The notes beneath the pieces were generated by a model. It worked only from the letters and a program-made list of their open reading frames with translations. It searched no databases and was not told the DNA's origin. The position numbers and the translations under genes were made by a program. From the IMG/VR virus record IMGVR_UViG_3300046012_000215, positions 1 through 63,563 of that record: DNA of 63,563 nucleotides; one strand, given 5' to 3'. How positions within the stretch are numbered: the stretch's first letter is position 1; each line of letters begins with the position of its first letter. Source of the stretch: a virus (Duplodnaviria; Caudoviricetes). Positions 1 through 63,563 of this stretch are shown in pieces.

Positions 1-1
1 G

Positions 2-97
2 AGTAGCTCATAACGGCGAAGCTTTCGATCGACAGTTCTTTAAACAGTGGGGACTCAAATCAACTGGAAACGACTACAGTCTAGATTTAATTTGGAT
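2..97. repeat. Terminal direct repeat, left copy (circular assembly overlap)
   Basis: 2-97 is identical to 63465-63560 (96 bp); joining the copies restores one continuous ORF. Confidence 0.97.
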
Positions 98-449
98 TGA
101 CACACAGTTAGATGTTGAGTATCCTGAAGACTTAACTACGCGTAAACTGACTTATTTAGCTGCTGAGCATGGATTCTTAAATCCATTTGCTCACCGAGCC
201 GTATTTGATGTTCTAACAATGCTGAGAATTCTCGATAGGTATCCTATAGAGAAAGTGATCTTCTCAGCTGGGCAGCCTAACATTCTTGTTCAAGCTCTAG
301 TTAGCTATGATGCTCGGCAAAAAGCTAAAGATCAAAGTTTTCGATGGGACGCTGATAACAAAAGATGGATTCGAACTTTCAAGAAGCACAAGTATGAAGA
401 GGCTATGCTAAGTGACAAATTCGATTTTAAGACAAGGATACTTTCATGA
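3..449 (+). CDS. DEDDh 3'-5' exonuclease (DnaQ-like), C-terminal part; begins at 63199 across the junction (237 aa total)
   Basis: Frame from nt 3 reads VAHNGEAFDR...WIDT...AHRAVFDV (ExoII/ExoIII) and is in frame with track ORF 219..449. Confidence 0.9.
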   Translation, partial: VAHNGEAFDRQFFKQWGLKSTGNDYSLDLIWIDTQLDVEYPEDLTTRKLTYLAAEHGFLNPFAHRAVFDVLTMLRILDRYPIEKVIFSAGQPNILVQALVSYDARQKAKDQSFRWDADNKRWIRTFKKHKYEEAMLSDKFDFKTRILS

Positions 450-1174
450 AAATAATTAAGCCTTATGCCAGGATTATAAATCCTGAAGTTTTAAGTAGTG
501 CTCTCAAAACGATAGAGTATGCGGCGCGGATCAGTCACCGTTCAGAAGAACTCATGACGGAAGCATCAAGCGTAAGGTTTATTGATGCTGTGGTCATGAA
601 ACATGGAGATTGGAGCGTCGTTGAGCATGTCAGTGCTTCAGTGGAAATGGTCGTAGACCGTGGAATTACTCATGAAATTGTCAGGCACCGAATCGCGAGC
701 TACACTCAAGAGTCTACTCGTTTTGTTAATTACGCGAAGAAAATGCCTCCTAGCTTTATTTATCCTAGACCTGATGAAAATTGCGGGTTATGTCTTAGTG
801 GAAATGAAGCTCACCCTGAAATCATAAATGGAATCACTTACTGGTTTCATGATAAAGAGGATTGCCACTTATTAGATGATTGGATGACAGCTATTCATCA
901 ATCAGAAGAAGCATACAAAGAACTTATAGAAAATTGGGGTTGGCGTCCTCAAGAAGCCCGGAGCGTGTTTCCAAATGCTTTAGCTTCTAAAATCATTATC
1001 ACAGCCAATCTTCGCTCATGGAGACAGTTCTTATTAATGAGAACGACGAAACATCCTCAGATGAGACAAGTAACGATTCCTCTGCTCCAAGAATTCAAAA
1101 ATCTCGTTCCATTGATTTTTGATGACATAATTCCAGAATCTAGACAAGTTGATAATATCGCGAAGGGAAGATAA
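446..1174 (+). CDS. thyX: FAD-dependent thymidylate synthase
   Basis: ThyX signature RHRIASYTQESTR; also H-x-S-V-x-EH, EARSVFP and NLRSW. Confidence 0.95.
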   Translation: MKIIKPYARIINPEVLSSALKTIEYAARISHRSEELMTEASSVRFIDAVVMKHGDWSVVEHVSASVEMVVDRGITHEIVRHRIASYTQESTRFVNYAKKMPPSFIYPRPDENCGLCLSGNEAHPEIINGITYWFHDKEDCHLLDDWMTAIHQSEEAYKELIENWGWRPQEARSVFPNALASKIIITANLRSWRQFLLMRTTKHPQMRQVTIPLLQEFKNLVPLIFDDIIPESRQVDNIAKGR

Positions 1175-1176
1175 CA

Positions 1177-1401
1177 ATGTCTATTAAGAAAAATGACTCT
1201 GTAAATCATCCAAAACACTATACCTCTCACCCGTCTGGTATCGAGTGTATAGAAGTTACTCGACACATGAGATTCAATCCAGGCAACGCGATGAAGTATA
1301 TCTGGCGAGCTGAAGATAAAGGTGATACTATTGAGAACTATGAAAAAGCAATCTGGTATCTGAAAGATGAGATTGAGCGCTTGAAAAAGGAGAGAAAGTG
1401 A
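1177..1401 (+). CDS. DUF3310 / T7 gp1.7-like nucleotide kinase family protein
   Basis: VNHPKHY...GIECIE...GNAMKYIWR...KAIWYL pattern. Confidence 0.85.
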   Translation: MSIKKNDSVNHPKHYTSHPSGIECIEVTRHMRFNPGNAMKYIWRAEDKGDTIENYEKAIWYLKDEIERLKKERK

Positions 1402-1886
1402 TCACCGATCCTTTCCATATACCTTATGGCTCTCTTAACATGAATTTGGAGTTAATGGTTGAGCTTGAAAAGAATGAGAAACTTCTCAAGTTAGTGGAAG
1501 AAGTCAGAGAAATTAAATCTCGTGGATTAGTGGCTGCTATTTCTAAAAAGTATTTAGATGAAATAACACTTGAAGGCATTTGTAACGCTGATGAGCGATA
1601 TGATGGACATGAAGCTGCTAAAGTTTTAGCTATTTTGACTCACACTCAAATAGAGTGGGATTTCGATGATCCAACCTATAGATTTAGTGAGAGTCTATAT
1701 GGTGATAAACCATTCTTACCTGGAAACATTGTTAAAGTAGCAGATAAAAGCTGTAGATGGGGAAAATGGGCCTTAAAAGGTCAATCTATTGAGGAAAAGC
1801 CTGAGCTACACTATCAAATGGGAAAACGAGTCTTAAAAGGTCAATCTGTTGAGGAAAAATCTAAGTTACAAATGAGCTTATTTTGA
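1398..1886 (+). CDS. Hypothetical protein with internal 20-aa duplication and C-terminal QMSLF
   Basis: ORF overlaps both neighbours by 4 nt; no family recognised. Confidence 0.75.
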   Translation: MITDPFHIPYGSLNMNLELMVELEKNEKLLKLVEEVREIKSRGLVAAISKKYLDEITLEGICNADERYDGHEAAKVLAILTHTQIEWDFDDPTYRFSESLYGDKPFLPGNIVKVADKSCRWGKWALKGQSIEEKPELHYQMGKRVLKGQSVEEKSKLQMSLF

Positions 1887-3415
1887 AGGGTGAAAGTATG
1901 AAATATAAGATCGTAGGTCCTCCTGGAACAGGAAAAACAACTAAACTTCTTGAGTTCTTGGAAAAAGAACTAGATAATGGTACAGCTCCGGAGCGAATCG
2001 GGTTCTTGACTTTCACCAGAGCTGCTCGTTTAGAGGCTCTGACTAGAGTTAGGTTGAGTGAAAAAGAACTCATCAATCTTCGAACTATTCACTCAATATG
2101 CTATCGAGAGTTAAATTTGAGAAAAGGAGCCATGATAACAGCTCATGATTTAGGTTGTTTTGGAGATACCACAGGCCAGAGAATCTCAGGCAATCTCCAT
2201 AATCCATGGTTCGAGGAAGGTTCAAGTAGTCTTTGGGCTGAAACTGATGCGGACAGACTTCTTCAATTAAGTAACTATGGACGTCATCGAGGTATTCTTC
2301 TTAAAGAAGCGTTGACTGAAGCTAATATCAATTTAGACTATAAATTTGCAGTTTGGTTGATCAAAGCTTACAAATCTTGGAAGATTTATGATGACAAGTT
2401 AGATTACACAGACCTATTAATAGCTTATTTGGAAAGAGGTAAGCCTTTAGAGGTTGATGTCATGTTTGTTGATGAAGCTCAAGATCTATCTCCTCTCCAG
2501 TGGGAAGTAGTAGGAAAACTCGGCTCTAAGGCTCAGAGATGGTACATGGCTGGAGATGATGACCAATCAATTTTTGGCTGGGCGGGAGCCAATGGATTAG
2601 CTTTTCAAGAGCTTCAAACCGATCAAACTATAATTTTAGACCAATCTCATCGAGTTTCAAAAGCTGTTTATTCTGTGGCCATGGGAATAGCTGGTCGAAT
2701 AACACAAAGAATACCTAAAAAGTACAACCCTACCAATTCTCCTGGAGAGTATTTAGCTTCAGCTTATCTTCGAGCATTAGATTTGAATGAGAAAACTTTT
2801 CTATTAATTAGAAATCATTATAGAGAAGTCGATCTCACAAAGATACTAATGGATGAAGGAGTTCCCTTTATCGGATTAAGGAGCCCATTAGCTAGTCCAG
2901 AGCTTAGAGGTACCCTTCAAAGTTGGTATAAAGTCGTTAAAGAAGGAGAGATAAGCTCTGGATCAGCTTCAGTTCTAGTGAAAAACATTGCTGAAGATTA
3001 TCTAAATCCAGTCTCTAAGAAAAAGATTAAAGAGAACCAGCCTCTTATCAACATTAATGATATATTCTTAAGAACTCCTAATCTGTCAGACTGGACATTC
3101 ACAATAGCTGAAAAACCTACTTGGTGCTCATCAAAAGCAGAATGGGTTGAACAAATAGCCTGGCTACAAAGGTGTATTCAATCAGTGGGATTCTGGAAGA
3201 CAGTTAAACCTAATATCGAGATGATGTCTATTCATCAGTCTAAAGGAAAAGAAGCTCATACTGTGATTTTAGACACTGAAGTTAGCAAGTCTACCTGGGA
3301 CTCAATGCTTAATAATCCAGATGAGGAGCACAGAGTATGGTACGTGGGAGCCACTAGAGCCAAGGAAAGACTCTTCACTTTATTTCCATCTGGCATTTAT
3401 TCTTACCAGATTTAA
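1883..3415 (+). CDS. UvrD/Rep-like superfamily 1 helicase
   Basis: GPPGTGKT, FVDEAQD, GDDDQSIF, SIHQSKGKE, YVGATRAK; start may be ATG at 1898. Confidence 0.93.
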   Translation: MKGESMKYKIVGPPGTGKTTKLLEFLEKELDNGTAPERIGFLTFTRAARLEALTRVRLSEKELINLRTIHSICYRELNLRKGAMITAHDLGCFGDTTGQRISGNLHNPWFEEGSSSLWAETDADRLLQLSNYGRHRGILLKEALTEANINLDYKFAVWLIKAYKSWKIYDDKLDYTDLLIAYLERGKPLEVDVMFVDEAQDLSPLQWEVVGKLGSKAQRWYMAGDDDQSIFGWAGANGLAFQELQTDQTIILDQSHRVSKAVYSVAMGIAGRITQRIPKKYNPTNSPGEYLASAYLRALDLNEKTFLLIRNHYREVDLTKILMDEGVPFIGLRSPLASPELRGTLQSWYKVVKEGEISSGSASVLVKNIAEDYLNPVSKKKIKENQPLININDIFLRTPNLSDWTFTIAEKPTWCSSKAEWVEQIAWLQRCIQSVGFWKTVKPNIEMMSIHQSKGKEAHTVILDTEVSKSTWDSMLNNPDEEHRVWYVGATRAKERLFTLFPSGIYSYQI

Positions 3416-3445
3416 ACTAATGCAAATGGTTTTTGAAAAAAGTTG

Positions 3446-3475
3446 TGTACAACTGGGTAATGGTTTGATTATAAT
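3446..3475 (+). promoter_or_regulatory. Phage sigma70-type promoter TGTACA-N18-TATAAT
   Basis: One of nine copies of a conserved motif, upstream of ORF 3507. Confidence 0.75.
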
Positions 3476-3506
3476 AAATTTAGGATGAGGATAGGAAAAG
3501 ATACTC

Positions 3507-4124
3507 ATGGAAATTCGTGAGTTTACTCAATACAACGAGAGACTACCATTCACCGGATTCGGTGTATGGATATCACTTGGCAGCATAGACCGTAAAGTCC
3601 ACCTTCTTCACCCCATTCATCTCGTGGAATACTTCGCAACGGAGTATGAAATGGCTAAATGGGGAGGTTCAATTCTTTGGCCTTTCAATAACTCTGGAAG
3701 CCATATTAATTTTGAAGCTTTTGTCGAAAGATTCGAAAAAAGAATCAAAATCTTTCTTGAGAGTGGACGATCTTTTCCTATAGATTCAGTTGCTAGAGCA
3801 TTGGCTGATTTAAAGGAAATTTCCTTAGACGAAGCATTCAAGTTTATAGGAGATAACTCCTTAAACAAGAATGGAGAATCTTTTTCTAATTATGTCTCCA
3901 ACAAAACAGTTGATCGATACAATATTAGAAAAGGAGCAAATACATTCAAGTTGGAAGGAAGAGCCCTGACGATCATTGAAGCTTTAAAAGAAAATGGGCC
4001 AATGTCAATTCAGCAACTTAATACTTATCTAGAAGGAAGAATGAAGACGATTAATCCAATTAATCGAGCAGTCACGTACTATGTAAACAAGTTTGCTCGA
4101 ATGGGCATTCTTGATAAGATCTAA
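3507..4124 (+). CDS. Hypothetical protein with C-terminal winged-helix domain
   Basis: C-terminus (IIEALKENGPMSIQQL...AVTYYVNKFARMGIL) resembles wHTH and ORFs 4148 and 49703. Confidence 0.65.
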   Translation: MEIREFTQYNERLPFTGFGVWISLGSIDRKVHLLHPIHLVEYFATEYEMAKWGGSILWPFNNSGSHINFEAFVERFEKRIKIFLESGRSFPIDSVARALADLKEISLDEAFKFIGDNSLNKNGESFSNYVSNKTVDRYNIRKGANTFKLEGRALTIIEALKENGPMSIQQLNTYLEGRMKTINPINRAVTYYVNKFARMGILDKI

Positions 4125-4147
4125 AAATCAAACCAAGGAGAATTACA

Positions 4148-4534
4148 ATGAGTGAGACAGCCGTAGCAGAACAGCCGAAAAAGAGCAAGAAGGGTAACAA
4201 GGACAACACAACCGTCGAGACCGCTAAGGTTCCTCGTGAGGGCGCCAAGGCTGTAGGAAAGGCTTCGACTTTCCGGATTCTCGATGGAGTCGATGCGGCC
4301 AAGTTCCGTGGTCAGCGGCAGCATGTCGTGAATGCGCTTAAGAAGTTGGGAGAAGGTAACCCGAATGCTTCATTCACGATTGCTCAGATCGCCGAGAACT
4401 GCAATGACTTGGTCACGAAGACTCCGATTGATGCTTCCATCAAGTATCATCTGGGCTTCCTGGTGAAGGATAAGGAAGTTCAGGAGATCGGAGCAGAACC
4501 CGCGGCACCTGAAGCTGAGAAGGCCGCAGCTTAA
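4148..4534 (+). CDS. Small winged-helix DNA-binding protein, paralogue of 49703..50017
   Basis: KFRGQRQHVV...TIAQIA...SIKYHL; strong RBS AAGGAG; GC-shifted codons. Confidence 0.7.
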   Translation: MSETAVAEQPKKSKKGNKDNTTVETAKVPREGAKAVGKASTFRILDGVDAAKFRGQRQHVVNALKKLGEGNPNASFTIAQIAENCNDLVTKTPIDASIKYHLGFLVKDKEVQEIGAEPAAPEAEKAAA

Positions 4535-4552
4535 CCTCATAAATCGACTTCG

Positions 4553-4596
4553 TGTAGGGTACCGTTTTCTAGGTGCCCTACATTAGGTTTTCTTTT
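4553..4596 (+). terminator. Intrinsic terminator-like hairpin
   Basis: TGTAGGGTACC/GGTGCCCTACA stem followed by a T-rich run. Confidence 0.6.
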
Positions 4597-4625
4597 AAGT
4601 TTAGGAATGTGAAAGGTTAAGTCCG

Positions 4626-5546
4626 ATGGGTAGAGTAGTAATTTTAGAAGGACCAGATGGTGGAGGTAAAACTACTCTAGCCAAGAAATTAGTCGAAAGA
4701 GGTTTTGATTATAAGCATGAAGGACCTCCAACTAAGAAAAATGTAATAGACTATTACAAGATTAAAATCAATGATGCCTTAAACACGAAGGGCGATACTG
4801 TTTTCGACCGCCTGTGGTTAGGTGAAAGAGTGTATGGGCCCATTTGTCGAGATGAAGACAAAGTTGGAGTAATGGGACATAGACTGTTCGATAGGCTTTT
4901 AGCCTCTAAGCCTATCTTGATGTATTACTGTTGCCCGAGTCTAGAGACAGCTCGTAAAAACTATCAGATAAAGCTGAATGAACCTTCAGACTATTTGAAG
5001 TCCACTGTTAAATGGAATATAGTTTACGAGAGATATCTTGAAGTTATTGGTTTTGATTCTTTCATCAGACACTACAATTATGAAGAGGATGGAGATCAGT
5101 TAGATCAACTACTAAAGCCTTTTGACTGTATGCGTAATCTACCAAAAGGCACTATTGGAAGTACGACAGCTAAGTATTTATTCGTCGCTGATAAACCCAA
5201 TAGTATGTTTGCTGATTTTCCTTTCTTCGAAACTAACAACTCTAGTGGATATTTCAATGAAGCCCTTGAGTGGGCTGGGGTGAAGGAATCAGATTTAGCT
5301 ATTTCAAATGCCTACGACCATACTGGGAAACCTCATAGTTTACGTGAAATGGCTCAAAGTCTTCCAAAGCTTGAGAAACTGATAATTATGTCAAGTTCAG
5401 CTCGAAGCTGGTACTTTAAAGAGACTAAAGACTCAATAAATTCTTTAAAGGTTAATTTTACTGATCACCCTTCTTATCTTAAAAGATTCAAAGGCCATAA
5501 TCCTAGTATTATGGGAAGACTAATCAAGGAGATTATAAATGGCTAG
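4626..5546 (+). CDS. dNMP kinase fused to a uracil-DNA-glycosylase-superfamily domain
   Basis: N-term EGPDGGGKTT and FDRLWLGERVYG; C-term GSTTAKYLFVADKP...FPF...SSG...ISNA...HPSY follows family-4 UDG motif order. Confidence 0.8.
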   Translation: MGRVVILEGPDGGGKTTLAKKLVERGFDYKHEGPPTKKNVIDYYKIKINDALNTKGDTVFDRLWLGERVYGPICRDEDKVGVMGHRLFDRLLASKPILMYYCCPSLETARKNYQIKLNEPSDYLKSTVKWNIVYERYLEVIGFDSFIRHYNYEEDGDQLDQLLKPFDCMRNLPKGTIGSTTAKYLFVADKPNSMFADFPFFETNNSSGYFNEALEWAGVKESDLAISNAYDHTGKPHSLREMAQSLPKLEKLIIMSSSARSWYFKETKDSINSLKVNFTDHPSYLKRFKGHNPSIMGRLIKEIING

Positions 5547-6378
5547 ACTCATTCATAGCTTGACTTTTGGAAAAGCTTGGGACAGCCTCTTAGGCTCTTT
5601 GATTAATTCTGAGAAAAAAGTGTCCCCTAGGGGTTTTCCTACTAAAGAAATACTAAATGTAACAATTGAAGTAGAGCTTGGGCTAGCTAATATCTTAGTC
5701 TCTGATATCAGAAAACTGAACTATAAATTCATGGTAGCTGAATGGCTTTGGATCATGGCTGGACTAGAAGATGTACACATTCTTTCCAAGTACAATTCAG
5801 TAATGAAAAAGTTCAGTGATGATGGTGAGATTCTTTCAGGAGCCTATGGTCCAAGATTAATGCCTCAGCTACCATATATTCTGAATAAGCTGCAAGCTTC
5901 AGATACGAGACAAGCGATTGCTACTATTTGGACTCCTTCACCTACTGATTCTAAAGACATTCCTTGTACTATTTCCTTGCAGTGGCTAATTAGGGAGGCT
6001 CACCTTCACTGCACCATAAATATGAGAAGTTCAGATATTTGGTTAGGACTTCCTTATGACTTTTTCAATTTCTCTCAAATCACTAATTACATCGCCTATT
6101 GGCTAAAATTACCAGTAGGCTCAATCACTATGAATTTAGCTTCTTCTCACTTATACGAGTCTAATTTTGAGGTTGCTGAAAAAGCGTGGGGTGGTGTTGT
6201 CAAAACGGCGCAGTCCCCTATGCTAGAGGGGTGGATGACTCTTGAAGAACTAAATCATATACTTGAACATCCTGAGTCATCTACAGGTCCATATGCTAGA
6301 GTCTTAACAGGAAGCAGCCAGCAGGCATTGGAGGTGCTAATTGAGCTCGGAAATAAATCTTTCATCTCGCCCATCTAA
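5539..6378 (+). CDS. Thymidylate-synthase-fold enzyme, probable dCMP hydroxymethylase/modifying enzyme
   Basis: GAYGPR, DTRQA, DIPCT, MRSSDIWLGLPYD, SSHLY; Asp at the Asn177-equivalent specificity position. Confidence 0.8.
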   Translation: MARLIHSLTFGKAWDSLLGSLINSEKKVSPRGFPTKEILNVTIEVELGLANILVSDIRKLNYKFMVAEWLWIMAGLEDVHILSKYNSVMKKFSDDGEILSGAYGPRLMPQLPYILNKLQASDTRQAIATIWTPSPTDSKDIPCTISLQWLIREAHLHCTINMRSSDIWLGLPYDFFNFSQITNYIAYWLKLPVGSITMNLASSHLYESNFEVAEKAWGGVVKTAQSPMLEGWMTLEELNHILEHPESSTGPYARVLTGSSQQALEVLIELGNKSFISPI

Positions 6379-6853
6379 ACATGATTATTTTCTTAAAATG
6401 TTGGAACTAGTAGCTTCTAGAAGCACGTGTATTCGTCGAGCTGTTGGAGCAATTATAACAGACAAGGACGGACATGTCTTATCTACCGGATACAATGGAG
6501 TTCCAAAGGATTTCGATCACTGTACCGATTTACCTTGCTTAGGAGCTAAAGATAAGCCCGGTGATACTTCTAACTGTATGGCTGTACATGCTGAACAAAA
6601 TGCATTGCTACAGTGCTCCAATCTTTTATCTGCTCATACGATTTACTGTACTATGTCTCCCTGCTTCGTGTGTGCTAAGTTAATAGCTAACACCAATATT
6701 GAACAAATAATCTGTGTAGACAGTTACTCAGACATTAGAGGACTTAAAGTTTTAATGGATCGTGGATGTATCATAAACGTAAATGGCAAAGATTTTCGAG
6801 AAACTTGGAACGATATCGTGAGAGAGGCTAATGAAAAGACTCTCATCGAGTAG
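6341..6853 (+). CDS. dCMP deaminase
   Basis: STCIRRAVGA, GYNG, HAEQNA, PCFVC zinc motifs. Confidence 0.93.
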   Translation: MSSEINLSSRPSKHDYFLKMLELVASRSTCIRRAVGAIITDKDGHVLSTGYNGVPKDFDHCTDLPCLGAKDKPGDTSNCMAVHAEQNALLQCSNLLSAHTIYCTMSPCFVCAKLIANTNIEQIICVDSYSDIRGLKVLMDRGCIINVNGKDFRETWNDIVREANEKTLIE

Positions 6854-8714
6854 TGAACTGATCGGTAGCTTATTTAGTGGAACAGCAGAGCCTACTGGAT
6901 GGTTAGCTCCAACTGAGTTTCCTGATTTCTCTAACTATCCAAAGGAGGCTCATTTTGGATTCGACTCCGAAACAACTTCAAAAGATCCGAATAGTGCTAG
7001 GCCCGTCGGAATCTCCATCTGTACACCCGACTTTAAAACGTATTACTTTCCTTTCGGCCATCGAGGTGGAGGGAATCTTGACGAAAAGTCTGTACTTAGA
7101 TGGGCCCAAACAAATTTGGCTGGAAGACATCTCTCAATCCTCAACGCAAAGTATGACGTACGTGTTTGTTCTAGGTGGGGTCTTGACTTCGAGGAAAAGG
7201 ATATTCAAGTTCATGATCCGGCTTTTAAGGCGGCTCTATTGGATGAAAATAGAAGACGCTTTAATCTTCGTGACTTATCGCTCGAGATTATCGGTGACGG
7301 GAAACTCGACCTTGAAGAACCGAAATCAAATATCGCCGATCTCCCAGCATCAGAGGTGGGGCATTATGCGGAGCGTGACGCTCTGTTACACCTTAGACTC
7401 GATGTTGCTCAACAAGTGGAAATTAACAATCAAGGACTTGAAAAAGTATGCGAACTGGAGGACGGATTAATCTTCTCTACTGTAGGTATGGAGTCTACAG
7501 CAGCCTTAATAGATAGACCAAAGTTAGAGCAATGGATCAGAGAAGTTGATTTAACTCACCAAGCAGCGATCTTAGAACTTCATCGAATTACTGGATTAAA
7601 GATAAATCCTAACTCCACTAAAGACTTAACCAAATTATTCAATGTTCTAAGCATCGCTTTACCTAAGAGAGAAGAAGAATTAGGCGGTGGAGAAACTTTT
7701 GAAGAAGAGTATCTTTCTAAAGTTAATCATCCTTGCGTTAAACTAGTCATAGCTGCCCGAAAGTTACATTCACTAAATTCAAAATACTTCAAAAAATATC
7801 TTAAGAATCTTGATCATAATAACATTCTGAGATATTCTCTTCATCAATTAAGAGGTGATGAATTTGGTACTGTTACAGGGAGATACGCCTCTGCTGCCCC
7901 CTCTTCTGGTGGCTGCAATATAACTCAGGTTATGAAAGTTGAATCACAACTTGAAGAAGAAGATATTGCTAAATGGATAGTTCGAGAGCTTTTTATTCCA
8001 GAGCCTGGAAAATTCTATGTCTCAGCAGACGCTAGTCAAATAGAGTTTAGATGGTTCGCTCACTACTCAAAATCTCAGAAACTCATTAAAGATTATTGCA
8101 CTGATCCTCTAATGGATTTTCATCAATTAGTGGCTAACATGCTAGGTCAGAAGAGAAAGGACGCGAAGCACAATAATTTCGGGAAATTGTATACGATGGG
8201 GGTAGTGAAGTTAGCTAGAAAACTAGGAATGTCTTGCAACTGCGGCTGCGCTATTGATCGACAGTGGAATAAAGCAGAACATCGGTCAGAGTGTAAAATG
8301 CAGCAAGCTTTCAAAATATCTAAAGAGTATGATGAGAAGTTTCCTGAAGCTCAAAAGCTTTCAAAAGAAGCCATGAGTGTGGCTAAAAACCGCGGCTATG
8401 TCCGAACAATCATGGGGCGCCGAAGACGGTACCCCACCGGCGAGAGACTTCATTCAGCTTTAAATGCCATTATCCAAGGAACTGCGGCTGATACTTTAAA
8501 AGTAAAAATTTTTGAAACTTGGAGAAATAGAAAGTTTCTTGGAATAACACCTAGAGCCTGCGTGCACGATGAAATCGATGGAGATATCGAAGATCCGTCC
8601 AAGGCTAAGGAGTTTAAGGAGCTGCTCGAGGCACCGGATGAAAGAATTCCGTGCCGCGTTCCACTGATTTGGCAAGTAGAAACTGGAAAAAATTGGAGAG
8701 AGTGTACTGAATAA
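6831..8714 (+). CDS. DNA polymerase family A with 3'-5' exonuclease
   Basis: Exo DSET/NAKYD/YAERD; TGRYAS; motif A DASQIEFR; motif B RKDAKHNNFGKLY; motif C VHDEI. Confidence 0.95.
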   Translation: MKRLSSSSELIGSLFSGTAEPTGWLAPTEFPDFSNYPKEAHFGFDSETTSKDPNSARPVGISICTPDFKTYYFPFGHRGGGNLDEKSVLRWAQTNLAGRHLSILNAKYDVRVCSRWGLDFEEKDIQVHDPAFKAALLDENRRRFNLRDLSLEIIGDGKLDLEEPKSNIADLPASEVGHYAERDALLHLRLDVAQQVEINNQGLEKVCELEDGLIFSTVGMESTAALIDRPKLEQWIREVDLTHQAAILELHRITGLKINPNSTKDLTKLFNVLSIALPKREEELGGGETFEEEYLSKVNHPCVKLVIAARKLHSLNSKYFKKYLKNLDHNNILRYSLHQLRGDEFGTVTGRYASAAPSSGGCNITQVMKVESQLEEEDIAKWIVRELFIPEPGKFYVSADASQIEFRWFAHYSKSQKLIKDYCTDPLMDFHQLVANMLGQKRKDAKHNNFGKLYTMGVVKLARKLGMSCNCGCAIDRQWNKAEHRSECKMQQAFKISKEYDEKFPEAQKLSKEAMSVAKNRGYVRTIMGRRRRYPTGERLHSALNAIIQGTAADTLKVKIFETWRNRKFLGITPRACVHDEIDGDIEDPSKAKEFKELLEAPDERIPCRVPLIWQVETGKNWRECTE

Positions 8715-8726
8715 AGAAAGGAATTA

Positions 8727-9107
8727 ATGAGACTAACTGAATTTAAGAAAATGATTCACGGCGAACTGCCTAAAATAGTTTGCCTTTGTGGTTCAACTAA
8801 GTTCTATAAGCAGTTCATGCAGGCTAATTTTGAAGAGACAATGAAAGGTAATATAGTTCTTTCAGTTGGTTTTTTCATGCACAGTGCTCATGAATTAGAT
8901 TGGACTAAGCGAGAGCACGGAGAAACCATCGGAATCACTGCTGAAGAAAAGATAGCTCTAGATGAGCTACATAAGAGAAAAATCGACTTATGTGATGAGG
9001 TTCTAGTTTTAAACGTGGGTGGCTACATCGGTGAGTCGACATTCAGTGAAATAGCTTATGCAAAGCATCACTATAAAGTAGTGAGGTATTTAGAATGCGA
9101 ATCTTAG
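8727..9107 (+). CDS. Nucleoside 2-deoxyribosyltransferase-like protein
   Basis: LCGSTKF...HKRKIDLCDEVLVLNVGGYIGEST.SEI.YA pattern. Confidence 0.7.
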   Translation: MRLTEFKKMIHGELPKIVCLCGSTKFYKQFMQANFEETMKGNIVLSVGFFMHSAHELDWTKREHGETIGITAEEKIALDELHKRKIDLCDEVLVLNVGGYIGESTFSEIAYAKHHYKVVRYLECES

Positions 9108-10087
9108 TGACAGGTTATACGACGAGAATGTTTAATTCAGACAGAATTCAAAGAGATTATGTTACGTTCTCTTATGTTCTTGTTGAGATGTTAAAAGAAA
9201 TGGGGCACGTAGTCGATCACCGAAGAATTAATATCGGAGAAGAAATCGGTTATTGTTATGACTACGCTTTTTGTGGAGTGGCTCCTTTAAGCTCTATTAC
9301 CTCAGGCAGAGTTCCTGAAACTCATTATGTCATGGATCAAATGCCTGGTCGTCATGCTGTATATGCTGATGATTGGAGTTTTTGTGGATTTGGAAATTCT
9401 GTTAGATATTCTTTAGAGAAGTGGGAAGGCTACTTAAAGTATAAGAATTTTCCATACGACCCAAAGGCTTTAGAAGTTACCAAAAAATCTTTACAGCGTA
9501 TGATGAATCTTCCTGATGCTCCAGTTTTAGCCCCGATGTTCCCATGGGGAAAGCATAGTATGTTGATGGAAAATAACTATGAGGCTACTCTATGGACGAT
9601 AGACCCGAGCCCATGGGTAAAGTTTCCTGACATTCAAGTTCCAGAAGTGTCTAACAAGAAAATTCAATGGGTGATGGCTGCTTTGTCTGATCACACACCT
9701 TGGATAAGAAAGCAAAAATTTAGTCTCCCCATTACTTATGTTGGAAATGCTCGAATGCATTCTGGTGTAGTTCTCAAGGAAGACGCTGTGGTTCAGCTCT
9801 TTGCTGATAGCTATGGAGCACTGTCAGTAGGGTATCCTTCTGCAGGCTCCGGGTGGTGGAGAACACGTTATCTTAATGCCGCTTGGGGTGAGACTTTAAT
9901 CTACTGCGATTCTAAAGATCAAATTACTATGGGAGCTTCATACCAAGGAACTGCAGAGTATTTTGAGAATCTCTCAAGTCAATCTGAATATGCTAGCGCT
10001 GTTCAAAGTCAAATTTCTTGGTTGAACAATAGCATCGGCACTAAAGAAACCGCAATAAATAAACTGAAGAGGTTAATCAAAGAATGA
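9095..10087 (+). CDS. GT-B glycosyltransferase, T4 beta-glucosyltransferase-like (putative DNA GT)
   Basis: MRILVTG...LKEMGHVVD N-terminus, YADDW, C-terminal YVGN...GWWRTRY...LIYCD; located in the nucleotide-modification operon. Confidence 0.65.
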   Translation: MRILVTGYTTRMFNSDRIQRDYVTFSYVLVEMLKEMGHVVDHRRINIGEEIGYCYDYAFCGVAPLSSITSGRVPETHYVMDQMPGRHAVYADDWSFCGFGNSVRYSLEKWEGYLKYKNFPYDPKALEVTKKSLQRMMNLPDAPVLAPMFPWGKHSMLMENNYEATLWTIDPSPWVKFPDIQVPEVSNKKIQWVMAALSDHTPWIRKQKFSLPITYVGNARMHSGVVLKEDAVVQLFADSYGALSVGYPSAGSGWWRTRYLNAAWGETLIYCDSKDQITMGASYQGTAEYFENLSSQSEYASAVQSQISWLNNSIGTKETAINKLKRLIKE

Positions 10088-10212
10088 CTTTAGAATCTGA
10101 TCCTCCACACAAAGCACCTAAACCAAATTTAGATGTGGTCAGAACTCAACTATTAAAGATAACAGCTTATTTAAAAGAAAAAGTCTGGAATAAGGAAAAG
10201 AAGGATGAATGA
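10084..10212 (+). CDS. Small hypothetical protein (42 aa, not in the track)
   Basis: ATG overlaps the upstream stop, RBS AAGAGG, fills the gap to 10205. Confidence 0.5.
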   Translation: MTLESDPPHKAPKPNLDVVRTQLLKITAYLKEKVWNKEKKDE

Positions 10213-10717
10213 AGCAGCTTATGTCTCTACGATTTCTTCAAAGATTGAAGAAGAATTAGGTGGTAAAATCTTTAAGTTAGCTGATCGAGCTACATTAGGT
10301 TTACCAGACTCATTTCATATCTTCAAAGGGCTCACTACTTTCTTAGAGTTTAAGATCAGTACTTTTTATGCCACTAAGCCAACACATCAACAGGTGTATC
10401 CTTGGAGAACAATAAAAAAAGATCTTAGGCAATTTGAAGTCTGTAGGCAGATGTCAAAACATACTCTAGTCTTATACATGATCTATTACTTCGAGATCAA
10501 GTATACTGCTGTTTTGAGTATTAATGAGATTCTAGCTCTTAAACCTGCTGATGAATATGCTCCAATTCCTTGGACTGCCGAAAAAAGTTCTGTTCGTTTT
10601 GGACACGGTATTCCTCAACTAAAAGAAAAATTAGAGTCTTATAGAAAGGGACTTTATGTCAGAGAATCAGCAGGGCCAGACTATATCCCCGGAGAAAGCC
10701 GTTCTCGAGTTTCATAA
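10205..10717 (+). CDS. PD-(D/E)XK nuclease (resolvase/VRR-NUC-like)
   Basis: MNEA...GLPDS...FLEFK...Q motif. Confidence 0.7.
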   Translation: MNEAAYVSTISSKIEEELGGKIFKLADRATLGLPDSFHIFKGLTTFLEFKISTFYATKPTHQQVYPWRTIKKDLRQFEVCRQMSKHTLVLYMIYYFEIKYTAVLSINEILALKPADEYAPIPWTAEKSSVRFGHGIPQLKEKLESYRKGLYVRESAGPDYIPGESRSRVS

Positions 10718-11099
10718 GAAGTATGGTCACTTTATCAGGGAAAGAGCTGGTATTCCAAATCAAGCCATCAAAGACCTTAGATTGAGATTAATCCTAGAAG
10801 AATGTAATGAGATGGTAACCGCCCTCATTAGAGATGATGTCACTGAAATTGCAGATGGAGGAGCTGATTTAGTGTATGTTGTCGTAGGAACTTTAATATC
10901 ATATGGAATTCCATTTGACAGAATCTTCCAAGAAGTTCATCGATCCAACATGACTAAGACCAATTCTAAAGCAGTTGAAGGTGAGAAGTATGGTACGAAG
11001 ACTCCTAAAGGAACGGACTACATTCCTCCGGATATTAAAGGAATTCTAAACTTACCTATAGAGTCGACAGCACTGGAAGAACTCTATAACATTACATAA
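10656..11099 (+). CDS. MazG-like / PRA-PH family dNTP pyrophosphohydrolase
   Basis: LILEECNEM...EIADGGADLVYV...EVHRSNMTK...KG.DY.PP. Confidence 0.88.
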   Translation: MSENQQGQTISPEKAVLEFHKKYGHFIRERAGIPNQAIKDLRLRLILEECNEMVTALIRDDVTEIADGGADLVYVVVGTLISYGIPFDRIFQEVHRSNMTKTNSKAVEGEKYGTKTPKGTDYIPPDIKGILNLPIESTALEELYNIT

Positions 11100-11104
11100 A
11101 CAAC

Positions 11105-11149
11105 AAAAGCCCGTAGCCTACCAGGTTCGATAGGCTACGGGTGTCGTTT
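11105..11149. terminator. Terminator hairpin between the convergent transcription units
   Basis: GCCCGTAGCCTA/TAGGCTACGGGT 12-bp stem preceded by AAAA. Confidence 0.75.
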
Positions 11150-11179
11150 GAGTGAGTATTTAAGTGAATCAGGTCAATC

Positions 11180-11234
11180 CAAGGAGTGTGTGCGTAATGT
11201 TTAATGAGTTATTATATAGCCACCGGGTCGCACA
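11180..11234. repeat. Dyad element copy 1: CAAGG-N4-TGTGCG-N34-CGCACA
   Basis: Same layout and spacing at 28824 and 62582. Confidence 0.8.
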
Positions 11235-11244
11235 AGATTAAAAC

Positions 11245-11625
11245 TTATGCTTGAGCCGAGGTAAGTGGAGCATTTACTGTGAAAAGGCCTGCATTGAATC
11301 CAGCTTGAGCAGTCATGTAACCTTCTAAACCAGCCTGAGCAGCCACCAAGTACTCATTGACCTTCGTGAGTACAGCTGGATCAACACCAGTCTGATTTTT
11401 CAAAATACTCAGTCCGCCGATCAAAGCCCCATATCCTGCTTGAATGTCAGTGGCTATAGGCGCCTTTCCTCGTATAGCTGACAATAGAGGGTTTACTGAA
11501 GCCTCAACTCCAGAAGCAATTGCTGCTGAATTAGCGGGAATTACACCACTAGCTCCAAGAACATTTAAAGCTATGTTTCCACCAAGTTCAGCTAGAGAGG
11601 CGATCTCTGACCAGTTAATCTGCAT
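11245..11625 (-). CDS. Hypothetical protein, last gene of the lysis cassette
   Basis: Ala/Gly-rich amphipathic ORF translationally coupled to the lipoprotein gene. Confidence 0.7.
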   Translation of the reverse strand: MQINWSEIASLAELGGNIALNVLGASGVIPANSAAIASGVEASVNPLLSAIRGKAPIATDIQAGYGALIGGLSILKNQTGVDPAVLTKVNEYLVAAQAGLEGYMTAQAGFNAGLFTVNAPLTSAQA

Positions 11626-11990
11626 TATTTGCCTCCTAATAGATTCTGAACGTTAGTCTGAGCTGAGGTTACATTCGCTATGGCAGTCTGAGCAGAAGCC
11701 TGCGTACCGGTTCCATTATGATAAGCTAAGTAAACAGGATTCGCGACAGTTAGAGAACTTTGAAGAGCATTCAAAGCGGTAACTTCAATAGCAGTAGGAG
11801 AAAATAAACCTGCTTTCTGATTAGTTTGAAGCTTATTATAGAAAGCATTCGCAGAAGCTAAAGTCTCTCCAAGTTGCTGATCAATTGAGTTTTGATAACC
11901 AGGAGCCAGGGGCACGGGCGGTGCTGTAACCGTCTTACAACCACTGGCAAATACTAAAATTAAGAGAAGTAGGCCTTTAGTGAACTTCAT
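11625..11990 (-). CDS. Lipoprotein, possible spanin component
   Basis: MKFTK + hydrophobic core + lipobox ASGC; downstream of endolysin and holin. Confidence 0.65.
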   Translation of the reverse strand: MKFTKGLLLLILVFASGCKTVTAPPVPLAPGYQNSIDQQLGETLASANAFYNKLQTNQKAGLFSPTAIEVTALNALQSSLTVANPVYLAYHNGTGTQASAQTAIANVTSAQTNVQNLLGGK

Positions 11991-12345
11991 TTGTAGGGGT
12001 CTCCTTAATTACTTCAGGTTGAGGGCTTAAAGGCGGTTTAGTGGATTGGTCTTTAACTTCAGATTTAAACTTATTTTGAAGCATATTAGAGCCTACGCCA
12101 ATAATGGTACCAGCAACTGTAGAGTCTAGATTAAATTTCTTAGACACGCAGAGCATAGCGCAGCCAATTAGTAAGACCAATATAGCTGTAGGTTGTTCTT
12201 CTAACCTATTTAATCCTTCTATAAAGGAGTTAAAATCTGCTTTAGTTCTTAAGACTATCAAAAGAGCGATTACTGACCAAATGTAACCCAGAAGAACGAA
12301 AGGGTGAATAGTCACCCCTCCTCCTATAGTTTGTAAGCTATTCAC
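11977..12345 (-). CDS. Putative holin
   Basis: 2-3 hydrophobic segments, charged C-terminus, adjacent to the endolysin. Confidence 0.6.
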   Translation of the reverse strand: MNSLQTIGGGVTIHPFVLLGYIWSVIALLIVLRTKADFNSFIEGLNRLEEQPTAILVLLIGCAMLCVSKKFNLDSTVAGTIIGVGSNMLQNKFKSEVKDQSTKPPLSPQPEVIKETPTNEVH

Positions 12346-12848
12346 ACGTCCTCCGAGCTGAGGTACTTACCACGTAAAATTGAAAATCGGTCCAATAGAG
12401 TTTCAAGGGAATGACCACCGGCCTGAGCAAAATTATTACCTGGGAAGCTAGCCCAAATATTAGAGCAAGATTCTACAGCTCCTTGAAAGTCCCCAGAATC
12501 AACTTTAATCAATCCACCTTTTTCTTCAATTTGCTTTAAAGTTACAGCATCTTGAGAAGATGGTGAAAAATCAGGTAGATTAAGAGAGATTCTATAGATC
12601 GCCCAGTATCTGTAAAGCAATTGATATCTACCAGAAGCCGTAGAGAACAAGTTCGGAGCTTTAACTAATTTAGCTCGTCTATGGGCAAAAGGATGATCTG
12701 AAAAATTACTAAAGATTTCAGCGCCCTCAGGACCATTGATTATGACATCATAACCATCACATTTAGTGATTGATGATCGGCTTGTTCCTTCACTCCACGC
12801 TATAAGGTCTAAGAATGATTTCCTATTTAATGCGCTGCCAATTAGCAT
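12342..12848 (-). CDS. Endolysin, lambda R-type lytic transglycosylase
   Basis: FLDLIAWSEGT, FSDHP, STASGRYQ, FSP.SQD, IWASFPG. Confidence 0.92.
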   Translation of the reverse strand: MLIGSALNRKSFLDLIAWSEGTSRSSITKCDGYDVIINGPEGAEIFSNFSDHPFAHRRAKLVKAPNLFSTASGRYQLLYRYWAIYRISLNLPDFSPSSQDAVTLKQIEEKGGLIKVDSGDFQGAVESCSNIWASFPGNNFAQAGGHSLETLLDRFSILRGKYLSSEDV

Positions 12849-13314
12849 AAATCCACTTTATCGCTCCCGTACTAAAGATAGTTCCGCCTAACCACTTAGC
12901 CCACTTAAATAGTTTAGACCATTTTTTGTTAGATTCATTCTGAGATATTTGTTTACCTTCATTTTTACCTAAAATTCTATTTACTTTACCAATTAGGTCA
13001 ATGGCTAGAGATTCAAATCTAGCTGTGCTACTATGAAGGTCTCCAATTCTACCTAGCATGGCTTCACTGGCTACAGCGGCTTTACCAGCATCTAGTCGAG
13101 CCTCACTACAAGTAGAATCTATTCTTTGAAGTCGAATCCGATCTTCAGAATGCTCTCTTTCAATTTTAGCGATTCTAGTATCAACTATACCTAAAATTGT
13201 CATAGTGATCGTAGCTTCCATAGATTTACATTCTTTCTCAATTTGAGTTTTAAGAGCAGGAAGCAAATCATTCTCAACAAGCCTCTTTATGTGTTCAATA
13301 TCTCTTTGATCCAT
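12823..13314 (-). CDS. Coiled-coil protein with C-terminal membrane segment (lysis-associated)
   Basis: Helical body, basic patch, then WLGGTIFSTGAIKWIY; precedes the endolysin. Confidence 0.55.
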   Translation of the reverse strand: MDQRDIEHIKRLVENDLLPALKTQIEKECKSMEATITMTILGIVDTRIAKIEREHSEDRIRLQRIDSTCSEARLDAGKAAVASEAMLGRIGDLHSSTARFESLAIDLIGKVNRILGKNEGKQISQNESNKKWSKLFKWAKWLGGTIFSTGAIKWIYANWQRIK

Positions 13315-13349
13315 GCTTCCTACTTTTGGCTCTACTTACTATTTTCTTA

Positions 13350-15269
13350 TTACTTAATTATTATGCTGACACTTATATCACCAGTTAGCACTGAACCTCC
13401 ATCAGGTGATGGAGTACCTGCCGGTTCCACCGCCCCGATACTGGGCGGGTTAGGCCGCGTCACACCGTAGTAGTCCGCCGTCCATCCCCCCGTCGCCAAT
13501 CCTGCCGCAATCGCAGGCGACGCTCCCAGGCAAGATTCCGCTTCAACCACGCACGGATACGACCCTCCGCTCACAAGGGCGTCCAAGGCGGATTCCGGGG
13601 GCCAGGAACCTTGCACAGGCTCTCCGGTAAGGAATGGGTCGGTAGTGATAATGGTGGGGCCCGGTGTAGACCCGTTGCGAATCCCATACTCGACGTTATG
13701 ACCAGAGACGACATGAATACTGGAATCTGTGTGGTAAAACAGGCCAGGAGCTTCGCTGACGGGCGCGGTGTACCCAAGCATAACCATGTTTTGAAACATC
13801 AGCGATGCCGTGTCGCAGTTGTTGGCAACAATGCAACTTAGGTCGAAGATCGTTGCTCCGGTGACGAACATCGTGATGCTGTTGAACAGCGTTGTCGAAC
13901 CGGAGTTGGTCGAGTAGGGGAACTGGTCTCCCGCCGCGCGGCAGAAGTTCGACAGATAGCTCCCTCCCAGGCCCGTGCCAACATTGAAGCTCTGCGCCGC
14001 GCCGGGAAGCAACGCGGACATACGCGAACAGTTGCCGCCGATGAGAAGATTCTGGAAGAGATTGTTCGAACCTGCGTCGGTGCTGAACTTTACCTGCGCC
14101 CCCATGTTTCCGTAAGAAAGCAGATTGGTAACGGTCAAATTGTGGACCAGTGCTTCGGGGCCTAGACCGCAGTCTTTGGAGTTGTATTCACACAATCCAT
14201 GGTCCCAACTGAATGCCGCCCACTGCGTTACGAAAGTGTGGCCCTGCCCGCTCCATGTGTCTCCGAACCCATTCGATGCCGAGTCGTAGCACGCACGCGC
14301 GGGCCACTGCGAGTGCGTGATGGGATATTCCTCGTAGCACCCCTGCCCCACAAAGTCGACGTAACTGGCCGTCATCGTCGCTCCCGTACCGTTGGGACCG
14401 GAGTTGCCGTCGTCGAAATTCCAACCCGCCTGCGCGTTGAATGCGAAGAGCACGCGCGTTGCGACTGTTCCCACGCCTATTGGCCCTATGATCCCAGAGC
14501 CGGAGCATCCGTCGATGTAGACATCCTGCAACGTTAGATTAGTCGTGGTTGCGGAAGTCGTGAGGCAATTGTCCGCATAGTCGTCGAGCGGTTGATTGTT
14601 GGCGCATCCGACAGGATAGGAGGGAGACCCGTTGCGAGTGCAGTTGCCGCTCCATGCCGAACCGTTCCAATGCTGGTTATGCGTAGTGAGTTCGATCCCC
14701 TTGATTGTGCAGCCATGGCAGCCTGAAAGCACCAATCCGGATTGCAAACTGAATCCCATGAATATCTGGGTCAGATTCGACGTGTAGGGCCACACTTTTG
14801 CAGGATTACAGGAATAGACCCCTGCCGCGCACGCACCCAGAATGGTCGTGTTGTCTGGGATTTGCGGGTTGGAGCATCCATAGGAACCAACCGCGTAACA
14901 AGGGGCCGGGTCGCCGAATGCGCTGCTGGTGGGGTTGATCCATCCCATGCGGCAAGGCCCCGTCACGGCATTGGTGCCTAACGGCGCACAGCCGAATATC
15001 TCCACAGTGTCCCCCGGAGCGCTGACCCACCCCAGCGAGGGTGCACCCAGTCCGGAGAAATCGTCCCACATGAACTGCAACTGGGAAAATGCGCAGGGCT
15101 GATTGGTGCCGGAACCGGGATCGGGGGCGTTGGCTTGTCCATTACAATGTCCTGCGGGGACATTGGCCGAATAGCGCGTCCCGCCATCTGCGCGGACAAA
15201 CCAGGTCGAAGCGCACGCGGGCAGCGCACACAGCAGCAGCGCGAGGGGGAGGAGGCATCTTATTTGCAT
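13350..15269 (-). CDS. Secreted Cys-rich beta-helix (pectin-lyase-like) protein with choice-of-anchor-Q-like C-terminus
   Basis: Signal peptide ending ACA|S; TWFVRADGG start; beta-helix-like rungs; SPAIAAG...DYYG.TRP.PPSIGAVE. Confidence 0.7.
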   Translation of the reverse strand: MQIRCLLPLALLLCALPACASTWFVRADGGTRYSANVPAGHCNGQANAPDPGSGTNQPCAFSQLQFMWDDFSGLGAPSLGWVSAPGDTVEIFGCAPLGTNAVTGPCRMGWINPTSSAFGDPAPCYAVGSYGCSNPQIPDNTTILGACAAGVYSCNPAKVWPYTSNLTQIFMGFSLQSGLVLSGCHGCTIKGIELTTHNQHWNGSAWSGNCTRNGSPSYPVGCANNQPLDDYADNCLTTSATTTNLTLQDVYIDGCSGSGIIGPIGVGTVATRVLFAFNAQAGWNFDDGNSGPNGTGATMTASYVDFVGQGCYEEYPITHSQWPARACYDSASNGFGDTWSGQGHTFVTQWAAFSWDHGLCEYNSKDCGLGPEALVHNLTVTNLLSYGNMGAQVKFSTDAGSNNLFQNLLIGGNCSRMSALLPGAAQSFNVGTGLGGSYLSNFCRAAGDQFPYSTNSGSTTLFNSITMFVTGATIFDLSCIVANNCDTASLMFQNMVMLGYTAPVSEAPGLFYHTDSSIHVVSGHNVEYGIRNGSTPGPTIITTDPFLTGEPVQGSWPPESALDALVSGGSYPCVVEAESCLGASPAIAAGLATGGWTADYYGVTRPNPPSIGAVEPAGTPSPDGGSVLTGDISVSIIIK

Positions 15270-15937
15270 GATACCACCACCTTTGAAATTATAGCGTTGA
15301 ATGAGCTGGTTATTGCAGCAGATAGCGTGCTGGCTGGAGAGCCTGGAGTATAAGTGACAGGAAAATTAGGCACCGTGACACTACATGTTAATGTCTGAGT
15401 CGCAGGCACCGGAGGCACCACCACAACCACCAGCAGCGCAGGCACCGTCACCGGCTTGCCATTCACCGTCACCACCTGCACGGAGGCCGTCTCCAGCACG
15501 TCCAGCTCCTTCACCGTGCCCGCGATGGGGTCAGGGCCGAAGCCTGTCGGTTGGGTAGCGTTGCTTACGAAAATCGACCACGGTGGAGCGCCGGGAGCAA
15601 TCGCGATGTCCACTTGGTTCCAGCAGCCTCCCGACTTCGCGCACGGCGTTCCGCTCACCACTGCCGCCCCTTGCGCCGCGCCGTAGCGCACCGTCGCACC
15701 CACGGAGAACGTCACCGTGTCGCCTTCGTTGGCTACCTTGACCCAGGTCTGCGCGGGAGTCGCATCCTGCAGCATCACGCCAACTGTTGAGCTGATATTG
15801 GCCGCTTCAGTTAGTGAGGCCATTTCGCGTACCCCATCTGGAGTCTTCCAGAATGGATCGCTCAAGGGGGGAAATGGGAAGCTCTGCGCGTGCAGGGGGA
15901 TGGCGAAGAGGAGCGGGAGGAGGAATCGAAGTTTCAT
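15260..15937 (-). CDS. Secreted protein, possibly lectin-like (start corrected to 15937)
   Basis: MKLRFLLPLLFAIPLHA|Q with RBS AAGGAAAGG; VRYGA...FGPDPIAGTVKEL resembles lectin-type DP..G..K motif. Confidence 0.6.
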   Translation of the reverse strand: MKLRFLLPLLFAIPLHAQSFPFPPLSDPFWKTPDGVREMASLTEAANISSTVGVMLQDATPAQTWVKVANEGDTVTFSVGATVRYGAAQGAAVVSGTPCAKSGGCWNQVDIAIAPGAPPWSIFVSNATQPTGFGPDPIAGTVKELDVLETASVQVVTVNGKPVTVPALLVVVVVPPVPATQTLTCSVTVPNFPVTYTPGSPASTLSAAITSSFNAIISKVVVSCK

Positions 15938-15950
15938 AAATACCCTTTCC

Positions 15951-18900
15951 TTACGGAGTGCAGGTGTAATCAATATCCACACTGAGGCCCAACGCTGACG
16001 TGAGTGATGTGATATTCATTCCGGTGGCTGTTGCGATTGAGTGATATCCAATGCTCGCTCCGGTTGCGTTGTTGAGTACGCTGGCCGAGCAGACGTAGGC
16101 CGTAGTGGTAGTTGGCCACACGAGCGCGAGCAGGGTGCCAGTTGTAAACGTCCCACCAGCGACGGTGTAGTTTCCACGCAAGTTGGTGCAGGTGGCAGAT
16201 GCACATGTTACTGTGCCTGTGCCTGATCCGCCTGTCGCAGAACTAATAGCGTCGCCAGCGGCTATATTTGCTACTGGGATAGTCGCACTGTAAGTCACCG
16301 CGCCAGTGTTGTTGGCGTAGGCATATCCTGTATGGCCATCGAGGAATAGCCCACCAGTGGATAGTTCAAACCCAAAAGGGACATTCGTTCCAATCGCGCA
16401 ACCAAAGCACATGCCTCCACCGTGGCTATTATCGGCAGTGTCAACAAGCAAGTAACCAGCTGCATTCTCTCCATGCATCCACACCTGACCGCCGCCGCCG
16501 TTGGCTCCGCCGCCATAGTTGTATGAAGGCATAAGAAACTGCGCGCTGCCTGTCAGTGGAATCACACCTGGGTAAGCACCAATGATGGTGATGCCATTTC
16601 CGTTGCTTAGTCCTCCTGAAAAATTAGGAGCGCGAATTTCCTGGGTAGAATTCACGATACCAGCGAGAGTTATCCCGCTGTCCAGCGGAGAGTCACCCGT
16701 AGCATTTCCGGGCGTGATCACTGGGATGTATCCAACTGTGCCGCTCACGCAGCCTGTGCACCCTCCACGAGCGACATTCAGCCCATCGTTGAGCGTCACT
16801 GGCGTGAAATTGTTGGTCGAAACTTGACTGCCCTCAAGCGCAATTCCGCCCACAGTGGCCTGAATCGTCATCTCTTGGGTATCGTGGCAATAGGCGATGC
16901 TGGAAGTCTGATCCCGCTGCTCCCAGAGACTGAAGCAGTGCTGCGTAGTCCCGGCAATCTCTCCCTGGGTTCTCAGCAGATACCCTGTCCCGCCCACCTC
17001 GCCCACCGGATCGTACTCCATGTCGAACAGCCCGGCGTATGGCCCCGCGCCGGGGTTGGAAGTCCCAATCCCGGCGAAGATTGGAGTGATGTACGTTCCG
17101 CCCGCGCCTTGATAGGACTGCGTGGCAGGCAGGTAGTTGAAGGTGTTTTGATACTTATTGGTAGTATTTACGATCGGGACGCCTAGCCAGCCGTTGCCTA
17201 TAAGCTGTTGGTCTATACCCTGGGTAGCCGCGTACGGGTCTTCATTGCGCGTGTAGTTGACTATTCCTTCCCAAATCTGTGAAGCCAGGTTGGGATTCCA
17301 CAAATTGTCGCTGGAAGTCCAGGCTACATTGTTGTCTTCCACGCCGACCGTCACTCCATCATCGGAGACATATGTAACGTCCGCGCCCTGATATAGGTCC
17401 CCCGGCCCGGTCACGATCCCGTTTCTGATGAGGTTAGGAACCATGTACCCCATCAAAACCCTGGTGGTAGACAAGGAGCAGACCACGTTATGCATGTAGT
17501 GATACCCGCCAACGTCGAACGTCGTCTGGTCGTAGTAGTACCCCGCGAAACCTCCAGAGCAGAACTGCTCATTGGGAAGATGGCTGAACCGGAAGCTGGC
17601 TGTGATCTGCTGCGTGCCGGAGCTGGAAGTCCCGCTGTATGTCCCTACCGAGGTGGGCTTCACCGACTCGAATAAAATGCCTTGGCCGAAATAAAGAACG
17701 TCGCTGGTCGTCAGTCCCGTCCCGCAATTTGCCGTGCAGTTGATGGTGAAGGTGCGCGAGGTAGGTGCATTGGTGCGGTTGTCGGGGATCAGCCCAATGT
17801 CGATTTCAAGCGGGACGTTGCCTTCAAAGGACGCAGCGCTGGACGCGCACCCTCCGCCGGAAAGATCGACTGTCGCCAGTCCTCCGCTCGACGATACGAA
17901 CGTGCCCGTGCATCCGCTGATTTTCGTGGCAAGATCGAGCAGGGGGGCGCGCGGGCCTGCTCCGTGATTGTTGTTGACTGCAAGCGAGGTCACCCCGGTC
18001 CCGCCAGTAGTTACCGTGCCCGACCACATCGGGGCTTCAAAACTTTGATTGTAAATGCCATAGGAGCCTTGGTCCGATGCCGCAATCGCGGCAGGCTTTA
18101 CAGCAGTACCAATGTTGATAAGTTGCTTGTCGCCAGAGCCGAAGAATCCCCCGCCAATCGCAATGACTTGATGAATGCCCTGGTTATATGAATCACTGTC
18201 ATATTTCTCTATGAACGATCCAGTCCATCCGGCCAGTCCACCTACCTGATAAGCCACATCAGTCAAAGTTCCAGGAGATGTTGCCAGCGTGCAGGAGGTA
18301 GTCGATGCGCACGAAGTAATCTGGTAGATCAGATTCTGGCCGCCCGTGGTGAGCGTCATGCTGATGGTGTTCCAGCAAGTCAGTGTGCCGCATGGGCTGG
18401 TAAAGGTTGTGCCGTCTGCCCAAGTAACAGTCGTGCCGCTTACGTTGACATGCCCCGAAGCGATGTTCCCAATCTCCAGACCAGGAATACTTGGGTTCCC
18501 AATGTCGTAGCCTGGAAACCAGTCGCTGAAGTTCATGTGCTCGCAGCCGTGACCTTCATCACTGTTACCCACGTCGCCGGGAATACCGTTGTCTCCGCAA
18601 TAGATTTGTTTGGCCGTACGGGTAACATCGCCGGGAATGTTGCCTGCCTCGGCTCCGAAGTTCCAATAAACCTGAACATTGTTTCCGCCGCCAAGCGCCT
18701 GAAGCGATGTGCGGTCCGGCATGGCGACGGCGATCACACTCTCAGTCCCCGTATAGGTCGGTGGGACCAGCACCGCGCTGGCTCCAGCCGTAAAAGCGTT
18801 CACGATGCCGTTGCTGCCGCCGCCAGTCTGATACCCTTGCGGGTCGTAAATGCCATTCACGATGTTCGAGGCGACTGACGGTGCTGCCGTCGTGCTGCCG

Positions 18901-19802
18901 ATAGCCGGAGGCGCTGCAAGCCTAAGATCAGTCACGACCGGAGACTCCGCCCAGCCATTGACGCTCTGCACCAGCCCCACGCCGGTCTTGCAGCGGATGT
19001 AGTCCACTCCCGTCGCAGGCACGCCCGCCGTGCTCGATTCGTCGCAAGCCGTTCCATGCGCGCCAGTAGGCAACGCAGCTAAAGCAGCAGAGGACGGAGT
19101 ACCAAACACTCCACTTGGGGCTACAAGAGGCCCGGTTAATGTGCAACCTGTAAGTAAGCAGTAGAAAGTGGAATAATCTGAACTAGAGGCTGTGACAGCT
19201 CCAGTTCGGGTAAAGACTGAACTAACTGCTCCACCACCCCCACCGCAAGGAGCTCCAGAATCAGTTAAATTTCCAGAAGCATCCCACTTAGGACAATTAT
19301 TAGCTGGAGTAGAGCCGGACACCGTAGCTAACTTAGTGGTATTTCCAGCATAAGTGAATGGAAAATCAGCAGTCACTAGTGATCTAAGAACCGCATTTCC
19401 ACTAGCTCCATTAGGAGTAGCAAAAATTAAGTTAGCTGCCCCCATAGGAGTAGACCCACAAGGTTGAGAGCCTATAGTGCTAGTAGTTACCCAATAAGCG
19501 CAATTTGGAGCAGTAATTGTTCCTGAAATGGTAGGAAATGTTCCACCACCAACTCCAACAAAAGAGCCCGCAGTTACTGATCCACCAATTAAAACATTTC
19601 CAGTTACTGAAAGAGCTGGAAATGGCAAGTTTCCTGAAAGTAAAAGATCTATTCTATTAAAATTGTAATTAAGGGGGAGATTCCAATTAGTTGAGCCATT
19701 AGATGGAATCTCAAGAGCAATATTAGGAGTAGGAGTAAACTGAGCCATTGCTAAAAAATTTAATCCAAATAGTACTACTAAAGCTGGCCAGAACTTTTTC
19801 AT
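15951..19802 (-). CDS. Large tail fibre/adhesin with N-terminal signal peptide
   Basis: Follows the baseplate fibre gene; MKKFWPALVVLFGLNFLAMA|Q, then TPNIALEIP...W..PLN.NF..ID fibre-type start, VSSVFTRTGAV repeat, many paired Cys. Confidence 0.75.
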   Translation of the reverse strand: MKKFWPALVVLFGLNFLAMAQFTPTPNIALEIPSNGSTNWNLPLNYNFNRIDLLLSGNLPFPALSVTGNVLIGGSVTAGSFVGVGGGTFPTISGTITAPNCAYWVTTSTIGSQPCGSTPMGAANLIFATPNGASGNAVLRSLVTADFPFTYAGNTTKLATVSGSTPANNCPKWDASGNLTDSGAPCGGGGGAVSSVFTRTGAVTASSSDYSTFYCLLTGCTLTGPLVAPSGVFGTPSSAALAALPTGAHGTACDESSTAGVPATGVDYIRCKTGVGLVQSVNGWAESPVVTDLRLAAPPAIGSTTAAPSVASNIVNGIYDPQGYQTGGGSNGIVNAFTAGASAVLVPPTYTGTESVIAVAMPDRTSLQALGGGNNVQVYWNFGAEAGNIPGDVTRTAKQIYCGDNGIPGDVGNSDEGHGCEHMNFSDWFPGYDIGNPSIPGLEIGNIASGHVNVSGTTVTWADGTTFTSPCGTLTCWNTISMTLTTGGQNLIYQITSCASTTSCTLATSPGTLTDVAYQVGGLAGWTGSFIEKYDSDSYNQGIHQVIAIGGGFFGSGDKQLINIGTAVKPAAIAASDQGSYGIYNQSFEAPMWSGTVTTGGTGVTSLAVNNNHGAGPRAPLLDLATKISGCTGTFVSSSGGLATVDLSGGGCASSAASFEGNVPLEIDIGLIPDNRTNAPTSRTFTINCTANCGTGLTTSDVLYFGQGILFESVKPTSVGTYSGTSSSGTQQITASFRFSHLPNEQFCSGGFAGYYYDQTTFDVGGYHYMHNVVCSLSTTRVLMGYMVPNLIRNGIVTGPGDLYQGADVTYVSDDGVTVGVEDNNVAWTSSDNLWNPNLASQIWEGIVNYTRNEDPYAATQGIDQQLIGNGWLGVPIVNTTNKYQNTFNYLPATQSYQGAGGTYITPIFAGIGTSNPGAGPYAGLFDMEYDPVGEVGGTGYLLRTQGEIAGTTQHCFSLWEQRDQTSSIAYCHDTQEMTIQATVGGIALEGSQVSTNNFTPVTLNDGLNVARGGCTGCVSGTVGYIPVITPGNATGDSPLDSGITLAGIVNSTQEIRAPNFSGGLSNGNGITIIGAYPGVIPLTGSAQFLMPSYNYGGGANGGGGQVWMHGENAAGYLLVDTADNSHGGGMCFGCAIGTNVPFGFELSTGGLFLDGHTGYAYANNTGAVTYSATIPVANIAAGDAISSATGGSGTGTVTCASATCTNLRGNYTVAGGTFTTGTLLALVWPTTTTAYVCSASVLNNATGASIGYHSIATATGMNITSLTSALGLSVDIDYTCTP

Positions 19803-19852
19803 TCTTACTCCTAATAAACTTGAGAAATCGCTTAGAAATCAACTAGTAAAAA

Positions 19853-20854
19853 TTAGCTATTAGGTGTTGTCTCAATCCAATTCTGTAAAGTGGCACCGGC
19901 TCCACCTGCTTGAACTAGATACCAGTAGCCTATAGGAACATCAAAAGTGGCCGTCATCCACGCTGGTGCGGTAGTCGTGGGCGTCACGGAAACTTGAGAG
20001 ACAAGCAAAGCAGGCGAGGAGGTGGGGCCTATGAAGGCTACCAACTGACCTTCGCTATCCGCTCCGTGAAAGGCTACTACATTAACCCTCATCGGGACGC
20101 CGCTGGTATTTTGAAACGTAGTACCCAGAGAACGTGATCCAGTTAAATCATTAACTGAAATGTTGGGAGAGGAGATTGGTCTCGGTACAAACGATCCTCC
20201 AACATTAGTTAAAACTTCTCCAGCAGAACCGGGAGAATTTAAGGTTAAAGTAGCTGTTATTAAATTCTCAGCAAAAGAATTACTGGAGTCACTAGTAAGT
20301 ATTCCTATTGGACGAAGATTACCAGCTGAGTCTGCTTTAAAAAGCATCAAACTAGTTGAATTAGCAATAGGATCAGGTTGAACATTAAATCCAGTTACAA
20401 ATGAAGGCCAGTTAATCGTTCGACCGCCAGTTGCGTCCTGAGTTAAAATAAAAGCCACTACTTGACCAGAGGTGACACCAGTTATTGTACCGCCAGAGAT
20501 GTTTCCAGCTAAAGTTATCTGAAATCCGTTGGAAACAGCTGCATTTAGAGCGGGAGTCGGGGAATAAGAAACTACAGTTAAATTATTAGCTAAATCAGAA
20601 AAAGTAACAAGATTCGATAACTGACTCACTAGAGCACTGTAATTACTATCTAGCATGCTCAAGCCTTTATTAGATAAAGCTTGAGCTAAAGCAGCCACCA
20701 TAGTAGTTACTTGGTAAAAAAGCTTATTAGCTAGTTGATCATTAAAAATCTGACCGTTGATCGCTCCATTAACTCTCTGACTATCTGCAGTATAGCCTGC
20801 ATCAGTTTCTTGATTAGCTGCTCCAGGGTTAAATTGTAGAAAGTTCGTTGCCAT
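19853..20854 (-). CDS. Baseplate-attached tail fibre protein
   Basis: Position after the DUF2612-like gene; MATNFLQF...NKLFYQ N-terminus, LTQDATGGRTINWP, C-terminal VPIGYWY domain. Confidence 0.8.
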   Translation of the reverse strand: MATNFLQFNPGAANQETDAGYTADSQRVNGAINGQIFNDQLANKLFYQVTTMVAALAQALSNKGLSMLDSNYSALVSQLSNLVTFSDLANNLTVVSYSPTPALNAAVSNGFQITLAGNISGGTITGVTSGQVVAFILTQDATGGRTINWPSFVTGFNVQPDPIANSTSLMLFKADSAGNLRPIGILTSDSSNSFAENLITATLTLNSPGSAGEVLTNVGGSFVPRPISSPNISVNDLTGSRSLGTTFQNTSGVPMRVNVVAFHGADSEGQLVAFIGPTSSPALLVSQVSVTPTTTAPAWMTATFDVPIGYWYLVQAGGAGATLQNWIETTPNS

Positions 20855-20863
20855 CTAATCTCC

Positions 20864-21448
20864 TTAACCCCAGTTACCTACACCGAAACCAGCAATGAAC
20901 GCATTATTAGGACCGAATCCGAAGAATGGTAAGATTCCAAAGTCATAGAAATACTGAACTGCTTGTGGCCTAGGAACGATCATATCATGAGAGATCATAT
21001 CTTCTATGATAGAAGAAAAAGATCCGGTAATAACAATAGTGGCCGTCATGTTCTGATTATCAATAATTGATATCTTGCCACCGGGAAATAAATTCGCCCA
21101 TATGCCATAGAGACTGTTAATCTTTCCATCCCATTGATTATTAGCTATAGTAGCTTTTATCAATAATCGGTAAGTATCATCCGTTAAAACTGGACTGACT
21201 CCACCACTAGGCTGAAAAGGAACAGTTCTTGAAACCCCAACTATCTCGCCAAGAATGTCTAATTGATTTCCTACCGCAAAGTCAAGGTCGAAATTAGAGC
21301 TAATGAACTGTAAACAGTTAGAAATATCAGTAGCTATTGATAAGACTGAGTTCATCCACTGAATAAACTCAGGACTATTCTTATACTCTGAAGTTAACAG
21401 ATTAGCGTAATAACCAGCAGGTAAAGACTGTACAGGAGAGGTTCCCAC
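20864..21448 (-). CDS. Baseplate wedge protein (DUF2612-like)
   Basis: FDLDFAVGNQLDILGEIVGVSR, L.DD.YR.LIKA, N.WDG, DNQNMT. Confidence 0.85.
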   Translation of the reverse strand: MGTSPVQSLPAGYYANLLTSEYKNSPEFIQWMNSVLSIATDISNCLQFISSNFDLDFAVGNQLDILGEIVGVSRTVPFQPSGGVSPVLTDDTYRLLIKATIANNQWDGKINSLYGIWANLFPGGKISIIDNQNMTATIVITGSFSSIIEDMISHDMIVPRPQAVQYFYDFGILPFFGFGPNNAFIAGFGVGNWG

Positions 21449-21449
21449 G

Positions 21450-22646
21450 CTACACCACCGTCAGTACAATATTACCTAAGATTCCTTGAGAAACTTCAAA
21501 GAATTGAAGAGTAATATCAGTAGTTCCTACCGGACTAGCTGAAGTGCCTAAGGTCAAAGCTCTGATGGAATAATCTGGAGAAGTAAGCACAGTAGAAGAC
21601 ATAGCCGCTGCGTAAAGAGCAGACTGGGTAATTTCTTCACCGATTTGTAGACTATTAAGATAGTTAACCAAAGCCGATTTGATGCTTGACTGCATCGCGG
21701 TGTTAAAGGCTGAGGTTAATCCATGAACCGACAAACTCACGAAAATTGGAACTAGAGTCGGTCTAACGAAGCCTATATCTGTAGTTGCCATAGACACTGG
21801 ATCAACTACTGGAACAATAGTCATCGTAGGAACTGTAGCTCCTTGAGTGTTACAACCTATTCCTCTGTTATTATAGATTGCGGTAGCTACGTCTAAGTCT
21901 ATTCCACCCATCACAACACAAGTTAAAGAATGGCTCTCATTACCAAAAGCATCTGTTGTAGAAGTTTGATTCTCCAAAATGTTAGTTAAAGTGACACCTG
22001 GAACAGCTTTAATTTCAGCTGTTGTTCCAGCTAGTCTAGTACTGGAGGGGAGGGCTACTGAAATAGATTGACGAGCACGAAGAGCTGAGTCACTCTCAAT
22101 TGAAGTACCAAGAACAGCAGGTGAAGAATTGGTGACGCTAGCCCAACCAGCAGTAAAGCCACCTACAGGATTAATCACTGTGTTAGCATTAGTACTAACT
22201 GGGCCATTTTGCTGGCAGACAGCGATAACTGTAATGGAGCCACCACCTCCAATAGTAACTGAAGGAGGCAAAGACCACAGAACCCCATTAGTGTCAGCAA
22301 TAACAGCATTGATGATAACTGTTCCTGGGGCTCCAGTTAAGGTTAAAGAAACTGTAGAAGGAGATGAAGATTTTCTAGCTAATCCATTCAGCTTAACAAT
22401 GGAGTCTAAGTCAGCTCCAATCGCCGTTATAGGTGACCTAGAATTGTAAGATAATGCGCAAAGTCCACAGTTATCACTGAGTTTGAGACTCACAGCGGAA
22501 ATCCATTGAAAGTCTGCTGAGTCATTTCCGAGATATGTCGTTGACCCATAGATTGACTGATAACTAGCAGTTAACGCATCCTGAATGTCAGAAAAGGAAG
22601 GCACGGTTAGTCCAGCCGAAGTTACTACTGGAGAAGAGTAAGCCAT
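21450..22646 (-). CDS. Baseplate J-like wedge protein
   Basis: A.G.DLD...NGL.RK, GWASVTN...G...ESD..LR.R, HS...VV.GG. Confidence 0.9.
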   Translation of the reverse strand: MAYSSPVVTSAGLTVPSFSDIQDALTASYQSIYGSTTYLGNDSADFQWISAVSLKLSDNCGLCALSYNSRSPITAIGADLDSIVKLNGLARKSSSPSTVSLTLTGAPGTVIINAVIADTNGVLWSLPPSVTIGGGGSITVIAVCQQNGPVSTNANTVINPVGGFTAGWASVTNSSPAVLGTSIESDSALRARQSISVALPSSTRLAGTTAEIKAVPGVTLTNILENQTSTTDAFGNESHSLTCVVMGGIDLDVATAIYNNRGIGCNTQGATVPTMTIVPVVDPVSMATTDIGFVRPTLVPIFVSLSVHGLTSAFNTAMQSSIKSALVNYLNSLQIGEEITQSALYAAAMSSTVLTSPDYSIRALTLGTSASPVGTTDITLQFFEVSQGILGNIVLTVV

Positions 22647-22656
22647 TCGACCTTCC

Positions 22657-23049
22657 TTAGTTTTCTAAATTAGCTGAATTTCCAGGAGAGTTACCAATAG
22701 TGATAGTCCCGAATTGAGTTGATACTGATGCTGTATAGACAAATTGTCTATTTTGGAAAGAAGCATTAAAGTTAGAAACTCCAATGACGAATGGAGTTCC
22801 TAAGATTCTAGCTGCTATTAGATTGATCACCACTTGAAGACTTCTAGGAGAGCCTGAAGAGCCTAGAATTTTTTGAAATAGCGGTAAACCATCTAATAGA
22901 TTTAGAAACCATTCTCCCTGAAACATTTTTAATCTAGTGGCTAAGATTTGAGCTACAGCCTCTAAATCTGATATAAAGTTAGACTGACCATTACCTTGTT
23001 GAGGTTCCCATGTTTTAGAGTCTAATTTTCTAACTGTGATAGTTGCCAT
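22657..23049 (-). CDS. Baseplate gp25/gp46-like sheath initiator
   Basis: EAVAQ...TRLKMFQGEWFLNLLDGLP; synteny. Confidence 0.8.
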   Translation of the reverse strand: MATITVRKLDSKTWEPQQGNGQSNFISDLEAVAQILATRLKMFQGEWFLNLLDGLPLFQKILGSSGSPRSLQVVINLIAARILGTPFVIGVSNFNASFQNRQFVYTASVSTQFGTITIGNSPGNSANLEN

Positions 23050-23759
23050 TACTCAGCCTCAAATACGGTTGTAAAAGAACCGGTTGGCGGTGACGGCCCG
23101 ACGTAACCTTTAGATGTTAAAAAAGGTAAAACATTCGTGATGAACCAAGTGTAAAATAACTTAGTCATTATAGGATTATGAGTTCCGCCACTAGCCAAAG
23201 CTTTAATTAAAGGTCCCGTAATCGATATTCCGGCCGAAGAGAGGTCGATGACGATGGCTTGATCATCTGATCTGATTTGTACTGATGAAGTAGAGTAATT
23301 AGATAACACATTCGGCTGAGACCATGGACCAAATACTGCAAAGGCATCTGAGAGGTCGTGTCGTCTTCGATCGAATGGTGGATTGATTCCTCCATTTTGC
23401 CACCATCCGTCTATACACGTATCAGCGAAGATTAAAAGGCACTCAGTACCAGGAATTATAGGAAAAGTAATAGACCAGCCAGGAACCCGGGACATGAGGA
23501 TCGGAACATCTTGAATTGGCTTAATGGTCGTCGCTACTGGAATGTTTTGAGCGGTTCCCGGATTTTGTACTTGAGGTGTAGCTGGAGGAGGCTGATTGAT
23601 TATTTCCTGAATAGTCGGTTGAACTACTACAGTTTGCTTCTCAGGATCAAAAGAAACTACGACAGCTGGAATCGCAGTTCTCATCATACACGCCCATTGC
23701 CAAAGAGCACCCTCGATAGGTTCAGTCTGTAAAGCTAATCGTTCCTGAATAGAGAGCAT
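23049..23759 (-). CDS. Baseplate central spike (Gp138-N-like)
   Basis: TAIPAVVVSFD...VQP...DVP...FPI.PG.ECL..F.D..ID.WW...R.HDLSDA. Confidence 0.85.
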   Translation of the reverse strand: MLSIQERLALQTEPIEGALWQWACMMRTAIPAVVVSFDPEKQTVVVQPTIQEIINQPPPATPQVQNPGTAQNIPVATTIKPIQDVPILMSRVPGWSITFPIIPGTECLLIFADTCIDGWWQNGGINPPFDRRRHDLSDAFAVFGPWSQPNVLSNYSTSSVQIRSDDQAIVIDLSSAGISITGPLIKALASGGTHNPIMTKLFYTWFITNVLPFLTSKGYVGPSPPTGSFTTVFEAE

Positions 23760-24865
23760 TAGTTTCCCGTCGCATCAGCTTGAAGACTTTGACCCAGTAG
23801 TTGAATAGCTTGCTGAATCTGAGCTATTCCAGTAATTTCAGAGTACCAAGCATTTCCTCTAGTATCTCCAATAAACCGAACACCAACTACAGCGTACTGA
23901 TCTATTAAAGGAACAGGAGGTCCAGTACCTTCAGGCAAAGGATAAGGAATAGGAGCTTGACGAATGAATTTACTCTGAACAGCTACTAAAGGTAAGGGAG
24001 CTTTTACCTGAACTGTTGGATCTAGTAAAACTCTAAAATTAACCCCTAATTGAGTCTGTTGAGGTTGCCCGATTAAACTAAGAGTAGTTTTACCGACTCT
24101 GTTAGGAGGCCCGCCATCGGTATTGACTGGAGCATAGGTTGCTACTAATTCTCCTAAAGGGTTTTGAAAAGAAGCAACACTCCAACCTTTAGAATCTATC
24201 CATGAAGCTAAACTGTTCTGATCGGCTATTGAGCGAAGATAGCCGATCGGATTTCCGAAGAAAGACTTACCTCTAGGAAGATTGGCTGAACCTCGTTGTG
24301 GAAAAGCTGAAGAAATAGCTTCTTTAACTTGAGACTCATTTATCCGAACTGGGCTCATAGCATTATCTGCGATGAACTTAGCTTGAGAAAACTGAGTTGA
24401 AAGAGCTGGAATTGTTCCATTAAGAAAATTTTGAGTAGAAAGTACTCGATTCAATAAGCAGTGTACAATGAGCCTTTTATCAACTACATCCAATCGATCC
24501 TGAATAGTATAGAAAATCGGTCCACTCCAAATGATTGGAGGAGTTCCAGGAAAAGGATAGTCAGCTTGGTAGCCTGCAGACACGGTTACTATATCGCCTT
24601 CTTGGATGATCGCATCATAAAGATTGATACCAGCAGAGGGACCTACAGAGATTGGACCATCAGCATTCCAGATAGCAATTTCTGCTTGCCAGAAGGCTGA
24701 AAAAGCATATTGAATGATCTCAAAAGTAAATCTTAAAGCGCTTGGTTCAAAAGAATCACTAGAAATAACAATAGGGGTTCCGGCACTTGGGCCTTGCTGA
24801 GGAGTGATAGTTAAAGTATAAGCCCTACCAAAGAAGGGAATTTTTGATACTGATAAAGAAGTCAT
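23759..24865 (-). CDS. Baseplate hub protein
   Basis: FGRAYTLTI, AEIAIWN, SAGY, LIGQPQQT, GDTRGNAWYS. Confidence 0.8.
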   Translation of the reverse strand: MTSLSVSKIPFFGRAYTLTITPQQGPSAGTPIVISSDSFEPSALRFTFEIIQYAFSAFWQAEIAIWNADGPISVGPSAGINLYDAIIQEGDIVTVSAGYQADYPFPGTPPIIWSGPIFYTIQDRLDVVDKRLIVHCLLNRVLSTQNFLNGTIPALSTQFSQAKFIADNAMSPVRINESQVKEAISSAFPQRGSANLPRGKSFFGNPIGYLRSIADQNSLASWIDSKGWSVASFQNPLGELVATYAPVNTDGGPPNRVGKTTLSLIGQPQQTQLGVNFRVLLDPTVQVKAPLPLVAVQSKFIRQAPIPYPLPEGTGPPVPLIDQYAVVGVRFIGDTRGNAWYSEITGIAQIQQAIQLLGQSLQADATGN

Positions 24866-25287
24866 TAGACTTTAGGGGAGTCTCCGACCCAGAGTTGAAA
24901 ATCGGTACCTAAATTTGTTGAGTTAGGATAATCTAAACCACCTTGACCAGATTCTCCACCGTAAGCACCAAATCCATATGGTCCTTCTCCGTACCCTAAA
25001 TCTGAACCATTAGGAGATAAATTAGCTACGTTGATAATGAACCAACTACCTATTCCAAGATACCTCTGCTGTTCTAGTAGATTAGCAGCTGGGTAATTAC
25101 CACAAAGCATCGGAATCGAGTCGATGAGGAGGTTGTTGTTCACATCAGAAATACTCAAAATCCAGTAACCTGACATTTCATTAAAGTTAACAGTTAAATT
25201 TAAAGTAAGAGGTGCTCCATCTACTTGAAGCTGAACTGTTAATGTCTGATTAGGAGCATTAGTGAGCGGGATGACTTGAAGGCTCAT
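24865..25287 (-). CDS. Baseplate plug-like protein with YG-rich insertion
   Basis: IPL...PNQTL...W...I.D...IP...G...NLL.Q; synteny. Confidence 0.7.
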   Translation of the reverse strand: MSLQVIPLTNAPNQTLTVQLQVDGAPLTLNLTVNFNEMSGYWILSISDVNNNLLIDSIPMLCGNYPAANLLEQQRYLGIGSWFIINVANLSPNGSDLGYGEGPYGFGAYGGESGQGGLDYPNSTNLGTDFQLWVGDSPKV

Positions 25288-25295
25288 TATCTCTC

Positions 25296-26072
25296 CTATT
25301 GACTCGAACCTAAATTATTACTGCTGACGTTTCCAGCTCCAGGGATGTTGGGATAAGTAGGAGTATTAGGCCACAGAGTAGAAGGAATGACATTCTGAAG
25401 AACTTGAGAAGAATTAGGCGCAGTTGACTGAACGATACCTGTAGTTGTGTTAGAAGTAGTTTGAGGTCTAGCACTAGAAGCTTGTTGTGATACTACACTA
25501 GCCGCTATTACTTCACTGAGGGTAATTGAAGCTTTAAGAGCGTGACGAGTTCGGTTATCATCTGGAGATACTGCGTCTACAATCAACATGTTGTAGTACG
25601 TGTCTAAGCGAGTAGTCAAAGTAATCAAAGTTCGATTTACTTGAAGACTCTTAATGATTTGCCAAGCTGATACACTCTTAGTCGAAGCTCCAACCCAAAC
25701 ACCATTGGAGAAAGAGGCCATCGCGTCACTCATGCCTATTTCTAGAATAACTTGAGCTGGTTTATTATAGGCGTGATCGGAGATGTTAGCACCAGTAAGA
25801 ACTGGATGCTGTGTCTTCTCTACTTGACGATGGTGACTTAATTTCATAACAGCGTCAAATACATAATTGATCTCGGCAGAAGTCACTTGACCAGAAGAGT
25901 TACTAGTCACAAGTGGAACAGTCAAGATCGTAAGGGCAGGCTGAGAGTACTGGGGTGGAGTCCAGACGCCAGCATCTGGTAAATCTATATCTGGAGGTTT
26001 ACTGGAAAAGAAAGTAACTATCTGTCCAGTGGCAACCTCTAGAAAATTAGGAAGATTTATTCCGCCGCCCAT
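25296..26072 (-). CDS. Baseplate tube-initiator/Dit-like protein
   Basis: FDAV...H...T.HPV.TGANISDHAY..P; T.L.TY.NM.I. Confidence 0.8.
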   Translation of the reverse strand: MGGGINLPNFLEVATGQIVTFFSSKPPDIDLPDAGVWTPPQYSQPALTILTVPLVTSNSSGQVTSAEINYVFDAVMKLSHHRQVEKTQHPVLTGANISDHAYNKPAQVILEIGMSDAMASFSNGVWVGASTKSVSAWQIIKSLQVNRTLITLTTRLDTYYNMLIVDAVSPDDNRTRHALKASITLSEVIAASVVSQQASSARPQTTSNTTTGIVQSTAPNSSQVLQNVIPSTLWPNTPTYPNIPGAGNVSSNNLGSSQ

Positions 26073-27706
26073 TAGTTAAAAGGACCTCCAGCCGTTTGAG
26101 CTGTTGTAGACCTAATTTTAGAATTCATCGTTTCATGAAGAATGTTTTTAACGAAAGGCGTCCACTGCTCTTCAGGCAAAGCATGAGGAACCTGAATGTT
26201 TAGATTCTCAATAACTACCCCACCACCTGAAGCTTGACTTTTGGCTGAAATTGAGCTATAATAGCTCAAGATACTAGAGACATAATCTTTAGTCTCAGAG
26301 TAAGGAGGAATACCCCCATACTTATCTACAGCAGTCGGTCCTGCGTTATAGGCAGCTAATGTTTTAGAAACATCTCCACCATATCGACTCTTAAGATCAG
26401 CAAGGTAATGAGCACCAGCATCGATGCTTTGAGATGGGTCGAATGAATTGGTGGCTCCATATTGAGAAGCTGTAGGGTCCATCAACTGCATCAAGCCCTT
26501 TGCTCCTTTAGAGCTTATTAGTCCAGGATTATACCCACTCTCTTGATGAATAACCGCTGAAAGAAAATTAGGATCAATTCCATACTTTAAACCAGCGGCT
26601 TGTATAAGTCCAGCTAAATCTGAGTTATTTACTGAACTATTTACTGAGTTAGTCGTTTTTTGTAAACTCAACGCATAATCAGAGAAGTTTTTAAGATCTG
26701 GATTCTTCTGGGCATCTTTAGCTGAACCGAAATAACCTTTAGCATCCGACACAATATCATGAAACTGATTCAAGATATCTTGTGTAAGAGCGTCTCTAGT
26801 TTTAAGGTCTCCAGAAGCTTGAGCTTTATTTCCACCAATCATGTCAGCGAAAATTTTAAAAGTATGATCCCCAATTTTACCTATTAAGTTTAAAGTAAAG
26901 ACAGTTTCTGTTAATAGTTGAAGCCAATCTTTAGTAGCACTGATTAGATTCTTTAAACTGAATTCAGTGGTGCTTAAAGATTTATCATTTAGTAATAAGC
27001 CAGTAAAAAAAAGAAAGTCTCCAGCAAACTGTTTAGTTACATCCTTCACATCTTTCATAATTAGTTCAAAGCTCTTCCAAACAGGCACTAGTCCACTAGA
27101 AACTTCATCGACTATATCTGGAAGATTGGTTGTGAACCAATCATTTAACTTATTGAAGGTATTTAAAAGATCGCCTGAACCAAATCCCAATTTTTGAAAC
27201 AGTTCATTAACTGTTCCCATGGTCATAAATTCAAGTTCAGTGGTGAACCTTTTCACTTCCATCCGAATATCTCGGATGCTTCTCATATTTCGTTCAAAGC
27301 CTGAGCCTAAGGAATTAGCTAGTTTAAGATTCTGCTCATACAAAAATTGAAATCTTTTGTTAAGCTCAGGGTCATAAGCGATCTGATCTAAAGAAGCTCC
27401 GAGTTCATCAGTGGCTAGTTGCATCGCCCTAGCAGACTCAGTGCTCATTAGCATTCTCATACCAAAGAGTCGGTATTGCTGATCAGCCATAGCTGTCTTA
27501 TCAGCTAAAGAAATTATGCTCAATCCAATTCCAGCAAATACACTAGTAATTGTCGCGTCTAACTTAACAAAACTAGTAGCTAAGCTAGTTACAAATGAAG
27601 TCGCGCTCCTATTAGACACACTTAAGACGTCATTAAACTTACGAAAAGAAAGTGTGTCTACTGAAGCCCCGAGCTTAACTAAATAGGATTCGAGAACATT
27701 ATCCAT
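26072..27706 (-). CDS. Short tape measure protein with C-terminal SLT lytic transglycosylase
   Basis: LESYLVKLG start; AVIHQESGYNP, GAKGLMQLM, AAYNAGP, PPYSET.DYV. Confidence 0.9.
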   Translation of the reverse strand: MDNVLESYLVKLGASVDTLSFRKFNDVLSVSNRSATSFVTSLATSFVKLDATITSVFAGIGLSIISLADKTAMADQQYRLFGMRMLMSTESARAMQLATDELGASLDQIAYDPELNKRFQFLYEQNLKLANSLGSGFERNMRSIRDIRMEVKRFTTELEFMTMGTVNELFQKLGFGSGDLLNTFNKLNDWFTTNLPDIVDEVSSGLVPVWKSFELIMKDVKDVTKQFAGDFLFFTGLLLNDKSLSTTEFSLKNLISATKDWLQLLTETVFTLNLIGKIGDHTFKIFADMIGGNKAQASGDLKTRDALTQDILNQFHDIVSDAKGYFGSAKDAQKNPDLKNFSDYALSLQKTTNSVNSSVNNSDLAGLIQAAGLKYGIDPNFLSAVIHQESGYNPGLISSKGAKGLMQLMDPTASQYGATNSFDPSQSIDAGAHYLADLKSRYGGDVSKTLAAYNAGPTAVDKYGGIPPYSETKDYVSSILSYYSSISAKSQASGGGVVIENLNIQVPHALPEEQWTPFVKNILHETMNSKIRSTTAQTAGGPFN

Positions 27707-27908
27707 TAGTTAACCTCTTCTCATATTCAACAGCTCGAGCTCTATTTTCATCTCGAACATCTAAAATCTCTAAAACATCTAGAAGATCATCAATGATGTA
27801 AGTACCATCGTAAGTCTCATGAAGTTTCCACAAGCCAACTTCCACCGGTCTCACGAGCATCGGATTTAAAGTGGGATAAAGCATAGGTTCCCACCCCACT
27901 CCACCCAT
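27699..27908 (-). CDS. Tail assembly chaperone extension (GT-like, reached by -1 frameshift)
   Basis: The -1 frame is open from the slippery site into this ORF; DGTY.IDDLLD..EILDV..EN. Confidence 0.75.
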   Translation of the reverse strand: MGGVGWEPMLYPTLNPMLVRPVEVGLWKLHETYDGTYIIDDLLDVLEILDVRDENRARAVEYEKRLTNG

Positions 27909-27913
27909 AGACT

Positions 27914-28288
27914 CTAAGACGGGACGTTCGACTTGCTCTCTTCTAAAAAAGGTTCTAGATTAAAGGATATACACTCACAGGTAAGTTTAAACACTTCAGA
28001 AGGATCACTTTCAAGGTCTTTATCAGCCCATAAGCCACTAGGAGCGACGATAGGCATTGGGAAAATCGTACCTTCCCTTTCATCTAGCCTAAGAATAAAT
28101 TTTAAGGCTTGACCTTGAATTTCATCAAACTGTTCTCTAGAGCAACTACCTAAAGCAGCTAAGATAGAACCATTCGTTCGGCTACTTAAGAAAGAAAATA
28201 ACCAACAACCAAGTCGAGGGTCCATCTTTCTAAGTTGATAAGTTCTCTGTCCTATCTTAACATCTTTAGTGGTAACTCGGGAAGTCAC
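27914..28288 (-). CDS. Tail assembly chaperone
   Basis: Between tube and tape measure; ends FNLEPFL. Confidence 0.8.
   Translation of the reverse strand: MTSRVTTKDVKIGQRTYQLRKMDPRLGCWLFSFLSSRTNGSILAALGSCSREQFDEIQGQALKFILRLDEREGTIFPMPIVAPSGLWADKDLESDPSEVFKLTCECISFNLEPFLEESKSNVPS
27944..27950 (-). other. -1 ribosomal slippery site T TTT TTA
   Basis: CCT TTT TTA in chaperone frame; -1 frame reads RREQVERPVLESMGGVGW without a stop. Confidence 0.8.
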
Positions 28289-28298
28289 AGTTTCTCCT

Positions 28299-28742
28299 TT
28301 ACTGCGTTACGATTTGAGCTGCCATTAACCGCCAACTTACTGAAGCACCAGCAGGTCCATAGGGCTTATCTGGAATTTTAAGTGGTGAAACTCCTGTGGC
28401 AACATGACTGGCTCCACTAAGTAAATCTTGAATTTTCAAAGAAGCTGCTGCGAAGTTCTGGGCCTGTCCAGTTTCACTCTGAGTGAATTTAGTATTTGCC
28501 CAATTAACCAAAAATTGATTAAGAGAACTATTCTGCTGACATTCAATGTCAATAGACCCAGGAGCTCCTGAGACGTAGCTAACCATCACCGTTCCGTCAG
28601 CTGCTACGTCATGAGCAGTTCGGTCTACAGCGTTTGTAATGTTGATGTGCTTAATACCTTCTTGACCGGCAAAAATATAAGGGCCGACATCGGGATCAAC
28701 GAAAGCCCCTACAATACTTTTAAACGCGTAAGTTGTTGCCAT
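28299..28742 (-). CDS. Tail tube protein (DUF3277-like)
   Basis: TYAFK...ADG...G.I.I...Q.S..N..L...W; follows the sheath gene. Confidence 0.85.
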   Translation of the reverse strand: MATTYAFKSIVGAFVDPDVGPYIFAGQEGIKHINITNAVDRTAHDVAADGTVMVSYVSGAPGSIDIECQQNSSLNQFLVNWANTKFTQSETGQAQNFAAASLKIQDLLSGASHVATGVSPLKIPDKPYGPAGASVSWRLMAAQIVTQ

Positions 28743-28823
28743 CAGCGTGTTCCTTTCGATGTCGGCTCATTTATATAATAAATCCAGTCAACTAGGGGTT
28801 ATCCTGGAGATATCTAGGGATTT

Positions 28824-28878
28824 CAAGGGTTGTGTGCGTTATATGCGATGAGTATTTATATATCGATTATGACGCACA
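28824..28878. repeat. Dyad element copy 2: CAAGG-N4-TGTGCG-N34-CGCACA
   Basis: In the sheath-tube intergenic gap. Confidence 0.8.
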
Positions 28879-28888
28879 AAGAATCTTT

Positions 28889-30331
28889 TTATACCTGAAC
28901 CAGTACAGAAATCGTCACGAAGTGAACCGCCCCCGCCTCGATAAGCGCGACGTAAATAGGCGGTGCTTGACGAGCTTGAATCTGTGACTGAGTAAGAGAA
29001 GAATACTTAGGAGAGACTACTGCAAAGCCATTAGGTAGATTCTGGCCAGGTACAATGCTTCCACCAGAGGTTGTAATAGCTTGACCTTCCCACGTCCCAG
29101 GAGCAATAAATCCAGTACTCGCTGATCTAGACAAAGCTTGTTCAACAGCCTGAATAAGCTGCTGCTGACCCTGATCAGTCTGAGGAATCTTAGGAACTGA
29201 AGTAAGAAGATTCATTATCGCGAACTGAATGTTCGCAGCCAGAATATCAAGGTTTAGAACCTGATCAAAGAATACACTCTCAGCCATCATTGTGCCTTGT
29301 TCTAGCACATTGAAAGCATTTGAATAATTTAAGAAAAGATTGCAGTTCGGTCCTTGACCTGGAGTTGTACCTTCAATATTTCCAATCTGAGTGATAGTCA
29401 GTCCAGGCTCTGTTACAACTCCTACAAGAGCAACTCCACCACTAAATTTCTCAGTGAAAGCGGAGTTAGGGGCTTGTGTATTTGAAGCCATCGCTTGCCC
29501 CATAACAGCGGCTACGAAATAAGCTTGATTTGGAACTAAACCACTTTGTGTCGTAGCATACTGCATCCATGTCCGACCATTACCAGCGGCGAAAATAGTC
29601 TTACAAACGTTGTTAGCTACTCCATTCAAAACATTGGCGTCACCGGTGGTTCCGAAATAAGTAGTTCCAATCTGAGTCTGAACCCATGCCGCAATTGCGA
29701 TATGGTCTGCATCCACAGCATCAGTGACCATGCAGCAGTACCAGTTCGGATTAACCTGTCTGCATAGTTGCACAGCCTGAAGAGCTGACTGACCAATTGT
29801 AGTGATGTCAACCTCAAGACTGGCCCCAGTACCTCCAGTGGTAGCTAAGCCAGTGGCTACTGAATAGCCAGTTCCTTGAAGACCTAACACCGTGGTAAGA
29901 GCAGTAACTGCTCCACCACCGCCAATAGTAGCTACTCTGAGCTGACCAAAACTGGCTCCAGACTGAACTACAGTAACTAAGTCACCTACTACGTAACCAG
30001 TTCCAGCGTTCCCAGTGTGAGGAATAGCAGCTGAAATAGCAGAACCATCCTGACGACCTACATACACAGCCTGAGGAGGAGGACTCTGGCTAAAGTAGAT
30101 TTGAACAGCGATGTACTCAGGAGAAGATGTGGTAAACCCATCAGCCTGCATCGCAGTAGACCACGTGGCTTGAAGGTATTTTCTGATTACTGGGTTAACA
30201 CCATAGGAGGGTATAGCAGTGCTAGGCCCAACAACTAAACCAATATTGAAAGGAGGAGCTGAAACTTGAGGCGCAGCTGTGATCACGGTTACATCGGCAA
30301 TGATCGACAGAGGAAGAGGATTAGTTGCCAT
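28889..30331 (-). CDS. Tail sheath protein (DUF3383-like)
   Basis: SPEY.A...YFSQSP.P, FFD.V..LD.L...IQ, KIPQTDQG, AR.APPI, AGAVH. Confidence 0.9.
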   Translation of the reverse strand: MATNPLPLSIIADVTVITAAPQVSAPPFNIGLVVGPSTAIPSYGVNPVIRKYLQATWSTAMQADGFTTSSPEYIAVQIYFSQSPPPQAVYVGRQDGSAISAAIPHTGNAGTGYVVGDLVTVVQSGASFGQLRVATIGGGGAVTALTTVLGLQGTGYSVATGLATTGGTGASLEVDITTIGQSALQAVQLCRQVNPNWYCCMVTDAVDADHIAIAAWVQTQIGTTYFGTTGDANVLNGVANNVCKTIFAAGNGRTWMQYATTQSGLVPNQAYFVAAVMGQAMASNTQAPNSAFTEKFSGGVALVGVVTEPGLTITQIGNIEGTTPGQGPNCNLFLNYSNAFNVLEQGTMMAESVFFDQVLNLDILAANIQFAIMNLLTSVPKIPQTDQGQQQLIQAVEQALSRSASTGFIAPGTWEGQAITTSGGSIVPGQNLPNGFAVVSPKYSSLTQSQIQARQAPPIYVALIEAGAVHFVTISVLVQV

Positions 30332-30341
30332 TAATTACTCC

Positions 30342-31154
30342 TTACGATTCTGTAACTGTAAAATCAGCTACTTTTCCATCCTTGGTATAAACTTCAACTT
30401 CAACCGAACCGACGGTTCCAACAGTAGAAGTCTCATTAACTTGCTCATTGAAGTAAGCTTCTAAATCAGCTCGGTCCCACCACTCAGCCTGAAAATTCTC
30501 AGGAACTCTAGGTGAAACTTTAATATCGGGATTGACATACAAATTACTAGAAGCTAAATAATCTGTAACAAATTGAGCAGTGACTAAAGCTGTACGAACT
30601 TGACGAGCTCTGTCCACACAATTTGGGCCATAGAAAGTCCAACTTACTTTCCAAGCCCTAGTATAAATATCAGTAGTGATTAGAGTGTTTTCACTACCTG
30701 ATACAGTCACATCATGCATCCGGCTATATTCAGTGTCTTCAGTTACACAACCAACTTCAGTAGTGTCACTAGAGATTGGAGGGCCTGGCTGACCTTGAAT
30801 TTGCCATTTGATTCTAACTTTACTTGACCAGCTTGGATCAGTTACAGTGGCCTGTATCCCAGTCTGACTAGAAGTAGCAGCTTGACTTAAAGCTACAGTA
30901 TTTCCAGTTATTCCAGTAATTTGGGTGTTGGCTGGTAAACCTGTGGCGGATATAAACTGTCCTGGATACAGTAAAGAAGAACTATCCACTATACCATTTA
31001 GACTACCGCTAACTAAAGTAATGCTAGGACTAACAGTACCTGTTAAAATTCCAAGCATCTGAGCAGTTACTAGCTGAAAAATGGTTTGTATCTCATTATC
31101 AGTCAAGGCTGAAGATGTAAGTTTAGTTCCATCGGGATAGGTGGTGACGGACAC
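30342..31154 (-). CDS. Tail terminator/completion protein with inserted beta-domain (start likely GTG at 31154)
   Basis: VR..WQ..GQP, W.FYGP, W..RADL...FN; TAGTG overlap with the upstream stop. Confidence 0.7.
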   Translation of the reverse strand: MSVTTYPDGTKLTSSALTDNEIQTIFQLVTAQMLGILTGTVSPSITLVSGSLNGIVDSSSLLYPGQFISATGLPANTQITGITGNTVALSQAATSSQTGIQATVTDPSWSSKVRIKWQIQGQPGPPISSDTTEVGCVTEDTEYSRMHDVTVSGSENTLITTDIYTRAWKVSWTFYGPNCVDRARQVRTALVTAQFVTDYLASSNLYVNPDIKVSPRVPENFQAEWWDRADLEAYFNEQVNETSTVGTVGSVEVEVYTKDGKVADFTVTES

Positions 31155-31567
31155 TAGACACCCCCTAGTCTTGTAGCAATGGCCTTCCAATAGCGTCGAT
31201 TGGGGTAAGGATAGACGTGAAGAACTCTCCATTGGTGGAAGTTCCAGATCATAATGTCACTTACTCTCTGTTGAGAAATTCCAAACCCAGTTTCACCATA
31301 AGTGGAGTCACCGGCTCCACCATCTAATTGAGTTTCATAAATTCTCTTTTGAGAATGAAAGACCATTGCTCCTGTAACTCGATCACCTTCAGGAACCATC
31401 AAAAGTTCTTCATCTGATGCTACAGAAACTATTCCATATCCTGGGATATTGATACTTGTAGTTACCCAACCACCAGGTTGAAATTGTCCAGTTGATCTTT
31501 GAATAGTATATGGCTCAGATAAAACACCATCGGATACTACTTCAGAAAGATCATTAACTTCAGACAT
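31154..31567 (-). CDS. Head closure protein
   Basis: RSTG.F..GGW, L..VPEGDRV.G, SD...W; synteny. Confidence 0.75.
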   Translation of the reverse strand: MSEVNDLSEVVSDGVLSEPYTIQRSTGQFQPGGWVTTSINIPGYGIVSVASDEELLMVPEGDRVTGAMVFHSQKRIYETQLDGGAGDSTYGETGFGISQQRVSDIMIWNFHQWRVLHVYPYPNRRYWKAIATRLGGV

Positions 31568-32127
31568 TACTCAACCCATCCTTGAATAGCCTCTCTCATT
31601 GCTCCCGTAGCGATACCAGGAAGGTCTGAGTCTTTATGTTGAGTCGTTCTGTAGGCATTCGGAGCCCAATTGTTGTTTGGGCTAAAGAACCAGTCCTTGG
31701 AAGCGTTCTTTCCTACAGTAGCTACTTTCTTCAATCGCTGCTTAGCGGCGTAATTCTTTCCGTCTAACTGAAGCTCCATAGCCTCAGAGAATCCTTTAGC
31801 TATAGTTTCTTTGGTACCAGGAGCTCTTAGCGCAGGTTCAATAACAGGTCTTGCTGGCTGTGATCGAGTGCCTTTACTGAACCAGTACAATAAAGTGGCG
31901 TTAGAAACATTTCCTTGAGCAGACTGTATCAAAAGCCTCTTACGTTGAAGGCTCTTTTTTCTGGTAGATTTAATCTTATTACTTTTGCTTTCAAGTAACT
32001 CTCGACGCTGGCTAGCTGTAGCTGAAGGAGGAATCCCAACATAAACAGTTAAACTATTTAAAGAGCCGAGTCTCGCTTGAAGAGCAGCTGCACTGCTTGT
32101 CTTTGTTAATGAGATTGTGGGCGTCAT
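31567..32127 (-). CDS. Neck/tail completion protein
   Basis: VYVGIP, NA.L, QPARPVIEP, WAPNA..T...K, TGAMREAI. Confidence 0.75.
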   Translation of the reverse strand: MTPTISLTKTSSAAALQARLGSLNSLTVYVGIPPSATASQRRELLESKSNKIKSTRKKSLQRKRLLIQSAQGNVSNATLLYWFSKGTRSQPARPVIEPALRAPGTKETIAKGFSEAMELQLDGKNYAAKQRLKKVATVGKNASKDWFFSPNNNWAPNAYRTTQHKDSDLPGIATGAMREAIQGWVE

Positions 32128-32214
32128 CTAAAGCTCCATATTTCTTAGCCCAGATTAAAATTTCTTGATCAGTCCAATTAAAAGTAGGCTGCTCGTCTTT
32201 ATCTAGATGTTTTC

Positions 32215-32955
32215 TCATTGAACGAATATCGGTCCACAGGCAATCCCTCGAGCCACAGTCATTAACTGTACTCCATACTCAGTTTCTTGCCAGGCTCCCC
32301 ATTGCTCATAACCTTGAACAATTTGAGAAGTTGCACTAACATCACCAGCAGCTCTATGGACCAGCATTCCTTTTGTTAGTCCAGAAGCAGCGACTTCAGA
32401 AGCAGTTTCGTTCGGCCCAGATTCTGTTCTCATGTACAGGGTACAGTAATGAGCGATGAACCAACTCATACACTGATACCACATTCCATGATACCGAGCT
32501 TGGAGAATTGATACACTAGCTAAAAAGATATAGTTTAGAATAACTAAAATTGGAACGAAGGGCGCCGTGTATACTACAATAGATGTGGCTGAAACTGAAG
32601 CTGGATTACTCAAAGTAATACTCGAAGAACCTACAGCTGTAATCAGCGTATCCTTAGGAAAAGCAGAGCTTGAGATTAGTTGCCCAATAGCGAGAGACGG
32701 AATCAAATTAGTTGAAATACCCGTGAACTCACTTGAACTAGTTGTTGCTGTTCCTGTTACTGCGGTTTGAGGACCCAGAAACTTAGGATATATACTTGCA
32801 AAGTCAGTAACAGAATAAGGAGGATTCCCAGAGAATACTAAACCATTAGCATTACCGAACCAAGTTAATGTTAAGGTTTGTAGGTCCACCCCAGCTGTTC
32901 CATAGAGCATGTCATAAAAACCCACGATATCCGGAAAGCCAGGGAGGCACCCCAT
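32215..32955 (-). CDS. Head-tail adaptor (DUF4054-like) with inserted beta-domain
   Basis: F...YP.F, FIAHYCTL, GDVS, W..T.YG.Q. Confidence 0.8.
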   Translation of the reverse strand: MGCLPGFPDIVGFYDMLYGTAGVDLQTLTLTWFGNANGLVFSGNPPYSVTDFASIYPKFLGPQTAVTGTATTSSSEFTGISTNLIPSLAIGQLISSSAFPKDTLITAVGSSSITLSNPASVSATSIVVYTAPFVPILVILNYIFLASVSILQARYHGMWYQCMSWFIAHYCTLYMRTESGPNETASEVAASGLTKGMLVHRAAGDVSATSQIVQGYEQWGAWQETEYGVQLMTVARGIACGPIFVQ

Positions 32956-32958
32956 TTG

Positions 32959-33270
32959 CTACTCCTTCTTTTCTGCTTCTGTGTCTTCTGCTTCTTCAGT
33001 CTCTTTATCACTATCCTGCTGATCAGCTACTCTAGCTGCATTAGCATCTACAGGTTTAGCGACTTCAATTTTCTCCGTAGATAAATCGATTGGAGTATCT
33101 TTCGGAGACTTCAAAACTGTTAAGTGACCACTTTTCTTCAAAAGCTTAATCTGAGGTTCATCAGCGACATCATCAGGAACAGTGTGAACTTTATCTTTAG
33201 CAACAAAGACTAATCCACCAGGAGTACTCTTCGAATGAAGATTGACGTTTCTCTTTGTAATGATAAACAC
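32959..33270 (-). CDS. Hypothetical head-associated protein
   Basis: Directly after the major capsid gene; acidic tail. Confidence 0.6.
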   Translation of the reverse strand: MFIITKRNVNLHSKSTPGGLVFVAKDKVHTVPDDVADEPQIKLLKKSGHLTVLKSPKDTPIDLSTEKIEVAKPVDANAARVADQQDSDKETEEAEDTEAEKKE

Positions 33271-33296
33271 GAATTCGTCTCCTTAAACAAAGTTAA

Positions 33297-33335
33297 CTGG
33301 GAGATAGGAAGCCTTCGCGCTTCACTATCTCCCAG
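33297..33335 (-). terminator. Hairpin downstream of the major capsid gene
   Basis: CTGGGAGATAG-GAAGC / GCTTC-A-CTATCTCCCAG. Confidence 0.65.
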
Positions 33336-33368
33336 GTCCTGACTAGGATGAAGAGTAGTCAGAACAGC

Positions 33369-34373
33369 TTAGCAACCGTAATAGAGACCAACGGTTTGTG
33401 GCCGATTGATCTTCACTACGCCGATGTTGGCAAGGTACAGAAACTCAAAGCATCCAGATACGATGGAGGGAGGGGCTCCGAACCGGGTGATCTCTTGCGG
33501 GATACCCAGACTGAGACAGTCCTTGTCATATTTGTAAGCAATGATTTCCTGAGTACTTCCAGCACCCTGGCCGTCGAGCCAAGAAGGCAGCGGATAGATT
33601 TCAGGTTCAATACCAAAAGCCGAACCAAAATAGTTCTTCTTGATATAGTCCTGAATCGAAGCGTAGCCACTCGGTCCGCCAACAACAGCCATCGGCTGAG
33701 TGAGGATCAAGTACTGGGTTGGAGGAACCAGGAACCGATCAGGCATCGCACCCGGAGCATTACCACTAGCATTCCAGTTAGTCTGAGCCATAAAGTTGAA
33801 GTCACCCAGAATCTGAGTGGCTGTCTTTGTGGACCAGGTGGTAGTGGAACCAGCACCAGTAGCAGGTAACTGTGTAGAGGTAAGTGAAGGGTTATTAACG
33901 AGACCCTGAATACCAGCGAATCCCGCGTAAGCTCGGCGATCGAGTGTCTTGCTATAGTCTACTCGAACTCCCTTATCTAGGAGGTCTTGCGGACTCCGAC
34001 CTACTTGAGCCATCCGAAGAGACTCAACAATCGGAATCCGAATACGCACCTGGTAAGGGAATACCGGCCATGTATCCTGGTTCATGTTGTACTCGATCAC
34101 TCGAGAATCGTTGGTCTGAGAACCTGCGGAGTCATCCGACGGTCCCCGAAAATCAACGTTGTGAGCGATGTGGTTCATCACCCAACCACCGCCGCGATCA
34201 ATGGGAAGATCACGAAGGTAGGTGTAATTCTCCAATGGAAGTCGAACCACTGGATCAAGTTTGGCGAGTTCAGCGATCAGGAAGGTTTGGCCTGTTGCAG
34301 CTGCCGCGGCATCAGAAATAACCTTCCCACTACGCAGAGCGCTTAGATTCTGCTGGTATTCTCTGGGATTCAT
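33369..34373 (-). CDS. Major capsid protein (DUF2184-like)
   Basis: FL..EL.KLDP....PL, GLVNNP, W.TKT..QIL.D, P...L.PP.QY; GC-shifted codons. Confidence 0.9.
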   Translation of the reverse strand: MNPREYQQNLSALRSGKVISDAAAAATGQTFLIAELAKLDPVVRLPLENYTYLRDLPIDRGGGWVMNHIAHNVDFRGPSDDSAGSQTNDSRVIEYNMNQDTWPVFPYQVRIRIPIVESLRMAQVGRSPQDLLDKGVRVDYSKTLDRRAYAGFAGIQGLVNNPSLTSTQLPATGAGSTTTWSTKTATQILGDFNFMAQTNWNASGNAPGAMPDRFLVPPTQYLILTQPMAVVGGPSGYASIQDYIKKNYFGSAFGIEPEIYPLPSWLDGQGAGSTQEIIAYKYDKDCLSLGIPQEITRFGAPPSIVSGCFEFLYLANIGVVKINRPQTVGLYYGC

Positions 34374-34390
34374 TTCTTACCTTTCTGCCG

Positions 34391-35155
34391 TTAGGCAATC
34401 TGACGAGCAAGAATGGTAACCTGGGCAGTGTTGTCTGCTCCGAGTGTACCGGTCTTCCACGCAAAGTTTGGATAGAGAACATTGCTGGTAAAGGTTGCCG
34501 CTGTTCCAGAAGCAGAAGCAGTAGCCGCCTGAGAGAGGACAATAGCTGTTCCGGTGATGGACTTGATGAAAGTTCCGGCTGGAACATTCGTCGAAGACAC
34601 AGCCATACCAGCAGTGATTCCCGTAGCGCTAGAAACCGTAACTGCTGTAGAGCTAGCAGTAGTGGTGATGGTAGCTGCAGAAACAGGGTTAGGATCAACC
34701 ACAGCCTCTAAGCCACCAACTACCCCAGCTGGAACAGCAGCATTAAGTCCTGTACGGATGTAAACCGCACCACCTGCAGTCGGAGAACCATTGTTGCAAC
34801 TAACATTGATGGTTCCCTGAACGAGACCATCCATGATAGAAGCAGGCAAATAGACTCCACCTGCAGTGAGAACATCATTCGAACCTTGAATAGCATAGGT
34901 TGGATTAATGTTCACGTTGCTTGCGGCGATACCTACAGGAGTGGAAGCGGTAAAGGGCCCAGAACCATTAGCCAGATACTGCTTAACACTCGAATAAGTG
35001 TTGTTGGAGTTCAACACGAACGTTTCGCCAAAGGCTACTGAGTTCGTATCACTCGGGTTGACTTGTCTAGCAGTGCGAAGAGAGTAACCTTCGTTGCTGA
35101 TGTTGCCGACAAACCCGAGATTTAGACCTGTAACAGGAATCACAGTCGCTGGCAT
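34391..35155 (-). CDS. Capsid cement/decoration protein with inserted beta-domain
   Basis: G.VG.IS, FG, G.I.V.C..G.P..GG.VY.R; lies between protease and capsid genes. Confidence 0.75.
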   Translation of the reverse strand: MPATVIPVTGLNLGFVGNISNEGYSLRTARQVNPSDTNSVAFGETFVLNSNNTYSSVKQYLANGSGPFTASTPVGIAASNVNINPTYAIQGSNDVLTAGGVYLPASIMDGLVQGTINVSCNNGSPTAGGAVYIRTGLNAAVPAGVVGGLEAVVDPNPVSAATITTTASSTAVTVSSATGITAGMAVSSTNVPAGTFIKSITGTAIVLSQAATASASGTAATFTSNVLYPNFAWKTGTLGADNTAQVTILARQIA

Positions 35156-35158
35156 GGG

Positions 35159-36526
35159 TTATTTAGTTCCTTTCTGTAGAGAAGGGCAATTCTGATGCTT
35201 CCTCAGGCCAGTGGCATGAGGAACACCATCGAAGCACGTGCAGGGAAGAGCAGCTGGAGTTGAATCAGTGGCGACCACAAGACTTGGGATACCACCAGGA
35301 AGCCTAACCTTAGTAAATAGCCCGTAAGCAGATTTACCAGAATTAAGTTTCTTGACGTGACTATTGTAACTATCAATCATGACCTGCTGATCCTTAGTCC
35401 GTTTAGACTTCGGAATCATCACGAATCCAGCTACAATAGGTTTCACGTTCTTGACGAATTCCCGAGCTGAATCGTTCGCCGCCTTGAGAACGCTCTCCCC
35501 TGGATCATCAATCTGCTTCTCAGCATGCTCACCACCATCAGCAGCGTGAGTCTCTTCCTTCTCTTCTGCTGGGGTTTCTTCTTTTTGTTCGAGTTCTTCG
35601 TCTTTAGCAGTTTCCTTGAGCTCCTCGAGTTTTTCTTCAGACTCGGGTTTCTCCTCTTCACTGTGACCAAGATGCTTCATGAGCTCTTTCTTATGAGACT
35701 CTGCCATAGTGTGGTCTCCCTTAGCCATGGCGTCTAAACAAGCTTGAAGGCTCTTATGCGCTGGATGCATTTCAGCAGGCTCAGCGTCCAAAGCAGGTTT
35801 AGAAGAAACATCGAGTTCCTTCTTAATCTTTTCGGTTTCCTCAGGCGTCGCATCTGGAAGAACTGCTTTGATACCCCGCCCGAGGATTAGATCACGTAAT
35901 GACATAATCGGCTCCCTTTGCTTTATAATTTCGGGCGGAGCAGAATCACCAATAGCGAACTTGGGACCCGCTCTGCCTTTTTCTACAACTGCCACGTGAT
36001 TTCCACGTAACTTCTTCATCACGATCATTCCATCGTCCAAACGATCGAGATTTAAACCATAGCCTACGCTAACATCCCGTACAGCTGTGCCGTACTCATT
36101 GTTAGGATCTGATTCTGGCATAACTTTGTCAATTAAGGTAGCATCCTTAATATGAAGATCACCTTTTAAAGTGACTTCATTATCTAGGTCTTCCCCTTGA
36201 CCAACATTTTGAACATGACCACAGTTAACTTCCCCCTCATTTTCGACTGTAACAACGTGTCCATCGGGGTGTTCATCTACTATGGTCTTTCCTTCTAAAG
36301 ATCGCATGAAATCAGGATCAAGAACAGATTCTCTCGGTCTATAGACTGGGTATTTAGTATCAGCGTCTAGTCCCCAAGAATCTTGATAGCCTTGAAAACC
36401 TTTAAGTTCTCTACCGTAGTACTCCTGAAAGCCACTACGGCAGAGAGGAACATTTTCACAAATTAGATAGCCTTCAGCCGTGAGAGACTTTTTAGGGCTA
36501 ACAATTAAGCTATAGTATTTTGACAT
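35159..36526 (-). CDS. Prohead protease/scaffold (DUF2213-like)
   Basis: T.EGYL.C..VP..R.G.Q.Y, VYRP, SLEGK....EHP, VS.GY, GNHVAVV.KGRAG; acidic scaffold tail. Confidence 0.9.
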   Translation of the reverse strand: MSKYYSLIVSPKKSLTAEGYLICENVPLCRSGFQEYYGRELKGFQGYQDSWGLDADTKYPVYRPRESVLDPDFMRSLEGKTIVDEHPDGHVVTVENEGEVNCGHVQNVGQGEDLDNEVTLKGDLHIKDATLIDKVMPESDPNNEYGTAVRDVSVGYGLNLDRLDDGMIVMKKLRGNHVAVVEKGRAGPKFAIGDSAPPEIIKQREPIMSLRDLILGRGIKAVLPDATPEETEKIKKELDVSSKPALDAEPAEMHPAHKSLQACLDAMAKGDHTMAESHKKELMKHLGHSEEEKPESEEKLEELKETAKDEELEQKEETPAEEKEETHAADGGEHAEKQIDDPGESVLKAANDSAREFVKNVKPIVAGFVMIPKSKRTKDQQVMIDSYNSHVKKLNSGKSAYGLFTKVRLPGGIPSLVVATDSTPAALPCTCFDGVPHATGLRKHQNCPSLQKGTK

Positions 36527-36528
36527 GA

Positions 36529-37170
36529 TTAATCAGAGCCAGAAGGAGTCTCTCCAGTTTCTTTAGGAACAGAAGTAGAAGAGCCGATGCTCTGTTTATA
36601 CTCTCGATGCTGAGAAGCGGTAAATGCCTTAGGTCCATTCTTCGGAGCTCGGTAAGAGGCCTCGTGAATGTTTCTGTGCAATTTTTCTGGTGAAGCGTTT
36701 ACACTATGAGATAGTGAATTGCTAGGATCACCAGATTTAGTTACAGAGGTAATCTTACCAGAACCTCGATCATGATGAAGCTCAACACTTTCTTTACCGC
36801 CGCCTGAATTTTCTTTTTCATAGTGGTTAATTCTACCAGTTTCCGTATGCTGGCTCTTAGACGGCTTGAAGCCTTGGCTTCTAATAACCTCGTGAAACGG
36901 TTTGATAGGGTGAGCGTCTTCTAGAGCTGGGACTTCAGTATGACGACCGTCCGTAGTTTCAAAAGAGTCCATCGCTGGAGGAGTCGCCATCGATCCATAA
37001 TTATTCATTCCAGAATATGGATCAAAATCATTAGATAAGCAACCTTCCTTAGGAGTGCTGCTTGGGATATGAGAATCCATGTGAGGTACTGAACTCATCA
37101 AGCCATCTTCAGGTGTTAAATCAACTGAAGGACCCGCAGAAAAGACGCTATTACCGGGGTTCATCTTCAT
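36529..37170 (-). CDS. Hydrophilic, largely disordered protein; candidate internal head protein
   Basis: S/G/H/K/P-rich; located in the head operon. Confidence 0.6.
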   Translation of the reverse strand: MKMNPGNSVFSAGPSVDLTPEDGLMSSVPHMDSHIPSSTPKEGCLSNDFDPYSGMNNYGSMATPPAMDSFETTDGRHTEVPALEDAHPIKPFHEVIRSQGFKPSKSQHTETGRINHYEKENSGGGKESVELHHDRGSGKITSVTKSGDPSNSLSHSVNASPEKLHRNIHEASYRAPKNGPKAFTASQHREYKQSIGSSTSVPKETGETPSGSD

Positions 37171-37171
37171 T

Positions 37172-37343
37172 TTAAAGTCCTTGTCTTTTAGGAAGTTTCT
37201 TTACAGGATGATTAGCGTCCTGATAAGCGCTCAATCCTAATCCAGGAGCAGGACTAATCACTGCTCCTGAATTACCACCACCGTTTCCAACTTCAGAGTA
37301 ATTTCCCGCTAAATCAGTGGGCTTAGGTTCTTTCAATTTCATA
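37172..37343 (-). CDS. Small hydrophilic protein (start probably MKLKEP)
   Basis: ATG immediately after the stop of 37344..37856; track start at 37381 overlaps that gene. Confidence 0.5.
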
Positions 37344-37856
37344 TTACCGAACCACTCTCCAGTTAAGAGTAACTGCGGCACCAGGAGTGATGGAAAGGCC
37401 TGTGTTGTTACAAACTTTAAAGTTCACATGGCCAGAAGTTGGATAAGGAATAATTACTAAAATTCCTCCAGCGGCCGGAGCATAGCCAGTAGTACTAGTG
37501 GGATCAGCATTGAAACCCCAAATAATAGCATCGGTTGTCGCTACTCCAGTACCAGTTGCAGTTACGACAGTGTCACAAGCTCCGGAACCAATAGCAGCAG
37601 TGTTTAATGTTACTGTGCCAGAAGCTACTGTAGTTGTAGTTGAAGTTCCACTAGGTATAGGAACTCCGTTATAGAGAAGTTGAGTACCTGAGTCTTGAAT
37701 CTTTGACGGGCACAGAATCGGAACGCCATTGATGTGACTGCAATAAGCAGGAATATAAGTGGCAGCTCCGTCTTGCGCTGCTACAGGTCCCGCGCTCTGC
37801 GCTAAACAAGGCACACTAAACAATGTACTGAAGATCAGTAGCTTAATAATTTTCAT
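37344..37856 (-). CDS. Signal-peptide-bearing beta protein; possible head spike/fibre
   Basis: MKIIKLLIFSTLFSVPCLA|Q; Thr-rich beta domain ending VCNNTG.SITP...LNWRVVR. Confidence 0.65.
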   Translation of the reverse strand: MKIIKLLIFSTLFSVPCLAQSAGPVAAQDGAATYIPAYCSHINGVPILCPSKIQDSGTQLLYNGVPIPSGTSTTTTVASGTVTLNTAAIGSGACDTVVTATGTGVATTDAIIWGFNADPTSTTGYAPAAGGILVIIPYPTSGHVNFKVCNNTGLSITPGAAVTLNWRVVR

Positions 37857-38668
37857 GCTTCCACTCCTGTAATTTTAATAAACTGAGCTCTATTAATCTG
37901 AAGAATAGCTCCATTTAAGTGAAATCGAACTATAGAGTTCTTGTCAAAAACATCAGCAAGCTTCATGATCGGAGTGGGTGAGCATCTGCAATTCGGACAA
38001 TCACCAGGAGCATAGTTTCCCAGAAAACTCTTCACTCCAGCTAAAGTCTCCGGATTAGGAAGAGACTTCCATGATACTATTACTCCATTTAAAGCTCGAT
38101 GAGAAAACCTAGATAATCGGTCTAGTCGAGCAGACCAGATGAAGTATTCTGATCCAACTACATTGCTTCTTGACTGAGTAACTAGAGAATTGGTGGAATT
38201 TATCTGAGTTCTAGCTTCTAGATTAATTTTAGTTAAAAGAACGTCAGAAAATCTTCTTTTTGATAAGTCATTCAACTCAATATTCTCAGTTTCAGATTCT
38301 TTCTTAAGCTGAGAAGCTACCACTGAAGGAAGCTTAACTAGATTCTTAACATTTGATTCTAGCTTTAATTTCAGGTTAGAGTTCCGATGCCTATTAATGA
38401 GACCATCAGCGTATTGAGTTCTTGAAGACTCTCTAACTAATTTTCTCCAAGCTATTTTATTAGAGTCTTCTACTTTCTTAATAAAAGAAGCAGCCAAATT
38501 AGTTAAATCAGATTTAAAAGCGTGTTTAGAGGTTAGCGTCGCAACTTCATTAAGCCAAATCGCTGAGCTAACTCCTTTGTGCTTAACTGGCAGCCAGTAT
38601 CTTAAAACTTTAATAATTTGAGTTTGATACTGTCTCTCTAACTTATCAGGAGGAGAGAAGGAAACCAC
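37853..38668 (-). CDS. MuF-like minor head protein
   Basis: ARTQ, YFIW...D..R.SH..LNG, PG.CPNCRC. Confidence 0.85.
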   Translation of the reverse strand: MVSFSPPDKLERQYQTQIIKVLRYWLPVKHKGVSSAIWLNEVATLTSKHAFKSDLTNLAASFIKKVEDSNKIAWRKLVRESSRTQYADGLINRHRNSNLKLKLESNVKNLVKLPSVVASQLKKESETENIELNDLSKRRFSDVLLTKINLEARTQINSTNSLVTQSRSNVVGSEYFIWSARLDRLSRFSHRALNGVIVSWKSLPNPETLAGVKSFLGNYAPGDCPNCRCSPTPIMKLADVFDKNSIVRFHLNGAILQINRAQFIKITGVEA

Positions 38669-38669
38669 T

Positions 38670-39107
38670 CTAACCTCCTAATGGTTGGCTAACATCTCCA
38701 TGCTCTAACCAGTGTTTAAACTTATCTATAGTCATTTGAGTGATGCTTCGAAAGATCGAATGACCAGAAGTGTGTCCAGCTAAGTAATCCTCTTTAGCTT
38801 GCTCCAATGAATCATATCCCAGCATACATTTATGCTCATCAAAGACTGGAGAATCCATCTTATTCTGATTAACTACAAAGATTTTACCTTGTGGATTAGG
38901 TCCAAGGTAACAGTCCATTTCATCGCCGTCGGCCCCAGTGGTATCAACGATATAGCCATAATCCGCAGGAGGAGCACCCATCCAGCCTTTACCGAATCTT
39001 AATTCATAAGCTGGTGTTTCAATCTCAACTTTCAATCCTTGAAACTCCTTAGATGGTAAGTTGTCAGTGCACCAGCCCTCTAAAGAATTAGCAAAGATTA
39101 AACTCAT
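38670..39107 (-). CDS. Inorganic pyrophosphatase-like phage domain
   Basis: IETP...R, DYGYI..T.GADGD.MD.YLG, FDEHK.MLG. Confidence 0.8.
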   Translation of the reverse strand: MSLIFANSLEGWCTDNLPSKEFQGLKVEIETPAYELRFGKGWMGAPPADYGYIVDTTGADGDEMDCYLGPNPQGKIFVVNQNKMDSPVFDEHKCMLGYDSLEQAKEDYLAGHTSGHSIFRSITQMTIDKFKHWLEHGDVSQPLGG

Positions 39108-39111
39108 GGTC

Positions 39112-39255
39112 TTAGACGATGTGACCAGCGGTTAAAAGCTGAACAAGAATCCAGAAAGCCAATCCTAATGCGACTAGATTGATTCTAGAGGGAATTGGAA
39201 TAGTCGCTAAAACAAAACACACGAAGCCAAATACTAGCAGTATTAGAGAAAGCAT
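39112..39255 (-). CDS. 47-aa two-helix membrane protein (not in the track)
   Basis: MLSLILLVFGFVCFVLATIPIPSRINLVALGLAFWILVQLLTAGHIV; RBS AAGGAG. Confidence 0.75.
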   Translation of the reverse strand: MLSLILLVFGFVCFVLATIPIPSRINLVALGLAFWILVQLLTAGHIV

Positions 39256-39273
39256 CGAAGCTCCTTTTACCTA

Positions 39274-40899
39274 CTATTTACTTGCTCTGTACAAATTGAT
39301 CCGATTAGATATCCAATCAAGAATACTTTCGGCCTTTTTTGGTTCAGAATCTACAGCATGGTCATGAACAGGTCTTGCAATCTGGTCAGCGTTTCCTTCT
39401 GCTGAGGGCTGAGAATTTTTTTCTTCAGCAGTTTCTTCATTTTCTTTCTCTTCTTCTCCAGGCATCATTGCTTCCATGCCAGCTTCACTAGCGAAAGTAT
39501 CTGGTGTAGCTGCAATGGCCTCAACTGTGATATTATCAAACAGTCCATGAACTCCACTGGAGTCTTTAAGCTCCTGTCTAGCTTCTCTCTTCGTAAGGAG
39601 ATCAGAATTATAAGCTGTGATGATAGCGTCTGAAGTACCTCGAGCGAGATTAGTCCGCTGCTCTTGTGAGAGAGCTCGGAAAGGCATCCAGTTGTAGTTT
39701 AAGTCATCTGGAACAAAACCCCAAGTACTCATCGCAATGATGGGAATCAAACGCTCCATCACCGGGTCGCCTTCACTAATTCTTTTCTCATTAATCAGAT
39801 TGTCGTAAATCTGAAGAGAACCTTCCGCGTTGCTTCCTAATCCACTTTCCCGACCAAAGATGATTTCATAAGGAATTTCACAAGCTGCCGCTAAGTCCTT
39901 CATGAACTCATGATACACGTCCCCGACACCACCAAAGCCGTAAGACGTCTGGTGTAATTGACCATCCTTACCAAGCACCAGTAAACCTTGATTGTTTACC
40001 GTCTCACTAATATGAGTCATTCGCTGGACGAAGTTTTGATAAGCTCCATTGCTTCCAGTGAGTCCAGACATTAAGCCAGCAAGTTGAGGCTCTGTAATGG
40101 AAAGAAGCTGAGCTCTCGTCAAGAGAGAAACAATATTCCAGCTACTGTAATCTCTCTTTTGAAGCTCATCAAACACAATTTCAACTTCAGACATTCCCCA
40201 GTAAAGTTCTACTTGCTTTTCCCACTGAGGAAGTTCTCGGCCACAGAATCTTAAAATTCTACTGTGGTGAATGTTTACATTTCCTGCATCCATGATACAG
40301 TTATAATAAACAGGAAGACCGAAATTAGCAGCATCCTCGATGTTGCTATTAAGAATAGGACCAGGAATGACACCGGACCAGCGGTCTAAAGGAATAAGTC
40401 CCTGATAAGCCCCAACTTCGATGTCATCAAGTTCGAGAGGCTGCATCAGGTCATCATGACCTTTAATTACAATGATGCAGGCGGCTCCTCCGAAAAGTCG
40501 ACCCCATTTTCCAGCTGACCGAAGTTTTGCAATTGTGTCAGTTTTCTTGATGATTCTGGTGAAATTCTTTACATACTCAGGAGATAGATCAGTCCTGATT
40601 GATGGGAAAGCTTTATACATGTCATTGATGATAGTATCAACTACACGACGAATGATCCAAGAACCTCTATACAGACTAAGAATGAGAGGATAATTCTCAG
40701 TGAGACGAATTAATGGATAGTTTCCCGCATTAGCTAAATTGGGAGTTCCGACCCCTACCCGAGCGGGCGCGTTACTATAAGAGTCAGTAGCGATGCCACT
40801 CGGAACTCGTAGATAGTTTCGATGATCATTCTTAGGAAGAGGCTTTCCGCCAGTTCTGGTCTTTGAGCGCGTGGAGCTGCTCTTTGACTTCGGTGGCAT
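39274..40899 (-). CDS. Portal protein (DUF1073-like)
   Basis: LYR.SW..RR.VD, W.RLFGG, IH.SR...F.G, WG.S, AAA.EIP...IFG. Confidence 0.9.
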   Translation of the reverse strand: MPPKSKSSSTRSKTRTGGKPLPKNDHRNYLRVPSGIATDSYSNAPARVGVGTPNLANAGNYPLIRLTENYPLILSLYRGSWIIRRVVDTIINDMYKAFPSIRTDLSPEYVKNFTRIIKKTDTIAKLRSAGKWGRLFGGAACIIVIKGHDDLMQPLELDDIEVGAYQGLIPLDRWSGVIPGPILNSNIEDAANFGLPVYYNCIMDAGNVNIHHSRILRFCGRELPQWEKQVELYWGMSEVEIVFDELQKRDYSSWNIVSLLTRAQLLSITEPQLAGLMSGLTGSNGAYQNFVQRMTHISETVNNQGLLVLGKDGQLHQTSYGFGGVGDVYHEFMKDLAAACEIPYEIIFGRESGLGSNAEGSLQIYDNLINEKRISEGDPVMERLIPIIAMSTWGFVPDDLNYNWMPFRALSQEQRTNLARGTSDAIITAYNSDLLTKREARQELKDSSGVHGLFDNITVEAIAATPDTFASEAGMEAMMPGEEEKENEETAEEKNSQPSAEGNADQIARPVHDHAVDSEPKKAESILDWISNRINLYRASK

Positions 40900-40910
40900 C
40901 TTAACTCCTC

Positions 40911-41270
40911 TTATTTCTTTTTATCAGAAACAGGGGCTTTAACTGTAGGATTAGCAACTAGCATATTCTTGCTATCATCCCAATGGGCACCGGGACTGTT
41001 CTGATTAATGGATTGAATCATTTGAGCTCGCTCATCCTCTAAAGGCTTAAGCTTCTCATTAAGATTATTAATCTTCTCTCGATTAAGCTCCATCATAACC
41101 ATGATACCTTGATTACGAAGTGAACTTATTTGCTGCTGATCATTCTGAATCTGCTGTTTTAAAGTCGTTACCTGCGAGTCCTCTTTAACTACAGGATCAG
41201 CGGGTTTAGGGGGTTGAGCTAAGCTAACAGCAGACATGGAAACAGCTAGTAAGATCGCTAAGCGATTCAC
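40911..41270 (-). CDS. Signal-peptide-bearing coiled-coil protein
   Basis: MNRLAILLAVSMSAVSLA|Q; Q/N-rich heptads. Confidence 0.7.
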   Translation of the reverse strand: MNRLAILLAVSMSAVSLAQPPKPADPVVKEDSQVTTLKQQIQNDQQQISSLRNQGIMVMMELNREKINNLNEKLKPLEDERAQMIQSINQNSPGAHWDDSKNMLVANPTVKAPVSDKKK

Positions 41271-41294
41271 GAGAGAAAACTCCTTAGATTGAAT

Positions 41295-41849
41295 TTATTC
41301 TACAGTCGTGCCATGAGCATGGATAATGTTACCATGACCATACTTGTTACCCCAGCCACTTTTCTCAGCTGAGCCTTTAACGCCCTTTTTCTCATTCTTT
41401 TCAGCTTGGGCTGATTGAACTTCTTTACTGTGACCTTGACCTCGATTGTCTGAGGGTTCAAAAATTCCGTTTTCACTCCGAGAATGGAGACGCTCAGTGA
41501 AGAGCTTATTGTCATTAGCATTAGCTTTATTTGGTCTAATAGCTTGAACAGTAGCCTGACGTTGAGCTTTAATCTTTGGATCATGAGCTTGAATAACTTC
41601 TCGGCGTTGACGAGCTGTATAGCCTTTAAAGTTATTATACTGTTTATTTAACTCTGGAGAAGCTTCAGTATGACCAGCGGCTGAGTTTGACTCAGCATCG
41701 AACTTATCATCATTAGCGTCTACGGGATAGACGTTTGAGTGATGGCGCTTCGGAATTCCTGAACCGTCTCCACCGTCGTTCGCGACCTTAGATCGACTGA
41801 ACTCAGGAACATCCTGATGACGAGGATCAACACTATTAAAGTTTGACAT
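41295..41849 (-). CDS. Disordered hydrophilic protein; candidate internal head protein
   Basis: N/D/H/K-rich; repeated AND. Confidence 0.65.
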   Translation of the reverse strand: MSNFNSVDPRHQDVPEFSRSKVANDGGDGSGIPKRHHSNVYPVDANDDKFDAESNSAAGHTEASPELNKQYNNFKGYTARQRREVIQAHDPKIKAQRQATVQAIRPNKANANDNKLFTERLHSRSENGIFEPSDNRGQGHSKEVQSAQAEKNEKKGVKGSAEKSGWGNKYGHGNIIHAHGTTVE

Positions 41850-42190
41850 TAAGGCCTCTTTGCTTCGTGCTCAGCCTTTCGAGCCATGTCCTGTTTAAAC
41901 AAGTGACCACCTGTCATGCGGCGGTCTTGGTTGTGGATAGGCTTAGAGCTACTAGATTTTTCTCTCAAATAAGCATGAAGTTCAGGAGTTGGAACAGGTC
42001 CATGATCTCCTTTTGGAGGGGGAGGAAATCTACTAGAAGAGTTTTCTCCTTTGTAAGAGAAACCCTTACTTTCTCCCTCTGCGTCATGCCCAAGAGTCGG
42101 TGTCCGTGATCCAGCACTTAACTCATGAATAGAGTCGTTCGCAGGATGAACAGTTTCATAAGCTGATTCACCACCAAAAGTTTTGTTCAT
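41849..42190 (-). CDS. Disordered hydrophilic protein; candidate internal head protein
   Basis: Coupled ORF; PANDS, GHDA. Confidence 0.65.
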   Translation of the reverse strand: MNKTFGGESAYETVHPANDSIHELSAGSRTPTLGHDAEGESKGFSYKGENSSSRFPPPPKGDHGPVPTPELHAYLREKSSSSKPIHNQDRRMTGGHLFKQDMARKAEHEAKRP

Positions 42191-42498
42191 TTTGTTAAAT
42201 CCCTCTTAGCTTCTTTAGGCTGAGTGCCTGGCGTCGGGCCACCAGGCAATGAAGGAGTAGATACAGGTTTAAGCTCTCCTCCAGCGTCGATCCCATGGGC
42301 TCTCTTCGCGTAGTGAGTAGCTAATTTAGCATATTCACCAGCAGTGCCGTTCTGATCACCCTCTTTGATTCTAGACTTCGCCATGTTACTGAAGTTAGTA
42401 GAAACTTTCTGAGCAGAAGCTTTATGAGGCTCAAAAGCATTTTCCCCTTCTTCAGCATCAGTTAAAGCTGAGAAGCCACCATTAAGAGCCATGGTCAT
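42187..42498 (-). CDS. Small hydrophilic protein; candidate internal head protein
   Basis: RBS AGGAG, own promoter; LTDA, GIDA. Confidence 0.65.
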   Translation of the reverse strand: MTMALNGGFSALTDAEEGENAFEPHKASAQKVSTNFSNMAKSRIKEGDQNGTAGEYAKLATHYAKRAHGIDAGGELKPVSTPSLPGGPTPGTQPKEAKRDLTK

Positions 42499-42511
42499 TA
42501 CTCCTAAAATT

Positions 42512-42541
42512 ATTATAAATCAACTCGATACCAGTTGTACA
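42512..42541 (-). promoter_or_regulatory. Promoter TGTACA-N18-TATAAT inside the structural arm
   Basis: Minus strand TGTACA actggtatcgagttgatt TATAAT aattttAGGAGtaATG. Confidence 0.75.
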
Positions 42542-43813
42542 CTAAGCAGCTAGTTTTATAGTGGAAGAAACTATTCGCCAGTCAGGAAACAATTCCATAA
42601 TAGCGTATCTTCTAGCATCTTGTGTATGGTCATTAACTTTTAATGGTTGCTCAGTTCCTTTATCAGCGGCTTTCTTATCCCATGAATAAAGACCGGTTTC
42701 TCTGCGGCACTCTTCATTGTCTATATGAGAGCGAAAAGCACCGCAAGCCATTACCTCAGAAACTCGATGTATTCCAGTTAAGACCTCATTATTAGCGTCT
42801 GTAACCCAGAGGCCTCTATTCTCTAGCTCAATTTTGAAGCTCGCTGCTGATGGGTCAATAACCACCATCGGCTGGTTAATTCCACTGATTCTAGATCGGC
42901 TAATGAACTCTTGAAGATCGTCAGCATATTGTGAATCAGTCTTCTGACGCATTTCTTTAACGGAATCCCAATAGTATTCTCGATCTTCCCAGACTCGTTC
43001 CCCGTCGTCGAAGTATTCAAGGAAGACACAAGGATTGTTAGTTCCATAATCGACGGAGATGATGTGGCGCTGAAATCCTCCCGCCCCGTATAGACCAACC
43101 GGTCTGCTTCGATCGTCGTATAGTAAAGAGTCATTCCACGAGTCCTTGTAAATAGCGCCTTCAGCTACAACCCAGAGCCCTAGAATATATCTTTGATAGT
43201 AAACACCCTTCTGAGAAGCTATAATCTGTTTCTTAGTTAGAGGATCGATGTTTGGATTATCTTCTAGAGTGAAGTGAATAACCTCTAGATCATTTCCAAA
43301 GTTCTCTTCATGAATGACCTCAGTGAACAAATAGTGCTGAGGTGTTCCGGGATTTGTCGTAGCATATAGACGCGCGCCCGGGGGAGACAAACGTAAGAAA
43401 AGCTGCATCGAGAAACTGCGTGGAAACTCAGTCCACTCATCACAAATCGCGATGCCGATCGTCATTCCAAGAATGTTCTTGTAAGAAGCCTCATCTCTAG
43501 CTCCAATGATAAACCATTGGACGCCGAAGAGATATAGTTCTCCAGAAGCTCGATTATAAGAATAGTTCTTCTTACCAACAACCGAGAAAATATCTAGTAA
43601 GATATTTTTGTAGACTGTTTGCTTAGTAGCTCCACAAATGACTCTTTTACCAGCTACTTTGTAGGTGCAGAGTTGATAAAGTATCTTAGCATCAACGGCC
43701 CACGTCTTACTACTTCGAACGCTCCCTTCGAGTAAAGTATATTTTTTATCTTCACTCGGGTGCCTCTTGATAAACTTATGAGCTTTGACACCGAAAGGTT
43801 TAAAGATTGGCAT
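42542..43813 (-). CDS. terL: Terminase large subunit
   Basis: EGSVRSSKT, ICDE, TTNP, DNP, G.WV.AEG, DYGT.NP, DPSA, NDHTQDARRY. Confidence 0.95.
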   Translation of the reverse strand: MPIFKPFGVKAHKFIKRHPSEDKKYTLLEGSVRSSKTWAVDAKILYQLCTYKVAGKRVICGATKQTVYKNILLDIFSVVGKKNYSYNRASGELYLFGVQWFIIGARDEASYKNILGMTIGIAICDEWTEFPRSFSMQLFLRLSPPGARLYATTNPGTPQHYLFTEVIHEENFGNDLEVIHFTLEDNPNIDPLTKKQIIASQKGVYYQRYILGLWVVAEGAIYKDSWNDSLLYDDRSRPVGLYGAGGFQRHIISVDYGTNNPCVFLEYFDDGERVWEDREYYWDSVKEMRQKTDSQYADDLQEFISRSRISGINQPMVVIDPSAASFKIELENRGLWVTDANNEVLTGIHRVSEVMACGAFRSHIDNEECRRETGLYSWDKKAADKGTEQPLKVNDHTQDARRYAIMELFPDWRIVSSTIKLAA

Positions 43814-44202
43814 TATTCTGAAGTACTAGGCGAGTCATGATGAAAATCTTCTTCAGGATTGTAATCCGTCGAATCTCCAGGTTCCGGTTCTTCTTCTACT
43901 TTTTCAAGCTCAGCTGGAGGACCGTTCATAATAGCAGCTAAATTTGTAAGCTCTTCATTAGTTCCTGCCGCTATAATCTTTTCAGGAGTTTTACCTTCGG
44001 TGGATTCACGAAGCTCAGAAATAGCAGCAAAACTTATGTCTTTATTGTTCACAACACCAACCGCATTCTTTGCTACGTGCTCAGCTATAGCTTCAGCCCA
44101 GTTAGCATCGTCTTCTAATTTGAGCTTCTCTTTAACTTCCTCTGGGACCTTCTTACCCAAGACCTTCTTATAAGCAGCACTGAGAAGTTTGGGACGGTTC
44201 AT
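43813..44202 (-). CDS. Probable terminase small subunit
   Basis: Directly upstream of terL; A..ELR...EGK helix pattern. Confidence 0.6.
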   Translation of the reverse strand: MNRPKLLSAAYKKVLGKKVPEEVKEKLKLEDDANWAEAIAEHVAKNAVGVVNNKDISFAAISELRESTEGKTPEKIIAAGTNEELTNLAAIMNGPPAELEKVEEEPEPGDSTDYNPEEDFHHDSPSTSE

Positions 44203-44540
44203 TAAGACCTCGGAATCAACAAATACTTAGGCTGGGCTGCTCTAACCCGTTGAATTACTGGAATCCCACCTGAGTGACGTTTTTGTAAAAAGTACATTTT
44301 GCTCTTAGTGACATAGTTTCTACCATCTTTGCTAGTCACTAATTCATACTCTTCTGTCTTCAGTCCATCGATTGCGAGCTTCGTGTCTAAGTGTGTGTGA
44401 TCATCGTGATTAGGTAGAATGTTATAGACTTTTAATCTACCAACTTCCTCAGTAGACAGAACACAGCAATCCATGTTAGCTCCGTGCGCTTCGATGTGGG
44501 TGCCAAGGGGCGTCCTTGGACTCATAGATAAGTACAGCAC
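44202..44540 (-). CDS. Hypothetical protein
   Basis: Coupled to the terS candidate. Confidence 0.6.
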   Translation of the reverse strand: MLYLSMSPRTPLGTHIEAHGANMDCCVLSTEEVGRLKVYNILPNHDDHTHLDTKLAIDGLKTEEYELVTSKDGRNYVTKSKMYFLQKRHSGGIPVIQRVRAAQPKYLLIPRS

Positions 44541-44667
44541 TTACGATGCTTTGACGACTATACTCAGCTAGTCTATGAGCCTTTAGTTCTGAGGCTAACT
44601 GTCTAAGCTCTCTAGAACTTGGAAAGTACTGACCAGCGAGAATGGATTCGATAACGTCATCTGGCAT
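44476..44667 (-). CDS. Hypothetical protein (start MPDD)
   Basis: RBS AGGAGGAG before ATG; track start at 44697 is probably too early. Confidence 0.45.
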   Translation of the reverse strand: MPDDVIESILAGQYFPSSRELRQLASELKAHRLAEYSRQSIVSAVLIYESKDAPWHPHRSARS

Positions 44668-44943
44668 AGCTCCTCCTAACTTAAATAGTAGAGCCACGAG
44701 ATGAAGGCAACGACGAATATACCAAGGAAAAGAAGAGCATCCTCTTTGGAGGAAAGTTTCATTAGACGCCTCCAGTTTAACTTGAACTAGGTGGCTCCAG
44801 CTATAGCTCTGGATCGCTTTCTCTAACCTTCTCTAGTTCTAGTGAGGGTCGAGCTTTAATACTCATTATATTATGATCTTATGCTTTTATAATTAGCAGA
44901 CCCAGAAAGAGAATTTGCACATCTCACTTGAGTGAAAAAGTAT

Positions 44944-44973
44944 TGTACAACTTATTTTATGTTGTTATATAAT
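44944..44973 (+). promoter_or_regulatory. Promoter TGTACA-N18-TATAAT
   Basis: Conserved motif at the start of the early region. Confidence 0.75.
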
Positions 44974-44999
44974 AAAATTATTGGAGAAAGGAAATTCAC

Positions 45000-45203
45000 T
45001 TGACACCAGTGGAATACTCAGAGAAAACGTATGAAGACATAGAAGCACTGAGTTTACTAGCTTCAGAGCTTTCATCCAGACCAATTCAAACCTCTCCAGA
45101 GATTCATGCTTATTATGATGGAATCTTCAAACAAATGGAATCTATCAAGACTGAAATGAAAGATCGAACCTTAGAATTTTACAGAACTAAGGAGATTAAT
45201 TAG
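45000..45203 (+). CDS. Hypothetical early protein
   Basis: RBS and promoter upstream. Confidence 0.6.
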   Translation: MTPVEYSEKTYEDIEALSLLASELSSRPIQTSPEIHAYYDGIFKQMESIKTEMKDRTLEFYRTKEIN

Positions 45204-45397
45204 TGAATCAGCGAGAGAAGGCGGTGCGGAAGACCCAATGCCGCTGGGACAATAAAGACATCATCTTTGTGTGGGATAAGTGGCAGCACATCACACAGCA
45301 GGATCAAAACGAATGCAGCCATCCTATTCCATTCGGTGATTATCAAGAGTCCACAAAGCCATTGACCACCCCAACCGAGAAGTCGGAGGAGAGATAG
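45203..45397 (+). CDS. Hypothetical early protein
   Basis: Coupled ORF; RBS AAGGAG. Confidence 0.55.
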   Translation: MNQREKAVRKTQCRWDNKDIIFVWDKWQHITQQDQNECSHPIPFGDYQESTKPLTTPTEKSEER

Positions 45398-45431
45398 GGA
45401 AAAGCCATAAAAGTAAATTTGTAAAAATAGT

Positions 45432-45461
45432 TGTACAACTGTAATATAGTTGATTTACAAT
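45432..45461 (+). promoter_or_regulatory. Promoter TGTACA-N18-TACAAT
   Basis: Conserved motif with AAAAATAGT upstream. Confidence 0.7.
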
Positions 45462-45518
45462 ATAATTATTGGAGATATACCAATTCTCCAAATTATATTT
45501 AATGGTTGAGAGGATCAA

Positions 45519-45824
45519 ATGGGTCGAACTTACACAGGATTTGTAGAAGGAAACTTAACCGGTCTTCCTTGGCAAGCTGTTGTAATGACGGAGATGGTGC
45601 TCAGTGGACCAACCCTGACTCTTAAAGAGCTTTCAAAGAAAGCTGACCGTCACATCGGAAACGGTCACGACTCTAAAGGCGCAATCTCTCAGGCTTGTGG
45701 AGTTCTGATTACCAAGGAAATGCTTCAAAGGCAAGAGCGCGGGATTTACAGGATCACTCCCAAAGGCCGAAAGGTCTGGGAAAGAGTTCTGGATAAGCAA
45801 TGGGGAAAAAGGTACTCACGATGA
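45519..45824 (+). CDS. Winged-helix protein (Mrr N-terminal-like)
   Basis: AISQACGVL...RGIYRITPKGRKV. Confidence 0.55.
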   Translation: MGRTYTGFVEGNLTGLPWQAVVMTEMVLSGPTLTLKELSKKADRHIGNGHDSKGAISQACGVLITKEMLQRQERGIYRITPKGRKVWERVLDKQWGKRYSR

Positions 45825-46000
45825 ATGAGCCTACTCAGCAATATCTTGGAGATGGTCTGTATGCTTCATTCGATGGATTTCAGGTCGAAGTCTTTTCTCA
45901 TGATGGGCTTAACAAGACAAATTCAGTATTCATGGAACCTGATATCCTAGACAGCTTTATTGGGTTCATTAAAAGTATCAAACAAAAGGAGTCACTGTGA
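45821..46000 (+). CDS. Conserved small phage protein (start MNEP)
   Basis: YLGDGLYASFDG...N.V..EP pattern; ATGA overlap. Confidence 0.65.
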   Translation: MNEPTQQYLGDGLYASFDGFQVEVFSHDGLNKTNSVFMEPDILDSFIGFIKSIKQKESL

Positions 46001-46236
46001 AGAAATTTTACGTCTCTCTCGTCAAAGACCTTCTTGGTTATTATCTTGAATTTGAGGCTGATGAGAAAGAAACAGTGAGGCTCTATTTAAGAGCAGAGTA
46101 CTTTGGCCCAGAGTGGAAGCTTCCCTGGTGTTCCGAATACTCAGAAGAAGAGTTTGAATCACTCAAAAACAGGTACGGTGTTAAGGGCGTGATTAAGGCG
46201 ACTTGTGGGCCTTTGAAGAAAGAAGACTGGCAATGA
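45997..46236 (+). CDS. Hypothetical early protein
   Basis: Coupled ORF with RBS. Confidence 0.6.
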   Translation: MKKFYVSLVKDLLGYYLEFEADEKETVRLYLRAEYFGPEWKLPWCSEYSEEEFESLKNRYGVKGVIKATCGPLKKEDWQ

Positions 46237-46515
46237 AAGATAGGCCGATCAATACGTGCTATGAGCTTATCGTAGAAATCGAGGAGCTAATCATTCGCTA
46301 TCACGGGGCATGGGAGCCGTGGGTCAAGAGAATTCTAAAGTCTACTATTGATCAATTAGAACGAGTCAGGAAGGGCCCGTCCAAAATATGAGAGAAAATC
46401 GAACAGGTTTCATGCTTCTGATTAGGGCACATGATCACGTTTGGCGAAGCAAGCAGCCTTTAAAGATAAGGCTTGAGGCTTGTGCCATTATCTGGAAGAT
46501 AATCTGTGAGGGCAT

Positions 46516-46953
46516 ATGAGCATGGTGCAAGATGAAGAGATTCAAAAAGAGTTAAAGGCTTGCCGAGAGGCCTGGGCTGCTCACCCTGAAGCAACGATGG
46601 GTTGGTGTATTCATCATGAAATAGAGATCGAGGCTCTTGAAGAGCCGATTAAAAATAGAATTAGCTTCATTTCAACTAATAAAGCACCGCGTGAGCAAGC
46701 TCTCCGATTTCGTAACATGAGGCCAGTAATTTCAGCTTTACCACCTACAATAAATAAGGCCCGGGCGGAGTGGGACAAGGCCCGGGCGGAGTTGGACAAG
46801 GCCCGGGTTGAGTGGGACAAGGCCCGGGCGGAGTTGGACAAGGCCCGGGTTGAGTGGGACAAGGCCCGGGCGGAGTGGGGCCCTGAAGAAAGAGCTAAAG
46901 CTCATTTAGCTGATGTCCCTAATCACACATGGAATGGACGAAGCATCTTTTAG
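46516..46953 (+). CDS. Hypothetical protein with KARAEWD heptad repeats
   Basis: W..HH...E.L.EP...RI..I...K...E...R followed by six heptads. Confidence 0.75.
   Translation: MSMVQDEEIQKELKACREAWAAHPEATMGWCIHHEIEIEALEEPIKNRISFISTNKAPREQALRFRNMRPVISALPPTINKARAEWDKARAELDKARVEWDKARAELDKARVEWDKARAEWGPEERAKAHLADVPNHTWNGRSIF
46756..46881 (+). repeat. Six tandem 21-bp coding repeats
   Basis: AAGGCCCGGG(CG/TT)GAGT(G/T)GGAC units. Confidence 0.95.
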
Positions 46954-46966
46954 GAGAAAATAAGAA

Positions 46967-47344
46967 ATGTCAAAGCTAACGAACATGCTAGTAGAAGAGA
47001 TGAAGTCCTCTAGTAAATACAAAGAAGAGAATTTTGGTCAACCAGTCGGTAGTGGTTGGTTTGAGCTCATTAAGGAGGTGATGGCTGAGAGCAAAGTAAC
47101 CAATCTTCTCGCCGCTTCTTACATGATTTCTATAATTACTAGTCCTGAAGCATCTGAGCTAGAGGAGTGGAAAAATCTTGAGCCAAAAAAATTCGTCGAG
47201 AAACTAATCAAAAGACCCGGAGTCTTTGAGCACCCATTGATGTTTCTTTACTGGGGCATTCAGATTGGCAAGAAACTCGCAGAAATAGAGTCACTAGAAA
47301 GGATGGCGGAACATGGCGAAGATATCTCCAAAGAAAATCACTGA
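46967..47344 (+). CDS. Hypothetical protein
   Basis: RBS AGGAG; 125-aa ORF. Confidence 0.65.
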   Translation: MSKLTNMLVEEMKSSSKYKEENFGQPVGSGWFELIKEVMAESKVTNLLAASYMISIITSPEASELEEWKNLEPKKFVEKLIKRPGVFEHPLMFLYWGIQIGKKLAEIESLERMAEHGEDISKENH

Positions 47345-47597
47345 AACAAAACTCCCGGAGCTTCAGATCAATAAGTTTAATGGTCTAGCTCGGATCATTA
47401 CTCCGGGAGGAGTGATTGGTCACTGGACAAATTATGAGCATCCGATAATAGCCACTGAGAGTAATGGCACTCAGTACATGGCTTTAAGTGAGTATTATGA
47501 GGGAGAGCTCAAGGCTCACGTGATTCATGTCCTGGTCCCCGTGGCTGGGAAGCATACGTACAAAGATTTTGGGAGTTTGAAGAAAGTGAAAATTTAA
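47313..47597 (+). CDS. Hypothetical protein
   Basis: Co-directional ORF in the operon. Confidence 0.6.
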   Translation: MAKISPKKITETKLPELQINKFNGLARIITPGGVIGHWTNYEHPIIATESNGTQYMALSEYYEGELKAHVIHVLVPVAGKHTYKDFGSLKKVKI

Positions 47598-47603
47598 AGG
47601 AGA

Positions 47604-47912
47604 ATGAGTATGAGTGGCAGTTTAGTAGTGAGCGCAGTGCAGGAACCTGTGCTTTCAGTGTTTCTGAAGGCAATGGCTGAGAAGTATAACAATGACTCAA
47701 GGTCCACGAGCCTGGCGCTTTCATGGATCGCTGAGAAAGCTCAGTGGTACGCGTCAGTCAATAGATTTCCAAGCAGTGGACACCAACAAATTTGTTCTTC
47801 TTACGGGGACACGCTGGATCAGGCGGTCCGAAACGTGATGCGCATTTGGAAGATCGAAGCGGGGTTGGTTCCTGATGAAAATCTAAAGAAGTTCACGGAG
47901 ACAGAACTGTGA
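47604..47912 (+). CDS. Hypothetical protein
   Basis: RBS AAGGAG. Confidence 0.65.
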   Translation: MSMSGSLVVSAVQEPVLSVFLKAMAEKYNNDSRSTSLALSWIAEKAQWYASVNRFPSSGHQQICSSYGDTLDQAVRNVMRIWKIEAGLVPDENLKKFTETEL

Positions 47913-48226
47913 CCAGTGGAGAAAGAATTGATAGAGTAACTGAACTTCTGTCAAAAGAAGGTTCAGAGGAGAAGCTTTTCTATCTCAGCTTTGCAGAGCC
48001 TGATAAGTGGCTCGGGGCTATTGTAGTGAAAGGCTTTGGGTTCACATCAGCTTGGCTTAAGACGCATGAGTTGAAGATAAATCCCGGTGGTCAAGTCATG
48101 GGAAGAGAAATCCCTAGTGACAAGTGGCCAGCTGAGTGCTGGTGGAACCGATTATTGACCAAAGAAAATGTTGAGGAGATGGCGGGTCCACTGAAAGCTA
48201 TTAGAGTTTTGGGGCAGCATGACTGA
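47909..48226 (+). CDS. Hypothetical phage protein
   Basis: YLSFA...LG..V...INPGGQV pattern; 4-nt overlap. Confidence 0.65.
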   Translation: MTSGERIDRVTELLSKEGSEEKLFYLSFAEPDKWLGAIVVKGFGFTSAWLKTHELKINPGGQVMGREIPSDKWPAECWWNRLLTKENVEEMAGPLKAIRVLGQHD

Positions 48227-48235
48227 ATTGAGGAG

Positions 48236-48781
48236 ATGATGACGATGATTCCAATGCCGGAAGCGAAGCGTGTACCGATACTGTTCCTTGACTTGGATGG
48301 AACGGTGCGCAAGGGGTTCGACGAACTTGGTCGATTCGTAAACAACGCGGATGATGTTGAGCTTTTTCCGCGCATGGCCGAACGGCTGCTGAGTTACAAG
48401 CAGGCTGGATTTAGAATTGTGGGAGTTACGAATCAGGGCGGCATTGCTACTGGAGATTGTACGTTTGATGGAGCTGTCAGTGCAGTCAGGCGTACACAGG
48501 AACTATCAGGCAACGCTTTCGACCGGATTGTGATGTGCCAACACCATCCGGCGGCTAAAGACCCAGAGATGGCGAACTGTTTTTGTCGTAAGCCAAAGAT
48601 AGGGATGCTTGTCATGGCGCAAATCTGGCTGAATGAAATTCACCCAGACGAGATTTATCCACCGCACCTCGCCCTCATGATTGGTGACAGGTCAGAGGAT
48701 GCGAAGTGTGCGGAGTCTGCGGGTGTGACATTTATGTACGCGGCGGATTGGCGGGCGATGCCAATAACAATTTCTGTCTAG
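48236..48781 (+). CDS. HAD-IIIA phosphatase (GmhB/HisB-like)
   Basis: FLDLDGTV, VTNQGGI, CQHHP...CFCRKP..GM, MIGDRSED. Confidence 0.88.
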   Translation: MMTMIPMPEAKRVPILFLDLDGTVRKGFDELGRFVNNADDVELFPRMAERLLSYKQAGFRIVGVTNQGGIATGDCTFDGAVSAVRRTQELSGNAFDRIVMCQHHPAAKDPEMANCFCRKPKIGMLVMAQIWLNEIHPDEIYPPHLALMIGDRSEDAKCAESAGVTFMYAADWRAMPITISV

Positions 48782-49026
48782 TAAGACAACACACAGAGCA
48801 TTGTGGATAGAACCTTTTATTCGAGGAACGTAGTTTGTGGGTGAAAGGATTAAATGATGTTTTCCGTTTTGAGAATGTGTAACGACGATGAGGAAGAGAG
48901 GTTGCTTCTCCACGTTGCCGGATTCGACACCAAGGATGAAGCGATAAGCCATGCTCGTCACTACAAGATTCAGAATGAGTACCCAAACCATCGTTGGTTT
49001 GTGATTCCAATGGAGGAGATAGTTGT

Positions 49027-49206
49027 ATGAAAGTTTCTGAGTTGATAGGAATGCTAGCTACGTGTCCTTTAGATAATGAGGTAGAGATTGAACTTTATCA
49101 AGACACAGATGGAGCTCCCATGGAGAGTGGTGAGTTTTACGTCGGAGCACCTAGAAGTGTTAGAGTTTCTCATGACATGGTTATAATTTCTCAAGTTCTA
49201 AAATAG
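49027..49206 (+). CDS. Small acidic protein (start MKVSELI)
   Basis: RBS GGAGGAG; MKV.ELI..L...P.D.EV pattern. Confidence 0.6.
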   Translation: MKVSELIGMLATCPLDNEVEIELYQDTDGAPMESGEFYVGAPRSVRVSHDMVIISQVLK

Positions 49207-49233
49207 GGGCCCAAAACTGGAAGGAGTTAGAGA

Positions 49234-49545
49234 ATGAAAGTTTTAAAATTATTAGTTCTTTTTTCTTTATTTTCAGGTTGCTCTTCGAAGAAACCACCAC
49301 CACAGCACTTAGTAATAGGTACGGTTTTTAAGGTCTGGAGTACACATGACAGTTATTATGACTATGATAATATAGTTCATGTCACGTGGTTATTCAAGAA
49401 TGGTAGTTATTGGCAACAGACGCTATGTGGGTTACAGGATTATTTGGTCTCTGGTGAAGTTTATGAGATTAAATATCATTCTGAAGAGACATCAGAAAAT
49501 AGTTTTATTTGTGATGTCGTAGATTCATCAGTTCACTGGGATTAG
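49234..49545 (+). CDS. Lipoprotein
   Basis: MKVLK + hydrophobic core + lipobox FSGC. Confidence 0.7.
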   Translation: MKVLKLLVLFSLFSGCSSKKPPPQHLVIGTVFKVWSTHDSYYDYDNIVHVTWLFKNGSYWQQTLCGLQDYLVSGEVYEIKYHSEETSENSFICDVVDSSVHWD

Positions 49546-49624
49546 ATTTTAGGCCCAAAACTGGGACAGTTGGCTGGGATAGCCCGGGCCCTGGGCGTTG
49601 GTTGGTCGGAGGCCCATTTCTTTG

Positions 49625-49653
49625 TTTACAACGTGAATGGGATGGTATATAGT
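49625..49653 (+). promoter_or_regulatory. Promoter TTTACA-N17-TATAGT
   Basis: Variant of the conserved motif upstream of 49703. Confidence 0.6.
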
Positions 49654-49702
49654 ATTTATAGATTGATGGTAATTATTCATCTAATCTAGAGAGGAAACAA
49701 AA

Positions 49703-50017
49703 ATGAAAACCGAAAACACCAACGCAGCGGTAGCCCCCGTCGAGGTGGTCGAGAAGAAGACCCCCGTCAACGAGCGCAAGTATGAGCTTGCGAAACCCAA
49801 CGCTCCCCAGGCCTTCAAGGGCAAGCAACGGCAGATCGTGTTCGATCTCCTTCTCGCCAGCAAGGCACCCCGCACGATCGCTGAGATCGCCAAGGATGCC
49901 GCGGCCAAGGGACTCACGGCCGTGGGTGGGATCGAACCGTCGGTTCGCTACCACCTCCACCACATGACGCTCGATGGGGTTACCAAAGTCACGAACCCCA
50001 TCATCACCGTCCAGTAG
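49703..50017 (+). CDS. Small winged-helix DNA-binding protein, paralogue of 4148..4534
   Basis: FKGKQRQIV...TIAEIA...SVRYHL; strongly GC-rich codons. Confidence 0.7.
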   Translation: MKTENTNAAVAPVEVVEKKTPVNERKYELAKPNAPQAFKGKQRQIVFDLLLASKAPRTIAEIAKDAAAKGLTAVGGIEPSVRYHLHHMTLDGVTKVTNPIITVQ

Positions 50018-50223
50018 CACGATGGCCGGGAGCGAGAGCTCTCGGCCTAGTCGTGTTGGTTAGGCGGCATCAGGAAACAAACCTAGCAGGTAACACGGAA
50101 TCATCTTAGGATGAGCAACAATGGGTATCCCCCAACGTAGGTCCGTTCCACTGCACTAGGCTAATCCATAACGAATTGAAAGATTCGCCAGATGCCGCCT
50201 AACCAACACGATTACGTCGTGTT
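50018..50223 (+). ncRNA. Putative structured RNA, unknown family
   Basis: 24-bp closing stem 50048-50071/50191-50214, nested helices, GAGA and GAAA loops. Confidence 0.65.
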
Positions 50224-50252
50224 TATGAAGTCAACCGGATCAGAGGATAGTT

Positions 50253-50450
50253 ATGGACCAGAAGAAGCTTACAGTAGGAGATTCGAACAAAACTGTGATG
50301 CAAGAGAAAAAGTACACGCCCATAACGGATGATGGTGCTCCGTTCCTATGCAACGTCTGTGGACAACGTGACCGCCAACCATTCGTAAAAGACCCAGACA
50401 AATTTGGTGTCCTTCACGCGGCGTGCATCACCACACAGAAGGAGTCCTAG
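50253..50450 (+). CDS. Small putative Zn-binding protein
   Basis: CNVC...HAAC. Confidence 0.55.
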   Translation: MDQKKLTVGDSNKTVMQEKKYTPITDDGAPFLCNVCGQRDRQPFVKDPDKFGVLHAACITTQKES

Positions 50451-50550
50451 CATGTTTATCCTCGTCAACTGGTATGAAGTTGGAATCGTCTGCTTCATGC
50501 TGCTGGCTTTGAAGTTATGGTCACACAAGCCTCGAAAGCGAAGGTGAGTT

Positions 50551-50766
50551 ATGGCACTTGACACGAGCCGACTAGACCCAGAAGTTATGGACAATCTAGT
50601 CGAGAACTACGGAGTCGGGGACATTGAGCAGATGACGCCTGAGCAGGCGTTCGATGCTTGGTGCGACTATGAAGGTCTCGTAAACTATGGGCCTCAGCTT
50701 CGACTGATTCTCCTCAAACTGAAGATGGCAGAGGTACCGAAAGATGAGTCTAGTACTGCGTACTAA
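50551..50766 (+). CDS. Hypothetical protein
   Basis: I..MTP.QAFD.W..YEG...YG pattern. Confidence 0.6.
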   Translation: MALDTSRLDPEVMDNLVENYGVGDIEQMTPEQAFDAWCDYEGLVNYGPQLRLILLKLKMAEVPKDESSTAY

Positions 50767-50778
50767 CGGAGGCATCAA

Positions 50779-50961
50779 ATGAAACCAACAGTCGAAGGAC
50801 CAGTTGATAGTAACGCGTTTTCAGTTATGGGAGCCGTGACACGGGCTCTGAAGCGGGCCGGCCAGGGAGGTCTAGTCGACGAGTATAGATCTAAGGCAAT
50901 GGCTGGGGACTACTATAACTTGCTCCGTGTATCAGAGGAGTATGTGGACTTTGAGTTATAA
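50779..50961 (+). CDS. Conserved small phage protein
   Basis: G..D.NAF.VMG.V.RAL..AG...A..GDY..LL. Confidence 0.7.
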   Translation: MKPTVEGPVDSNAFSVMGAVTRALKRAGQGGLVDEYRSKAMAGDYYNLLRVSEEYVDFEL

Positions 50962-50966
50962 TGTGA

Positions 50967-50996
50967 TTTACTTCTCTGATCGAGTTGTATTATAAT
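50967..50996 (+). promoter_or_regulatory. Promoter TTTACT-N18-TATAAT
   Basis: Variant of the conserved motif. Confidence 0.6.
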
Positions 50997-51099
50997 AATT
51001 TTAGAGAGAAAAATTTGAAACAATCTTCTCTCGGAGCGGTAGCTCAGAATCTGGGCTACCTTGAGGTGTATAACTGCTAGTACAGAAAAGGATTGAGTT

Positions 51100-51309
51100 A
51101 TGGGGAACATCTGTAGTCTATCAACTGACGATCTCCGGGTCAAGGCTCGTGAGTATCATCATCAAGCTGACCGCTTTAAGCCAGCCGGGCCTCGAGAGGC
51201 TCGGTTCGAAGAGCGCAACAAATTATACCGTGAGACTAACTTGAAGATGGCTTCAGTGTTCGAAGAACTCATCTATAGACGAGAGAAAGACTCGCCTACG
51301 CGCGCGTGA
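51100..51309 (+). CDS. Hypothetical protein
   Basis: Downstream of promoter, with RBS. Confidence 0.55.
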   Translation: MGNICSLSTDDLRVKAREYHHQADRFKPAGPREARFEERNKLYRETNLKMASVFEELIYRREKDSPTRA

Positions 51310-51567
51310 TATAAGCTATGACAAAAGAAGAGCGAAGGGCGGCTAGTTTGCCTCGTAACCTGTGCCCTGGGCTTGATTTAAGTTGCTAACTCTTGATATA
51401 AGCCACACACTAAGGAGTAGTTATGGCGCTTTCAATGAAGGATCGGTGGTTTATTGGTCGCATGGTCTATGTTTTGTGCTCCGTGCTCATTAAGCTTCAC
51501 GCTGGTTTGATGCTTACTCACTTTGAAGTTCATGAAGAGATCAACAAGGAAGTGAAGGATTTGTTCT

Positions 51568-51777
51568 ATGATAAGCAGTAGCACGCAAGCTGAGTGGCCA
51601 GTGTTGAGTTATGGGTGGAAGTACACTGACCAGGTGGCTAATTCAATAGCTTTTGCTTGTAAAGAGTGTGGAAAGACATTTTCTTTGCTGCATACTTGTG
51701 AGCTTAAGGACGCGGCACACGAGCACCGGGACCTTGAAGGTCACAATATCTTGTTCATTATCTCAACTCATAATTAG
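51568..51777 (+). CDS. Putative zinc-finger protein
   Basis: CKEC...H...H. Confidence 0.5.
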   Translation: MISSSTQAEWPVLSYGWKYTDQVANSIAFACKECGKTFSLLHTCELKDAAHEHRDLEGHNILFIISTHN

Positions 51778-51941
51778 AAAGTGTGATGGCGGTGATGGCA
51801 CGCGCGTCGCGCTTCGACCATTTACCCCAGTAACCGATGAGTTTTAAGACCTTTTGAAGTCAACCGTATGGTTCGCTGCGGCATTTAAGTAGACGAGTTT
51901 CCGCACTTCTCGAAAAGTTTATGCAATTTCATGATAAAAAG

Positions 51942-52338
51942 TGTAACACCACGGGTCACGTACTAAAATACTTCTCTCAATAAAGCCATCGCATTTATGA
52001 TAGAAATGTAACACCAGTGAATTTTTCAGTGTAACATCTATGATCAATAACAATAACCTTTCATTACGCTTAGGATTAGGCGTGCATAGGTGTAACATAT
52101 ATATATATAAAACGGGGTCTTAATTTTCATATGAAATGGGCAAACCAAACTGCAACCCAATGAAGAGAGTATAAAACAATGACTTTGTAACACCACGGTC
52201 ATCATAGATGTTACAAAACATGAGTCATAAAGTATTTACTTTCAATAATTTAGAATGTAACACCTGTAACACCTACCCATTTCATTTCATTTGAAAGTTA
52301 ACTCACCCGCCGTATATATATATGTTACATCTATGCAC
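51942..52338. repeat. Putative replication origin: TGTAACA(C/T) iterons and long inverted repeats
   Basis: At least 7 direct and 2 inverted copies in a non-coding AT-rich 400-bp gap. Confidence 0.7.
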
Positions 52339-52356
52339 ACCCTTTATAAAAATAGT

Positions 52357-52386
52357 TGTACATCTTTATCACAGTTATTTTATAAT
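52357..52386 (+). promoter_or_regulatory. Promoter TGTACA-N18-TATAAT (probably leaderless transcript)
   Basis: ATG at 52392 only 5 nt after the -10 box. Confidence 0.7.
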
Positions 52387-52391
52387 AAATT

Positions 52392-52703
52392 ATGAAGCCC
52401 GGGGCATTGATATCGTGGTATTATCCTCCTTTTAAGCGTCATGTTCGACGATCCTGGCCTTCAGCCTTTTATTCCGATAATCGAATAGCTGCTGACATTC
52501 AGTCTACTGAACGCTTAGTTTATAATCGAGTCAATAAAGCTGCTGTCAACTTAGATTTAATAGTCCGAATCGCTGATTACTCAAAGACGGAGCACGGGTG
52601 GACGTGGAGAACATTGAAATCTCGTGCCACGACTTTCAAGCAAGCTAAAAAATTAGCTGAAGACTTCTTAGCTAATAACACTAAGTATGGAGTAAATAAA
52701 TGA
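52392..52703 (+). CDS. Hypothetical basic protein
   Basis: ORF directly after the promoter. Confidence 0.6.
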   Translation: MKPGALISWYYPPFKRHVRRSWPSAFYSDNRIAADIQSTERLVYNRVNKAAVNLDLIVRIADYSKTEHGWTWRTLKSRATTFKQAKKLAEDFLANNTKYGVNK

Positions 52704-53065
52704 TCCTCGGATTCAAGTTATCAAAGCAAGCCGAAGCACAGATACTGGCTTCTGCAAAACAAAAGAAGCAGTCTAAACAAGAGTACCTGAGAACATTGAT
52801 TGAGGCTCTACACGAGTCAGATTCTTGTTATCTGATTTTGAAGCCAATGCCTCACATCGCTAAGATGCAAGCGATCGGCATAGCTATTGATAGTATTCTC
52901 AACAAGCATGATGTTGTACCTTGTGAGGACAATTCAAAAGAGTTCATGCTCGTTCCTAAGACGATGAGTGACGGGAAGCCTCTCATTGAATTGACGGATA
53001 GGGAGACGGTGGCTGGGCAACCACCTGAGCAGCGCACCGAAAGAATCAGTTTGGTTAAGGAGTAG
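52700..53065 (+). CDS. Hypothetical protein, possible N-terminal ribbon-helix-helix
   Basis: ILGFKLS...AK....SKQEYLR.LI. Confidence 0.5.
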   Translation: MILGFKLSKQAEAQILASAKQKKQSKQEYLRTLIEALHESDSCYLILKPMPHIAKMQAIGIAIDSILNKHDVVPCEDNSKEFMLVPKTMSDGKPLIELTDRETVAGQPPEQRTERISLVKE

Positions 53066-53068
53066 AGC

Positions 53069-53308
53069 ATGCGAGCCCGGATCAAGAGATTAGAAGAAAT
53101 GGAGCTTTGTTGTGACAAGGTACGAGAAATAGCAGTTAAAACTCAATGCTTAGAGGTAGAGTTAACAGGTGTCGCCGAATTAAGGCATTGGACTTGTCCA
53201 TTTTGTAATTCAAGCACAAATTCAATGAGTTACGGAGTTTTAAACCAGCCATTTAACTGGGCTCGAGTAATAGATATCGACATCGATGAGGGAGCCGGAG
53301 CATGCTAG
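53069..53308 (+). CDS. Cys-rich small protein, paralogue A
   Basis: CC...WxCxxC...IDIDEG. Confidence 0.65.
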   Translation: MRARIKRLEEMELCCDKVREIAVKTQCLEVELTGVAELRHWTCPFCNSSTNSMSYGVLNQPFNWARVIDIDIDEGAGAC

Positions 53309-53556
53309 CTAAATTAAAGACTGAAATTCTCGCTAATCATGTATCTTGCTGTGAAGCTGAGAAAAACCTATTCGAAAAAGCTGTCTCAGAATATGGAGGT
53401 CTAGTGTTAGAGCTTGTTGGCTCTCCATACGACTTAGAGTGGATTTGTTTTAAGTGCGGAGCTTCAGGGTTTGAGAAAGTTTATTCTGTGAAGAATGGCC
53501 CCGTAAACGTTGTTGAGGTATCAGCTATTGACATCGACGAGGGAACCGTAGCATGA
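53302..53556 (+). CDS. Cys-rich small protein, paralogue B
   Basis: CC...WxCxxC...IDIDEG. Confidence 0.65.
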   Translation: MLAKLKTEILANHVSCCEAEKNLFEKAVSEYGGLVLELVGSPYDLEWICFKCGASGFEKVYSVKNGPVNVVEVSAIDIDEGTVA

Positions 53557-53927
53557 CGATTTATGAAATGATTCAAGAAGAACGGCAGCGACAGATTCAA
53601 CAAGAAGGTTTTACTCCTGAGCGCGATGATCAATACTACAATAAAGAACAGAATACGGAAGGCGACTTAGCTCTAGCGGCGATTGCCTACGCTTCTCCCA
53701 TCGACATCGATTTAGAATCTGAACCTTCACTAATCATCTGCTCAACGAATGGAGATGATTCTGTCTATCCATGGGGTAATAACCCGCAACTTCTACATCG
53801 ATCTGGGCGAGCTGAGTTATCCAACCAAGTTCGTATTCAACAAATAGTCAGAGCGTGTGCTCTCTTAATCGCGGAAGCGGAGCGACTGCACAGGAAAGAA
53901 ATGAGGAAGCATGGAGATACCTATTGA
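53553..53927 (+). CDS. Conserved phage protein (all-alpha, ER.RQ...EG family)
   Basis: ERQRQ...EGFT...DD, LA.AA..YA, PW, RA.ALL.AE.ERL. Confidence 0.75.
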   Translation: MTIYEMIQEERQRQIQQEGFTPERDDQYYNKEQNTEGDLALAAIAYASPIDIDLESEPSLIICSTNGDDSVYPWGNNPQLLHRSGRAELSNQVRIQQIVRACALLIAEAERLHRKEMRKHGDTY

Positions 53928-54261
53928 GGACATGTCTCACCTATTAGCCGGCTTTGAATTGCCGACTAAGCTAGGGGACCCGGATTACGAAGAACCAATC
54001 AAGACTCGTCTGTACCGCAAAGTCAAAGTCTTGCTGATGTTCATTGTACAAGACGAAGATGAGCACAAGTTCATTTCAGTGCGCGTCCCGAAAGGTCTCC
54101 CAACGTACAGACTTCGACAGCTCAACCGGCACGTTGAGGAGGGGCTCCGGGCTATCTATCCTAAGGCCTATCGCCTCAACTTTTATCTTGTGTCTCAAGC
54201 TTTTCCAGAGAAGTTTGAAGTTCAAATCGACCCACCAACCTTTCAGGTGGTTTATGTCTGA
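53911..54261 (+). CDS. Hypothetical protein
   Basis: Co-directional overlapping ORF with RBS. Confidence 0.6.
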   Translation: MEIPIEDMSHLLAGFELPTKLGDPDYEEPIKTRLYRKVKVLLMFIVQDEDEHKFISVRVPKGLPTYRLRQLNRHVEEGLRAIYPKAYRLNFYLVSQAFPEKFEVQIDPPTFQVVYV

Positions 54262-54514
54262 CCAAGCGATAGAGGAGTTCAGAGTAAAGCTGCGACGAGC
54301 CTTTCAGGCTACTTTAGAAGGCACTGTTGAGAAAATTCCATACACTGAACGTGGATTTGCGCGCCTCCTAGTGTTAGCTGAGCCACTTCTTCCAATAGAG
54401 TGGAGAAGACACTTTAGGATTGTTTGGGTGGAACCAACTCCTGAACACAGACGAGCTGGAAAGTTACCTGAACCAGAAATCATCGAAATAAAAGATGATC
54501 AAAGTCTCATATAA
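54254..54514 (+). CDS. 86-aa protein resembling the tail sheath C-terminal domain (start corrected to 54254)
   Basis: KIPYTERGFARL...TPEHRRAGKLP vs own sheath KIPQTDQGQQQL...TQSQIQARQAP; RBS AGGTGG. Confidence 0.55.
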   Translation: MSDQAIEEFRVKLRRAFQATLEGTVEKIPYTERGFARLLVLAEPLLPIEWRRHFRIVWVEPTPEHRRAGKLPEPEIIEIKDDQSLI

Positions 54515-54543
54515 AAATAGTTGTACTACTGGTCATTTTGTTG

Positions 54544-54573
54544 TATACAACTATATTTACGAGGTTATATAAT
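54544..54573 (+). promoter_or_regulatory. Promoter TATACA-N18-TATAAT
   Basis: Conserved motif; a second partial copy (AAAAATAGTTGTAC) just upstream. Confidence 0.7.
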
Positions 54574-54605
54574 AATAATAGAGAGAATTTGAAAGGGATA
54601 TTCAC

Positions 54606-54806
54606 ATGATGAAACAAGTGCTGCATCTCAAGAAAGGCGATAAGTTTCGCCTCGACAACGTTGTTTACAAGGCAAACCGGGTTGATCATTACACTGACCA
54701 AATGATCAAAGGAACTTTTAATCCTTTGCTCGGGAATGCGATCGTTGAGACGATGACTGGCACTCAACTAACGATGCCAATCAGTGCAATGATTGAGACT
54801 CTTTAA
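54606..54806 (+). CDS. Small beta-rich protein
   Basis: LKKGDKF..D..VY; first gene after the promoter. Confidence 0.6.
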   Translation: MMKQVLHLKKGDKFRLDNVVYKANRVDHYTDQMIKGTFNPLLGNAIVETMTGTQLTMPISAMIETL

Positions 54807-54931
54807 GCGCGGGGATGTATCCTGCGTGCTGTGCTCTAACGTTTAAAATATGGTGAAAGGCCGACGAAATTAATTGTCCAAGCTGATAGTATCGTAACCA
54901 TAGCGAATAGAGCACAGCACGGAGGGTATAT
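54807..54931 (+). ncRNA. Putative structured RNA / processing stem
   Basis: Perfect 14-bp stem 54825-54838/54908-54921, extendable outward; inner TATGGT/ACCATA. Confidence 0.55.
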
Positions 54932-55142
54932 GCCGATGAAGAAGATTAAGACGCCAGACGGCGAAGACATTAGTACGAGTTTTGTCGCTAAAATCCGGAG
55001 ACGGATCAAGCGGCAAATAGCGGAGCCTGAGCAGAAAGTTCATCGAGTTACTGTCGATGGAAATATGTTCAAGTACCGCATCAAAGCGGGCCAAACTCTC
55101 CAGTTCAAGTGGACTGGAAAGCGGCTCTTACATCAACCCTAA
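54930..55142 (+). CDS. Small basic protein
   Basis: RBS GGAGG lies inside the 3' arm of the stem. Confidence 0.55.
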   Translation: MPMKKIKTPDGEDISTSFVAKIRRRIKRQIAEPEQKVHRVTVDGNMFKYRIKAGQTLQFKWTGKRLLHQP

Positions 55143-55270
55143 ACCAAATAAAGGAAAACTCCAATGCGACATCCAACGTCAGCTGGATAAAGAAAAAAAA
55201 CTTAATCTAATTAATTATAGAATAAAGAGATTGATGTTAGGGAACTCCGCCCTAAGAGAAAAGGTTATTT

Positions 55271-55900
55271 ATGTGGTTGAGCAAGCATCTCGAAGAATTT
55301 GTTAAACCACATCTAGGATACATTCCTAAGAGGTATTCCCATGTGAAACATTTCACGCCGCGCGAGATGGTCTACATTAAGAGCATCTGGCGAAAGGCTC
55401 GTCGTGAAGCAAAAGAAACTAACCGAACTCTTCTACTTCTGGGACGGGATGTTTGGGTATTCGAGGTTCTCGCAAGACGTGAGAATTTCCCAACCATCTT
55501 CGTCCCAGAGTGTAGTCGAGTGACTAAATATCATTTCGCTGAAAGATTTAGTGGTCGAAATGATCTTTTGTTGTTCGACACAGGGTTTGAGGGTAGCATT
55601 CCACGTGCTTTAAATCTTGATCATATTCTAGTTTCAGCTAATAATCGAAGCAAGCAAATTTTTCCATGTCAGAACGATGCTCGAGCATTAGCTTTTAAGA
55701 TCGAATACTCTCCAAAGTACTGGGAGTCAGGTCGGCTTGTAGACGGTGAGGTCATGATGAACTATAGTTCAGAGCCTGACTTCATGAGAGCTCTTGACTT
55801 GACCTATGAAATTTACACAGATTCCACACCTCGACAAGACTTTAGCTTCAAACCAACACTAAATTTATCGAAAGAAGATCAGTATGCCTACTTTATTTAA
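55271..55900 (+). CDS. Hypothetical alpha/beta enzyme-like protein
   Basis: LLLGRD and LLFDTGFEGSI motifs. Confidence 0.6.
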   Translation: MWLSKHLEEFVKPHLGYIPKRYSHVKHFTPREMVYIKSIWRKARREAKETNRTLLLLGRDVWVFEVLARRENFPTIFVPECSRVTKYHFAERFSGRNDLLLFDTGFEGSIPRALNLDHILVSANNRSKQIFPCQNDARALAFKIEYSPKYWESGRLVDGEVMMNYSSEPDFMRALDLTYEIYTDSTPRQDFSFKPTLNLSKEDQYAYFI

Positions 55901-56150
55901 AGCCGACGGCACGTCGCAAGAGATTTTTCCTAAAAAAGACAAGTTTGAGCTCGAAGAGCTTCAAACCTTAGTGGGCGGCTACATTGAACTGTGCCCAACC
56001 ATCAATGATCAGGAGACTCTCGTTGTTGACGAAGAGGGAGCGTTAAAGAGCAAACCCTTTAACAAGAAAGCTACTGCTCTCTATAAGCACAAATCTTTCA
56101 ACTTTATCGTTGGAGATGCTGTTTTAGTTAAAACCTCAGACCTCCTATGA
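55884..56150 (+). CDS. DUF3846-like protein
   Basis: LEELQ.LVGGYIE...VDEEG..K..P.N..AT...IVGD. Confidence 0.85.
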   Translation: MPTLFKADGTSQEIFPKKDKFELEELQTLVGGYIELCPTINDQETLVVDEEGALKSKPFNKKATALYKHKSFNFIVGDAVLVKTSDLL

Positions 56151-56291
56151 CACAACCTAGTGGTATGAGAGTCGCGTTTTGTAACCATTGTGGTGTAGAA
56201 GGCCTTTGCCTCGCTACTCTGATAAACTGGTGGTGTGTTCGGTGCAACCGAGAGTTCACGTATGGGCTCAAGAGATGGAAAGGAATAACCT

Positions 56292-56658
56292 GGTGAACAA
56301 ATACACGATCTTTAGACGTAAAGGGCCAGCGCCGCCAGGCAAATGTTCCGAATGTAATGAACCAATGGACATTTCTCTCATTAAAAATCATCTAATTAAG
56401 AAACATGGTTATAAACAAGTCGGAGGTCAGGTCTTTAAACCTCTATTTTGTGTTCAATGTGGAGCACCTGCTCTTTATAAAGTGGGGCGTGATGGCTACT
56501 GTAAAGCCCACAGAGATTTAGCCACGAAGCGAAGAGAAATTCACGCTAGAGAAGTGATTGAACCAAAAAGAACAGAAAAAGAAGAGATATCAAGAAGATT
56601 CGATCAAAGTGAGCAGAAACATCGAGAAGCTTCAAGAGTCAAGAAATTCGGAGGTTAA
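56292..56658 (+). CDS. Zinc-finger protein (start uncertain, probably GTG at 56292)
   Basis: CSEC...H....H and CVQC...C..H. Confidence 0.55.
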
Positions 56659-56661
56659 GTA

Positions 56662-56919
56662 ATGGTTACTGAAGTAATAATTTGTGATATTTGTAAAGGC
56701 ACCACTACTAAGACTAATGCTAAAGACTCATGGCTTCTATATGATCTTTCTCAAGCCACTGACCTTTTGAAGAAATCAATCGAGATAGTAGAGTGGAATG
56801 AAAACTACATTGAATACTCGGGGCATGCTTGTTGTATTAGTTGTGTTCAGGGTGTGATTGGTCGAGAGCTTAGCAAGTGGAATGGAAAGACAGCAGACAA
56901 TTATGAAAGATCGGCGTGA
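56662..56919 (+). CDS. Zn-binding small protein
   Basis: CDIC...HACC..C. Confidence 0.6.
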   Translation: MVTEVIICDICKGTTTKTNAKDSWLLYDLSQATDLLKKSIEIVEWNENYIEYSGHACCISCVQGVIGRELSKWNGKTADNYERSA

Positions 56920-57139
56920 TTTCTACGTATATGACGAGTTTGGAGATGTCTGGAATGTTGAGCCTCTTAATACACATCATGATGCTTGTGATTTTAGGTA
57001 CTATATCTCTAAACGTATTAATAGTCCTCGCACTCTTCTTATACGCTCGGTCGCTCGAGAACCGAGAGAGATAGTAGTTATGGGTAAGACTAGAGGCGAG
57101 AGGATCAGGGAACACTATGCTGAAGAATCTGATTTCTAA
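56903..57139 (+). CDS. Hypothetical protein (start uncertain)
   Basis: Co-directional ORF. Confidence 0.5.
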   Translation: MKDRRDFYVYDEFGDVWNVEPLNTHHDACDFRYYISKRINSPRTLLIRSVAREPREIVVMGKTRGERIREHYAEESDF

Positions 57140-57187
57140 ATGACTTTCTTTGAAAGAGTATTTTCGTCGCTGGAATGAGGTTATTTA

Positions 57188-57388
57188 ATGCCCCTCACTG
57201 TCGAGGAAAAAGAAGCATTAACTAAGTGTGCCACGACTTATCGCAACCAGCAAGAACTTTTAGGGAAAGCTCATAAAGTTCTTTCTAATCTAGGTCAAAT
57301 TGGATTGGCCTCAAGACTAGCAATTGAGATAGTTAGACTAGAGGATATTGCAGCTGCTGTAAACGCGGCAATTATCTTGGAAAAATAG
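57188..57388 (+). CDS. Hypothetical helical protein
   Basis: RBS GAGG. Confidence 0.55.
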   Translation: MPLTVEEKEALTKCATTYRNQQELLGKAHKVLSNLGQIGLASRLAIEIVRLEDIAAAVNAAIILEK

Positions 57389-57391
57389 TTG

Positions 57392-57421
57392 TATACAACT
57401 TGATTTACGTTGATATATAAT
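57392..57421 (+). promoter_or_regulatory. Promoter TATACA-N18-TATAAT (leaderless HTH transcript)
   Basis: ATG at 57428, 6 nt after the -10 box. Confidence 0.7.
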
Positions 57422-57427
57422 AAAAAT

Positions 57428-57673
57428 ATGGAAATGGTCAACAAAATCGATGAAGTTATGGCTGACAAGAAGGTCTCGATTGAAGATTTAATCGATAGAA
57501 CCTCACTTCCGCGCATGACAATCTATAATGCTAGAAAGGGTCGCAACATTACTATTACCACAGCATTAAAGATTGCTGAGGCACTAGGAACCTCAGTCGA
57601 AGATCTTTGGATCAAGGCAGAATTCGCGGAGAAAGACGAGGAAGAAGAGGCTGAAAACCTTTCTGCCGCTTGA
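57428..57673 (+). CDS. XRE/Cro-family HTH regulator
   Basis: SIEDL...T.LPRMTI...G....TALKIAEALG.SVEDL. Confidence 0.85.
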   Translation: MEMVNKIDEVMADKKVSIEDLIDRTSLPRMTIYNARKGRNITITTALKIAEALGTSVEDLWIKAEFAEKDEEEEAENLSAA

Positions 57674-57689
57674 GAGTTTAAAAAAAAGA

Positions 57690-57771
57690 GTCTGAATGGC
57701 GGAATCGGCAGACGCAACGGACTTAAAATCCGTTTTCTTCGGAAGTGAGGGTTCAAGTCCCTCTTCAGACA
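57690..57771 (+). tRNA. tRNA-Leu (anticodon TAA)
   Basis: Acceptor GTCTGAA/TTCAGAC, anticodon arm ACGGA-CTTAAAA-TCCGT, long variable arm, T arm GAGGG-TTCAAGT-CCCTC; CCA not encoded. Confidence 0.95.
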
Positions 57772-57873
57772 CCGCAATTGGGATGGAGCTGATTAGGACG
57801 GTCACAATTAAGCCAAGGGTTTTTCTTTTGTCCCTCTCATCATCCCAGACCGAAAAGATTTGGAGAAGTGTAA

Positions 57874-59394
57874 GTGATCGACGTCGAGAAGTTAGACTGG
57901 TCGCGCTGTACGTACCCTCCCTTCGATCATCAAATCGAAGGCGTTCATAAACTCATTAAAAATAAAGCATTCGGTTTATTAGATGAGATGGGTGCTGGGA
58001 AAACAAAGCAAATTATTGATGCCGCATGTTTCTTGTACGAAACTGGAGAAATAGACACAGTTGTAATCATGTGTCCTGCTGCTGTTAAAACAGTCTGGAT
58101 TCATCCTCAATACTCTCAGATTATAGAGCACTCCTTTGTCAAAGGAGTTATTTTAGAGTTTACTGGCTCCTCTAAAGCTCTTCCGTCTAAAGATCGTGGA
58201 CTAACATGGGTAATAACTTCAGTAGAGTTACTTAGAAATTTAGATCCAAAAACCAGTCACACTCTCAGACTAAAGAGTTTACTTAAAGGTCGCCGAGTAT
58301 GGGGAGTAGTGGATGAATCTTCAGTCATTTCTAACCCAAAAGCTTCCCAAACTCGTGCGGTACTTAAACTCTCTCCCAGTTACATCCGTCGCACTATTCT
58401 TAACGGCACTCCTGTTGGTAACTCTCCTCTTACTCTATATAGCCAATTTGACTTTCTAAACCCAGCAATTTTAGGCTTCAAGAATTTCTTTGCTTTTAGA
58501 AATCGCCATGCTAGAATGGGTGGTTTCATGAATAAACAAATAGTTGGATTTGAGAGACTAGAGGAGATTCAAGCTAAAGTAAAGCCGTATGTCTTAAGAA
58601 GGCTCAAAAAAGATTGTTTAGACATCGAGCCTAAGATGTACATGCCTTTGAGAGAAGTTAAGCTTTCACCGGACACTTGGAAAATTTACTGTCAAATGCG
58701 TTCTGAGTTTGTAGCTTACTTAGGAGGTCAAGAAGGGGCCTCTATTGTTCAAGCGGCTCCTGTTAAGAGTCTTAGGTTAGCTCAAATTTGTTCAGGATTC
58801 TTGGGAGGTTTCGTAGATGACTTCGATGATACCACCAAAACCTTCGAGATTGGTTGTGAGCTTACAACAGACTTCTTAGATAATTTAGAGCATCGAATCT
58901 CAATTGATCCAAACTATAGACTTATAGTTTGGTGTAGATTCAGACCTGAGATCAATAGACTCTATAAATTGACTCAAGATAAATTTCCTAAAATGATGAT
59001 TAAAGTTCTTCAGGGAGGCCTCAGTAAAGGAGATTCTCTAGAAGCTAAGAGCTTATTTCATCCTGATGCTCCTGATCCAGATGGCCCAGCTTTACTCATT
59101 GCTCAACCTCAAGCTGGGAGATTCGGTTCAAACTTTACAAAGTGCTCAAATGTTGATTATCTCTCAAATGACTACTCCTGGATCACACGATCTCAATCAG
59201 AGGATCGAATTCATCGACCAGGTCAGAGGTTTCAAGCTTTGTTTCAAGATTACGTAGTGGTGGGGCCAAATAGAGAGCGAACAATCAGTGGATTGATTTT
59301 GAAAGCTCTTCGAAAGCACGAAGAAGTAGCTAATTGGACCTGTAAGCAATGGGAAGCAGAAATCATGCAGGAGGATAATGATGTTCCTTTCTAA
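57874..59394 (+). CDS. SNF2-family superfamily 2 helicase
   Basis: DEMGAGKT, VVDESS, LNGTP, RRLKKDCLD, QSEDRIHRPGQ. Confidence 0.9.
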   Translation: MIDVEKLDWSRCTYPPFDHQIEGVHKLIKNKAFGLLDEMGAGKTKQIIDAACFLYETGEIDTVVIMCPAAVKTVWIHPQYSQIIEHSFVKGVILEFTGSSKALPSKDRGLTWVITSVELLRNLDPKTSHTLRLKSLLKGRRVWGVVDESSVISNPKASQTRAVLKLSPSYIRRTILNGTPVGNSPLTLYSQFDFLNPAILGFKNFFAFRNRHARMGGFMNKQIVGFERLEEIQAKVKPYVLRRLKKDCLDIEPKMYMPLREVKLSPDTWKIYCQMRSEFVAYLGGQEGASIVQAAPVKSLRLAQICSGFLGGFVDDFDDTTKTFEIGCELTTDFLDNLEHRISIDPNYRLIVWCRFRPEINRLYKLTQDKFPKMMIKVLQGGLSKGDSLEAKSLFHPDAPDPDGPALLIAQPQAGRFGSNFTKCSNVDYLSNDYSWITRSQSEDRIHRPGQRFQALFQDYVVVGPNRERTISGLILKALRKHEEVANWTCKQWEAEIMQEDNDVPF

Positions 59395-59644
59395 CGAAAA
59401 ATTAGACGAGTTAATAACTTTCTGTGAAAATAAGATTTCTAAATATGAGAGCATAGGATTGGCTCTTGAAGAACTTAAAAATGTAAGGGATCGAGATAGA
59501 CATATTCCTGTGGGTCGTGAAGTATTAGTAATAAACGGAAAAGCTAAAATTAATTCCGTCACTTGCTCTTGTGGACACGTCACAAGATACAAGAAGCCAC
59601 TCAACACCATTGAAGATTTTAAGTGCCCGAAAGCAGGTAAGTGA
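59378..59644 (+). CDS. Small Zn-ribbon protein
   Basis: CSCGH...CPK. Confidence 0.55.
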   Translation: MMFLSNEKLDELITFCENKISKYESIGLALEELKNVRDRDRHIPVGREVLVINGKAKINSVTCSCGHVTRYKKPLNTIEDFKCPKAGK

Positions 59645-60168
59645 TGGGGCGCTACTCAAAGTTTAAGGATGATCTTACTAAATTTTCTGAAGAATCGACT
59701 TACCAAGATAAAGTTAATTCTAAAAAGAATGAACTTCTTTCCTTATTGACTAAGGAAAAACTGAACCACTCTCCGAGTAATTTAGGAAATCTCATCATCG
59801 CAGCAAAGCTAGAAAAGAAGAAACTTCAAGCTTTAGAAAAAGAGCAGAACCTTGTGATTGAGGCTATTAATCAGATTTTAGTTGAAAGATTAGAGTCTGA
59901 GGATTTAGCTAAGGTATCTCTAAGTAATGGAGTAACCTTATCTATTAAGGATGATGTCTACTGCACTGTGAGAGATAAACCAGCTTTCTATGAGTGGATC
60001 AAGAGCACGGGGCAAGAAGACCTGTTTACGGTTAATTTTCAGACAATGTCATCAATGACTAAATCTATGCTGGTGGAAGGCAAGGAAATTCCTCCAGGAA
60101 TCAAAACGTACTTCAAACAAAGTATACACGTTAGAGAATTGAAAGGATTGGAAGACGATGGCGACTAA
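59641..60168 (+). CDS. Conserved replication-module protein
   Basis: Coiled coil, then D..AF.EWI...G..DL..VN..T.S...G.EIPPG. Confidence 0.65.
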   Translation: MMGRYSKFKDDLTKFSEESTYQDKVNSKKNELLSLLTKEKLNHSPSNLGNLIIAAKLEKKKLQALEKEQNLVIEAINQILVERLESEDLAKVSLSNGVTLSIKDDVYCTVRDKPAFYEWIKSTGQEDLFTVNFQTMSSMTKSMLVEGKEIPPGIKTYFKQSIHVRELKGLEDDGD

Positions 60169-60955
60169 GAAAGATGAACTTACAACAATCAGCAAGGGAG
60201 AAATTGAACAAGTACCTGAATTTCTTCAAAGTGAAAAGGGCAGTCAATTAGGACTTGAACAGGTTGAGCAAGGAGATTTACTTCTCCCTCGGCTAGGGAT
60301 TTGCCAAGCTCTTTCACCGCAACGCCGAAAGACTGATTCTTCTTATATTGAAGGATTGGTTGAAGGTCAGCTCTTTAACACTGTGACTAATGAGATTTAT
60401 GGTGAAGAGCTTGAAGTTTATATGCTGTTCTTCTTCCGCAATCGAATGAAATTCTTTCCAATTGATGAGGGTGGTGGAATTGACTGCTTGTCAGCAAATG
60501 GAATTGACGGTGGAAGAATTAGCCCAGACGGTTGCTCGATTTGCAAGTTTAGTCACTGGGGTAATGGGGTCACTAAGGGAGAAGGCTCCAATGACGCTCC
60601 TCTTTGCACCATGTACGCTAACTTTTTAGCTATGACGGTTAGTGACCTTCATCCCTTGGCCATTAGCTACAAGTCTACTGGCTTAAAAATCTCAAAGAAA
60701 TTCTTAGCAGAGGTTAGACTGTCAAACATGCCAATGTTTGCTAAGAAGTATAAGATTTGCTCCACCACCATGCGGGATGGAAGCAATGAATGGTTTGAGA
60801 AGAAAATTATCACGATGGGTTTCGTAAAGGAATCGGAGATTTACAACAGGCTGAAAGAGCAATTTGAATCCATGAAAGACATGGCGGTCACGATTAAAGG
60901 AGATGACACCTCCTTTGAAGGAGAAGGGGAGCAACAAGGCCGAACTGAACTCTAA
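60158..60955 (+). CDS. Putative ssDNA-binding/recombination protein
   Basis: G.E.V...D..LPRL...Q..SPQ; acidic tail; between helicase and primase. Confidence 0.55.
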   Translation: MATKKDELTTISKGEIEQVPEFLQSEKGSQLGLEQVEQGDLLLPRLGICQALSPQRRKTDSSYIEGLVEGQLFNTVTNEIYGEELEVYMLFFFRNRMKFFPIDEGGGIDCLSANGIDGGRISPDGCSICKFSHWGNGVTKGEGSNDAPLCTMYANFLAMTVSDLHPLAISYKSTGLKISKKFLAEVRLSNMPMFAKKYKICSTTMRDGSNEWFEKKIITMGFVKESEIYNRLKEQFESMKDMAVTIKGDDTSFEGEGEQQGRTEL

Positions 60956-60962
60956 CTTCAAG

Positions 60963-60989
60963 GAGGGTAGGCTGCAAAGTCTACCCTCT
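60963..60989 (+). terminator. Hairpin after the SSB-like gene
   Basis: GAGGGTAGGC/GTCTACCCTC stem. Confidence 0.45.
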
Positions 60990-61029
60990 AACCTCTTAGT
61001 TCGATCACAAGTTAGAGGGGCAGTGTTCT

Positions 61030-62520
61030 GTGGTTAGTGAGTTCAAAGATTTATTTCGAGGAAGTACTGTAGGTCACGGTACGTTCGATAAGTCGACTGG
61101 TAATATGGCGACAATACTTGAGCCAGCGACTGAAGTTGACTTCAAAAATCATTTAGATGGCTCTAAGGGTCTCGGAATAATTCCAGTCAACGAGAAGGGT
61201 TTATGTTACTTCGGTGCTATTGACATAGACATAGATACGATAGACCATAGGAGCCTTTATGAAAGTGTTAGTAAGAGGAACTTACCACTCTCTGTATGCA
61301 GAAGCAAAAGCGGTGGAGCTCATCTCTATGCCTTTTTTCAAGAGCCTACACCTGCTACAACTGTACAATCCATCTTACGTAAGTGGGCTGGGCTTCTTGG
61401 GTTTCCTTCAAAGACTGAGATATTTCCTAAGCAGACACGTTCCTCCGCTTACAGTCCTGGTAACTGGATTAATCTTCCCTATTTCTCCTCAGATAATACA
61501 GTCCGATATGGTGTGGACTCTACAGGGTCACTTTCTCTACGTGGTTTCTTGGGGTCGATTAAGCTTTATACAGGGGAAGAAAAGATAAATGAGGGCATCA
61601 CCTCTGAACTAATTCAAATAGATTTAATGCCACCGTGCTTAAAGGAGCTAACACGTGAAGGCCTTCCTGCGGGCACCAGAAACATCGGCCTATTTAACTT
61701 CGCAGTATTTTATCGAAAATCCTCTCCTAATGGGTGGCAAGACAAAGTTCGTCATCACAATCAAAACTATCTTTCGCCTCCTTTATCTTCTCGTGAAGTT
61801 GATGCTCTTCTGCGATCTGTCAATGATCGTGTCTATCAATATCAGTGTGAAACAAGCCCGTTATGTGACTATTGTGATCGAAAAACGTGTCTCACAACAC
61901 CATACGGAGTTGGTCACAAGCCGTGGAAAGATGATAACAATTTTGATGAGATTTTGGTCACGAATCTGCGAAAAATTCTCACAGACCCGCCATCGTATAT
62001 TGTTGAGATTAATGGGAAAGATCTCTGGTTAGCCACTGACGAATTTAGAAGCTTTGAGAAGCTACGAAAGAAAGTATTTGAAACTCATGATGCTATTATT
62101 CGGCCAATTAAGCAACCTCAGTGGGAACAAAAGATTAAGGAATTATTCTCTAAGAAAACTGATATCGAAGCTCCAGAGGATGCCTCTCAATACGGAGCTA
62201 CTCTTTCATTAATTGATGATTTTCTATCTTTAAGTGATCGATCAAAAAGTGAAGAAGATATTCTTAGAGGAACGCCAATTAAGAAGGGAGCTGATATTCT
62301 GTTTCAGGTCGCTCCTCTGCAACAGTATCTTCTTTCTAAGAAGCTTAAGATTGATAATAAGGATTTGTTCGCAATTATTCATCGCCGAGGATGCTCTCAT
62401 CAAACTTTTAGAATAAAAGGTAAAGTTATTAGAGCTTGGACCATTCCGACAGACCTTATTAATAAACAATCAGAAAATTACACAGAAACTAAGTTTGAAC
62501 GCCCGGAGCCAGAAATATGA
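61030..62520 (+). CDS. AEP-type primase with PriCT-1-like domain
   Basis: HL.G...LG, GAIDID, RSKSGGAH, EIFPKQ, GNWINLPY, PPCL, G.RN. Confidence 0.85.
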   Translation: MVSEFKDLFRGSTVGHGTFDKSTGNMATILEPATEVDFKNHLDGSKGLGIIPVNEKGLCYFGAIDIDIDTIDHRSLYESVSKRNLPLSVCRSKSGGAHLYAFFQEPTPATTVQSILRKWAGLLGFPSKTEIFPKQTRSSAYSPGNWINLPYFSSDNTVRYGVDSTGSLSLRGFLGSIKLYTGEEKINEGITSELIQIDLMPPCLKELTREGLPAGTRNIGLFNFAVFYRKSSPNGWQDKVRHHNQNYLSPPLSSREVDALLRSVNDRVYQYQCETSPLCDYCDRKTCLTTPYGVGHKPWKDDNNFDEILVTNLRKILTDPPSYIVEINGKDLWLATDEFRSFEKLRKKVFETHDAIIRPIKQPQWEQKIKELFSKKTDIEAPEDASQYGATLSLIDDFLSLSDRSKSEEDILRGTPIKKGADILFQVAPLQQYLLSKKLKIDNKDLFAIIHRRGCSHQTFRIKGKVIRAWTIPTDLINKQSENYTETKFERPEPEI

Positions 62521-62581
62521 TATCACATATAATCGTTAAAAACTGTGATCTGAGCGTATCATTGTGGGAACCTGAAGATAT

Positions 62582-62636
62582 CAAGGGTTGTGTGCGCCAT
62601 ATTTGGTGTATATTATCATATTAAAAGTGTTGCACA
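62582..62636. repeat. Dyad element copy 3: CAAGG-N4-TGTGCG-N34-TGCACA
   Basis: Upstream of 62661. Confidence 0.8.
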
Positions 62637-62660
62637 CTAATCCCAAAAGGAACGAAAACG

Positions 62661-63224
62661 ATGTCTTCAAATTTTAAAAGAGCTTTTGGGAATGGTGGAT
62701 TATCAAAAGACCTTATAGATAGAACTCATGATGAGATCGATGAGTTGAGAAGAGATAAAGGTTTAGGGCCGTGGAAATGGAGTAAAGAGGAGGATAAAAA
62801 GATGTTTCAGCCTGGTCACAAAACAGTTTTTAAAGAAAGAAAATGTGATTGCTCCTTAGATTGTATGGAAATGTTTATTCCATCTGGAGCTAGATCTAAG
62901 TATGCAAATGGTCACAAACCTGTTTTTCAACCCCAGGTTGCTAAAATTTCTCATTCCTCAAATAGTACAGAGAAGATAGCCTCTAAAAAAGAACCATCAT
63001 TAGACTATAAATTAGCTTTATCGACTATGCAACGAGAACTGAGTAGTTTAGATAATCAGATTGAAGAATGCGATAATGAAATGGAAGGTTTTAGATCTGG
63101 TATAGCTTCCATGCAAATGCTCAAGAATGAAAAAGTCGAGAGACACGGAAAAGTAATAGAAGCTATTGAAATGATGAAGAGACTGATAGGAGAAACCAAT
63201 GAGGTTGCTAGGGCTAGACTTTGA
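62661..63224 (+). CDS. Hypothetical protein, Cys motif plus C-terminal coiled coil
   Basis: CDCSLDC...KYANGH; heptads. Confidence 0.65.
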   Translation: MSSNFKRAFGNGGLSKDLIDRTHDEIDELRRDKGLGPWKWSKEEDKKMFQPGHKTVFKERKCDCSLDCMEMFIPSGARSKYANGHKPVFQPQVAKISHSSNSTEKIASKKEPSLDYKLALSTMQRELSSLDNQIEECDNEMEGFRSGIASMQMLKNEKVERHGKVIEAIEMMKRLIGETNEVARARL

Positions 63225-63563
63225 AACAACAGGATTGAGTCCAGAAGAAGACTACGTCATTGAAGTTGGAGCAGTAGTCTGGGACACGGAGCGTCACGTA
63301 CCGATCATCGCTGACGGTTTCTTTGTCAAACATGAAGGGATAGACGTTTCAGAGGAAGTATCTAAACTCAATGGAGTATACAATGAGTATACTCAAGAGT
63401 TTGGTCTATCTTCTCTGGAAGCTTTTCAGCGGCTTCACAAATTAATGAATTGCTGTGGAGCTGTAGTAGCTCATAACGGCGAAGCTTTCGATCGACAGTT
63501 CTTTAAACAGTGGGGACTCAAATCAACTGGAAACGACTACAGTCTAGATTTAATTTGGATCCT
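63199..63563 (+). CDS. DEDDh exonuclease, N-terminal part (continues at nt 3)
   Basis: MRLLGLDFETTGL...VIEVGAV; RBS AGGAG. Confidence 0.9.
   Translation, partial: MRLLGLDFETTGLSPEEDYVIEVGAVVWDTERHVPIIADGFFVKHEGIDVSEEVSKLNGVYNEYTQEFGLSSLEAFQRLHKLMNCCGAVVAHNGEAFDRQFFKQWGLKSTGNDYSLDLIWI
63465..63560. repeat. Terminal direct repeat, right copy
   Basis: Identical to 2-97. Confidence 0.97.

Follow-up and report, generated by a model that had tools for sequence, protein, structure and literature searches.

Phage tailspikes and tail fibres of the P22, CBA120 and G7C types have a conserved N-terminal anchor and an exchangeable distal part, which is an enzyme or a receptor-binding part. To our knowledge these anchor-type proteins carry no signal peptide and are assembled in the cytoplasm. 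Tail fibre assembly proteins, e.g. those of the P2 gpG and Mu gpU type, are encoded right after fibre genes. In type IX secretion cargo, a signal peptide is followed by a variable body and a beta-sandwich C-terminal domain.

Two other described systems concern proteins that leave the cytoplasm. Lys44 of phage fOg44 is a Sec-exported endolysin, and signal-anchor-release (SAR) endolysins are also described (available portion of the review, PMC6116005). The bacterium Pantoea stewartii exports WceF, a trimeric beta-helix protein that has a tailspike fold and hydrolyses exopolysaccharide (available portion of PMC7949094). In a literature search, no case of a tailed phage with exported virion components was found.

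The window analysed here, a 63,563 nt stretch of DNA, is from a soil phage that has a contractile tail and probably infects an acidobacterium. It carries a three-gene cassette whose sequence suggests, as a possible but not a probable reading, an exported distal host-recognition or depolymerase cassette in which the gene 1 protein would dock on virions and the gene 3 protein would be free.

Locus and Genomic Setting

Three minus-strand open reading frames, termed gene 1, gene 2 and gene 3, are located between a baseplate fibre gene and the lysis cassette. Each encodes a Cys-rich protein with a classical Sec-type leader. The initial annotation had read these leaders as ending in AMA then Q, LHA then Q and ACA then S, and this is confirmed. 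Signal-peptide calls were made by inspection and by our own crude rule, which flags 10 of the 103 open reading frames of the window, with all three cassette genes among them. On inspection the leader of each of the three shows a basic n-region, a hydrophobic h-region and, ahead of the mature start, small residues at −3 and −1. Cys accounts for 1.29% of the residues in the rest of the window (230 in 17,877 aa). The baseplate genes of the tail module were identified by PHROGs and the cassette genes are distal to them. The GC map shows a foreign high-GC island (13400..19250, no strand) of 51%–67% GC in a phage genome of about 40% GC. Gene 2 lies wholly inside the island, as do most of gene 1 and almost the whole of gene 3.

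The neighbouring baseplate fibre (19853..20854, minus strand) is a leaderless protein of 333 aa, with a conserved core of about 187 aa and a variable tip. Its Cys count is zero, as had been noted from the sequence earlier. This leaderless fibre has its own tip domain and could itself be the receptor-binding protein, which counts against docking of the exported proteins.

The lysis cassette (11245..13314, minus strand) is directly downstream of gene 3. It includes a leaderless endolysin (12342–12848, minus strand; phrog_90, E = 1.2e-40), a holin-like open reading frame with multiple transmembrane segments (11977–12345, minus strand) and a lipoprotein (11625–11990, minus strand), the latter two recognized from their N-termini in the list of open reading frames. 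With a leaderless endolysin, the holin would be expected to be of the hole-forming kind. The cassette adjoins these lysis genes, a position that fits an exit function equally well and in this respect also counts against docking.

Gene 1

Gene 1 (15951..19802, minus strand) encodes a 1283 aa protein that displays a leader, an N-terminal module, fibre-type repeats, a mosaic body and a C-terminal domain with four Cys. A Shine-Dalgarno sequence, AGGAG (19808..19812, minus strand; read from the sequence), is found 5 nt ahead of the ATG at position 19802. Residues 1–20 (19743..19802, minus strand) form a predicted Sec signal peptide, MKKFWPALVVLFGLNFLAMA, with predicted cleavage after AMA and before Q. 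The source gene call (P0001) has a chain length of 1018 aa and is without the leader and the N-terminal module. This is due to its start at an internal codon.

This internal start, together with the alignment of Met19 of gene 1 with the start of a leaderless homologue in locus L005, might indicate that the leaders are not cleaved export signals, but mis-called starts or SAR tethers. Such a reading is very improbable. Sequence inspection shows no Shine-Dalgarno site ahead of Met19, the ribosome-binding site being at the first ATG only, and the close relative in locus L013 has a diverged leader, lacks an internal Met and shares the mature start of gene 1. These observations support real leaders. 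SAR domains have a weakly hydrophobic, Gly/Ala-rich N-terminal helix and no cleavage site. On inspection the leaders are instead rich in Leu, Phe and Ile and have a small-x-small site at their end, and a SAR domain was rejected. Leu and Phe are abundant in the hydrophobic regions of the leaders, after which come small residues at −3 and −1 and Q at +1; the small-x-small-then-Q site is present in 85 of 113 leaders of gene 1 homologues. The Cys parity described below also argues against leaders that do not direct export.

The N-terminal module encompasses mature residues ~1–60 (19563..19742, minus strand) and reads TPNI.L..P, then W, then LN.NF..(I/L)D.LLSG. It is a Cys-free sequence of 60 aa, is always found at the mature N-terminus and represents a large family, with 215 phmmer matches at E ≤ 0.001. 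The motif is present in 126 of the best 150 of these matches. A hydrophobic leader is present in 113 of the 126 motif-bearing representatives, 10 lack a leader and 3 have one of another kind, i.e. the leader is kept in the homologues of gene 1 (113/126), with that of L013 diverged, as it is in those of gene 2 (12/12). The AF2 model of this block predicts a hairpin and a helix (pLDDT 86–96 for residues 1–60). Searches of Pfam, PHROGs and PDB gave no match to the module, and it has no fold match to known anchor domains. Its lack of a detectable relative among known attachment domains counts against docking.

In most members of the family a signal peptide precedes the module, which is fused to a body of 500–2200 aa. 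A leaderless form is a small protein of 126–170 aa (257 aa in locus L065), encoded behind the fibre gene in 35 of 55 viral loci; short leaderless forms match phrog_2710 (E = 0.0023). The position of these leaderless proteins, in the 35/55 viral loci and in phage Tunturi 4, is that of the P2 gpG and Mu gpU type of assembly protein. Unlike the latter, the module shows no match to a family and is mostly found fused behind a signal peptide to large bodies. The mature N-terminus of gene 1 is plausibly a fibre attachment start, as the initial annotation had proposed.

Gene 1 is a mosaic in which the leader and a native low-GC N-terminal module are joined to a foreign body of 58% GC and the 4-Cys C-terminal domain. 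The native 5′ part (19250..19802, minus strand) has a GC content of 33%–44% in the 150-nt GC map and is upstream of the recombination junction. Some homologues match only the last ~105 aa of gene 1 and others only the first ~100 aa. The possibility that the island is an assembly chimera shares the very low probability given above to non-export leaders: both GC junctions keep long intact open reading frames, and another viral contig of low GC (L002, 43%) has a C-terminal-domain gene at 51% GC. All 30 Cys residues (2.3%) are in the mature chain, and every one of the closely paired Cys motifs attributed earlier to gene 1 is found in the translation.

Gene 1 has no Pfam match at E ≤ 0.01 and no PHROG family. 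Relatives that have its residues ~105–155 match the tail-fibre PHROGs phrog_38058 and phrog_21962, which is an indirect link. The best explanation of the sequence is a modular fibre- or spike-like protein, whose links to described fibre families are indirect.

The C-terminal domain of 105 aa (15954..16268, minus strand) has four invariant Cys and the motif WPTTTTAY. It shows 46%–61% identity to seven copies on viral contigs (alignment A1). It is found in 19 proteins (P0003–P0021) at 37%–89% identity over 6%–16% of the query, the thirteen closest (P0003–P0015) having 76%–89%. It is present in 11 viral loci, and single-sequence and alignment patterns gave no confirmed relative in 185,579 species genomes. 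The AF2 model, which is weak (pLDDT 59), is all-beta and resembles a beta-sandwich. The bodies of the proteins that share this domain resemble SGNH esterases and pectate-lyase-type helices in our reading of the sequences; of these, only P0016 has a Pfam assignment (PF13472, precomputed).

Gene 1 and the 19 proteins thus have the three-part layout of type IX secretion cargo, including a weakly modelled beta-sandwich at the C-terminal end. However, there is no Por_Secre_tail match in Pfam (E ≤ 0.01), and a host sorting signal should be common in species genomes, where the domain was not found; type IX cargo was therefore rejected. The four invariant Cys are a further difference from such cargo. 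A C-terminal intramolecular chaperone of the Peptidase_S74 type was also rejected, with no Pfam match and only a 0.89 Atlas lead to K1-lyase_C.

Compared with spikes of the P22, CBA120 and G7C types, gene 1 and its relatives are similar in that the gene follows baseplate genes, mosaic bodies of beta-helix or esterase-like type carry a conserved N-terminal module, and the breakpoint is just after the N-terminal part. They differ in that a leader is the rule (113/126), Cys numbers are even, and the module is without sequence or fold match to known anchors.

Gene 2

Gene 2 (15260..15937, minus strand) has a translated sequence of 225 aa with 4 Cys. It consists of the leader, an insert of ~45 aa and a small domain that starts at TWVKVANEGD and has a conserved Cys pair. 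A start at GTG 15982 (240 aa) was set aside for the ATG at 15937, which has a ribosome-binding site, i.e. a purine-rich sequence at 15943–15950. All 12 homologues fetched (141–266 aa) have a leader. The product is best explained, from its sequence, as a small exported protein.

Gene 3

Gene 3 (13350..15269, minus strand) encodes 639 aa and its ATG overlaps the gene 2 stop codon. The leader precedes a predicted right-handed beta-helix protein that starts at TWFVRADGGTRYS. There are 27 Cys (4.2%), of which 3 are inside the leader and 24 in the mature chain. At least 270 homologues are found at E ≤ 0.001, and those listed, 119 without the protein of the window itself, show 41%–54% identity. Several are on Mb-sized contigs, presumably bacterial chromosomes. 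The leader is conserved only in part: 7 of 12 homologues fetched have one, 3 have an Ig-repeat array before the conserved start, and 2 have neither (P0024, where the start follows an extension of ~230 aa, and P0026, where it follows 11 residues).

In the Atlas, the nearest clusters bear the name right-handed beta helix and are bacterial, most commonly from Acidobacteriota (features 0.97; structure TM 0.82 over 573 aligned residues). One structural row reaches the bar for PF13229. Gene 3 has no Pfam match at E ≤ 0.01, and its relative gp17 of phage Tunturi 1 has a weak PF13229 match that is below the family cutoff; distant matches to gene 3 are found in Tunturi 1, 2 and 4. The protein is best explained as a predicted carbohydrate-active enzyme with a beta-helix, from a family that is secreted and mostly acidobacterial. 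The idea that the phage recruits host secreted domains is thus borne out in part, i.e. for gene 3, by the at least 270 homologues, the Mb-sized contigs and the acidobacterial clusters. Gene 3 has no anchor module and its architecture is like that of ordinary secreted bacterial enzymes, which counts against docking.

WceF, an exported protein of tailspike architecture whose substrate is the exopolysaccharide of the producing bacterium itself, is well suited as a model of gene 3 and its relatives in bacteria. WceF carries a Tat signal and is encoded on the chromosome, in an exopolysaccharide synthesis operon (available portion of PMC7949094). The cassette genes, in contrast, are phage-encoded, have Sec-type leaders and are in a late structural operon.

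Export Signature and Related Loci

Among 27 related viral loci, 34 of the 37 post-fibre open reading frames of ≥300 aa are signal-flagged, compared with 3 of 213 tail and baseplate homologues, and Cys is enriched in the same comparison (1.89% vs 0.63%). The mature Cys count is even in 33/36, against 59/97 in unflagged open reading frames (binomial p = 2e-7). The window proteins, with 30, 4 and 24 mature Cys for genes 1, 2 and 3, are all even. Even counts fit disulfides. In addition, conserved mature N-termini follow diverged leaders in homologues of the cassette proteins. The earlier claim of export with oxidative folding therefore has strong comparative support, and export of the cassette products is highly probable. 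The secretion signals and paired cysteines make it probable that the fibre- and spike-like products fold outside the cytoplasm, the compartment where virions are built.

The same cassette is present in many phages, and its kind is found in Tunturi 1 and Tunturi 4, cultured phages of Tunturiibacter (Acidobacteriota). The available portion of the Tunturi phage paper has no mention of the cassette pattern or of proteomics, and "mass spectrometry" has 0 occurrences in it. In Tunturi 1, where the cassette is about 20% of the genome, gp12, 13, 14, 16 and 17 all have leaders and are just ahead of the lysis genes. The order in Tunturi 4 is the fibre, a leaderless module protein (gp112, 146 aa, Phold label "tail assembly protein") and two leader-bearing proteins. 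For the Tunturi proteins, the labels "virion structural protein" and "tail spike" derive from Phold and PHROGs alone. Mature Cys counts of the Tunturi proteins are 20, 10, 20, 32, 8 and 20.

Moron genes are classically found in the slot between tail-fibre and lysis genes. A segment of foreign GC in this slot, with exported products, might consist of accessory genes that alter the host surface (superinfection exclusion, lysogenic conversion) outside the lytic programme. This is improbable, as the genes are closely packed, overlapping and on the late-gene strand, the same slot is occupied in 27 related loci, and the proteins are of 500–1700 aa, modular and fibre-like. The slot is occupied in Tunturi 1 too, and the available portion of the Tunturi paper reports recombinase or integrase genes for Tunturi 3–5 only.

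Proposed Role of the Cassette

In the proposed process all three products would be late Sec preproteins that enter the periplasm, are cleaved by signal peptidase I and fold with disulfides. They would build up in the periplasm before lysis. The holin would then open the inner membrane for the leaderless endolysin, and cytoplasm and periplasm would mix. At this stage the gene 1 protein may dock via its N-terminal module onto finished virions; the gene 3 protein, without the module, may work free on capsule or exopolysaccharide.

Docking, for which gene position, modular design and mosaicism are the grounds, is put forward as a tentative suggestion that falls a little short of an even chance. 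The module gene is directly after the fibre gene, a fibre homologue being upstream in 25 of 27 related loci, and the same module is also a leaderless small protein after the fibre gene (35/55 viral loci). Variable bodies follow a conserved module that is placed exactly at the mature N-terminus, and the module region is of native low GC and the body foreign. Further arguments are the tail-fibre PHROG matches of relatives with residues ~105–155, the presence of the C-terminal domain in 11 viral loci and its absence from 185,579 species genomes, and the hole-forming holin implied by the leaderless endolysin.

The main rival to docking is that the exported proteins never join the virion and are free enzymes or binders that cut capsule, exopolysaccharide or LPS. 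As exit or receptor-destroying enzymes they would help progeny to escape the matrix and not be trapped on debris. We consider this somewhat doubtful. It needs no new assembly route and agrees with gene 3 and its phage homologues, which look exactly like secreted bacterial beta-helix enzymes, with the esterase- and pectate-lyase-like bodies of the C-terminal-domain proteins, with a cassette that always adjoins lysis genes and with the separate leaderless fibre. It leaves unexplained, however, a conserved 60-aa module that hundreds of different bodies share at their mature N-terminus, the leaderless small module protein after tail-fibre genes, and a recombinant that kept the native module and swapped the body only. 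Non-virion proteins would also be costly at about 10% of this genome and ~20% of that of Tunturi 1.

In the proposed docking process the cassette proteins would be similar to Lys44 and the SAR endolysins, which are late phage proteins that cross the inner membrane via the host Sec system and are effective at holin firing (available portion of PMC6116005). Those endolysins are small peptidoglycan hydrolases (PMC6116005), unlike the exported proteins here, which are large and fibre- or depolymerase-like, and the endolysin of this phage is leaderless.

Genome context of the cassette

The window is a linear record with a CheckV completeness of 93%. PHROGs identify the large terminase, portal, major head protein, tail sheath, baseplate hub and two wedge subunits, and also a tape measure with a transglycosylase domain; this set, which includes the sheath, hub and wedges, marks a contractile-tailed phage. 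The protein at the tape-measure position is encoded at 26072–27706 (-) and has a lytic transglycosylase-like domain at its C-terminal end (phrog_669, phrog_2013).

The cassette consists of gene 1 (15951–19802 (-), 1283 aa), gene 2 (15260–15937 (-), 225 aa) and gene 3 (13350–15269 (-), 639 aa). Its upstream edge is a baseplate fibre gene of 333 aa (19853–20854 (-)) and its other edge is the lysis cassette (11245–13314 (-)). Pfam and PHROGs searches assign no family to genes 1–3 or to the fibre, which weakly matches phrog_34656. The 50,697 GenBank phage records gave no match by blastn of the region or by tblastn of the N-terminal 180 aa.

The lysis cassette displays a 163-aa open reading frame with a hydrophobic C-terminal end, a leaderless endolysin at 12342–12848 (-) (phrog_90, E-value = 1.2e-40), a multi-TM holin-like open reading frame, a spanin-like lipoprotein ending ASGC, and a 126-aa Ala/Gly-rich open reading frame that has a homologue in the viral contig L009.

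Signal peptides and translation starts

The initial annotation held that all three open reading frames begin with signal peptides, and the basic, hydrophobic and small-x-small segments are indeed seen in each. It also raised the prospect that the true starts lie downstream of these leaders. In gene 1, AGGAG is found 5 nt ahead of the ATG and no such site is present at the internal Met19. The comparable gene in L013, a viral contig of 38% GC with tail proteins 35–78% identical to those of the window, has a differing leader and no internal Met, and its mature start is nearly identical to that of gene 1. Met19 is thus ruled out as the true start. Gene 2 starts with the ATG at 15937, which has a purine-rich site ahead of it, and not with an upstream GTG; the gene 3 ATG and the gene 2 stop overlap.

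In the public protein collection, gene 1 (P0001) is called from an internal start codon and is 1018 aa in length. It is of practical importance that this call has dropped both the leader and the N-terminal module, i.e. the conserved ~60 aa at the mature N-terminus. The GC shift inside gene 1 may be the cause of the internal start.

Leaders in homologous proteins

A phmmer search with the first 180 aa of gene 1 against 1.84 billion representatives gave 215 matches at E ≤ 0.001. Among the best 150 of these, a regular expression applied to the first 110 residues found the N-terminal module in 126; 113 of the 126 carry a hydrophobic leader, in 10 the motif is at most 12 residues from the start, and three show another extension. 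The other 24 lack the motif by the pattern used, and most match other parts of the query.

In all 12 gene 2 homologues fetched (141–266 aa), the leader is present and stands ahead of a conserved start and a Cys pair. Gene 2 has no local BLAST match in any of the fetched loci. Gene 3 has 270 related proteins at E ≤ 0.001, and identity is 41–54% for the 119 listed apart from the window's own protein; several are on contigs of 0.25–4.5 Mb. Twelve were fetched: seven have a leader and three an Ig-repeat array directly ahead of the same conserved start, and P0024 and P0026 have neither. These counts bear on a lack of the leader in homologues, which the initial annotation named as a refuting condition.

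Cysteine content

Gene 1 encodes 30 Cys (2.3%), gene 2 four and gene 3 27 (4.2%), and the rest of the window averages 1.29%. Without the three Cys of the gene 3 leader, 30, 4 and 24 remain in the mature chains. The neighbouring signal-less fibre was said to be without Cys, and the count for 19853–20854 is zero.

Signal peptides were called across 27 loci by a crude rule of our own. The rule flags 34 of 37 open reading frames of at least 300 aa downstream of the fibre gene, compared with 3 of 213 tail and baseplate homologues. Flagged open reading frames of at least 200 aa have 1.89% Cys versus 0.63%. For the mature Cys count, the first 22 residues were removed as a fixed approximation of the leader. 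The count is even in 33 of 36 complete flagged open reading frames having at least two Cys versus 59 of 97 unflagged ones (binomial p = 2e-7). An even count is the pattern of fully disulfide-bonded proteins and is independent of the method of leader prediction. By these comparisons, export and disulfide folding of the predicted proteins can be regarded as very probable and close to established.

N-terminal modules

An alignment-based scan finds the N-terminal module in 56 viral loci. Parsing of 55 gives two arrangements: 18 combine a leader with a long body, and 35 are leaderless and short, with chain lengths of 126–170 aa (257 aa in L065); two are uninformative. A fibre homologue is upstream of the module gene in 25 of 27 loci analysed closely, and the order hub, spike, wedge, fibre is kept.

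In the leaderless variant the next open reading frame overlaps the module gene and itself bears a leader. A second conserved mature N-terminal module with a Cys pair is present in 11 of 14 of these next open reading frames, i.e. those of L005 (5705–10249), L037, L042, L044, L046, L049–L052, L056 and L066. The second module reads INP..Q..W....G.G.P, then the Cys pair, and is directly behind the leader. These sequences suggest that the exported proteins use several interchangeable N-terminal modules. A third type, STN.L.G..P.CTVTVYLTGT, is also found behind a leader, in gp12 of the cultured phage Tunturi 1 (L071 10371–13943), in the proteins P0002 and P0189, and in a 796-aa open reading frame of L009.

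The AF2 model of the mature N-terminus of gene 1, made from a 64-row alignment, has block mean pLDDT values of 86–96 over residues 1–60 and low confidence thereafter. It displays a short hairpin and a helix at positions 22–37. The module profile has no match to PDB sequences at E ≤ 10, and fold searches with the model gave a best Foldseek E-value of 5.1 and a best VIA Z of 3.6 (rmsd 1.6, 38 residues aligned); neither approach revealed a known relative.

C-terminal domain of gene 1

Gene 1 shares only its last 105 aa with 19 other proteins, whose bodies are unrelated. Identity over this domain is 37–89% (76–89% in the thirteen closest), and four Cys are invariant. By inspection, 15 of the 19 have a leader; four show none, and some of the four are possibly truncated. 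In viral contigs the domain is found in 11 loci, and a leader is present in all eight with a complete open reading frame (six distinct proteins). Scans of 185,579 prokaryote species, each represented by one genome, gave 514 and 72 pattern matches, none of them confirmed. This result, together with the lack of a Pfam match, led to rejection of the domain as a type IX sorting signal.

The nearest Atlas entries are small viral hypothetical proteins (0.95, 0.92, 0.91). The structural model is all-beta and weak (pLDDT 59); with it the best Foldseek E-value is 0.089, and VIA gives Z ≤ 5.9 to generic Fn3-like or accessory beta-sandwiches, which are not diagnostic.

GC composition and mosaicism

The stretch ~13400–19250 has 51–67% GC within a genome of ~40% GC. 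Native low GC persists in the first ~180 codons of gene 1 and in the last ~17 of gene 3. This map indicates that the cassette is a mosaic replacement in which the 5′ end of gene 1 is still the native one.

In the IMG/VR contig L002 (43% GC), the C-terminal domain is encoded by a leader-bearing gene of 51% GC, and thus a GC-discordant cassette is not unique to the window. The gene order of L002 differs, and none of its open reading frames searched by BLAST is a homologue of a window baseplate gene.

Cultured phages and host

Gene 3 displays 27–29% identity, over 50–55% of its length, to proteins of Tunturi 1, 2 and 4, which infect Tunturiibacter and are the first Acidobacteriota phage isolates (PMC11924767). 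Tunturi 1, a podovirus, has leaders on gp12, gp13, gp14 (labelled "tail spike"), gp16 and gp17; these genes are between a tail protein gene and the lysis genes, and the start of gp13 is module-like. Tunturi 4, a siphovirus, has first a tail fibre and then a 146-aa module protein (labelled "tail assembly protein"), both leaderless, followed by two leader-bearing proteins, the second of which belongs to the gene 3 family. The Tunturi leader-bearing proteins have mature Cys counts of 20, 10, 20, 32, 8 and 20, with one in the small gp16; the leaderless fibre has nine. A domain common to the proteins upstream of the module genes in Tunturi 1 and 4 was sought and only BLAST noise was obtained. The Tunturi genes were annotated by Phold, PHROGs and DRAM-v (PMC11924767). 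The terms "signal peptide" and "mass spectrometry" each occur zero times in the article text searched, and the supplementary tables may carry per-gene notes (PMC11924767).

The Atlas clusters nearest to gene 3 are bacterial and are named right-handed beta helix, most commonly from Acidobacteriota (features 0.97; TM 0.82, 573 aligned residues). An acidobacterial phage is therefore the probable donor of the high-GC island. For the 40% GC phage itself, an acidobacterial host is a matter of inference. The sole tRNA gene, tRNA-Leu(TAA) at 57690–57773 (+), fits a low-GC phage supplementing a higher-GC host.

Possible assembly route

In the textbook view the assembly of tailed phages is entirely cytoplasmic. 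Because the endolysin has no leader, a holin that opens large lesions, as the lambda holin does, is to be expected. Periplasmic proteins and virions would then mix within the still-closed outer membrane, and the gene 1 product would dock onto virions once mixed. Addition in trans to finished virions would have to take place within seconds, after the holin fires and before the envelope ruptures. In T4, fibres are able to attach to fibre-less particles in extracts. The docking step is physically plausible.

Docking is the tentatively favoured reading for gene 1 on four grounds: its modular build, where the gene lies, the fact that the recombinant kept the native module, and the existence of leaderless module proteins. 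The gene 3 product, having no anchor module, more likely acts free. The main alternative extends free action to the entire cassette: no protein would join the virion and all would be exit or receptor-destroying enzymes. This is rated slightly less likely than docking and, like it, below even odds. It may further be, short of being probable, that tailed phages of Acidobacteriota, be they myo-, podo- or sipho-like, have receptor-binding and depolymerase appendages that are exported by Sec, folded with disulfides in the periplasm and added in trans.

Full-text searches for exported tail fibres and spikes found only exported endolysins and WceF, and no text found describes signal-peptide-bearing tail-fibre or spike genes as a class. 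WceF is a bacterial, Tat-exported, tailspike-like enzyme. Were docking shown, the exported cassette would count as new in kind.

Acidobacteriota are a dominant soil phylum for which, to our knowledge, phage biology is almost absent. The present set of soil phages, laboratory-grown isolates included, has genes in the receptor-binding slot whose predicted products bear Sec leaders and paired cysteines. Presence of the proteins on virions would mean a new assembly step and would explain the borrowing of secreted host carbohydrate enzymes; by an extracytoplasmic route, enzymes that hosts secrete and that depend on disulfides could become parts of the virion. If they are not on virions, 10–20% of the genome of these phages goes to secreted exit enzymes, which bears on virus movement through the polysaccharide matrix of soil Acidobacteriota.

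Other leader-bearing open reading frames

The head-morphogenesis module holds two more small open reading frames with classical leaders, at 37344–37856 (-) (170 aa) and 40911–41270 (-) (119 aa). The former shows 47% identity over 95 aa to a leader-bearing 918-aa protein of the viral contig L037.
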